Shown: positions 1 to 63,745, counted from the whole stretch's first letter. The stretch is 63,745 bases of DNA, filler included, from 3 parts of 3 records of this genome joined end to end with filler, not necessarily neighbours in it; one strand, 5' to 3'. Numbers and translations are program-made. Notes: generated by a model not told the origin, from the letters alone.

Positions 1-60
1 ATCCTCATCCTCATCCTCATCCTCATCCTCCTCGTCCTCATCCTCCTCCTCTTCTTCATC
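1..60 (-). repeat. Low-complexity (ATCCTC)n repeat encoding a poly-Asp/Glu tail
   Basis: atcctc units at the window start read GAG GAT (Glu-Asp) on the minus strand, in frame with the last exon. Confidence 0.85.
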
Positions 61-3000
61 AGGCAAGAATCCAACTCCTTGCAGCCCCATATCTACCTGG
101 TCATGTCCGGTAGTGGGGTCTTCATTTTCGTCATCCTCATCATCACCACCCAGCCCCAGTTCCGCCCAAAACTCTTTCACAGCAGAAATAATTCTTTGGA
201 TATTGCTGGTCACTGTCACAACAACTGAAATTCCCGTGAGCCACGTAAGGAAGGTCGAGGCAAGCTGTGGACACCAACGGTTAGAACCCGGTTATTCGAA
301 AGACATCACCAAGGTTAGGGTAGGTGACACCCCACCACGATACTCACATTAATGGCCATTCCAACAGCCACGAGGGACACACTGCTGATGGTGATCACAC
401 CCGACATTAAGAGACAGAACAACGTAAAGTCTGCCAGCATCGAAGTGACGAACCCAACCTTGTGGGGCTTGTAGTATGCATGCACAGTGAGGGTTAAGAA
501 CTGGACTAGAAGCATATAGGAAATCTGGTCCTGGAAGGACAGAGTTGACATCACCAACGTCAATAGAAAGAGTATCGCGATCAGCTCGTTCACTACCTCC
601 CAGTAAGCGTATTGCGATGTATAGTTCTTGCTAAGAAAGCCGTATCGCTCCTGAGAAACCGGGCTTTGGTCGGCTTTCTTCCTCATCAGAATCAGAAGGA
701 GCACAAAGGGGAATGCAAAGAGCCACGTGAATGATACTATGGAAAGCGGAAGTACGGTTATCCATGAGGAACTGTCCGTTGAAAAGCACTCGACCGAGGG
801 ATCCGAAACCATAAAGTACCGCTTGATACCACGGGTGTCCTCATACTTCTGAAAGCAAACGAACGGCTCTAATGACAGTAGCATCAACTGTACATAGAAC
901 AAGGTGATGAACTTCAGCGTCGCCTTGATTGCTGACGTCAGACTATCGGTCGAGAATCCGGCAACTACGCCCTTCATTCCCAAAGAAACGCAACCCCTAG
1001 CGGCGCCCCATCCTATGACAGCAGATAACTGCCCCACGATCAATATATAAAACAGGACGAGACGGCGATAATAGCTGGTCTCGAAGGTGGCATCTGCCGA
1101 GGTGCATCCCATCTGGAAAAGGTCATTGAAGTCTATAGTCACCGCCGAGGCCACCGGACTGAGTGCTCCCACTGCTACTGGCCAAGAGATTGGGAGTGAT
1201 ATAATCGCATTTAGCTTCTGGATGAAACGAATGAGCACTTTGAGGTGCACCGCAATACTCAAGAAATTGGCGGAGAGTTTCGCGGTCAGTCCCCCGCCTC
1301 TCTTGTCACGCAGGGCACTGATGAAATTGTTCGCCTTTTCTACGGTCACATCACCAGCAGCAATGGCAGGGCCGCATATGCAGGCGCCTAAAAGCCCGAG
1401 CGACAGAACCACCGCGGTAACGATTGTCACGGCCTTGGCAGACATTGACCCTTCACTGCTGCATTCCTCGCATCTACCGTTGGAGCGAAAGTATCCGTCG
1501 TCACAGAACGAACATGCGACACCTGCATACGAGAGAGTTAGCCCAGGACTCGCGAGCGCAGATATTGTCGAAAGTATTGACCTGTATAGCCGTCATCACA
1601 CTCGCCAATAACATTCTCGTTTGGGTCATCCTCCAAGCAGGCGTCATCTGGTGAACAGGTGAAAATGGTGTCATCATCAATATAAGAATGTGTATTCGAC
1701 TCCATGGTGCTCATAGAGCCCGGGCTTCGGTCATTGAAATCCACAGGCACATTGAAAGTCAGCATCTGGGTAAAGTTGCCTGATGATGACAGGTCCTGGA
1801 CCCAATAACCGGCTGTCGTTACAGGATAGTGAAGCGAGCCTACAGCATGGCGTTTCAGCAGCATACTCGCCGTATCAAATCATATCAGTTCAAGACTCAT
1901 ACCTGAGCATTTGGTCTTTCCACTCGAGCCTCCAATGCAGGGCTTGCAGGGATAGCCATACAGTGGCTTGCCGTATGTATGCTCCGGACAGTGGCACATC
2001 GTCGGTGTTGTCGCGCCCTTCATATCTGTTGTCGACCCCAGAGGGCAATCTTTGCATTCAGTGGCTCCCTTGACATTGCCAAATGTCCCGATCGGACAGA
2101 GCTGTGCGCACGGGCGCGCAGTCAGAGGGGCATGCTGCCCTACACCGCCTAACCGCCTTACCTGGCACTTGGTTTGTCCCGTCTCTCCGTTGAACTTCCC
2201 AGTCTCACAAGAGATGCAACGCAAAGACCCTAGTAGCAAGATTCTGTTAGCTTGCGTTCAACTCATTACAATGTCGCTTTTTCCACCTGGAGTCGTCGAG
2301 TACTGACCACTGGGACATACGAGACCTATCAAGATGCAATCGCCATTTGTGAGGCCATTTATACCACAGGGCGCCCATATTCAAACCTACATTCCGATGA
2401 ACCGGCCGAGGGCTGATACCATCCAGATCTGCAGTCCTCGCAGACACCTAGCGCGGTTGCTTGCTTTCCAGCAGGGCACACTAAGCAGTCATTCGAGGTG
2501 GTCGAACCTTGCTTATCGCTAACGGATCCTGCGGGGCACTGAGTGCACTCAGGCTGGCCCTGCAGTTTTGGTAAGTAATCTTTTCACGAGCATCCGGGTG
2601 GATCTGAGCCGTAGCATGGCTCTGAAATGCACCTTAATAGAGGCGTATGTGTTGATCGGACAAGGGGTGCATGAACTTGAAGAGTTGCTGGATGAGGAGC
2701 CCGCGGGGCACGCGGTGCATGTGGACGCGCCGGCCTGGCTAAAGGTGCCCTTGTCGCAAGGCAGGCACTGTTCCGGGCCCACCCCTGCATAGCCACTGCG
2801 GAAAGTTCCGCCTGGGCATTTCTTGCACGATGTGGAACCAGTGATGTCTTGGTAGTGCCCGGGTCCGCACTCAACACACCTGTATTGCAAGCAGACATTA
2901 GCTTCCCATGGAAAGGCGAGGGGTTCACCGAACCTGCTTGAGCCAACTATATCGCTGAAGCGGCCCTTAGGGCAGGCGTCGCACGACGATGATCCTTCAG

Positions 3001-6000
3001 TGCTAGAATAGGATCCAGCAGCACAGCGCGAGCACCTAAACCGGACGCCAGTCAGCCACTAGAGTAAACCAGTCGGGGTAGTGTAAGCACACTTACAATC
3101 TCGCTCCTGTTGTCGACGTGAACTCACCAGGATTGCATTTTTTGCCTGCATCATCATGTTAGAGGTCCAGCTAGCACAGTCAATACACTCAGTCCAATGA
3201 GTAGAGTGCGCCAGCCATTCAAGAGAATAACTGATCCAGATCAAAAAGCAAAGGGGAACTGGAAGCATCTTACATTGAGATAAACCACGAATATCGGCGT
3301 ACAATCCCACAGGGCAAGGCTCAGAGGTGTTCCACGAGGTCGAGTAGGTCCCTTCGAGATTGTGTGCAATGGACACGATCTGGATATCCTCGGACGACCG
3401 ATCGGATCCATCCATATCATACCGTGACACAAGCGTAATAAAAAAGTCCAGGTTGGCGGATGTGACGCCTTTGACCTTGAGATTCGAATTGCAATAATGA
3501 AGTCTATGCTCCCAATTCAGCGTGGGGCCATTCCCATCGGCTCCAACGGTGTCAACCTTCTGGATGTACAAGTCCACACCGCCTGTGCACGATGTGGGTG
3601 TGGCCTCAAATGACCGGCCGACAATGATCAGCGTGTTCTCGTCTGCGGTCATGACATCAATATATTCATGATTATGATCGGACCTTCGGAAGGAAATATA
3701 CCCCCGGGAGCCGGATGCATCCTCAAGCATCTGGTAGGCGATCCAATTATAGAACCCATTGTTGTTTTTGTACACGGATGCAGAGAAGGGTCCCCTCCTG
3801 TGGCCCGCCACTGCTTTCAGCTCATCATTTGCAAGCAAGCCTGGCTGCATGGACCCTAGCGGTGCACCATCAACAGTCACTGCAAGTACAAAGCCGTCCT
3901 CATTTTGCAGGAGGGATACAAGCGAAAGTCCATTCGCAATACCAGGGTACTCCAGGCGGCCTTGGACAAACCCGGTTAGATAGACAATATCGTCAGTTAT
4001 TGACATTCCAGTCAGCTTGTCATCTTTGAATCTTGACCCACCAAACTGTTCAATCCAATACTGCGACCCATCTTCCTTATTAAACAGACCGAGGAAAATG
4101 TCCGTATACAGATTGGTCTCGCTGGGTATCGACATTGTGCCGAGAGTGGTGCCAGCCACCATCACTCCTTTTGTGTGAACCTCCACAGCCAAAACTTCAT
4201 CGTTCGCCACCGTACCGAACTGGGTCGCCCACTTAAGCCGCCCGGCCTCGTCCGTCCGTATCAGCACGGCGTCCTTGCCGCCAATATGATCCTGCCCTTG
4301 AAATGAGCCACTGGAATATCCGCCAATGTACAGCGCAGTAACAGTTCCATTCGCTCGGTCCGGGCTCAGTGTGTAGGCAGCATCGTCAGCTGTCGATCCA
4401 AACATCCGTGTCCACAGAGTTCCCGCTGCACAACCTCAGTCAGATCCGGGAGACCATCTCTATTCGACAACATCATACCGTCATGATCATTCGCAGTTAG
4501 GAACCAGTCTCGGCCGCCATTGTTAGTCAGCCCCGCCATGTTACCGTCCGTTTCACCTGCCATGTAGATCCGGGCGGAGTCGCTCACTACTGCATGGGTC
4601 TCATCATAACCGGAGGAGCTGATGGAGGTTATTTTTAGCTGCGGGCGGGGGTCGACCAGGCCTTCGATTGTCATAATGCCAGTCCGTTTTCCGGTTCCCA
4701 CACTATTGGTCACGGAGACATCCCCAGCGGTGGTGTCGCGAAGGTTCAGAGGCATTACACACGAGATTGTGGTACTACAGAACCAAGCAATATTGGAGCA
4801 TTTGTGTGCGCCAACGCGGATGTCCGTGGGAGCGCCTATCGCAGTGCTGCCAAACCCGGTCCCGTTCAGGGTAATGACTTGCCCCCCGGAATTTTTGAGA
4901 GTGGTTGGTGATACCGAGACTAGCGTGGGTGGAACTGTATACTCGAGCACCGGAAACGAGTAATTCCTCCCTGACATGTCTATGGTTACGTTAGCAATCC
5001 CCTCAGAGTTCGATGTTGGAACATTGCACGTGAACGTTAGACCATCATTTGCCCAGGTAAGGCCATGGCAAGCACTGCCGCCTACATAAACCGCCGTGAT
5101 GGCTGTCACATCGGGCTGCATTGTATGATTTGCGTTGAATTTGTGATTGAATGATCCCGTGGTTGGCACAATTGCCGTTCCATTCACAGTCACGCAGACA
5201 CACCGACTAGGCTCGCCGTAGCAGGTGCATCCCTCCTCCACCTCGCCTGCTCCCGAGCACCCATCGCTGAAGGCAACATTACCGTCATCGCACTCCTCGT
5301 AAGGTCCAATTACGCCATCTCCCAAGGTCGGGATGGCAAGGGAGCTGACGGTCGAGTTGTCGGTGATTCGCATGGCATAGAACACAGCATGCGAAACGTC
5401 GCCGTCCAAAAAGTCGTCCCTCGAGTTCGTAAAATGCGCCGCAGGCCCCGCGCTACCCACATATAGACCGTACGAGCCTCTGGCCAGTCCGGCGGACCCG
5501 GTCCCGTTGATGATTTGCACATTGTTGAGAAATGATCGCACGTTACCATATCGATCGATATCAAACTCGATCTGGCTCCAGTCACCCGCCTTTACCGTAG
5601 CAGAAGCGGAACTGTTAGTAAACGATTCGTAGCCGCCGTTGATATTCACGTACGACACCGATACCCGGCCGGCGTGTAGGTCAAGTCGTGCCCAGGTGGA
5701 ACCTTCCGCTGTTGATACAGCCAAGAGGGTCATGTTTGAGACCTCGTTATACGTCCCAACATGCTGGTCTCGCCACCGGAAGGATATCACTCCGGTGATC
5801 TCGCCCTCCAAAACCGGTGCATAGTCACCTGTGAGGTAGCGCACTATACCGGGCATTTGTTCATTCTTGGCAAGGTCGGACTGTGCCGAAGGGTTGTTAA
5901 TCCCCGCAGAGAAGTAACTTCCAATGGCTGATGTGAGAAAATGCGATTTCAGGTTCACATTATGAAAAATTCCTCCCGGACCCCGCGTTGACAAGGACCT

Positions 6001-9000
6001 TGCCGAGTGAGTGGTCTCGCCGGTCTGGAGAATGATCTCGGAGCGGTCAAAGTCAAACTCGAAAATGTTGCTCAGGTTCTTCTGCGCCGCAATGCCCGGA
6101 ACGATAATGTACACACCATTGTCCTGTTTGGACACCACGCAGCCGTCCGCCTGGGCCTGGTCACTGAGTACAAGGCTTGTATACCCCGCGCTATGCGTGG
6201 CGACATGGTAGGGGTTCTCGTGGTCGCCTCCGAAGACCCAGTATATGCGGCATTGAGCGCCGTTGCAGTACGGGTCACCATTGCCGTCGCCAGTGGTGTT
6301 GGCGTATATCACACCCGTGTTCCAGTCCGTCCACGCATTCATTCTCATCTCTCCGCTGAACTTGTTCCACTGCCGGACAGTGGAGCCCGAATCCGGCCAT
6401 CCCGGGAAGATCCGTCCGCGGTGATTGCCTAGACAAAATGCGGAGAACTTGGGTGCGAGACCATCCCGCTCCTGGCGGGTGGTGGGTGCCTGGCACACGG
6501 CGTATCGTTTCCAGGAATCCCCGTAAAGTGGGATAACTATCATGGCGAGTCAGTCGCGATCATCACATCAATGGAAAACAGCCGAGAGGAAACTTACAGG
6601 GAGCAAGATCGTTGTAGTGAGAATCAATATGCCAGTAGAGGGCCTGGGAGTGAACAAGCATGAGAACCTCTGGCAGACGCCGAAACAGACATGCCCCCAC
6701 CCACCTCCTCGGAGCCCTTATTATTGTTTGGTTCTCCGCTATTCAAGTAGGCACTGATGCCGTCCATGTTGAAAGGTGTCGGAAACTGCATGCTGATCGA
6801 GCACGACTCTGCAAATATGCCCTCAGTATAAAAGTCGTTGAAGGCAGTCTCAAACGCGATGTATCCGCTCGTCGTAATTGTGGATGTCCAGTAGAGATTC
6901 TGAAGCTCCGTCAGAGGAGCGCCATGGCAACCGCGATGCTGACGGCAGAAATCTGCGCGGACAGGATACGTCTCGCTCGAAAGTTCAGAAGAGCCAAAGA
7001 AGCAGTTTCCCGACTCATCCATGATCAGACATTTGTCCAGTTTTGCATCGTCATATGCATTCATGTCAAATGCCACCCGGTTGACGGAGAATTGCGGATC
7101 CAGTGGATGCAACCACACCGTACCGTTTGTCAGGTGGGTCTCGAAGCGGACCTTGAAGTGGCGACACTTGGTACCGAGGCGGGCCCCAGCAGTCACGGTG
7201 ATCTCGCTGTTGAGCGTGCATGCCGCCTGGGCGGTCCCGCTGTCCGTGACAGACTAAGAGCGAAGGGCGCACTGTCAGCATCATCCCGGACGCGCGGTGC
7301 ACACAGGCTGGGGAATTCTACTCACCTCAGTAGCCGTGCCAATAAGGACAGCCTCGCTGCTATCCTCAAAGAGCTCCAAAATGATATCTACCCTGGTCCA
7401 GTTCACGTTGCGCACGGGCACATCGTTGAAATCAGAGACGGTCACGTAGGCGCGGCTGCAGCTGCGCTGGCCTTGGAGCGTGAATGTGAACCCCTCGATC
7501 TCGGCTGGGTCGGGCACGGAGTTGTAAATGGCTGGCAAGATGTTAGATGATCTGCACATAGAGCGGGTGATGACTCACTGGAGCTGGAGGTGCCTTCTGC
7601 AAATCGTTTCTTCCACCCGAAGCCCGAGCGGCCCTCCACGCATCGGGTCTCGCTCGAATCATCTTCGAAGAAGCCACCACGGTAAACACTGGAAAACACT
7701 TGCCATGCGTATAAATCCGCATCATGATTCACTCGGACGGGCTGAATATAGCCAACAGCACTGGAGGGCTGGTTTGCTAAAGTGAGGTTCTTGAAGCCAT
7801 TGACAGACATCAAATCGAGTGTGAAGGGCGCGTATGTCTTCTCCGCGAAGCATTGCCCTTTCACACAGCAGTGCGAGGGCACCGTGCTGTGTGGCAGGAT
7901 CAGTCATTGCCCCACAACATGATGTAGAGTACCACACGGGTCCCGAACAAATCGACACACACCCCAAACACCTGCCACATACCTGCCAACATCTTTAGTG
8001 ACCAGTCCGTCTGCACATGCCTTGCATTCAGTCTGACCGCGCTTGTCATTGTAGTACCCAATTGCGCAGTCACTGCAGGATGTTGCACCTGGCTCGGCAA
8101 ACTGCCCCTCGGCGCAGTACTGGCAACCACCCGCACCGGCCATCCGCCGGGCCTGACCGTCCGCACATACTGTACATGATCGTGTCAGCGCTCGCGATGA
8201 CCCATTCTTGCAGGAGAGTTCGACTGCGAACCCGTCCGTAGTCCCATTGAGCCCCTGAGCGAGGTCGCCATCCACATTGCCCAGTGCATACACCACGGTG
8301 CCATTCACCGCAACGGCCTCGGTGTGGATGTTGAAGGACGAGTCCTCCTGTAGTACATCGATGATGGCACCAGTGTCCTGAAATAGAATTTCACATCCAT
8401 CAGCACCCATCCCCGAATTAGCCCCCGGGTTTCCGGTTGTACTTACATAGTTGATCTGTATCGCATAGAGGTAGTTCTTGCTTGGCTGAGATTCAGACTC
8501 TGTGGAAACCCTGCTAAGTGCACTTCCAACGGCAATAACGGATCCGTCCGTGAGCTTCACCGCGCCGCTAACGTAGTCGTCATATTCCTGCTCGTAATAC
8601 TTTGCGGGGAACACTGACCACACGCGAGTGCTGAGGTCTAGCGACACCTTCCATACTAGGCCGACGTTGTTTTGAATCTGGCAGACCCCGCACGGGCTCG
8701 GCATCACCGCGCGCTGCTTGGATATGGTGCTGTCGTCGACAGCGATACTATTAATAGAAACAAGCCAGTAGTTGTCATCTGTGCGTGTCAGCGACACTCC
8801 TTGCCACACGGAGTGGATGTAGTTTGACCCATCGACCTCGGACAGCTTCAGGCCCCATCGTGTGGTGGTACTGGCGGAGGAGAGTGCGGAGTCGTACTTG
8901 AGTATCAGCAGGTCCGTGGTGCCATCAGACGTCGTGACGCCATTGATGTCTGCGGTCACCGTCGTGTCTCCGAGAACATAAACATTCCCGCTGCTGTCCA

Positions 9001-9634
9001 CTTCCACATCCCGGAAGATCGTGGTGCCGGTTGTAGCACCAAGGACGGACGTCTGGACCATTGCGCCAGTCACGGCATTGATGCTCATGACGTAGCCATA
9101 AGGGGCGCTGTGACCGTCGCCCAGGCTGTTGAACACCCCGGTGAACTGCCCTGCCGCGTATAGGGTTGCTCCGTCGGGGCTATAGACGAGGCCGCCTACG
9201 GTGACCGCGGTGGTATTCGCGTCCGACACCGTGTAAACATAGTCATCCGAGCCCGGTGCTCTGGGGTCGAACTGGTATACAGCCAGCTTATCTGCGGACT
9301 CCACCACCCCGCCCACGGCCACCCTGGCACCGTCCGGCCGAACAGCAATCGCAGACAACTGGTCGTCGAAGGAGCTGGAGCCGCGAACGGCAACTTCCAC
9401 TGTCCCACCTGCGCTGGAATGCTTGAAGATGACGCCGTCCTGTCCGCCGATCCCCCCCGCGACCGTGCAAACGAAATACAACGTCTCTCCGTCCACCCCC
9501 GCCACCGCGGCATCTCGGCACGAATTCGCCTTGCCGCTCCCGGCGGAGCCAGTCTGATACTGCATCTTATCACCTGCATTCCCTGTGACGCCTGCGACTG
9601 CGGCGAGGAATATCAGCAAAATGGCACGGGGCAT
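1..9634 (-). CDS. Giant multi-exon eukaryotic cell-surface protein (3' truncated at window edge): signal peptide, beta-propeller, Cys-rich repeats, LamG-like region, Myxococcus-type disulfide repeat, IPT/TIG domains, SBBP-like propeller, ephrin-receptor-like (GCC2/GCC3) repeats, multi-TM region, acidic tail
   Basis: ORFs 7904-9634, 7442-7882, 7281-7559, 6624-7196, 4366-6543, 3059-4405, 2549-2890, 1880-2239, 1538-1864 and 315-1445 join in frame through about 15 GT-AG introns traced by hand (e.g. 7887-7982, 265-347). Starts MPRAILLIFLAAVAGVTG; contains GDGVIGPYEECDDGN, SVSPTTLKNSGGQVITLNGTGFG, CxxCPxGxY/F repeats and RYGFLSKNYTSQYAYWE. Last exon reads LASTFLTW...DEEEEEDEDE off the edge. Confidence 0.8.
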
Positions 9635-10922
9635 CGCGGCACGGTGCTACAGTAGACGGGTGGCGGGCTTGGGGCTGCTCTCTACTTGGGTTAGCGACGT
9701 TTGGGAAGGGAGGGAGGGAGGAATAGATGTTTATGTACAACTTCGGCGGCGGGTGGTGGTGCAAGACCCTCATTCCCATGGGTGGCCAAGTACGGTTGGG
9801 TGGGTGGCCACCGTAGAAGAGCCAGCAGATCGCGCGTGGTGCATGCCTAACCTAGGGGGTGCTCGGGGCCTGCGGCTCCACTTGCGGCTCCGGGGGGGCC
9901 CAGGCCATCGGACCCCGTGCGCCCGATGCAGGGCCAGTCATGGCGCCGAATAGGGAACGACTGAACCCTACTCACAGCGGCCGGGCCCGGCAGCCACCCC
10001 GCGGCCAAACGTGATGGTTGCTGCCACCCGGCACGCTACCCAAGGTAGGCTTGTCCCCGCCTGGGCGGGAGCAGCAGCCGTGACAGCTGAGCCGGCTGCC
10101 CAGCCTAACCCTGTCTCTGAGACTGGCAGCCCGCAGGCCGGCGTGCCCCCCAGGGCCCATGACACGAGGATGGCCCGGCTGCCGCCGCAGTCAGGATGCG
10201 AAGCTGGCCGGGTACTGGTATTTTGATATAACGAATCCCTCGAGGCCAGCAAGGAGATGGTGACCGGTTGACTGGGCGTGTACTCGTGTCCTGATGTAAC
10301 GAATCTGTCGTGGCCAGACCCAGCCGAACCATCATCATCCTCCAATCAGACGAGAAAAAACACCTGAACTGGACTGAACGAGTGGGAACGACAACCTGAC
10401 CTGCAACATCTCCCAGTCGGGCAGTCCCGGCGGTGAGTCGGCGGCAATCCGACTCACCGTCACTCTGCCCCCGGCGCCCGCCTCCCGTTCCGGCCCGGCC
10501 CCGGTAGAGGTCATCCCAGGTCCGGCCGCTCAATCACTGGCTGCCCTCCTTGGCCGGCGGGCACGGTGCCAGCGGGAGGTCGCTTGGCCGGCGACTCACT
10601 GGCTCCGCCGGCCCGCCATTGTGTTGGCTGTCAGTGGGATGCCCGGTGGCCAGAGTATTCGAGCCGGGGCCGCCGGGACCAAACCGGCGCGCCGGGCGGA
10701 CCGGGAGCGTGGCCTTCGCGGGTCAGCAGTCTGACCGGCTGACAGAGTGGGTGTTTGATGCCGCCACCGGCTCAGCTCACCGGGGCTGCGAAGAGCCCCG
10801 GCCTGGGCGAGAGGGGGGACCTGGCCCAGCGACTTCAGATATCCCTGGTGTCACACATCAGCATTGGACAAGCCTTGGCTCAGTAGGCCGGACAAGCCGT
10901 GGACTGCGCGGGAAAACTACCG
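9635..10922. promoter_or_regulatory. GC/CpG-rich intergenic region, probable bidirectional promoter
   Basis: Lies between two divergent start codons (9634 and 10923). Rich in CCGG/GGCC with recurring GTGAGTC/GACTCAC; no credible coding frame. Confidence 0.55.
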
Positions 10923-13900
10923 ATGAGCTGGTGGACCTGCCGCCGCCTTGTCCGAGTTGCGGCGGCGCTTGCCGTCTTTGCGATGGCGTGGGTCCCGGTG
11001 ACGACGTCTGACGGTGAGCCTCGGAGATTATTGCCAGCTGGAACCAAACTAACGTCCATTGCTCTTTAACTCTCACAGAGTTCCACACGCTCACAGGTGA
11101 CTTTGTAGCGCATGGGGATGGTCTTGGCCCCCTATATTCCGCGCCAACGACACCGCAGCCTAACTCCACCGAGATATCAAGAATAATGGCGGGTTCGTCA
11201 GTCGCCCTCACTTCAGACTCCGTATGGGTGTATGGCACCCGGGCGTTACGGAATGAGACCGACGGGTCTACTGCGGGGTTCCCTGCACTCTTTGCGCTCC
11301 AGCTGAATAAGTCATCCGTGGCTGTGCAGACTTCTTACAATGAGTTCGATGGGTCCGACGGGTTCGGTGGTGAATACCTTATGTTTTTTCAGAACGTCAA
11401 GGCAGCCGTGTATGACGGAGCGGCATACGTGCTGGCGCAGGGATTTGACTTTGGTGGCGCCAATGCCGTCATCATACGTGCCTCTCTGGACCTCCAGACG
11501 GTGTTCTGGTATACACAACTCAACAAATACGTCGCAGACTTTAACTTCGCCCCGGTCGTCATGGGCATCGGTGGTATTGCCGTGAACTCCAAATTGATTG
11601 CCGTGACGGGCAACTTGTACTCGGACGTCGGAGCAGGTGCATTCGTGCTGGGTTTGGAGCCCATCACCGGCGAGCTGCTGTGGCGAGAGGATATCTCGTC
11701 TCCCCTGAACGAGGAAGGACAGAAGGATACTGATATTGCAACGGCTGTTGCATTTTACGAGACCAATGACGAGGTTGTCTTCACAGGCACATCATATGGA
11801 GACATGGACGGGCCTGGCTTCGCCGTGGGAAATCGGTACGAGGCGGACACGTATGGCGTGGTTGTGGCACAGACGACCGGCGCCATCATCCGAAGGTACA
11901 TGTTTGGCGTGACTGCATCGAATACCGTCTATGGCCTGTATGTCGATGAATCTGAGGGAGTGATGTACCAGGTGGGTATCTCTGCCGCGAATGTGCTAGA
12001 GGGTGGGTTCTAATGGGGCATACTGGGCAGGGTGGTTCTATGGAGATGCTGTTGACACGCCAGTCTGCAATAGCTTCCGTGCGGAGTGCGGCGGGCTCCA
12101 AGGACAACGCTGTTGTCCGGCTGAACTTTGGTCACAAGACCGACTCGGGAAGCCTGTTCCACCGGTACTTTGCGACGTATGGGCTGAAGGGAAAGATGAT
12201 TGCAGCTGGGCAATCGGCAGCGAAGATGGTCCCTGGTGCCAAGAATAGGAACAATCCGACGTCCGCGATGTATCTCATGAACGATGTGAGTAGGCATTCC
12301 GCCCTCCGGTAACCATATTCACTCCCTTTCAGAAAATGGAATTCATGTGGTTCCGGTTTTTGGATATGGAGGGACAGTCTGGTCTTCTTGACATGAAGTG
12401 CGATTCCGAGGCCTGCTACGGTGCGGGATTCTACAAGCCTCTGGAGAGTAATTCTACCTATTATCATGTCATGCGAACACCGCTATGTGGAAACGGGATG
12501 CGGCTCCCCAACGATACGAACTGGGCAGCGAATCAACTGACCGAGTACAATTATTGGTGAGTATCTGCGATGTTTTGTGGTGCACTCGGTCTGCGCTGAC
12601 CACGCTTGAAAAAAGCTACAAGTGTGGCGCGGGGATGTACCAGGATGAGGTTCTCGAGACGACATGTATGTTGTGCCCCCCGGCCTTCCCACGGGGGATT
12701 CCTTCTAACAGATTCCTTCAGGCAAATCATGTTCTCCAGGCTCCTACGCACCAACCGCTGGTCTCGCCAATTGTCTTCCGTGCCCGGCGGGATACTACAC
12801 ATCCCGAAACGAGTCCACCTATTGCGACATCTGCCCGCCCGGAACGTTCTCGACCGCAGGCAGTACGATGTGCACCGGTTGCTCGGCAGGCAGCTACTCT
12901 GCCAATGCGGGCTCGGGCGAGTGCACTCCCTGTGCAGCCGGGTCTGCCTCGGCCGTCCCCAACGCCACCCTGGCATCTGTCTGCGAGACGTGCAGCATAG
13001 GCCACTACCAGCCTAGTGTTGGCCAGTCATCGTGCCTGGAGTGCCCCGGCGGTTCATACAGCAACACCACCGGAGCCACTGAGTGTGCGCTCTGCGAGCC
13101 GGGGCAATATCTTAACGCGACCGCCGCCACCTCCATTGCCGATTGCACCATGTGCCCTGCCGGTACCTATGCCGCATCCGGCGGCAAGGCTGTGTGCGAT
13201 GCCTGGTAAGCCTTGAGATAGAATGTGTGACACCCATGCTATGCTGACCCGATCTGCCCTTCTCAGCCCCTTGGGCCGCTACCAGAACACCACCGGTGCT
13301 ACATCATGCCACCCGTGCCCTGCTACCACGCAAGGCAACGCCACAGGGCTCACCGTTTGTTACCCGTGTCCGCCCGGTTCGTTCGGAGTACTAGAGGGTC
13401 TGGAGAAGTGTTCTAGCTGTGCCGAAGGCACCTTCCAGGACCTATCTGGACAGACATCGTGCCACAACTGTGCTAAGGACACGTTCATGCCGTTCACCGG
13501 CGGAACGCAATGCTTCAGCTGCCCGGACTTCTCGTCGACGCAGGAGAGTGAGGCGACGGACACAATGTTTGGATGCAAATGCATTGACAATTACTTTGGG
13601 AAACCCGGTGAGGGGCGCAAGTGCCAGCCATGCCCCGCCTTTGCCTCTTGCCAGCCAGATGACCGGTACCCGAGGATGGATCCTGGCTCATGGCAATCCA
13701 GTGACGACACAAACACGATTTACTACTGCCAACCCCGGATCAGCTGCCCGGGAGGAATCCCGGACCTTCCCGAAGTCAACATCACCAATGCCGTGACTCG
13801 TCCCGAGGACGTCCAGCTGCGGTGGACAGACCTGGAACCGATCAGGGCTATGGAGGCCACAAGGCAGGCGGATGCGCGGATGCGGGCACTCAGCACCACG

Positions 13901-16900
13901 ACCTACACATCTGCGTGCACCTTGGGTTATACGGGGGTGGCATGCTCCACATGCGACACCAACTACTATCGCTCTAAGGGAGAGTGTGTCTCATGCGGAG
14001 GAACGGAGCCATTCGAGGGTGCCGACGCGGTCATCTACGTGTTCTGGGTTCTTTTCGCGGTTGTGGTTATGGTAGGCATTCTTGCGTGTGGGGTGTGGCA
14101 AGGAAGCGCGACAGTAGTCATCGAGAGGCAAAAGAAACGTTTGGTGGAGATGATGTCGATGGCCGATCAGCGCGAGGATCCGGACTGCACTGCGGAGGAC
14201 ATCCGTATTCTAGCATTGCACGGGGTAGTACAAAGAGAAGTTGACCTTGATGCTGCCTTAGTGGATACAGATGCCGGATTGCGTCTTGAGCGGGGCGAGA
14301 TGGCTTCCGTGAGCGATATAATATCCCTCCCGAGCCTCTCCCACGCAGGCAGCAGTTTTCAAGGTCCCCAGGTCGAAGAGCCGGAGCCGCCAAAAAGCGC
14401 AAAGCCTGCAATGGCGCTAGCGAAGTCGGCGGTGATGTGTCCGTGGCGCGCATGGAAGGCCGTACTCGCTGCAAAGAATGTGGTTTCCGCCTTCTTGGTC
14501 GACAACTTTGGTCCGTCGCAGCCGGTGACGGATCGGGTCGATATGGAGGATAAGGAGAACCGGGGTCTGAAGAGCCGGGTTGCGAGCGTCCTCGCGAAGC
14601 TGATCAAGTTTGGCCAGCTGAGCTCGGTGGTACTGAACATCAAGGTGGAGTGGCCGGACGCACTGGTATCGCTGGCCGACGCACTGCAGGTGGCTTCCTT
14701 TGAGACAAATGATGTTATCACCGTGCAGTGCCTGACAGGATCCACGGCGAGCGAGGCATATCGGAGCCGCTACTTCGGAAGGATTCTCTTGCCATTGTCC
14801 ATCATGGCCCCTTCTCTGTCTTACGCAATAGTTTCATCCCTGATGTCCTCGTGTCTCATGTGCGTGATACGCCGTCGGGCCCGCCGTGCCAGGGCCAAGG
14901 ACAAGGATGCCGAGGTCCAGAAGGACGGAGTCCTGGTCTTTGCGTATTCTTGCCTCAAGCATTCGACGGATGCTTTCGTGCACGTATTCATGCTTATGGC
15001 GGTTTATGCATTCATCACATTCCACGCTGCGGTGGTCGAGTTGTTTTCCTGCACAGAAAGGGTGAACAATACTTATTTCATCTCCACGGAGCCCGCCATT
15101 CAGTGCTTTGTAGTGGATGGCGTCTGGATAGAACTGGTTCCCATCAGCATCGTCGGCTTCATCTTACTCTCCCTTGGGACACCAATGCTGCTCATATTCG
15201 TAATCTTCAGCCGCCACCGCCTCCGTGATGATCCTGTCATTAACACTCGGTACGGATTTCTGTGGAATGCCTATAGAGATGACAAGTTCTGGTACGAATT
15301 GGTAGTTGTCCTGTTTAAATTCGTTGTAGTGATGATGCTCCCGCTGTCCTTCTTTTCCGCGGGAGACCAGCTCTGTGCTATGTTGTTTGTGGTCATCCTA
15401 TTCTATCTCATCCACCTCAACACGCTTCCATATGTTGTGCCATCAGACAATATGATGGAGGCGCTCCTGCTTGGAACAGTGTTGCTCCTTGACATCACAG
15501 GCATAATCCTCTACACAAACGAGGACGCCGGCGATGGCGAAGGCATCAGTGACTTTGGCAAGAACCTTCTCGGAGTAATTGTTGTTATGTTCGTCTGCTT
15601 TGTCATTCTGTACTTTCTCTATGTACTTGCAGGCGGGCCCTATTGGATTCTGCGGCTCTCGCGAGCTGCCCGCGGCCTACGATCCAACGCAAAGGCGAAC
15701 ATGGGCGCGTTCTGGCGGGCGGCACACGAGGGCGACTATGAGGCTGTCCGGCCATCCACAATGACTACCCTGAAAGATGCCAAACCATCCACTATGGCCA
15801 ACACCGCACTGCGGTTGCCGGCGAACACATACATTCTTGGAATCATGGGGAGGGGTAGGACTATGTACGTTCCCCGGTCGTATACGCGCCACCTGACCCA
15901 GGCCATCGATCTGTGTCAGTCTCACAACGTCACCATGGCCCCCGAGGGCTCCGTCGCCAGTACGGCCCTCGAAGTACCCGAGATGACAATTGCGGGAGGC
16001 AAGGACTCGGGTAAGGACATGCTGGCGGCATTCCTCCTGATCGGACTGGCCGAGCGCTCGCCGACCACGGACCAGACACTCTCTGGTGCCCCGGTAATTT
16101 ACTACCAAACGGATGCAGTCGTGTTCCGGATGCATGCCGAGGACGGATCGTTCAAGTCCATGACGTACCAGAAGTATGAGAAGATGCAGCTGAGGCTGAA
16201 GGCCCGCGACCGGGCCCCGGAGAAAGCGGTCATGGTGACAAGATCGGACGCCCTGAATCGTGTGGCGTCGCCAGCCGGGTGCGTCCTTCGCATCCACATA
16301 GTATCCTTGCCACAGCTGCAGGCCTCGCATACTGAGTGCCTAGCCGAAGGAAGTGCGGGTTTGCACCACTGCACCGTGATGACGGCATGGTCACTTAAGG
16401 ACAAGCTGGCCTGGGCACAGTTCCAGGCGGGCGAGCGCGACGATGAGGCGGACTATCTGAAGGTGCTTCACCAGCATATGGCGGTGGGCGGTTCGATGGC
16501 ATGCGAGGGCCAGAGCACACGAAAGCTGAATGACATCGTGGTGACTGCGGTGGACTCGCTACACATCGGGGAAGAACAGAGCGTGCTCTCGGCCGCGCAT
16601 ATGTCGTCTGCTGAATTTCTTCAGCGAATCACTGCCCTGGGAGGGCTCGCTGTTGGATTCGAAGAATCGGGCGCGAGCCAGCAGGTGACATTGGTGCTGG
16701 TGTCCCAGAAGGCATTGGAGGTTGCAGTTGACAAATACTCTAGAAATGTGTCATTCGCGCTGACAGATATCGATCATTTGGCGGAATTGTCGATGTCCAC
16801 CCCGCACGCGGTCGTGACACCACTCGGTGTCGTGAGGCAGCTTCTTCATGGAATTACGAATGCGCTTGCGATGAGTGGAGACTTGTCGATGATGTCATGG

Positions 16901-17402
16901 CCTCACGCGTCCGAGCTAGGCCAAGATTCCAAGCTTTACAAGTCAAAATCTCTCTTCCGCAGTCACCGTGCCTGGGAGCGGAAATGCGATTGCATATCCC
17001 TAAGAGGGTATGAGCGGGGCCTGGTGACCATTGACAAGGAAGGACTGGGCCAGGATGTGTGGCCGGATGTGTATTATCAAGTACACGACCGGAGATTCCC
17101 CACGCCGGGTACAAGCCTCGTCTGCGTCAACGTAGCGGTAATGGATGCCGTGATTGGGTTTGCATGGGTTTACGAGGCGAATACCCTGAGGATATTCAAG
17201 CTCGCCCACGACACGGCCGCCCCGCCCAAGTCCAGCGTCGTCCACAGACAGACCAAGGCCATCGTCACGGCGGTCATCACCGCGGCGCTAGCGCCACATG
17301 CGCGTCATAAGGCAACGCCTGGCATTCTCACCAAGTTGGTGTCTTCCATCTTCCGGACGAAGTCTCACGATGGTATGAGCTCTGATGAAGAGATGCCAGA
17401 CG
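10923..17402 (+). CDS. Giant multi-exon eukaryotic cell-surface protein (3' truncated at linker): signal peptide, beta-propeller, ephrin-receptor-like Cys-rich repeats, multi-TM region, long cytoplasmic tail
   Basis: ATG 10923 MSWWTCRRLVRVAAALAVFAMAW. Introns 11014-11078, 11972-12030, 12286-12332, 12557-12615, 12666-12721 and 13206-13266 (all GT-AG) join the ORFs in frame. CxxCPxG repeats and RYGFLWNAYRDDKFWYE. The apparent stop at 17458 comes from the linker. Confidence 0.82.
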
Positions 17403-17502
17403 NNNNNNNNNNNNNNNNNNNNNNNNNNNNNNNNNNNNNNNNNNNNTTAATTAATTAANNNNNNNNNNNNNNNNNNNNNNNNNNNNNNNNNNNNNNNNNN
17501 NN
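17403..17502. other. Artificial contig linker (44 N + TTAATTAATTAA + 44 N)
   Basis: Six-frame stop spacer flanked by N runs; genes truncated on both sides. Confidence 0.98.
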
Positions 17503-17728
17503 CTGCCTGCGCATCGGCTACACGACGATCCTGCTCGGCACCCTCGGCTTCTTCGGTCTCGGCTTGGCACCCGAAAGCCCTGACTGGGGATCGATGATCA
17601 ACCAGACCCGGGCCTTCATCCGGATCGTGCCCACCATCGCCCTGCCTCCAACCCTTGCGCTGGCAATTTTCGTCCTCGGACTGAACCTGCTGGCCGACGG
17701 ACTGCGCGAGCAGTCACTGAAAGACTGA
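17503..17728 (+). CDS. Peptide/nickel ABC transporter permease, C-terminal fragment (DppC/OppC family)
   Basis: Reads CLRIGYTTILLGTLGFFGLGLAPESPDWGSMIN...GLNLLADGLREQSLKD*. Confidence 0.9.
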
Positions 17729-17741
17729 GGGAGGCACGGAC

Positions 17742-19805
17742 ATGACAGAACCAATCCTCGAGATCAAAAACCTTTCGATCTCCTTCTTTGTCCGCGCCGG
17801 TGAAATCCCGGCCGTGATGGATTTCTCCTGCAAGGTCATGCCGGGCGAGGCCATGGGCCTGGTCGGCGAGTCCGGCTGCGGCAAGTCCACGGTCGCCCTC
17901 GGCGTCATGCGGGATCTCTCCAACCGGGGGAAAATCACCGCAGGCTCCATCAAGTTCAAGGGCCGCGAGTTGACCACCATGAGCGAGAAAGAGCTGCGGA
18001 AAATTCGCGGCTCCGAGATCGCCATGGTCTATCAGGAACCGATGGCCAGCCTGAATCCCGCCATGCGGGTCGGCAAGCAGCTCATGGAAGTGCCGATACT
18101 GCATGAGGGCACCACGGTAGACGAAGCCTATGACCGCGCTCTGGAAATGATGCAGGCCGTGCGCCTGCCCGATCCAGAGCGGATGATGGATTCATATCCG
18201 CATCAACTTTCCGGCGGCCAGCAGCAACGCATCGTCATTGCCATGGCGCTGCTGTCAAAGCCGGCCCTGTTGCTGATGGACGAGCCGACGACCGCACTCG
18301 ACGTCACGGTTGAAGCCGGCATCGTCGAGATGGTGAAGGAACTCGGCAGCCGGTTCGGCACGTCCATGCTGTTCATCTCCCATAATCTTGGCCTCATCCT
18401 CGAAACCTGCGACCGGATCACGGTGATGTATTCCGGCGAGGCGGTCGAAACCGGCTCCGTCAAGGGCGTGTTCGACCGGATGCGGCATCCCTATACCCAG
18501 GGACTGTTCCGCTCGATCCCGCTTCCCGGCGCAGATAAATACGCCCAGCCGCTCGTTGCCATTCCGGGCCAGTTGCCACTGCCCCATGAACGGCCCAAAG
18601 GATGCAATTTCGGACCGCGCTGCTCCTACTTCGAAGCAGGCAGGTGCGATACCGGTGAGATCCACATGCGGGATACCGGTCTGGACGGAGAACATTATTC
18701 ACGCTGCGAACGCGTAGCCGAGATCGATTGGGACGCCCCGGTCAAGCATGATGGCGTCGTCGAGGCGACGGAGCCCGGCGAGACCATTCTGACCGTCACC
18801 GGCCTGAAGAAATATTACGAGGTTGCCGCAAACCAGATGTTCGGCGGTGGCGAGACCCGTGTGGTGAAGGCGAACGAGGAAATCACCTTCTCGGCCCGCG
18901 AAGCGGAAACCGTGGCGATCGTTGGCGAATCCGGGTGCGGAAAATCCACGCTCGCCAAGATTCTGCTTGGCCTTGAGACCGCGACGGAAGGCACCGTCAC
19001 CCTCGGCAATATCGAGATCGGAAGCACGGATATCGGCGACCGGGATACCGGCACCATCAGCTCCATCCAGATGGTGTTCCAGAACCCGTTCGATACGCTG
19101 AATCCCAGCCATACAGTCGGCTCCCAGATCGTCCGGACTCTGGAACGGTTTGGCATTGGGAAAAGCCCGAAAGACCGTACGGAGCGGATGCTGGAACTGC
19201 TCGATCTGGTCAAACTGCCGCGCGCGTTCGCCAAGCGCATGCCGCGCCAGCTTTCAGGCGGCCAGAAACAGAGGATCGGCGTGGCCCGCGCTTTTGCCGG
19301 AGCCCCGAAGGTCGTGGTCGCGGATGAGCCGGTATCCGCGCTCGACGTCTCCGTGCAGGCAGCGGTGACGGAACTGCTGATGGATATTCAGCGAGCGTCG
19401 CGCACAACAATGCTGTTCATCAGCCATGATCTCTCCGTCGTCCGCTATATCGCGGACCGGGTGATCGTGATGTATCTCGGTCATATCGTTGAGCAGGGAA
19501 CGACCGACGAGGTTTTCTCTCCGCCCTATCATCCCTATACCGAAGCCCTGCTCTCGGCGATCCCGATCGCGGACACGAAGGTCGTGAAAAAGCATATCGT
19601 GCTGGACGGCGATATCCCGTCGGCCATGAACCCGCCGTCCGGATGCCCGTTCCAGACCCGCTGCCCGCACAAAAGCGAAGTGCCGGGGAACAGGTGCGAG
19701 ACGGAACTCCCCCCAACACGGACATTAGCTGGCGGCCACCAGATCAAATGCCATCTCGCCGACGATATCCTCGACAGAATGGAACCGGTCGTCGCACTCG
19801 GCTGA
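17742..19805 (+). CDS. Dipeptide/oligopeptide ABC transporter ATP-binding protein, two fused ATPase domains (DppD-DppF type)
   Basis: Two GESGCGKS Walker A motifs, two LSGGQ signatures, two HPYT motifs with Cys-containing C-terminal extensions; GGAGG RBS. Confidence 0.95.
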   Translation: MTEPILEIKNLSISFFVRAGEIPAVMDFSCKVMPGEAMGLVGESGCGKSTVALGVMRDLSNRGKITAGSIKFKGRELTTMSEKELRKIRGSEIAMVYQEPMASLNPAMRVGKQLMEVPILHEGTTVDEAYDRALEMMQAVRLPDPERMMDSYPHQLSGGQQQRIVIAMALLSKPALLLMDEPTTALDVTVEAGIVEMVKELGSRFGTSMLFISHNLGLILETCDRITVMYSGEAVETGSVKGVFDRMRHPYTQGLFRSIPLPGADKYAQPLVAIPGQLPLPHERPKGCNFGPRCSYFEAGRCDTGEIHMRDTGLDGEHYSRCERVAEIDWDAPVKHDGVVEATEPGETILTVTGLKKYYEVAANQMFGGGETRVVKANEEITFSAREAETVAIVGESGCGKSTLAKILLGLETATEGTVTLGNIEIGSTDIGDRDTGTISSIQMVFQNPFDTLNPSHTVGSQIVRTLERFGIGKSPKDRTERMLELLDLVKLPRAFAKRMPRQLSGGQKQRIGVARAFAGAPKVVVADEPVSALDVSVQAAVTELLMDIQRASRTTMLFISHDLSVVRYIADRVIVMYLGHIVEQGTTDEVFSPPYHPYTEALLSAIPIADTKVVKKHIVLDGDIPSAMNPPSGCPFQTRCPHKSEVPGNRCETELPPTRTLAGGHQIKCHLADDILDRMEPVVALG

Positions 19806-19833
19806 GAGATCTCGCTTCCTGGGAAGATCCAAA

Positions 19834-19869
19834 AAGAAAGCGGGCGACCAAAGGCCACCCGCTTCTCTT
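19834..19869. terminator. Putative bidirectional intrinsic terminator
   Basis: Stem aagcggg...cccgctt with A- and T-rich flanks between convergent genes. Confidence 0.55.
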
Positions 19870-19903
19870 GATCAATGACCCGTTACCGGGCCATTACATC
19901 TGC

Positions 19904-20380
19904 TTATGCGTCGCCCGGCAGAGCCTGGGAGACGGACTTCACCATTTCAGTGATGCGCTTGCGCACACCGACATTGGTGATGTTGTAATAGGCACGAACC
20001 AGCTCGAGCGTTTCACGCCGCGCCATCGGGTCGTTCGGCTTTTCCTCGTAATCGGTCGTCGAAGAACCAGAGCGCACTTTGCGCGGAGAGTTCGCCGCCG
20101 TGTCGTCCGTCATGTCATCGAAGAAGAAGCTGACGGGAACGTCGAGGATCTGCGCGATATCCCAAAGACGGGAAGCGCTGATGCGGTTGGAGCCGCGCTC
20201 GTATTTCTGGACCTGTTGAAAGGTAATATTCAGTGCCTCGCCCAGTTGCTCCTGGCTCATGCCCAAGAGAGTGCGACGCAACCGAACACGCCGTCCGACA
20301 TGGACGTCAATCGCGTTATTGTTCGTTACGCGATAGTTCGGATCATCACTACCATTCAATGCTTGCTTTGCTGCGGCCAT
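19904..20380 (-). CDS. XRE-family (HTH_3) transcriptional regulator
   Basis: IDVHVGRRVRLRRTLLGMSQEQLGEALNITFQQVQKYERGSNRISASRL, typical of alphaproteobacterial XRE proteins. Confidence 0.93.
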   Translation of the reverse strand: MAAAKQALNGSDDPNYRVTNNNAIDVHVGRRVRLRRTLLGMSQEQLGEALNITFQQVQKYERGSNRISASRLWDIAQILDVPVSFFFDDMTDDTAANSPRKVRSGSSTTDYEEKPNDPMARRETLELVRAYYNITNVGVRKRITEMVKSVSQALPGDA

Positions 20381-20859
20381 TCTCAGTCTCTAGCGGTTGA
20401 GTGAAGTTGGTTCTCAGTCACGACATTCAAGATATAGGACCAAGAGTGCCGGGTTTCTACAACGCCTCGGTGTTATTTCCAACAAAAACTAAAGGATTCG
20501 TAGAATATTATCTGGTGACGATCAAATTAACACTAAAGAAAATTAACTATAAACCTTAACCAAACATAACAGTTCGACTTATAATTCAAAAATAAAGAAA
20601 ATTACTCTTAATTTATCTTTGCTTTTTCAGAACCCCGAAACAGAAAGCCTGATATAGCGCGATTTCCCGGGAAGTAGAAATCAAAAATAAAACACTAAAA
20701 AATTTGAACGGTCATTTCGTTATTCTCGTTTCTGTCACCTCTCATTCCAAATGCGACCACCGGCATTAACGTTTTGTCGCCGCATGGCTAGACAATTACC
20801 CCCTCAAAATGGGCACCATTACGGCAATAAAAAGGTCTTTTTTGGAGGCACGCATCACG

Positions 20860-22410
20860 ATGACCGAAGCCCCGAGCCGTACAAGAAAGCGCGAACGAAC
20901 ACGAAAACGTTCGGATTCGGCCAGCACGGACCGGAAGATCAGGCAGGCTGAGTGGTCCCGGTTGCGCTCCCCCTACCCACCGATGGGTATCGTCTCAGAG
21001 GATGAACTGGAAGCAATTCACACTGCATCCCTCCGTATCCTGAGCGACATCGGCATTGATTTCCTGGACGCCACCGCACGAGACATTTTGAAGCAACATG
21101 GTGCCGATGTCACAGAAGGATCCGAGCGCGTCCGCTTCGAGCCTGACATGGTGCTCGAATATGTCGCCAAGGCTCCGTCTGAATTCACCCTCCATGGCGG
21201 GCGTCCCGAACGGGATCTTGTCTTTGGCGGCAACAACCTCAATTTCGCCAGCATTGCCAGCGCCCCCTTCTGCAGCGACCTTGAGGGCGGCCGCCGGGAC
21301 GGTAACTATGCCGATTTCCAGAATTTCGTCCGTATGGGCCAGACCGCGAACATCATCCATCTGTTTGGCGGCTATCCGGTCGAACCGGTGGATCTGCCGC
21401 CGCAGACCCGGCATCTGGATTGCCACTATTCCTTCCTGACCCTGTCCGACAAGGTGCATCACGCCTATTCGCTCGGGCGCCAGCGGCCGAGCGATGCCAT
21501 CGACATGCTGTGTATCGCCCGCGGCGAGACCCGTGACAGCATCGCCAACAGGCCCGGGATGCATTCCATCATCAACACCTCCTCCCCGCTCCGCGTCGAC
21601 ATCCCGATGCTGCAGGGCCTGATGGAAATGAGCCGTCACGGCCAGGCCATCTGTGTCACCCCCTTCACCCTCTCCGGCGCGATGAGCCCGGTGACCATTG
21701 CCGGTGCCCTCGCCCAGCAGAACGCGGAAGCCCTCGCGGTTATTGCCTTCACCCAGATGGTCCGCGCCGGCGCGCCGGTGATCTATGGCGGCTTCACCTC
21801 GAATGTGGATATGCGCAGCGGCGCTCCCGCCTTCGGGACTCCGGAATACGCCAAGGCCGCTTTCGTCGGCGGCCAGCTCGCCCGCAAGTACGGGTTGCCC
21901 TACCGCTCGACCAACGCCAACGCCTCGAACGCGCCCGACGCCCAGACCGCCTGGGAAAGCATGATGTCGCTCTGGCCGGTTGTGCTCGGGCACACCAATC
22001 TGGTGATGCATGCCGCCGGATGGATGGAAGGCGGCCTGACCGCATCCTTCGAGAAATTCGTGATCGATCTCGAACTCCTTCAGGGCATGGCCGCGTTTCT
22101 GCAACCGCTGGAGATCAACGAAGCCAGCCTCGGCCTGGATGCCATCCGCGATGTTGGCCCCGGCGGGCACTTCTTCGGCACGGCGCACACGCTGGAACGT
22201 TATGAGACGGCGTTCTATCAGCCGCTGCTTTCGGACTGGCGCAATTATGAAAGCTGGGAGGAAGCCGGCAGCCCGGATGCGCTTACACGGGCGAACCGGA
22301 CATACCGCGCCCTGCTGGAAGAATTCGAAGCGCCAGTGATCGATCCCGCCATTGACGAAGAACTGAAAGCCTACATGGCCAAAAGGCGGGAAGATCCCCG
22401 TATAGAATAA
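20860..22410 (+). CDS. mttB: Trimethylamine methyltransferase (MttB) family protein, non-pyrrolysine
   Basis: TPFTLSGAMSPVTIAGALAQQNAE, GGFTSNVDMRSGAPAFGTPE, HAAGWMEGGL, VGPGGHFFG; GGAGG before ATG 20860; no in-frame TAG. Confidence 0.92.
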   Translation: MTEAPSRTRKRERTRKRSDSASTDRKIRQAEWSRLRSPYPPMGIVSEDELEAIHTASLRILSDIGIDFLDATARDILKQHGADVTEGSERVRFEPDMVLEYVAKAPSEFTLHGGRPERDLVFGGNNLNFASIASAPFCSDLEGGRRDGNYADFQNFVRMGQTANIIHLFGGYPVEPVDLPPQTRHLDCHYSFLTLSDKVHHAYSLGRQRPSDAIDMLCIARGETRDSIANRPGMHSIINTSSPLRVDIPMLQGLMEMSRHGQAICVTPFTLSGAMSPVTIAGALAQQNAEALAVIAFTQMVRAGAPVIYGGFTSNVDMRSGAPAFGTPEYAKAAFVGGQLARKYGLPYRSTNANASNAPDAQTAWESMMSLWPVVLGHTNLVMHAAGWMEGGLTASFEKFVIDLELLQGMAAFLQPLEINEASLGLDAIRDVGPGGHFFGTAHTLERYETAFYQPLLSDWRNYESWEEAGSPDALTRANRTYRALLEEFEAPVIDPAIDEELKAYMAKRREDPRIE

Positions 22411-22415
22411 AATCA

Positions 22416-22453
22416 AATAAAACGGCGGCGGACATATGATGCTGCCGTTTATT
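22416..22453. terminator. Putative bidirectional intrinsic terminator
   Basis: aataaaacggcggc...gctgccgtttatt hairpin between convergent genes. Confidence 0.65.
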
Positions 22454-22459
22454 ACTGGT

Positions 22460-23425
22460 TCAGGAATGTGGATGCGCCGGGTGTTCTTTTGGCCGGAACA
22501 GCCATCGCCGTGCAATCTCGCGGTATCCGCGATAGATCCGCTCCTCACGACCACCCGTCAAACGCCTCCGCAAAACCTCATAGCGCGGCAGCGCATACCA
22601 GGGCACGCCCGGGCTGGCATGGTGCGCCACATGCAGATTGTTGTTCAGGAACAGTAGGGCCAGCGGGGCTTCCGCCTCGACAATCGCCGTCCGGTCATCG
22701 GCCTCGGGTGCCGCGTGATGTTCCGCGAATGAGCGAAGCAGCAACAATCCCGTCCCCGGATAGGCAAAGCAGAGCAGATAAAGCCAGAGCGGCATGCCGC
22801 AGACACCGAAAATCCAGACCGCAAGCAGGGCCAGCCCCACGGCATGGAAGCCCCAGTCCTTCATACGTCCCTTTCCCCGGACGAGATCCCGCGCCTCGCG
22901 CCAGAGAAACAGGCTTGCAACAAAGAGCGGCCCAAGCACAAGCCGTCCGGCGAGCGTGTTCACCGTGCGATAGAGCAGCCGCTGCGGCTCGGAAAATCGG
23001 CTCCATGCATCGGGTGTCACGTAGAAGGATTCCGGATCCTCGATCGGGTCGGTCAGATACTCATTGCGGTGATGCTTGAGATGGCTGTCACGATAGATGC
23101 CAAACGGTACCCACAGCATCAGTGGCAGCCCGGCAAGCAGAGTGTTGAGCCAGCCAATTCTGGTCGGATGGCCGTGAATAGCTTCATGCTGATAACTCGC
23201 ATGCCAGGCAACCACCGGCGCCCCCAGCAGCGGCAACAGCCATATAGGCAGTGCAGCATGCCAATAGGTCAGCGCGGCAAAAAGGCCGTGAATAACGCTC
23301 CAAAGAGCGACCGTCTGCCACTCGACAGACGAGACAGTCACGGTAAAGGCGGAGTCAACATTACCAGGAGAAACAGATATTTCCGGGATTTGCTGAGAAA
23401 TCGGTGCGGGATGACGTTCAAACAT
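22460..23425 (-). CDS. Membrane fatty acid desaturase family protein
   Basis: His boxes HEAIHGH, HLKHH and NNNLHVAHH plus hydrophobic segments; start codon uncertain. Confidence 0.9.
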   Translation of the reverse strand: MFERHPAPISQQIPEISVSPGNVDSAFTVTVSSVEWQTVALWSVIHGLFAALTYWHAALPIWLLPLLGAPVVAWHASYQHEAIHGHPTRIGWLNTLLAGLPLMLWVPFGIYRDSHLKHHRNEYLTDPIEDPESFYVTPDAWSRFSEPQRLLYRTVNTLAGRLVLGPLFVASLFLWREARDLVRGKGRMKDWGFHAVGLALLAVWIFGVCGMPLWLYLLCFAYPGTGLLLLRSFAEHHAAPEADDRTAIVEAEAPLALLFLNNNLHVAHHASPGVPWYALPRYEVLRRRLTGGREERIYRGYREIARRWLFRPKEHPAHPHS

Positions 23426-23527
23426 GCCGTCAGGGTATGCCGCACCGCACAACCGCAACAACGAGCGTTTGCGCTATTTTTGCAGCTTATGTTGACCAAA
23501 TGATGAATTTGCAGATAAAACACAACA

Positions 23528-24415
23528 TTGCTTATTTTCCCGCCAGGAACCGCCTTGGACCGCCGAGACACAGTCGAAATCTTCCGGACCCGCCTTGCGG
23601 AAAGCATGGAACGCGCGGGTATGAACCGGTCCGGCCTTGCCCGGCGTGTCGGCGTTGACCGCTCGACCCTGTCCCAGTTGCTGTCAGCCGATAACGAACG
23701 CCTGCCCCGCGCGGATACCGTTGCAGCTATCGCCTCGGCCCTGCAGGTCAGCCTTGACTGGCTGCTCGGCCTAACCCAGCAGGAGCAGCTCGGCGCCGAG
23801 ATCCTGCAGCGCTCGATCCATATCACCGAAGCGTCACGGGCAGCCGTGGACAAGAACATCGCCGAATGGCATGCGGAGGCCGCCGGCTACAAGATCCGGT
23901 ATGTCCCAAGCAATCTGCCCGATCAGGTCAAAACACCGGAAATTCTGGCCTACGAACACGGCGTCGTGGAAGCATTCGAGCGGGACAGTGCGCTGGAACG
24001 GGCACAGGACCAGCTCGCCTACACCCGGCGCCCGGAAACCGATATCGAGATTTGCATGCCGCGGCAGGCGCTGGATGATTTCGCCGCCGGCGCCGGTATC
24101 TGGCACGATCTCGCGCCTACGCTCCGATACGAGCAGCTACGCTATATGCGGCAGCTGCATGATGAGCTGTATCCCAGAATGCGCCTCTACCTGTTCGATG
24201 GGCGTCGGGTATACTCCGCCCCGCTGACCATCTTCGGCCCGCTGCGCGCCTCGCTCTTCCTTGGCCAGAGTTTCTTTGTCTTCAACACCACCGAGCATAT
24301 CCGCACACTGACCCGTCATTTCGATCAGTTGATCCGCGACGCAGTCGTTCAGAGCCATGCCCTGGACGATTATATCGATGGGCTGCTCTCACGCTTTCCG
24401 GAACACACCGCCTGA
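23528..24415 (+). CDS. XRE-family HTH regulator with large C-terminal domain
   Basis: MNRSGLARRVGVDRSTLSQLL HTH; divergent from the desaturase; start uncertain. Confidence 0.85.
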   Translation: MLIFPPGTALDRRDTVEIFRTRLAESMERAGMNRSGLARRVGVDRSTLSQLLSADNERLPRADTVAAIASALQVSLDWLLGLTQQEQLGAEILQRSIHITEASRAAVDKNIAEWHAEAAGYKIRYVPSNLPDQVKTPEILAYEHGVVEAFERDSALERAQDQLAYTRRPETDIEICMPRQALDDFAAGAGIWHDLAPTLRYEQLRYMRQLHDELYPRMRLYLFDGRRVYSAPLTIFGPLRASLFLGQSFFVFNTTEHIRTLTRHFDQLIRDAVVQSHALDDYIDGLLSRFPEHTA

Positions 24416-25218
24416 TGATTGCCACGCTCGACATGTATGATTTCCCGGAGGTCCGGGATGCGACGAATACCTGGTGGGAGGCACTGGCGCGCGGGTTTAT
24501 CGCCGAAGGCCTGACCGGGATCCCGCCTCACCGCACCCGTTTTTCCGATGAAAACGCGTCATGGTCCGCCCCCGGGCTGATCTTCACCCAGATATGCGGA
24601 TATCCACTCCGCAAGCGATATCGCGACGCGCTCCGTGTCGTAGGAACCCCGTGCTGCCGGGCGAAAGGATGTGACGGGCCACGTTACAGCAGCGTGGTAA
24701 TCGTCCAACGCGGCGCCGGGATCACCTCCGTGGAAGCGCTTGAGGGGGCACGGCTTGCTTATAACGGCGCCCTTTCCCAGTCCGGCATGAGTGCTTTCCG
24801 TGCCCTGCTCGCGGAACATGCGATCAAACCGGGCTTTTTCGGCGACGCGGTGTGCAGCCGTGGCCACCGTGCAAGCGTTTCCATGGTGTATTCGGGAGAG
24901 GCCGACACGGCCGCGATCGATTGCGTCACCTGGGCTTTGTTGCAGAAACACGCGCCGCACGAATGCGATGCGGTCGAGGTCCTGGCCTGGACTCCTGGTG
25001 CGCCGGGTCTGCCCTATGCCGTCCCCGCCAGCGCCGATGACCAAACCATCGCCGCCTATCGGCGCGGAATCGACCGGGCAATAGCCGACCCGGCCGCGCA
25101 ATCCGCCCGCGAGGCGCTCCTGATCGACGGATTCGCACCCCTGACAGATGCCGATTACGAAGAAATCGACGCCATGGAAACACGTGCCCGCGAGCGAGGA
25201 CTGCCTTCCCTCTTCTGA
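24415..25218 (+). CDS. PhnD/SsuA/transferrin-like substrate-binding-fold protein, no evident signal peptide
   Basis: YSSVVIV, LAYNGALSQSG, GHRASVSMVYSGEADTAAID; TGATG overlap with the upstream gene. Confidence 0.8.
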   Translation: MIATLDMYDFPEVRDATNTWWEALARGFIAEGLTGIPPHRTRFSDENASWSAPGLIFTQICGYPLRKRYRDALRVVGTPCCRAKGCDGPRYSSVVIVQRGAGITSVEALEGARLAYNGALSQSGMSAFRALLAEHAIKPGFFGDAVCSRGHRASVSMVYSGEADTAAIDCVTWALLQKHAPHECDAVEVLAWTPGAPGLPYAVPASADDQTIAAYRRGIDRAIADPAAQSAREALLIDGFAPLTDADYEEIDAMETRARERGLPSLF

Positions 25219-25305
25219 GCTTGTTGCCCGGCGGCTCGCGCGGCAAGATCGCCGCCGGAAAGACAACGCCACTTAAGACAGCGCCACTTGTGAGGGAGAC
25301 ACGCC

Positions 25306-26010
25306 ATGGCCATTACCTTTTACGATCTGTCCGGCAAAGACGGAGCACGGTTCAGCCCGTTCGGCTGGCGCGCCCGTATGGCTCTCGCCCACAAGGGGCT
25401 TGAGGCCGACGCTGTGGTCGAGCATGTCCGCTTCGGCGAAAAAGCCAAACTTGAATTCAGCGGGCAGAAACTGGTTCCGGTGATCAAGGATGGCGAAACA
25501 GTCGTCAACGACAGCTGGGCCATCGCCTGCTACCTGGAAGAAACCTATACGGATCGCCCGAGCCTGTTTGGTGGCGAAGCCGGACGCGGGGCCGCCAAGC
25601 TGATCAACGACTGGACCAATCGTTCCATCAACCCGTTGGTCGCCCGCTGCATCGTCCACGATGTCCTTCTGCGCTGCGACGACAGTGACGTGGAGTATTT
25701 CAAGGAGACCCGGGAAGCGCGCTTCGGCGCCGCCCTCGAGCAGATCCAGGCCGGGCGCGAAGAGGTTCTTCCAAGCCTGCATCAAGCTTTCGCACCAATC
25801 CGCACGGTTATTGAAGAACAGCCCTTCATCGGCGGCTCCAAGCCGAGCTATGCCGATTACGCACCGTTTGGCACTCTGATGTGGGCGCGGGTTTCCAGCC
25901 CGTTCGAGCTTCTGGAAGAAAGCGATCCGCTCTGGGCCTGGCGCGAACGCCTGCTCGACGCCCATGACGGAGCGGCCCGCGCCGAGCCGGTCTGCCCGAA
26001 AGCCGCCTGA
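25306..26010 (+). CDS. Glutathione S-transferase, beta-etherase (LigE)-like subfamily
   Basis: FSPFGWRARMALAHKGL, LVPVIKDG, DSWAIACYLE, YFKETREARFG, PSYADY. Confidence 0.85.
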   Translation: MAITFYDLSGKDGARFSPFGWRARMALAHKGLEADAVVEHVRFGEKAKLEFSGQKLVPVIKDGETVVNDSWAIACYLEETYTDRPSLFGGEAGRGAAKLINDWTNRSINPLVARCIVHDVLLRCDDSDVEYFKETREARFGAALEQIQAGREEVLPSLHQAFAPIRTVIEEQPFIGGSKPSYADYAPFGTLMWARVSSPFELLEESDPLWAWRERLLDAHDGAARAEPVCPKAA

Positions 26011-26039
26011 TCACCTCACGAGCCCGGAAAACCAGCATC

Positions 26040-26588
26040 ATGTCACGTGTACCCGCCCTCAAACCCGAGGATATGTCCGATGCGCAACGGACAATCCACG
26101 ATGCCATCGTCAATGGCCCCCGTGGCCGCGTCGAAGGTCCGCTGAAAATCTGGCTACATAGCCCTGCCCTGGCCGACAAGGCACAACAGCTCGGCCAGTT
26201 CGCCCGGTTCGACAGCTCACTCGAGCCACGGCTTTCCGAACTCGCCATTATGGTCACCGGCCGGTTCTGGGGCGCCCAGTTCGAATGGTCCGTCCACAAG
26301 CCCTTCGCTCTGAAGGCGGGCATCTCGGAAGAAATTCTGGACGCCATTCGGGACAGAAAAACGCCGTCCTTCAAGAAGACGGACGAACGGATCGTCCATG
26401 ACGTCTCCCGCGCCCTGCATGAAACCCACAGGATCGGCGATGCTCTTTATGCCGAAGCGGTCGACGTACTGGGGCAGCAGCAGGTGATCGATCTTGTCGG
26501 TCTGCTTGGCTATTACACACTGATTTCCATGACGATCAACGCCTTCGAGGTTCCGCTGGAAGGTGATCAAATCGCCGAACTCGACTGA
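26040..26588 (+). CDS. Carboxymuconolactone decarboxylase (CMD/AhpD-like) family protein
   Basis: GPLKIWLHSP, LSELAIMVTGR, FEWSVH, DLVGLLGYYT. Confidence 0.85.
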   Translation: MSRVPALKPEDMSDAQRTIHDAIVNGPRGRVEGPLKIWLHSPALADKAQQLGQFARFDSSLEPRLSELAIMVTGRFWGAQFEWSVHKPFALKAGISEEILDAIRDRKTPSFKKTDERIVHDVSRALHETHRIGDALYAEAVDVLGQQQVIDLVGLLGYYTLISMTINAFEVPLEGDQIAELD

Positions 26589-26602
26589 TTTCAGGGCTTT
26601 TT

Positions 26603-26630
26603 CGGGGCGCGCATGAAAATGTGCGCCCCG
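26603..26630. terminator. GC-rich hairpin after the CMD gene (putative terminator)
   Basis: cggggcgcgcat-gaaa-atgtgcgccccg. Confidence 0.55.
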
Positions 26631-26686
26631 CATCACAGCAAAAACCATTATTTTAAAAATGAATTATTTTTCGATTTTAGAAGCGG

Positions 26687-26702
26687 TTAACGTTGCGTTA
26701 AC
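26687..26702 (+). promoter_or_regulatory. Candidate CtrA binding site (TTAA-N7-TTAAC)
   Basis: TTAA CGTTGCG TTAAC, an exact consensus match within the palindrome GGTTAAC-N5-GTTAACC in AT-rich intergenic DNA. Confidence 0.6.
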
Positions 26703-26747
26703 CACAACCTCACGATACCATTGTCACCATTGAGTAGGAGAGTATAT

Positions 26748-26837
26748 ATGATAACTCTTGCGATGGTGATAGTGACCTGGTGCGTGGTCGCCCTTGTCGG
26801 CGGCGTTCTTCTTGGGCGCGGTATCCGCGAAAACTAA
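26748..26837 (+). CDS. Small membrane protein, 29 aa (MITLAMVIVTWCVVALVGGVLLGRGIREN)
   Basis: AGGAGA RBS shortly before ATG; single hydrophobic helix followed by basic residues; below the ORF-track length cutoff. Confidence 0.65.
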   Translation: MITLAMVIVTWCVVALVGGVLLGRGIREN

Positions 26838-26940
26838 GAGCGATTTTATTTCAGAGCTTTGCTTGCCTGAATTCCAGCTCCGCTTGCGGATTCCAGTAAC
26901 GCTTCCCCAGCCTCTGTTTCCTGAATCGGTAAGCTTTCGA

Positions 26941-27867
26941 TCAGAGCGGTCCGGCCCTTAAAACAACTTCGATTCCAATGATAATCGCCGTCAGCATCGC
27001 AAGATAGATGACGAACTGCGCGTGATCCTCGCCATCGATCACCACCTTGCGCAAGCGCGCACCGAAAATATCGAACAGTGAAACCGTCGCCAGAATGATC
27101 AACAGGATCGCGGCGCCTGATCCGTAATCGAATCCCCGCAACGCTTCCGACAGGGACATACCGATGCCGCCGGCACCAACGATGCCAAGAACCGTGGCCG
27201 AGCGCACATTTGCCTCGAACCGATAGAGCGAAAAGGAAATCCAGAGCGGCAGGACCTGCGGGATAACACCGAAGACAATTTCATGCAGGCTCGTGGCCCC
27301 GGTCGCCCGGATACCTTCGACCGGGCGCGGATCGATGGCTTCAACGGCTTCGGAAAAGAGCTTGGCGAGCGTCCCTGTCGTATGAATGGCCAGCGCCAGC
27401 ACTCCGGCAAGCGGGCCAAGCCCGACAGCGGCAACAAAAACCAGCGCAAAGACCAACTCATTGATCGCCCTGAAAGCATCCATTAGGCGCCGCACCGGAA
27501 AACTGAGCCAGGCCGGCGCCAGGTTTGACGATGCCATCAGACCAAAGGGGACTGCGAACACGACCGAGAGGAACGACCCCCAGACCGCCATCTGCACGGT
27601 TTCCAGCATCAGGTCGAGATAACTCCGCCAGTAACGGAAATTGGGCTCCAGAAAATCGGACAGCAGCATCGCCATGTTACTGCCGCCGCTGAACACATCC
27701 CCGATACGGTTCATGTCCGACGGCACGAAGCTCCAGACCAGCATGATCAGGAAAGTGCCCCAGAGCAGGTAGTCGAACGCCTGCTCCTGGCGGCCACGGC
27801 CGGGCACGACGATGTCCTCCAGGCGGGGCTGGGTTCCGTTGGCGGCACTATTATTCATGGCTGACAC
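26941..27867 (-). CDS. phnE: Phosphonate ABC transporter permease
   Basis: RAINELVFAL, GTLAKLFSEAVEAIDPRPVEG, LYRFEANVRSATVLGIVGAGGIG. Confidence 0.95.
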   Translation of the reverse strand: MSAMNNSAANGTQPRLEDIVVPGRGRQEQAFDYLLWGTFLIMLVWSFVPSDMNRIGDVFSGGSNMAMLLSDFLEPNFRYWRSYLDLMLETVQMAVWGSFLSVVFAVPFGLMASSNLAPAWLSFPVRRLMDAFRAINELVFALVFVAAVGLGPLAGVLALAIHTTGTLAKLFSEAVEAIDPRPVEGIRATGATSLHEIVFGVIPQVLPLWISFSLYRFEANVRSATVLGIVGAGGIGMSLSEALRGFDYGSGAAILLIILATVSLFDIFGARLRKVVIDGEDHAQFVIYLAMLTAIIIGIEVVLRAGPL

Positions 27868-27893
27868 TCATGGGACTTGGTTCCCGAAAAGAA

Positions 27894-27915
27894 GCGGGGG
27901 CCACGTGGCCCCCGC
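27894..27915 (-). terminator. Hairpin between phnD and phnE (terminator or mRNA stabiliser)
   Basis: Perfect palindrome gcgggggccacgtggcccccgc followed on the minus strand by TTCTTTT. Confidence 0.6.
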
Positions 27916-27951
27916 ATATCGGCCCGGCGAAACACCGGACCAGGATCTGGG

Positions 27952-28968
27952 TTACTTGCGAGGGCGAGCCTCGGCGGCGCGCCGGATATCCGCGATCTTT
28001 TCGTCGATCTTGGCGATCTTCTCTTTCTTCTCGGACTGGGAGAAAGTGTCGTCACCCTCGATGGACATGCGCTGACGGATTTGGTCCATCTCATAGAACG
28101 GCCAGAGCTGGGCATTCGAGGACGGCACGAACGGGCCCATATCGATCATGGCGAGGATTTCACGCGCCTTGGTCACTTCCGCATCGCTGCCGAGGCGGCC
28201 ATAAGTCATGAAAAAGCTCATGATCTTGGCTTTCAGACCCTTGTTCAGCTCCGGGCGCCAGGCCATCGGATCGGACGCGATCAGCGGGGAGCGCCAGATT
28301 TCCTTGATCTCGGCAAACAGTTCCGGTTTGGCAAATTTCAGACGCTTGTAGAGACCACCGGAGGACGCAACGGCCGCATCGACTTGCTTGGTCGCGACGG
28401 AGATCAGGTTGGTCTCATGGTTTGCATTGCGGACAATCTTGAAGCACTCCTTCGGATCAACGCCTTCCTTGGCGAAGATGAAGGTAGACGGCACCAGGAA
28501 GCCCGAGGTTGAGTTCGGATCGCCAAGGCCAAAATTCAGGCTCTTGTCGCACTTCATGACGTCTTCGTAGCTCAGGCCCGAATCCTTGTGCGTGACCATG
28601 ACCGACCAGTAACCCTGATCGCCGTTGGATTCGGTTGTCTGCGCGAAAATTTCGGCGCCGGCGCGGTCAACGGCGACCATGCCGGACTTGTTGCCGTACC
28701 AGGCGATATCGACTTTGTCGAAGCGCATCGCCTCGATCACACCCGCATAGTCGGCCGCGAAGAACGGCTTCACCGGCATACCGATATCCGCTTCGAGCGC
28801 CTGCAGAAACGGCCCCCACTTCTCGCGCTGGGCGGAGCTGTTCTCCGTCGCGATGATACCGAAATTGATTTCCTTCGGGTCTTCGCGATCGGCAAAGGCA
28901 GGCATGGCGCTTGTCGCGAGGCCGGTTGCCAGAACCGCAGCGGCGGTCAGGCGGGTGAAGATGGTCAT
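27952..28968 (-). CDS. phnD: Phosphonate ABC transporter substrate-binding protein
   Basis: Signal peptide; DYAGVIEAMRF, AWYGNKS, GDPNSTSGFLVP, NHE. Confidence 0.95.
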   Translation of the reverse strand: MTIFTRLTAAAVLATGLATSAMPAFADREDPKEINFGIIATENSSAQREKWGPFLQALEADIGMPVKPFFAADYAGVIEAMRFDKVDIAWYGNKSGMVAVDRAGAEIFAQTTESNGDQGYWSVMVTHKDSGLSYEDVMKCDKSLNFGLGDPNSTSGFLVPSTFIFAKEGVDPKECFKIVRNANHETNLISVATKQVDAAVASSGGLYKRLKFAKPELFAEIKEIWRSPLIASDPMAWRPELNKGLKAKIMSFFMTYGRLGSDAEVTKAREILAMIDMGPFVPSSNAQLWPFYEMDQIRQRMSIEGDDTFSQSEKKEKIAKIDEKIADIRRAAEARPRK

Positions 28969-29001
28969 GGGATCAGCTCCTCTTGATGCTGGGAAATAGG
29001 C

Positions 29002-29862
29002 TCAGGCGAATGCGGGCAGTCGCTGTTCCGCCGTCTCGTGTGCCTCCGCGAAATCCTCGGCATCGGGGAGGATCAGCTCTTCACTGGCCTCGCCGTAGAT
29101 TTCGCGGAGAAAAGCAGTGGTGAGATCGTGGGACGGACCGTCGAAAACGACCCGGCCGTCCCGCATGGCGATGGTGCGCTTGCAGTAGCGCCGCGCATAT
29201 TCGACTTGATGCAACGAGACGAGCACGGCTGTGCCTTCCGTCCGATTGATATCGGACAGGGTTTCCATCACACGGCGGGCCGAAGCGGGATCAAGGGAGG
29301 CAATCGGCTCGTCGGCGAGAATGGCTTCGGATTCCTGCACCAGGCAGCGGGCAATAGCCGCGCGCTGCTGCTGCCCGCCGGAGAGCGTCGCCGCACGTTG
29401 CCGCGCCGTCGCCGCGATGCCGACCCGGGCGAGCGCCTGCATGGCCCGCTGTTTTTCCAGATGGGAGAACTGCATGAGAACGCCGCGCCATTTCGGCATC
29501 CTGCCAAGACGGCCAGCCAGCACATTGGTCAGCACCGTGAGACGCGGCACCAGATTGAATTGCTGGAAGATGACCCCGAGACGACGACGCACTTGCGACA
29601 CATCGCCTGTCAGGCGGCCACCGGCCTGCACCTGATCGCCGAATACCGCAATCTCGCCCCCATCATTGCCCTTGTTGGCAACGATCAGGCCGCCGATATG
29701 CCGGATCAATGTGGACTTGCCGGACCCGGAAGCGCCAATCAACGCCACCATCTCGCCTGCGGCAAGCTGAACGGAAACCCCGTCCAGCGCCTTGCGCCCG
29801 TTCGGAAATGTTTTGCAGACGTTCGTGACCTGAATAACAGGCTGGCTCTGAGTATGTGACAT
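29002..29862 (-). CDS. phnC: Phosphonate ABC transporter ATP-binding protein
   Basis: [48 protein letters not shown]. Confidence 0.95.
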
Positions 29863-29923
29863 GCGGCCCCTTCCCAAGGGCCGCGACATTACTCAGAAGC
29901 GTTGACCGGCACACCGCAACATC

Positions 29924-29952
29924 ATGACGGTTTCAGGACTCCTGCGAGACTC
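29924..29952 (-). promoter_or_regulatory. Possible degenerate Pho box upstream of phnC
   Basis: Minus strand GAGTCTC-N4-GAGTCCT-N4-CCGTCAT with 11-bp spacing; only one half-site is close to CTGTCAT. Confidence 0.3.
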
Positions 29953-29989
29953 TAAACCCACAAAATGACACAAAAGAGTCTCCGTCCCG

Positions 29990-30439
29990 TCATGCCCGGC
30001 AGGACACGATCTGCGGGCACTCCATTGTCATCACCGCTTCGCCATCCTGATTGAAGGTGGTGTATTTGAACCGCACGAAGCCCCTGTCCGGTTTCGAGCG
30101 AGACTGGCGTTTCTCCAACACCTCCATCTCGACGCTCAGCGTATCGCCCGGCCGCACCGGTTTCAGCCAGTTCAGCTGATCGATGGTCCCGGCGCCGAGA
30201 TTGGTGGCCTGCAGCCCGTTCGCCTGCCAGGCCAGTCGGAAACTGACGGCAAGGGTCTGGAAGCCACTGGAGATGATCCCACCGAACGGACTTTCCTCCG
30301 CGTCGGGAACGCTGACATGGAAGGGTTGCGGGTCGTACTTCCAGGCAAAATCGATGATCTCGGATTCCGTCATGGTCTTACGCTGGGAGCGGAGGACCTG
30401 GCCGATTTCCAGGTCCTCAAAATAGACAGGCGCCTGCAT
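29990..30439 (-). CDS. MaoC-family dehydratase
   Basis: YFEDLEIG, DPQPFH, IISSGFQT, WLKPVRPGDTL. Confidence 0.92.
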   Translation of the reverse strand: MQAPVYFEDLEIGQVLRSQRKTMTESEIIDFAWKYDPQPFHVSVPDAEESPFGGIISSGFQTLAVSFRLAWQANGLQATNLGAGTIDQLNWLKPVRPGDTLSVEMEVLEKRQSRSKPDRGFVRFKYTTFNQDGEAVMTMECPQIVSCRA

Positions 30440-30443
30440 CCGG

Positions 30444-31508
30444 TTAGCCCCGGAGCACGGCGGCGATGGCGTCGCCAAGATCCGTGGTGCTGGCCTGACC
30501 GCCAAGATCGGGAGTCTTCGGTCCACCTCCGGAGATCACCGTCTCACATGCCGCGACGATGGCATCGGCCGCTTCCTGATGGCCGTGATGCTCCAGCAGC
30601 ATGGCGCCGGACCAGATCTGACCGATCGGGTTGGCGATCCCCTTGCCGGCGATGTCCGGAGCCGAGCCATGCACCGGCTCGAACATGGAGGGATACTTCT
30701 TCTCCGGATTGATGTTCGCGGACGGCGCGATGGCTATGGAACCGGCAACGGCCGGGCCGAGATCGGACAGGATATCACCAAACAGGTTGGAGCCGACAAC
30801 GACGTCGAACCAGTCCGGATGCAGCACGAAATTCGCGACCAGAATGTCGATATGATACTGGTCCGTCGCGAGGTCCGGATATTCCTTGGAAATCGCCGCG
30901 AAGCGCTCGTCCCAATAAGGCATGGTGTGGATGATGCCGTTGGACTTGGTCGCTGATGTCACCTTCTTCTTGCCCGTGCGTTGGCACAGCTCGAAGGCAT
31001 AGCGCATGATCCGGTCGGTACCGGTCCGGGTGAAGACGCTTTCCTGCATCGCCATCTCGCGATCCGTGCCTTCGAACAGACGCCCGCCGATGGACGAGTA
31101 TTCGCCCTCGTTATTCTCCCGCACGACATAGAAGTCGATATCCTCCGAAGTTCGGCCAGCCAGCGGACAGGACATACCCTTCAGCATACGGATCGGGCGC
31201 AGGTTCACATACTGCTCCATCTCCCGGCGGATCGGGATCAGCAAGCCCCAGAGCGAAACGTGGTCCGGCACGCCCGGGAACCCAACGGCGCCAAGAAAGA
31301 TCGAGTCGAATTCCTTTAATTGATCGATGCCGTCTTCCGGCATCATCTGGCCGGTCTTGTGATAGCGCTCGCAGCTCCAGTCGAATTCGGTAAAATCATA
31401 CTCAATGCCGAACTTCGCCCCGGCCGCCTCCAACACCTTGATGCCTTCCGGGATCACTTCCCAGCCGATCCCGTCTCCGGGAATGACAGCGATTTTGATT
31501 TTCGACAT
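30444..31508 (-). CDS. ttuC: Tartrate dehydrogenase / D-malate dehydrogenase (decarboxylating)
   Basis: IPGDGIG, VPDHVSLWGLLIPIRR, SATKSNGI, SNLFGDILSDL, FEPVHGSAPDIAGKGIANPIG. Confidence 0.92.
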   Translation of the reverse strand: MSKIKIAVIPGDGIGWEVIPEGIKVLEAAGAKFGIEYDFTEFDWSCERYHKTGQMMPEDGIDQLKEFDSIFLGAVGFPGVPDHVSLWGLLIPIRREMEQYVNLRPIRMLKGMSCPLAGRTSEDIDFYVVRENNEGEYSSIGGRLFEGTDREMAMQESVFTRTGTDRIMRYAFELCQRTGKKKVTSATKSNGIIHTMPYWDERFAAISKEYPDLATDQYHIDILVANFVLHPDWFDVVVGSNLFGDILSDLGPAVAGSIAIAPSANINPEKKYPSMFEPVHGSAPDIAGKGIANPIGQIWSGAMLLEHHGHQEAADAIVAACETVISGGGPKTPDLGGQASTTDLGDAIAAVLRG

Positions 31509-31654
31509 TGGGTTTTTCCTCCGCCCATCTGATTTCTTGGCGCGCATGATAGGCGGAGGAGGCTTCTTGTCAAAAGAGGTGCAGACGCAATGTCTGTTTT
31601 TCCCAAACCCGGCAAACGGACCGGTTCAAAAGATGCAGCGGATTTCGCCTTGGT

Positions 31655-32917
31655 CTATTCCCCGTGTGCCTTGAGCAGCGCTCTTGTTTCAGGAGCCTTG
31701 ATAAACTTTTCGTAAAGCGCGGCCTCTGTCTTTGGAGCGCTGTTCTTTTTGCCACCGAAAAGGCTGGGCTTCTTTTTGTAATAAGCAGCGAAGTAATTGT
31801 TCATGAACTGGGTACGGGAAGAACCCGAGCGGTGCTCATGTTTGGTCTCTTCTTTCAAACCTTCAACACCATCCGTCATCGAACTGAAAAGACCACCGGA
31901 CTTGGCATCATCTCCCGTCTCGCTGCTACCTGCGGTGAGGAACCCGAAAAATGCATTGCCGCTTTCTTTCTGGCCATCCGAAGACGCGTTCGTTCCACCA
32001 CCAGATTTTTCGGCGAGCTGAATTTTCTGGTTCGCCCCTTCCGCAGCCAAGCGCGCGGACTGAACTGTGGGGCCATCACTTTCCCAAGCGCTAACGGTTC
32101 CCAGCGCTGACGTCACCGAAGCCCCACCATAGCCGCAGCCACGCACTATATCCGCGCCAAGCATATCAGCCTGATCCTCCTGGAAACGTTTGGCTACATT
32201 TTCCAAGCGCCGATCAAATCCGACCTCGTCACCCATTGCCCGGCTGACAGCACCACCAACCGTCTTGAAGCCCGAGAGAAGCCCGCCTCCAATGCTGCCC
32301 AGCATACCTCCACCGGATGAATCTGAATCTGCTGCACTTCGCGCCACATCCCCTATCGGGTCGATAGAGTGTTGCATGATCACATGCGCATATTCGTGAC
32401 TGATAAAGAACAGAAGGTGTCGAGGGTCTTTCGTTTTGCTGAATAATCGCGGATCGACCAGAATAATTCCGCTTTTCCGAGCCTCCAGCAAAAGACTGGT
32501 ATCAGTCGGCAATCTATCGCGCTTGTGAGCAATGCGGAACTCTACCGGGACTTTCGGTATGTCTTCCTTTACGCGCGCTAGGCAGCCCTGCAGGAGATTA
32601 CTCAAAAAAGCTTCTGCGACTGGTGCCTTCAGAACCACGATACTCTGTTTGGCTATATCGATTTCGTCTTCGGCGCGACGTGCCTGCAAGGCAGCCGGGC
32701 TGAGATCATGGCGGGAGAACATCTCCGGGTAGATCCGGATCATGCGGTCCTCGGGAAGCTCCTGATCCATCAACTCCATGCTCGTTGTGCCGTCCTTATT
32801 TTTGACCTCGAGCCACTTGAAGCCACTATTCTCATCAATGAAGTAGTTCTTATCCTCCGCTGCGGCTGGAACAGCCGCGAGCATCAGAATGGCCAGCGCC
32901 ACACCGACGGTCCTCAT
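31655..32917 (-). CDS. Secreted M48-like zinc metallopeptidase
   Basis: Signal peptide MRTVGVALAILMLAAVPAAA; SHEYAHV; downstream QEDQADMLG; ATGA overlap with the upstream gene. Confidence 0.75.
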   Translation of the reverse strand: MRTVGVALAILMLAAVPAAAEDKNYFIDENSGFKWLEVKNKDGTTSMELMDQELPEDRMIRIYPEMFSRHDLSPAALQARRAEDEIDIAKQSIVVLKAPVAEAFLSNLLQGCLARVKEDIPKVPVEFRIAHKRDRLPTDTSLLLEARKSGIILVDPRLFSKTKDPRHLLFFISHEYAHVIMQHSIDPIGDVARSAADSDSSGGGMLGSIGGGLLSGFKTVGGAVSRAMGDEVGFDRRLENVAKRFQEDQADMLGADIVRGCGYGGASVTSALGTVSAWESDGPTVQSARLAAEGANQKIQLAEKSGGGTNASSDGQKESGNAFFGFLTAGSSETGDDAKSGGLFSSMTDGVEGLKEETKHEHRSGSSRTQFMNNYFAAYYKKKPSLFGGKKNSAPKTEAALYEKFIKAPETRALLKAHGE

Positions 32918-33309
32918 TTCGTGCACCCTGCGCCAAAACCTCGCCCGGTACCGCCCGAACCAGCGGCGACGGATGAGACCTGCGTCCGGCATTTTTTCTG
33001 AAACTCGGCGTCGAGGTTAGTCTCAACATCCTCGGAACGAATAAGGAATTTTTTTCCCCCATCAATTTGAATTTCATAGGCCGCGCCGTCGGCTATCGAA
33101 TCCAGAATTGATATTTTTTTGCCTTCCAGCTCAATGCGAAGAAGCGCACCCGCCGGCTCCTGGGTATCCAAATCAAACAGGTCCAGTTGCGGCGGCAGGA
33201 TCTTGGTCACGCTCGTGGGTGTGTCTGCTGAGGCCCAATTTACTATAACCACACCTGCAAGCAACATCACAGCAAGCCCAAAGGTTTTGAAATAACGCAA
33301 GAAATTCAT
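32914..33309 (-). CDS. Hypothetical secreted protein with a C-terminal Cys pair flanking a Gly-rich stretch
   Basis: Signal-peptide-like N-terminus; ends KCRTQVSSVAAGSGGTGRGFGAGCTK; ATGA overlaps on both sides. Confidence 0.8.
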   Translation of the reverse strand: MNFLRYFKTFGLAVMLLAGVVIVNWASADTPTSVTKILPPQLDLFDLDTQEPAGALLRIELEGKKISILDSIADGAAYEIQIDGGKKFLIRSEDVETNLDAEFQKKCRTQVSSVAAGSGGTGRGFGAGCTK

Positions 33310-34859
33310 ATCGACTCTCCCCTGATCGATTGATTTCGCAAAACTGAAGTCAACAGTTGAAGCAACCGGGAAAGCCCCCGCTCCAGTGCTTCAAAATAGA
33401 AACTCCCCGAAACGCCACGGACCGTTGCAATCAGCCCAAAAAGACCAAGAAGGTTCAGCGGCGCTAACCGGAAGAGCCAGACCTGAACGATTGTCAGGAG
33501 CAGTAAGATCGACAGGTAAAAACCGTGTGCCGCCAAACTCACGATCAAATGCCGTCCTAGTTTCCGGTCATCTTTTTGGAGAAAGCTCTCGGTCGAGAAA
33601 GAAGCGAACGCATGGATCGTGCTCAGCAACACGAGGGCTACGAGAAACACTGTTTCCGGCGTGACAGTGACCGATCGGGCAGCATCTTCAGAGAGGAACG
33701 GAACCGATATGCTGATTTTTGATTTCAGATAATTGTCACCATCGCGACGCAAATTTTCCAGAGCCATGGCATGGCGATATCCTGAAGAAACCCGAGGTTG
33801 CGTCGGCGGGTCGACAAAGTCTGAAACGCCGACTAGAGCTTGCCCGTAAACAACATCCTTGCCAGCAATGCGGTCTGACAGCTCTTTTGCGACATAAGCG
33901 CTTGCCGACGGAGAGAACCCTTCATGCAACAGGTTCGTCACCGATATCACTGGCATATAGGGGCACTGCTCCTCGGCCTTTGCGACACTTTCGAACATCA
34001 CTGTGGACAAGAGCTTCTTGCTCACGTCCCACACCGATTGCTTAGCCGAATAATTGCAGCCCTTCAGAAAATCATTCTTCGCGGACGGTACGATCCCCCA
34101 TTGGATTTGAAGTGGGCTTTCGAACCGAAGATCATCCGCACTGGGTTTCAATTCGGATTTCCCGCAATCGCCTCTGGAACAGCCATGCAGGTAGAGTGCA
34201 AAGGCGGGGAAAGTCCTTTCAAAGCCTCGCTTTTCGTAATCTTCTTTGCTGGCTCCCTCATTCGAACGCGACGCGCGCGTTACTTTCCGCAAAATATATT
34301 CTTCGTCATTCAGTCCTTGTTGAGCGCGCGTTGCCAAAACAGTACGGGTAAGGTCCCGAATTTCTGCGCGTTGCCGTTTAAACGGCAATACCGGCAAATA
34401 GACCGGGATCTCCGCCTCAATGTACTTCTCTAAAACCGGAACCAGCCGTCCAATAGTCGGATCTTCCCGCTGGTCGATAAACAGGAAGTCCATATAGATC
34501 GATCGTGGGCGATATTTCAAAATTTCATCAAGGACCCGGGCATGGTTTTGATAGCTGACCGGCCAAATCCAGTCATGTGACCGTAAATCGCGGTCATCAA
34601 TCATGACGACGGGAACATTATCCCGCTCAGCAGTATCGTGAAACGGTGCAACTAAAAGGCTATAAGCCCTGTAGGTGAAATTTTCCGTTATCCCCCCAAG
34701 TCCAAACAGATCTGTAAAAACTCCAAACAGCACAAAGGCTAAGACCAGAAAAAGCCTGATCAGCCGCGCTTTAAGTCCGCCGTAGCAATGCAGGAGGCTA
34801 CGCCCCCGATAATTGCGGATGAACTCGGTAACAAGCCCTCTGTTTTGAGCTTCTGACAT
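33306..34859 (-). CDS. CHASE2-domain membrane protein without a cytoplasmic output domain
   Basis: N-terminal TM; VVMIDDRDL..WPVSYQNHARVL..PRSIYMDFLF; GKDVVYG..SGYRHAMALENL; three C-terminal TM segments then a short tail. Confidence 0.8.
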   Translation of the reverse strand: MSEAQNRGLVTEFIRNYRGRSLLHCYGGLKARLIRLFLVLAFVLFGVFTDLFGLGGITENFTYRAYSLLVAPFHDTAERDNVPVVMIDDRDLRSHDWIWPVSYQNHARVLDEILKYRPRSIYMDFLFIDQREDPTIGRLVPVLEKYIEAEIPVYLPVLPFKRQRAEIRDLTRTVLATRAQQGLNDEEYILRKVTRASRSNEGASKEDYEKRGFERTFPAFALYLHGCSRGDCGKSELKPSADDLRFESPLQIQWGIVPSAKNDFLKGCNYSAKQSVWDVSKKLLSTVMFESVAKAEEQCPYMPVISVTNLLHEGFSPSASAYVAKELSDRIAGKDVVYGQALVGVSDFVDPPTQPRVSSGYRHAMALENLRRDGDNYLKSKISISVPFLSEDAARSVTVTPETVFLVALVLLSTIHAFASFSTESFLQKDDRKLGRHLIVSLAAHGFYLSILLLLTIVQVWLFRLAPLNLLGLFGLIATVRGVSGSFYFEALERGLSRLLQLLTSVLRNQSIRGESI

Positions 34860-35042
34860 TCCATCCCCACTCAGAAGCGCGGAATAACAAATTATTCAAT
34901 TAATGCGCGCTTTTAAAGTTAACAAAATGATAAGATTTGGCAACGTTTCGTCTTGGAATAATTTTCAAATGCTGCCTGATACGGCTTCCTCAACAAGACA
35001 CCTGTCCTTGACAAGTTTGTGACCGCGCCGCAGGTTGGCCCG

Positions 35043-35128
35043 GTGATGCTGGGGTGTTCCGGGTGACCGGAACTGAGAGGATACCCATCGAACCTGATCC
35101 GGGTCATGCCGGCGCAGGGAGACGTCAC
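35043..35128 (+). ncRNA. TPP riboswitch (THI element)
   Basis: GGGGTG..CTGAGA..ACCC..GAACCTGATCCGGGTCATGCCGGCGCAGGGAG. P1 gtgatg/cgtcac, P3 gttccgg/ccggaac, P5 ccgg/ccgg. Confidence 0.93.
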
Positions 35129-35214
35129 GAGACTGCATCAGCGGTCGCGTCAGGTCCTCTCGCCCCGATTTTGAATCTACCGTTCCGCCGAGCGGGACTA
35201 TTGGAGTGCCGGGA

Positions 35215-36330
35215 ATGTTCCTGAAATCCGCCGCTGTTGCGCTGACCGCGCTGATGGCTACTGCGTTGACCGCAAAAGCCGAGACAATCCCCGTGCTGGT
35301 GCCGATCACCGGCTTCCTGTCGCTTGAGGGCAGCTCCCAGCGCAATGGCGCGGTGCTGGCCATCGAGCGCTATGGCAAGGATCTCGATCTGGACGCCGAA
35401 GTGACCGACACGGGCACGTCTCCCGAGGGTGCCGTCACCGCATTGCGCCGCGCACTGGAGGGCGAACCGACCGCCGCCGTTGCCTCCATGCTCGGCACGC
35501 AGATGCTTGCCATGCTGCCGATCGCGGGCCGCGCCGGTGTGCCGCTGCTCACCGTTTCCGGCACGGCGAAGATCACAGAAATCGGTATTCCCTGGGTATT
35601 CCGTTTCTTTCCCGGCGACAGCGTTGTGAAGGTGGCGCAGGCCCGGTACGCGGTCGAGGAGCTCGGCGCCAAGCGCCCGGCCCTTCTGTATCAAACCACC
35701 GCCTACGGGCAGAGCGGCGCGGAACATCTGCGCCGGATCATGCAGGATCTCGGTGCGCCGCTGGTATTCGAAGAAGCCATCGACATCTCCGTGAAGGACA
35801 TGCTGCCGGCCCTGACCCGGATGCAGGAAGCCAAACCCGACCTGATCCTGCTGCATCTGCATTCCGGCTCCACCGCTCTGGTGATCCGCCAGGCGCGGGA
35901 CCAGAACATCGCCCTGCCGATCCTTGCCGGCTCCGCCATGCACCAGCCGACCACGGCTGCCCTGCTGGAGCCGAAGCAGCTCGCCGGTGTCTGTGCCGAA
36001 AGCGCCTCCTCGCCGATTTCCGAGCCGGAAGGGCCGGTCGAGGATTTCACGTCGGAATACCGGGCCCGTTTTGGCGCCGAGCCGGACGCTTTCGCGCTGG
36101 CCCAGTATGACGGCGCCACCATGATGATCGCTGCGCGGAATTCAGGCGCCAAAACCGCAGAAGAAGTGCGAGACTGGCTGGCAAACAACAGCTATGACGG
36201 GCTCGCCATGACCTACAAATCCGACGGCAAGGGCAACATGGCGCATGACGCGGTCATTGTTTGTTACGACGGCAAAAGCGCGGTGCCCGCAATCAAGCGG
36301 CGCTACGAGAATGTCAGTGGCGTGAAATAA
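35215..36330 (+). CDS. HAAT/LIV-family ABC transporter substrate-binding protein (under the TPP riboswitch)
   Basis: Signal peptide; WVFRFFPGD, TTAYGQSG, YRARFGAEPDAFALAQYDG; GGAG 8 nt before ATG 35215. Confidence 0.88.
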   Translation: MFLKSAAVALTALMATALTAKAETIPVLVPITGFLSLEGSSQRNGAVLAIERYGKDLDLDAEVTDTGTSPEGAVTALRRALEGEPTAAVASMLGTQMLAMLPIAGRAGVPLLTVSGTAKITEIGIPWVFRFFPGDSVVKVAQARYAVEELGAKRPALLYQTTAYGQSGAEHLRRIMQDLGAPLVFEEAIDISVKDMLPALTRMQEAKPDLILLHLHSGSTALVIRQARDQNIALPILAGSAMHQPTTAALLEPKQLAGVCAESASSPISEPEGPVEDFTSEYRARFGAEPDAFALAQYDGATMMIAARNSGAKTAEEVRDWLANNSYDGLAMTYKSDGKGNMAHDAVIVCYDGKSAVPAIKRRYENVSGVK

Positions 36331-36354
36331 GCAGCCACCCGGCAACACCCCAGC

Positions 36355-37248
36355 ATGTCAGCCATTGCCCTCACCCAGATCCTGCTGAACGGCCTCGCTC
36401 TCGGGGCCGCTTACGCCTTGATCGCACTCGGCTTCGTCATCGTGCTGAATGCGGCGGGAGCGGTGAATTTCGCCCAGGGCGAGCTGGTCATGGCGGGCGG
36501 GTTCGCCGCCATCGCGCTTGCCCCGCTGATCGGTGAGACGACGGCGCTTCCGGGACTTTTCCTGCTGCCGCTGGTGATGGGGCTGATGGGGTTGATCGGG
36601 GCCGGGTTTGCCTGGATTGCCTATTTCCCCGTCCGCAAACGCCACCAGGTCGCGGTCTTCGTCAGCACCATCGCCGCCGGGCTGGTGCTGCAGCATCTGG
36701 CGAACGCCGTTTTCGGCGCTGCGCCCCGCGCTGGACCACCGCTGATCTCCGGTAATGGCCTGACAGTCGGCGCCCTCTCCATCTCGCTTCAGCAGATCGC
36801 CGTAATGATCTGTGCCGCCGTGCTGATTTCCGGCACGGGGCTGTTTCTCGGCCGCACCCAGACCGGACGGCATATGCGGGCCGTGGCGCAGGACCCGGAA
36901 ATGGCCGCCGCCATCGGCATCCGGCCGAAACGCATGATCACGCTGTCCTTTGCGCTCGCCATCGCGCTCGCGGGCGCGGCGGGCCTGCTGCTGTCCAACC
37001 AGTTCTTCGTCAGTCCGAACGATGGCGGACTGTTCATGCTGAAAGCCTATATCGCGGTCACCATCGGCGGCTGGGGCAGGCTCGACGGGGCCGTGATCGG
37101 CGCGCTGCTGATCGGTATCTTCGAGACACTCGTGGCCGCGTTCGCCTCCTATCTGGTGGCGGAGGCACTGCTCTATGCCCTGCTGCTGATCATGCTGGTC
37201 TTCCGGCCTTCCGGGTTGCTGCCGGAGCGGGCCCGCGCCCGTGTCTGA
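36355..37248 (+). CDS. LivH-like ABC permease
   Basis: NGLALGAAYALIALGF, VNFAQGELVM, TGRHMRAVAQD, IGGWG. Confidence 0.92.
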   Translation: MSAIALTQILLNGLALGAAYALIALGFVIVLNAAGAVNFAQGELVMAGGFAAIALAPLIGETTALPGLFLLPLVMGLMGLIGAGFAWIAYFPVRKRHQVAVFVSTIAAGLVLQHLANAVFGAAPRAGPPLISGNGLTVGALSISLQQIAVMICAAVLISGTGLFLGRTQTGRHMRAVAQDPEMAAAIGIRPKRMITLSFALAIALAGAAGLLLSNQFFVSPNDGGLFMLKAYIAVTIGGWGRLDGAVIGALLIGIFETLVAAFASYLVAEALLYALLLIMLVFRPSGLLPERARARV

Positions 37249-38908
37249 CCCGCGCTCCCGTCTGGCTCTGGGCGTCGTCGCCATTGCGCTGGCGCTCTAT
37301 GCCCTGTTCTTTGCCGGCGATTACGCGCTGCACGTCCTGACCCGCGCCGGAATCTATGCCATCGCCGCCATCGGCTATCAGCTCATCTTCGGCCGCCTTG
37401 GCGCCCTGTCGCTGGCGCAGGGCTGCTTCTTCGGGCTCGGCGCCTATGCGGCTGGTCTTGGCGCGCTGGAACTCGGCCTCGGATTTCCGCTGACGCTGGC
37501 CGCCGGCATCCTGCTACCGAGCCTTCTCGCGGCGCTCATCGCCATTCCCGTGCTCCGTCTCGCCTCGCACTATTTCGCGCTCGCCACCCTCGGCATCGCC
37601 CAGCTCGGCCTGCTCGTCGCGACCAACTGGACGGCGGTCACCGGCGGTGCGAACGGACTCTACGGAGTACCGCCCATCGAGATCGGCGCGGTTTCCATCG
37701 GGCATGGCTTGCCGCTCACCATGCTGGTCTGGGCTTGTGTAGGACTTGCCCTCACCATCTCGCACCGGATGACAGCCGGGAAACGCGGGCTTGCGGTCGA
37801 AACCCTGCGGGAAGCGCCTCTAGCCGCCGGCGCGCTCGGTATCGACGGGGCCGCGATCCGCTTTCGCTTCTTCGTCGCCAGCGCAGCCCTCGGCGGCCTT
37901 GCGGGGGCGTTGCAGGCACACGCGATCGGTGTCGTCTCGCCGGACGTGCTGCAATTCCATGTCCTCGCTCTGATTCTCGCCATGAGCGTGATCGGCGGAC
38001 ACGCCTCCCCCCTCGGGGCCGTACTTGGCGCCCTGCTGCTCGTCCATCTGCCGGAATGGTTCCGGGACTTTGCCGACTATTACCTTGTGGTCTATGGCGC
38101 GGCCCTGCTCGCCGCCATCATCTTCCTGCCGCGCGGGCTTGCCGGTCTGTTCGGGACAAACAAAACGCCCGCAGCAACACCAGAAAAGGATATGGCACCG
38201 CGCCCGCCTGCTGCGCTCAGGTTAACGGTGGAAACGGTCTCCAAGCATTTCGGCGGCGTGACCGCGCTCGACGGAGTCTCCCTCACCCTTGCCCCCGGCG
38301 AAATTCTCGGCCTGATAGGCCCGAACGGTTCCGGCAAGACAACGCTGGTCAACCTGCTCTCCGGCATCGAAAAGCCGGATGGAGGGCGCGTCCTGCTCGG
38401 TGATGCCGACATTACCGGAAGGCCTCCGGAATACATCGCCCGTTCCGGTCTCTGCCGCAGCTTCCAGCATCCGCAGATCGCGCCGGACCTGACCGTGCTG
38501 GAGAGCGTCGAGGCGGTCACGACAGAGGGAGAGAGTGCCGATGCCCGCGTGACAGAAGTCGGGCTCTCAGACGGTGCGAACGAAAAAGCCGGAACCCTGC
38601 CACCGGCAGCCCTGAAGCATCTCGAAATCGCCCGCGCCCTTGCCGCCGGTGCCTCCATCCTGGCTCTGGACGAGCCGGCCGCCGGGATGAACGAGGTGGA
38701 GCGCGCGGAACTCTCCGCCTTGCTGAAACGGCTGGCGGATGCGGGCCACGGCATCCTGCTGATCGATCACGCGATGGACTTCCTGCTGCCTCTGGCGGAC
38801 CGGGTGGTCTGCCTCAGCGCCGGGCAGGTCGTTGCCGAGGGAACACCCAGCGACGTTGCCCGCGATCCGGCAGCCATCAGTGCCTATTTCGGGGAGAGCC
38901 CGCTGTGA
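37241..38908 (+). CDS. Fused LivM-like permease / LivG-like ATPase
   Basis: YFALATLG and TGGANG permease motifs, then GPNGSGKTT, LEIARALA, LDEPAAG. Confidence 0.9.
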   Translation: MSDPRSRLALGVVAIALALYALFFAGDYALHVLTRAGIYAIAAIGYQLIFGRLGALSLAQGCFFGLGAYAAGLGALELGLGFPLTLAAGILLPSLLAALIAIPVLRLASHYFALATLGIAQLGLLVATNWTAVTGGANGLYGVPPIEIGAVSIGHGLPLTMLVWACVGLALTISHRMTAGKRGLAVETLREAPLAAGALGIDGAAIRFRFFVASAALGGLAGALQAHAIGVVSPDVLQFHVLALILAMSVIGGHASPLGAVLGALLLVHLPEWFRDFADYYLVVYGAALLAAIIFLPRGLAGLFGTNKTPAATPEKDMAPRPPAALRLTVETVSKHFGGVTALDGVSLTLAPGEILGLIGPNGSGKTTLVNLLSGIEKPDGGRVLLGDADITGRPPEYIARSGLCRSFQHPQIAPDLTVLESVEAVTTEGESADARVTEVGLSDGANEKAGTLPPAALKHLEIARALAAGASILALDEPAAGMNEVERAELSALLKRLADAGHGILLIDHAMDFLLPLADRVVCLSAGQVVAEGTPSDVARDPAAISAYFGESPL

Positions 38909-39624
38909 GCTCCTCACTGCTCTCTTTCCGGAATGTCTCGGTGCGGCGTGGCGGCGCGATAGCCGTGCGCGATCTCACGCTCGATATTGCACCGGGTGAG
39001 ATTGTCGCCCTGATTGGCCTGAATGGCGCCGGCAAATCGAGCATTCTACGGGCAGCCATGGGGCTGGAAGCGCTCACAGAGGGCAAAATCCTGTTCCGTG
39101 AGCAGTCACTTGCCGAAATGGGCACACCTGAGCGGGCGCGGCGCGGCATCGGATATTGCCCAGAAGGGCGCCGCCTGTTCCCCGGCATGAGCGTTTCGGA
39201 CACGCTGCATGCGGCGATGCAGGCACCGCGCAGGCAACGCCTCGCACGGATCGAAGAGCTCACAAATCTCTTCCCCCTGCTCGGCACCATACTTGACCGG
39301 GAGAGCTGGAGCCTCAGCGGCGGGCAGCAACAGGTCGTCGCCATCGCCCGCGCGCTGATGCAGCGCCCGGAAATCCTGCTGCTGGACGAGCCGTCTCTCG
39401 GCCTTGCCCCCGTCATCTGTCAGGAGCTGTTTCCGGCCATCCGGCAACTCGCGAATGACGGTGCTGCCGTGCTGCTGGCTGAACAGAGCACAGCCACGGC
39501 CCTCGCTGTCGCCGACCGGATAGCGGTGCTGCATCGGGGCACTCTTGTCCTGAACGAGCCCGTAGCGGCACTTTCTCACGACCGCTTGAAAACAATCCTG
39601 CTTTCCGAGGGTGAACAGCACTGA
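38905..39624 (+). CDS. LivF-like ABC ATP-binding protein
   Basis: GLNGAGKS, PEGRRLF, LSGGQQQ, LDEPSLGLAP. Confidence 0.92.
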   Translation: MSSSLLSFRNVSVRRGGAIAVRDLTLDIAPGEIVALIGLNGAGKSSILRAAMGLEALTEGKILFREQSLAEMGTPERARRGIGYCPEGRRLFPGMSVSDTLHAAMQAPRRQRLARIEELTNLFPLLGTILDRESWSLSGGQQQVVAIARALMQRPEILLLDEPSLGLAPVICQELFPAIRQLANDGAAVLLAEQSTATALAVADRIAVLHRGTLVLNEPVAALSHDRLKTILLSEGEQH

Positions 39625-39680
39625 CGCTTGGTTTATGCTCGCCAAAAATCGACTTGCCCGCCTTAGGAGATCCCCCGTCG

Positions 39681-40367
39681 ATGGACGAGAGCCAGACACC
39701 CGACTTCCGCCAGAGCATCGCCGAGACCGCAGCGAATATCCTGCTTGAAATCGAAGCCGTTCACATCCGCCCGGAAGAGCCGTTCACCTTCACATCCGGC
39801 CGGCTCAGCCCGGTCTATGTGGATTGCCGCAAGATCATCAGCTTCCCGCGTGCCCGGACGCAGCTGATGGAAATGGGCGTCGAGCTGCTCGCCCAGAAAG
39901 CCGGGTTCGAGCAGTTCGATGCCGTGGCCGGCGGCGAGACGGCAGGCATTCCCTTCGCAGCCTGGATCGCCGACCTGCTCGGCCTGCCGATGCTCTATAT
40001 CCGCAAGAAGCCAAAAGGCTTCGGCCGCAATGCCCGGATCGAGGGCACCTTCGAGGATGGCGCGCGCATCCTGCTGGTCGAGGACCTGGCGACGGACGGT
40101 GGCTCCAAGCTCTCCTTCATCGACGCTATCCGCGAGGCTGGCGGCGAGGTCGCCCACTGCTTCGTGGTGTTCCATTACGGCAACTTCCCGCAAAGCACCT
40201 CTTCCATGAAGGAAAAGGGCGTGGATCTGCATGGGCTCTGCACCTGGTGGGATGTCCTGGCGGCGGCGGAGAAGCGTGGCTTCACCCAAGCACAGCTCAA
40301 TGAAGTGCGTCAGTTCCTGCGCGATCCGGATGGCTGGGCCGCCAGCCGCGAGACCGTCGACGTCTGA
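39681..40367 (+). CDS. pyrE: Orotate phosphoribosyltransferase
   Basis: TSGRLSPVYVDCR, GGETAGIPF, RKKPKGFGR, LVEDLATDGGS. Confidence 0.95.
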   Translation: MDESQTPDFRQSIAETAANILLEIEAVHIRPEEPFTFTSGRLSPVYVDCRKIISFPRARTQLMEMGVELLAQKAGFEQFDAVAGGETAGIPFAAWIADLLGLPMLYIRKKPKGFGRNARIEGTFEDGARILLVEDLATDGGSKLSFIDAIREAGGEVAHCFVVFHYGNFPQSTSSMKEKGVDLHGLCTWWDVLAAAEKRGFTQAQLNEVRQFLRDPDGWAASRETVDV

Positions 40368-40407
40368 TAAGAATCAAAGCAGTAAAAATCAAAATGGGGG
40401 AAGAGTG

Positions 40408-41031
40408 ATGCTGAGGATTCTCGGCCGTAACAATTCGAGCAACGTGCAGAAGGTGACATGGCTCTGCGAGGAGCTGTCGATACCGAACGAGCGCGAGGAT
40501 TTCGGAGGGGCCTTCGCCAACACGAAAGACAGTCATTACCTTTCGCTGAACCCCAACTCCCGGGTCCCGACGATTATCGAGGACGATTTTGTCCTCTGGG
40601 AATCCAACGCCATCGTTCGCTACCTCTGCAACAAGTACTCGGCTGGCGACATGGCCCCGGCGGACCCGCGTGCCTATGCGGATGCGGACCGCTGGATGGA
40701 TTGGCTGCAGACCACCGTTCTGGCCCCGATCACGGTGATTTTCTGGGGTCTGGTCCGGACACCCGAAGCAGAGCGCGATCTGGCGGCGATAGAGGCCGCG
40801 CGGGAAAGCATGATCCCGATCTGGAAAATCCTCGACGAACGGCTGACGGGCCGCGACTACATCATGGGCGACAGGCTGACCATGGCGGACATCGTGCTTG
40901 CCATAAACTGCTATCGCTGGCTGACCTTGATCCAGGACCGGCCGTCCATGCCCGCGCTGGAAGCCTGGTACGCGCGCATTGCCGCACGGCCAGCCTTCAA
41001 GAAGCATGTGCTGGATATTCCGCTTACCTGA
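40408..41031 (+). CDS. Glutathione S-transferase (GstB/YliJ-like)
   Basis: ILGRNNSSNVQKVTW, LNPNSRVPTI, WESNAIVRYL, DRWMDW. Confidence 0.93.
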   Translation: MLRILGRNNSSNVQKVTWLCEELSIPNEREDFGGAFANTKDSHYLSLNPNSRVPTIIEDDFVLWESNAIVRYLCNKYSAGDMAPADPRAYADADRWMDWLQTTVLAPITVIFWGLVRTPEAERDLAAIEAARESMIPIWKILDERLTGRDYIMGDRLTMADIVLAINCYRWLTLIQDRPSMPALEAWYARIAARPAFKKHVLDIPLT

Positions 41032-41119
41032 TCACCGATGCAGGGGCACGGCGCTGGAAATCACCCGCCGTGCCTCCTATCCTTATAAGATCTATCCACT
41101 GAGACGGAGACAGCCCCCG

Positions 41120-42820
41120 ATGCGACGATCCGCCCGCGTCCTGACCTTCTGGCTGCTCCTGTTTCTTTCCCTGCTTCCCCTTGCCCGCTCAGCCGATGCG
41201 CGCGAACAACTTGTCATCGGGATCACCCAGTTCCCGACGACCCTGAACCCGATGATCGATTCCATGCTGGTGAAGACCTATGTGCTCGGCATGGCGCAAC
41301 GGCAGGTCACCATATTCGGCCATGACTGGGAGCCGATCTGCCTCTGGTGCACCGAGTTACCGACCTTCGAGAACGAGCGGGCGAAACGCTTTGCTCTGCT
41401 CGATGCCACGGGGAAGGAAACCGGCCGCGAAGGCGTGCGGACCACCTACACCATCAAGCCCGGTGCCTTCTGGGGCGACGGCACGCCGATTACCACCGAT
41501 GACGTACTTTTCAGCTGGGAAGTCGGGCGCCATCCGGAAACCGGCGTCGCGGATGCCAACAGCTATCAGGAAATTGTCGATATCGAGGTCGAGGACGAGC
41601 GCACCTTCAGCATCGTCCGGGACAAGATCGATTACCGCTACAACACGCTCGGCGATTTCCAGCTCCTGCCCGCCCATCTGGAACGCGCCGCTTTCGCGAA
41701 CCCTCAGGAATACAAGAACCGCACCCTCTACAAGACCGCGCCCGGCACGCCAGGCCTCTATAACGGCCCCTACCGGGTCACGGAGGTGAATGAGGGCGCC
41801 TATATCGTGCTGGCCCGGAACGAGCACTGGAAAGGCAAGGAGCCAGCCTTTGAGCGTATCGTGGTCAAAACCATCGAAAAGACCGCCGCGCTTGAGGCCA
41901 ATCTGCTTTCCGGCTCCATCGACTATATCGCGGGCGAGGCCGGACTCACCCTCGATCAGGCGCTCGGTTTCGAGAAACGCCATGGCGACACGTTCGACGT
42001 CATCTACAAACCCGGCCTGATCTACGAGCATATCGAGTTCAATCTCGACAACCCGGTGCTGGCCGACGTCAAGATGCGCCGGGCCCTGCTCCATGCCATC
42101 GACCGGCAGGCGATCTCCGACAGACTGTTCGACGGCAACCAGCCGGTCGCCCATGGCGCGGTCAACCCGCTGGACTGGGCCTATCACGACAAGCTGCCGC
42201 TCTATCCCTATGATCCGTCCCGCGCCAAGGCGCTGCTGGACGAGGCAGGCTGGACCGTGATTAAGGACGGTGTCCGGTACAGGCCGGACGGCACGAAGCT
42301 CAGCCTGGAGATCATGACCACGGCCGGGAACCGGATCCGGGAGCTGGTCGAACAGGTGCTGCAGGATTACTGGAAAAAGGTCGGCATCGAGGTGACGATC
42401 CGGAACGAGCCCGCCCGGGTGTTCTTCGGCGAGACCGTTCTGAAGCGTAAATTCCCGGCTATGGCCATGTTCGCCTGGCTGTCGGCACCGGAATCCCTGC
42501 CCAAGACCACGCTCTATTCAACCTCGATCCCGACAGAGGCGAACAACTGGGCCGGACAGAACGCCACCGGCTACAACAATCCTGAAATGGATGCGCTGAT
42601 CGACGCCATCGAAGTCGAGCTCGACCGGGAAAAGCGCCGCGCCCTCTGGGCCGAGCAGCAGATCCTCTATGCCACGGACCTGCCGGTCATTCCGCTCTAT
42701 TTCCGGTCCGAGGCCTATATCCTGCCGAAATGGCTGAAGGGCCTGAGGCCGACCGGGCACAAATACAGCTCCACCTACTGGATCGAACAGTGGCGCGACG
42801 GATCGAGCGCGAGCCAGTAG
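41120..42820 (+). CDS. Peptide ABC transporter substrate-binding protein (family 5)
   Basis: Signal peptide; WGDGTPITTDDVLFSW, NGPY, RRALLHAIDR, DLPVIPLY. Confidence 0.93.
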   Translation: MRRSARVLTFWLLLFLSLLPLARSADAREQLVIGITQFPTTLNPMIDSMLVKTYVLGMAQRQVTIFGHDWEPICLWCTELPTFENERAKRFALLDATGKETGREGVRTTYTIKPGAFWGDGTPITTDDVLFSWEVGRHPETGVADANSYQEIVDIEVEDERTFSIVRDKIDYRYNTLGDFQLLPAHLERAAFANPQEYKNRTLYKTAPGTPGLYNGPYRVTEVNEGAYIVLARNEHWKGKEPAFERIVVKTIEKTAALEANLLSGSIDYIAGEAGLTLDQALGFEKRHGDTFDVIYKPGLIYEHIEFNLDNPVLADVKMRRALLHAIDRQAISDRLFDGNQPVAHGAVNPLDWAYHDKLPLYPYDPSRAKALLDEAGWTVIKDGVRYRPDGTKLSLEIMTTAGNRIRELVEQVLQDYWKKVGIEVTIRNEPARVFFGETVLKRKFPAMAMFAWLSAPESLPKTTLYSTSIPTEANNWAGQNATGYNNPEMDALIDAIEVELDREKRRALWAEQQILYATDLPVIPLYFRSEAYILPKWLKGLRPTGHKYSSTYWIEQWRDGSSASQ

Positions 42821-42844
42821 CAGCATGAGAGTCCCCGGATCATC

Positions 42845-63745: not shown

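Follow-up and report, generated by a model that had tools for sequence, protein, structure and literature searches.

ThiBPQ of E. coli and Salmonella, which takes up thiamine, TMP and TPP, is an ABC importer with a periplasmic binding protein that serves vitamin B1 acquisition under the control of a TPP riboswitch. Its ThiB-like binding proteins match the SBP_bac_1/6/8/11 families and work with one long permease. ThiXYZ, a second TPP-riboswitch-controlled ABC importer, salvages a thiamine precursor (pyrimidine/FAMP) and belongs to the nitrate/sulfonate/taurine family, with an NMT1/THI5-like binding protein and a BPD_transp_1 permease. For the thiazole half of the vitamin, the predicted S-component ThiW is an ECF-type membrane protein that operates without a binding protein. 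ThiW is among the TPP-regulated transporters of Sun et al. (2013), whose catalogue of 19 such genes (Additional file 5, PMC3766115) does not include the HAAT family. The LivJ/K-HMGF and UrtABCDE systems of that family share domain families, gene order and fold with the operon described here, which differs from them in its TPP riboswitch, in a LivM–LivG fusion and in scores below the respective equivalog cut-offs.

The window, i.e. the whole stretch of DNA analysed (63,745 nucleotides, filler included, joined from three parts of three records of one genome), contains the following features of this locus:

35040..35138, + strand: complete TPP riboswitch aptamer (THI element; Rfam RF00059)
35150..35169, + strand: switching box (UCCUCUCGCCCC core), a predicted anti-aptamer/anti-Shine-Dalgarno segment (from folding)
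35203..35217, + strand: Shine-Dalgarno GGAG (35203-35206) and ATG start (35215-35217), read from the sequence
35206/35215-36330 (start likely 35215), + strand: periplasmic substrate-binding protein, type I PBP, 371 aa (Peripla_BP_6, PF13458 1.2e-45)
36355..37248, + strand: LivH/UrtB-like permease (BPD_transp_2, PF02653 8.2e-33)
37241..38908, + strand: fused LivM-like permease and LivG-like ATPase, 555 aa (BPD_transp_2, ABC_tran, BCA_ABC_TP_C)
38905..39624, + strand: LivF/UrtE-like ATPase (PF00005 9.8e-33)

Rfam cmscan returned RF00059 as the single match in the whole window at the gathering threshold, with a score of 65.7 bits over a cut-off of 54.3 (E 1.2e-10) and an untruncated alignment to model positions 1-105 of 105. 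The curated score confirms the element as a genuine TPP riboswitch. Alignment with 10 orthologous aptamers showed the CUGAGA and ACCUGAUC...GCCGGCG cores to be invariant or near-invariant. The complete THI element of the preliminary description is thereby established, as is its position “87 nt upstream”: this distance was counted from the 3′ strand of P1, which ends 87 nt before ATG 35215, and not from the end of the Rfam match, which lies 76 nt before the same start on the same strand. Equally upheld are the tight coupling of the four downstream genes on the same strand (binding protein, LivH-like permease, LivM–LivG fusion and LivF-like ATPase, separated by +24, -8 and -4 nt) and the statement that no thi biosynthesis gene lies within the operon. 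The next genes beyond it are pyrE and a GST gene.

The binding protein likely starts at ATG 35215, with GGAG at 35203-35206 upstream, and this start yields a typical signal peptide (MFLKSAAVALTALMATALTAKA/ET). The switching box between aptamer and Shine-Dalgarno sequence is near-invariant across seven Nisaea leaders. In the minimum-free-energy fold of the full leader, positions 35154-35167 of the box are paired to 35050-35055 and 35075-35082 of the aptamer; a fold computed without the aptamer instead pairs 35155-35169 with 35200-35214, covering the Shine-Dalgarno sequence. Both pairings are energy minima of nearly invariant sequences and carry no covariation signal. The folds suggest that at high TPP the aptamer would be bound and the downstream box freed, so that the box could pair across the Shine-Dalgarno sequence and block translation of the binding protein. 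Conversely, at low TPP the box would pair with the aptamer core and the operon would be expressed. An intrinsic terminator was not found on the + strand of the leader, which leaves a termination mechanism unsupported.

By domain content, the operon is a Liv/Urt-type ABC importer of the HAAT family, which we take to be TC 3.A.1.4. It comprises a type I binding protein, two BPD_transp_2 domains and two ATPases, one of them with a BCA_ABC_TP_C tail; the fusion protein holds PF02653 (residues 29-292), PF00005 (343-480) and PF12399 (529-552) in a single ORF. ThiBPQ is therefore of another ABC family, and the true ThiB-like operons at two of the loci compared (L118, L119) differ in make-up from the Liv-type operon. 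Neither an NMT1 nor a BPD_transp_1 domain is encoded in the operon, which separates it from ThiXYZ, and ThiW is unrelated in sequence. Within the HAAT family, the assignment goes no further. The binding protein, which also matches PF01094 at 1.9e-12, reached 48.3 bits with the NCBIfam LivJ/K model NF011933 (cut-off 477) and 37.2 bits with the urea SBP model (cut-off 494.8). The first permease scored 143.7 bits with UrtB (cut-off 250.3) and was likewise below the LivH cut-off, UrtD gave 168.5 bits (cut-off 304.1), and the last ATPase gave 201.1 bits with UrtE (cut-off 285.8) and 179 bits with LivF (cut-off 441). Thus, the LivJ/K, LivH, LivG, LivF and Urt equivalog models all stay far below their cut-offs on the operon proteins, and the UrtABCDE equivalogs (TIGR03409/03411/03410, TIGR03669) do not apply.

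The AF2 model of the binding protein (pLDDT 89.2) superimposes on LivK-like structures with Foldseek TM scores of 0.75-0.84. Its closest PDB structures are LivK, LivJ, Atu2422 and aromatic-acid SBPs, at no more than 22% identity. Comparison of sequence and fold with solved structures retrieved generic LivK/LivJ/AmiC/aromatic-acid binders, with no thiamine-related structure among them and no substrate call; public annotation and the ESM Atlas offer similarly generic labels, either “ABC transporter substrate-binding protein” or “branched-chain amino acid transport system”. The aromatic-carboxylate binders (R. palustris RPA0668, PDB 4evq; 4ey3) have the same fold (Foldseek E ~5e-21 to 5e-20, 17-18% identity), and illustrate that the HAAT family can bind planar ring carboxylates, of which carboxythiazole (cHET) is one. 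Still, neither thiamine nor a riboswitch is associated with them, and they are no closer to the binding protein than the amino-acid binders.

The pairing of riboswitch and operon is conserved. An aptamer was found just 5′ of the binding-protein orthologue at 73 of the 76 loci having upstream DNA, using a covariance model built here (73/80 loci overall; the seven misses comprise four loci lacking upstream DNA and three true misses). This recurrence is far beyond chance. At the Rfam gathering threshold, 10/11 orthologous loci carried the aptamer. Whole-genome Rfam scans of the Nisaea order placed it directly 5′ of the binding-protein gene in 41/41 assessable genomes, with 35 aptamers at or above the gathering score and six at 46.6-49.6 bits; in four further carriers the gene sits at a contig start, outside these 41. 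Wherever enough downstream DNA was available, matches to the LivM–LivG fusion spanned at least 94% of it in nearly every locus. In the neighbourhoods of 80 orthologous loci, where ORFs were clustered by all-against-all BLAST and representatives scanned, no linked thi gene or kinase was present. Of the two signs proposed in the preliminary description, namely recurrent riboswitches before SBP orthologues and neighbouring thi genes, only the former was thus seen. The conserved neighbours are a GST, identified by Pfam in other loci, and an ORF of ~220-236 aa in the place of pyrE, which in other loci gave no family match at the thresholds used.

To place the importer in thiamine metabolism, we turned to carrier genomes; the thi gene content of the window genome is deduced from relatives with 94-96% identity in the binding protein, and many of the compared genomes are MAGs with no completeness values. 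Within the Nisaea order (63 genomes), the binding protein occurs in 45 genomes, all of them without ThiG (0/45), while the importer is missing from all 11 genomes with a true ThiG (E < 1e-90; 0/11). This anti-correlation (Fisher p 5e-8, uncorrected for phylogeny) may reflect few independent events, as the ThiG-positive genomes of the order probably belong to no more than two or three clades. It breaks down outside the order, where ThiG occurs in 22/42 other carrier genomes, mostly Azospirillum and Skermanella. Thi4 was found in 0/63 genomes of the order, and ThiO and ThiS were absent from 4/4 ThiG-less genomes tested, with a positive Azospirillum control. ThiE is kept in 61/63 genomes of the order, and ThiD and ThiL in 5/5 genomes tested each. 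Thiamine pyrophosphokinase (TPK) was found in 0/63 genomes of the order, and NF007620, which we take to be thiamine kinase, in 0/5. By way of these relatives, the absence of ThiG, Thi4 and TPK suggests which thi genes the window genome may lack, a point raised in the preliminary description.

Most carriers lack ThiC. In the Nisaea clade (10 genomes, assigned by 76-96% binding-protein identity), 9/10 genomes keep a riboswitch-controlled ThiC and lack the thiazole branch. The further riboswitch targets in carriers are ThiY/ThiX/ThiZ with or without TenA, ThiBPQ-like systems (two genomes) and thiC. Riboswitch-controlled ThiY/ThiX/ThiZ pyrimidine systems are present in most carriers, with ThiY and ThiX encoded elsewhere in the relatives' genomes and not in the Liv-type operon, so ThiXYZ probably supplies the other, pyrimidine half. 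ThiM is present in 10/87 carrier genomes (9/45 in the order, 0/5 and 1/37 in the remaining sets). Nine carrier genomes have ThiM under a separate TPP riboswitch; among the transporters of the regulon there, only the Liv-type system is uncharacterised.

Taken as a whole, the explanation that we consider rather probable is a TPP-repressed HAAT-family importer recruited to vitamin B1 acquisition, most likely of the thiazole moiety. That the substrate is some B1 vitamer appears very probable from regulation and gene content. The preliminary description had proposed a new uptake system for thiamin or a precursor, and the conserved pairing, the absence of the family from the catalogue and a distribution across genomes that is linked to thiamine auxotrophy all speak for it; no support emerged for the relevance to B1 exchange with protists that it also raised. 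It had left the choice between thiamin, thiazole and pyrimidine open; here thiazole is favoured by elimination, an assignment we regard as tentative and close to evenly balanced, with the near-absence of ThiM left unexplained. Several points underlie the elimination. ThiE, ThiD and ThiL are kept, and would be useless without thiazole phosphate; the Nisaea clade with ThiC misses only thiazole; the other riboswitch targets cover other vitamers, none of them being a known thiazole transporter; and no known route would take free thiamine into metabolism in these genomes. The secreted binding protein would capture the vitamer, and the LivH-like and LivM-like membrane domains with the two ATPase domains would carry it inward. 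The cargo may be HET, cHET or a phosphate ester of either. Thiazole phosphate would then reach ThiE and be joined to HMP-PP, which may derive from ThiC in Nisaea and from pyrimidine salvage via ThiY/ThiX/TenA in relatives, before ThiL makes TPP. It is possible, if somewhat doubtful, that the operon is the high-affinity importer so far missing for bacterial uptake of the thiazole half (cHET, HET or phosphate esters), used by alphaproteobacteria that have ThiE, ThiD and ThiL and lack ThiG, Thi4 and ThiM, through a ThiM-independent route to thiazole phosphate. In that case it would be the functional counterpart of ThiW.

The main weakness of the thiazole assignment is the near-absence of ThiM, to our knowledge the only HET/cHET kinase. 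ThiW usually clusters with thiM, whereas ThiM is mostly absent from carriers of the Liv-type operon. The assignment consequently calls for a novel thiazole kinase or for uptake of already phosphorylated thiazole. No substitute kinase was seen beside ThiE, beside ThiD or in the Nisaea thiC and ThiX/ThiY operons, where the genes are instead efp, an inositol-monophosphatase-like gene, gap, tkt, a glmM-like gene, purC and similar. The ThiG-positive Azospirillum that carry the importer also count against thiazole, and two carriers (G019 and G022) fit it less well, as they have a ThiBPQ-like system and lack ThiY under riboswitch control.

Alternatively, the importer could take up intact thiamine or, more plausibly, TMP or TPP as a HAAT-family functional analogue of ThiBPQ. 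As most carriers have no ThiC, ThiG or ThiM, known enzymes alone leave only TMP or TPP usable, so that no additional enzyme has to be invoked; ThiL in all five genomes tested suits such a cargo, and prototrophic Azospirillum without ThiM keep the importer, as E. coli keeps ThiBPQ. However, ThiE, ThiD, the riboswitch-controlled ThiY/TenA and the ThiC of Nisaea would then serve no purpose, and two carriers already own a riboswitch-controlled ThiBPQ-like system. The missing activation route (no TPK, no NF007620) further indicates that the substrate, unlike that of ThiBPQ, is probably not free thiamine. We also know of no type I LivK-like binding protein that binds a pyrophosphate ligand. The distribution within the order is informative too: the ThiG-positive relatives are ThiC-less HMP auxotrophs and lack the importer in 11/11 cases, which speaks against thiamine, TMP or TPP as cargo. 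On balance, we judge this alternative unlikely. The same relatives weigh against a pyrimidine vitamer (HMP, AmMP or FAMP), since they need exactly a pyrimidine. Such a cargo would be attractive in that ThiD, with or without TenA (found in some genomes), could use it directly, that most carriers lack ThiC and that ThiM-less prototrophs would profit as well. Yet most carriers already have ThiY/ThiX/ThiZ for pyrimidines, the ThiC-positive Nisaea keep the Liv-type system, and the missing thiazole phosphate would stay unexplained, making a pyrimidine substrate very improbable.

A different logic would be TPP sparing, by which an ordinary amino-acid importer, e.g. for branched-chain amino acids, is switched on once a shortage of TPP disables acetolactate synthase and the keto-acid dehydrogenases, which depend on it. 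All four proteins do match Liv/Urt models, and amino acids are the ligands of the closest structures. The idea has a precedent in the B12 riboswitches that control B12-independent isozymes, whereas a sparing function is absent among the TPP-regulated genes of the same catalogue (Sun et al. 2013, Additional file 5). Against it stand the equivalog scores, far below cut-off for every operon protein, and the low identity (at most 22%) of the binding protein to any solved amino-acid binder. Moreover, presence and absence of the system follow ThiG and not general auxotrophy, as the HMP-auxotrophic ThiG-positive genomes are without it. We consider sparing hardly probable, slightly less so even than pyrimidine uptake, and retain the thiazole moiety as the favoured, if tentative, substrate.

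The majority of aquatic bacteria are unable to synthesise vitamin B1 and subsist on the vitamin itself or on fragments of it. According to Paerl et al. (2018, PMC5899164), the sequence identity of thiazole-precursor transport systems is unknown. A Liv/HAAT-type TPP-regulated transporter was not described in the full-text literature, a search space that leaves most subscription papers outside, nor in passages of PMC9870897, PMC10881298, PMC5899164, PMC2211319, PMC3766115, PMC11223231 and PMC12442306. This suggests that TPP-riboswitch control of the HAAT family has no earlier report, and agrees with the statement of the preliminary description that the known TPP-regulated transporters come from other families. 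The marker list of a B1-genotype survey (Table 1, PMC10881298) omits the Liv-type system. A second problem is exposed by dozens of genomes that keep ThiE, ThiD and pyrimidine salvage with no known source of thiazole phosphate; if the thiazole assignment is correct, they would represent a widespread “orphan ThiE” lifestyle among marine and soil Rhodospirillales-like bacteria. If the importer carries a B1 vitamer, genomes scored as having no known uptake of B1 or vitamers would be reclassified. The carrier groups, to which this would apply, include Nisaea, Thalassobaculaceae, SAR116-labelled genomes, Azospirillum, Skermanella and many MAGs. The Azospirillaceae loci carry an additional secreted protein that belongs to no family.

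When the window was compared with Rfam at gathering thresholds over all 63,745 bases, a single match was obtained, a TPP riboswitch (RF00059) at the head of a four-gene operon of Liv-type (HAAT) transport genes. The features of this region are listed below.

Features of the importer operon and its flanks (positions along the window)
31655-34859, - strand: CHASE2-domain protein and M48-peptidase-like protein, upstream of the operon, the CHASE2 gene divergent
35040-35138, + strand: TPP riboswitch RF00059, 65.7 bits against a cut-off of 54.3, model positions 1-105, not truncated
35206/35215-36330, + strand: Peripla_BP_6 binding protein (family match), start probably ATG 35215
36355-37248, + strand: BPD_transp_2 permease (family match)
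37241-38908, + strand: LivM-LivG fusion, a single ORF with BPD_transp_2, ABC_tran and a BCA_ABC_TP_C tail
38905-39624, + strand: LivF/UrtE-like ATPase (family match)
within 39654-41031: pyrE, start likely ATG 39682, then GST
within 40979-44736: Opp/Dpp-type SBP_bac_5 binding protein, downstream of the operon
42845-43813 and 43810-44736, + strand: further ORFs downstream

The match covers the full model, in line with the complete THI element of the preliminary description, and the 87 nt reported there holds from the 3′ strand of P1 to the ATG; counted from where the Rfam match ends, the distance is 76 nt. On reading the sequence, GGAG at 35203-35206 precedes ATG 35215. Domain content and intergenic spacing (+24, -8 and -4 nt) agree with four tightly coupled genes (binding protein, LivH-like, LivM-LivG fusion, LivF-like), and no thi gene is present, as had also been described for the operon. 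All four proteins fall in Liv/Urt (HAAT) families, with every curated equivalog model far below cut-off; the LivJ/K subfamily model gives 48 bits (cut-off 477) and UrtE 201 bits (cut-off 286). Modelled with AlphaFold (pLDDT 89.2), the binding protein is a typical type I binding protein, and the ligands of its closest PDB matches, all at ≤22% identity, are amino acids, amides, urea or aromatic carboxylates. Public annotations are generic. Judged from sequence and model, membership of the HAAT family is clear, with no ligand call from either.

Nisaea denitrificans, N. nitritireducens and Nisaea MAGs encode binding proteins with 94-96% identity to that of the window. N. denitrificans (G001) and its GTDB order (63 genomes, G001-G063) served as stand-ins for the genome of the window; many of these are MAGs of completeness not given, for which absence from a single genome is weak evidence and a pattern over dozens of genomes stronger. 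One genome per species was scanned; of the 379 stretches in which a relative is encoded, the 80 best were retained. They span Nisaea, Thalassobaculaceae, SAR116-labelled single cells, Azospirillum, Skermanella, Thalassobaculum and Reyranellaceae, as well as many alphaproteobacterial MAGs. With Rfam at gathering threshold, a TPP aptamer was found just upstream in 10 of 11 loci. Our own covariance model, trained on those 10 loci and the window (11 sequences that match by construction), detected one in 73 of the best 80 loci, lying on the + strand and 20-270 nt ahead of the binding-protein match. Four of the seven misses (L002, L018, L046, L069) are loci whose sequence starts inside or just before the gene, while L043, L054 and L066 show no aptamer even with filters off and are true misses. 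Whole-genome Rfam scans located the aptamer directly upstream of the binding-protein gene in all 41 assessable carriers of the order (35 at or above the gathering score, six at 46.6-49.6 bits); in four further carriers the gene lies at a contig start. The recurrence of the riboswitch before orthologues of the binding protein, proposed earlier as a check, is thereby established. Wherever enough downstream DNA is available, the four genes stand in this order, and the LivM-LivG fusion is matched over at least 94% of its length in nearly all loci. In the 2.2-Mb genome G063 (C26:44789-45538) the binding-protein match covers residues 121-370 only and contains four in-frame stops behind an intact aptamer; this gene may be a pseudogene.

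How the leader acts was addressed by folding. No terminator-like site is present on its + strand. A box at 35150-35169, with the core UCCUCUCGCCCC, is nearly invariant in seven Nisaea leaders. In the MFE fold of the whole leader its partners are bases 35050-35055 and 35075-35082 of the aptamer core, and when the aptamer is left out of the fold, a mimic of the ligand-bound state, its bases pair with 35200-35214, across GGAG. Ligand binding would free the box to pair over GGAG and switch translation off. Translational OFF switches are usually built on such a box/Shine-Dalgarno arrangement, and we infer that the leader is one, a reading from folding alone as the Nisaea leaders are too alike to show covariation.

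N. denitrificans carries three TPP riboswitches, which precede thiC, a ThiX permease with a ThiY (NMT1/THI5-like) binding protein, and the importer operon. Within the order, the binding protein occurs in 45 of 63 genomes and ThiG (true ThiG being taken as E below 1e-90) in 11, none of which has the binding protein (Fisher p 5e-8, phylogeny ignored). ThiE is present in 61 of 63 genomes. ThiC is limited to nine, all within a set of ten whose binding proteins share 76-96% identity with that of the window and which, on this identity, are taken to be the Nisaea clade. Neither Thi4 nor thiamine pyrophosphokinase (TPK) was found in any of the 63. ThiM occurs in 11, nine of them carriers, and in each of these nine it lies directly behind its own TPP riboswitch. 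Small genome samples gave ThiD and ThiL in 5/5 each and NF007620, presumably thiamine kinase, in 0/5; ThiO and ThiS were absent from four ThiG-less genomes, with an Azospirillum control positive for both. An "orphan ThiE" genotype is seen in G001, in most of the order and also in G067-G085 outside it: these genomes retain ThiE, ThiD and ThiL, and in many cases riboswitch-controlled ThiY/TenA, and ThiG, ThiO, ThiS, Thi4, ThiM and TPK were not found, leaving no known source of thiazole phosphate.

Outside the order, ThiG is present in 19 of 40 further carriers and missing from 21. Sixteen of the 19 have genomes of 5.8-9.7 Mb and are nearly all labelled Azospirillum or Skermanella, the exceptions being one labelled Roseomonas genomospecies 6 and one Proteobacteria MAG; the rest are one related MAG and the genomes of two of the three riboswitch-less loci (G105 and G079, the latter also having thiC and thiO behind riboswitches). 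In Azospirillum and Skermanella the riboswitch-linked importer stands alongside riboswitch-controlled thiO-thiS-thiG and thiC. ThiM was found in 0/5 and 1/37 carriers outside the order, and the TPP regulon of 20 such genomes consists essentially of the importer operon and ThiZ/ThiX.

A second TPP riboswitch was examined in 19 further genomes (L121 being a contig end only). It precedes ThiY, with or without ThiX and TenA, at 15 loci (one in the non-carrier G044), a ThiBPQ-like operon at two (G019, G022), thiM in G036, and in G058 a cluster (L120; C22, 583-6434, - strand) encoding, in order, a LuxE-like acyl-protein synthetase, a LuxC-like acyl-CoA reductase, ThiZ, ThiX, ThiY and a short-chain dehydrogenase. 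A LuxE-like gene also follows a TPP riboswitch in Azospirillum brasilense (L093, G064) and A. rugosum (L102, G066). The gene content of the cluster suggests reduction of an oxidised thiamine fragment from carboxylate to alcohol, and can be compared with the association of OarX with an acyl-CoA synthetase in PMC11223231. At L112, L113, L123 and L129 (G008, G024, G039 and G009, respectively), NMT1/THI5-like proteins lie directly behind TPP riboswitches with no adjoining permease or ATPase, followed by TenA in two cases and a luciferase-like monooxygenase in one; they are candidate orphan ThiY binding proteins or THI5-like HMP-P synthases. At L157 (G073:C21, 415-1428 and 2-343, - strand), a riboswitch precedes an ApbA/PanE-family reductase and then an aldo/keto reductase; the Liv-type orthologue of G073 has no riboswitch.

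Taken together, the cargo of the importer is very probably some B1 vitamer. By elimination we tentatively favour the thiazole moiety, at somewhat short of an even chance. Carriers outside Azospirillaceae have ThiE, ThiD, ThiL and usually riboswitch-controlled pyrimidine salvage, and no known source of thiazole phosphate; ThiE is kept in some 50 such genomes and the costly ThiC in Nisaea, and neither would make sense unless thiazole phosphate were available. The thiazole is favoured because every other member of the TPP regulon in carriers is characterised, because the importers known for pyrimidine and thiamine occur beside this one and not in its stead, and because relatives with thiazole synthesis of their own and a need for pyrimidine lack it. 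Uptake of pyrimidine would be redundant with ThiXYZ, runs contrary to this phyletic pattern and is highly improbable. Least probable is an amino-acid importer that spares TPP: acetolactate synthase requires TPP, so the idea is conceivable in principle, but it gives no account of why importer presence tracks ThiG.

The gap in the thiazole reading is ThiM, absent from 77 of 87 carriers, which calls for either an undiscovered kinase or an already phosphorylated cargo. Uptake of TMP/TPP would require no undiscovered enzyme, but would leave ThiE, ThiD, ThiY, TenA and ThiC idle, and we regard it as unlikely. For the thiazole, hydroxybenzoate-binding members of the family have planar ring carboxylate ligands, so that cHET would not be foreign to it.

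Of the new thiamin or precursor uptake system put forward in the preliminary description, the TPP-riboswitch-controlled HAAT importer is real and strongly conserved, and apparently undescribed; that thiazole is its substrate is a hypothesis reached by reasoning, in which one step, the ThiM gap, lacks an explanation. The 19 TPP-regulated transporter genes listed by Sun et al. 2013 (PMC3766115; thiXYZ, ykoFEDC, cytX, thiU, thiW, ecfA/T, thiT, pnuT, thiBPQ, omp_thi, thiW-ecfAA) include no Liv-type transporter in Additional file 5. The alphaproteobacterial groups named in a supplementary figure of that study are Caulobacterales, Rhodobacterales and Rhizobiales, and "Azospirillum" was not found in the supplement. 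Kazanov et al. 2007 (PMC2211319) name thiB, omr, thiXYZ, thiV and unassigned cases, the marker table of Bittner et al. 2024 (PMC10881298) holds no Liv-type TPP-regulated system, and Paerl et al. 2018 (PMC5899164) refer to thiazole transport systems of unknown sequence identity. No closer system was found in the open full-text literature.

Downstream, the 57-nt gap between the operon and pyrE contains no terminator-like site, and read-through transcription into pyrE and GST is possible. GST likewise follows an ORF of ~220-236 aa, in the place of pyrE, 3′ of the operon in many loci (cluster 8: 25 loci); in two cluster-8 loci this ORF had no family match at the thresholds used. In 19 Azospirillum/Skermanella-type loci (among L026-L079, at about 10360-11960, e.g. 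L048:10455-11564), an ORF of ~370-440 aa lies directly behind LivF in the same orientation. Its N-terminus resembles a signal peptide, and neither Pfam nor NCBIfam gives a match; this ORF may be a fifth gene of the operon in these loci.
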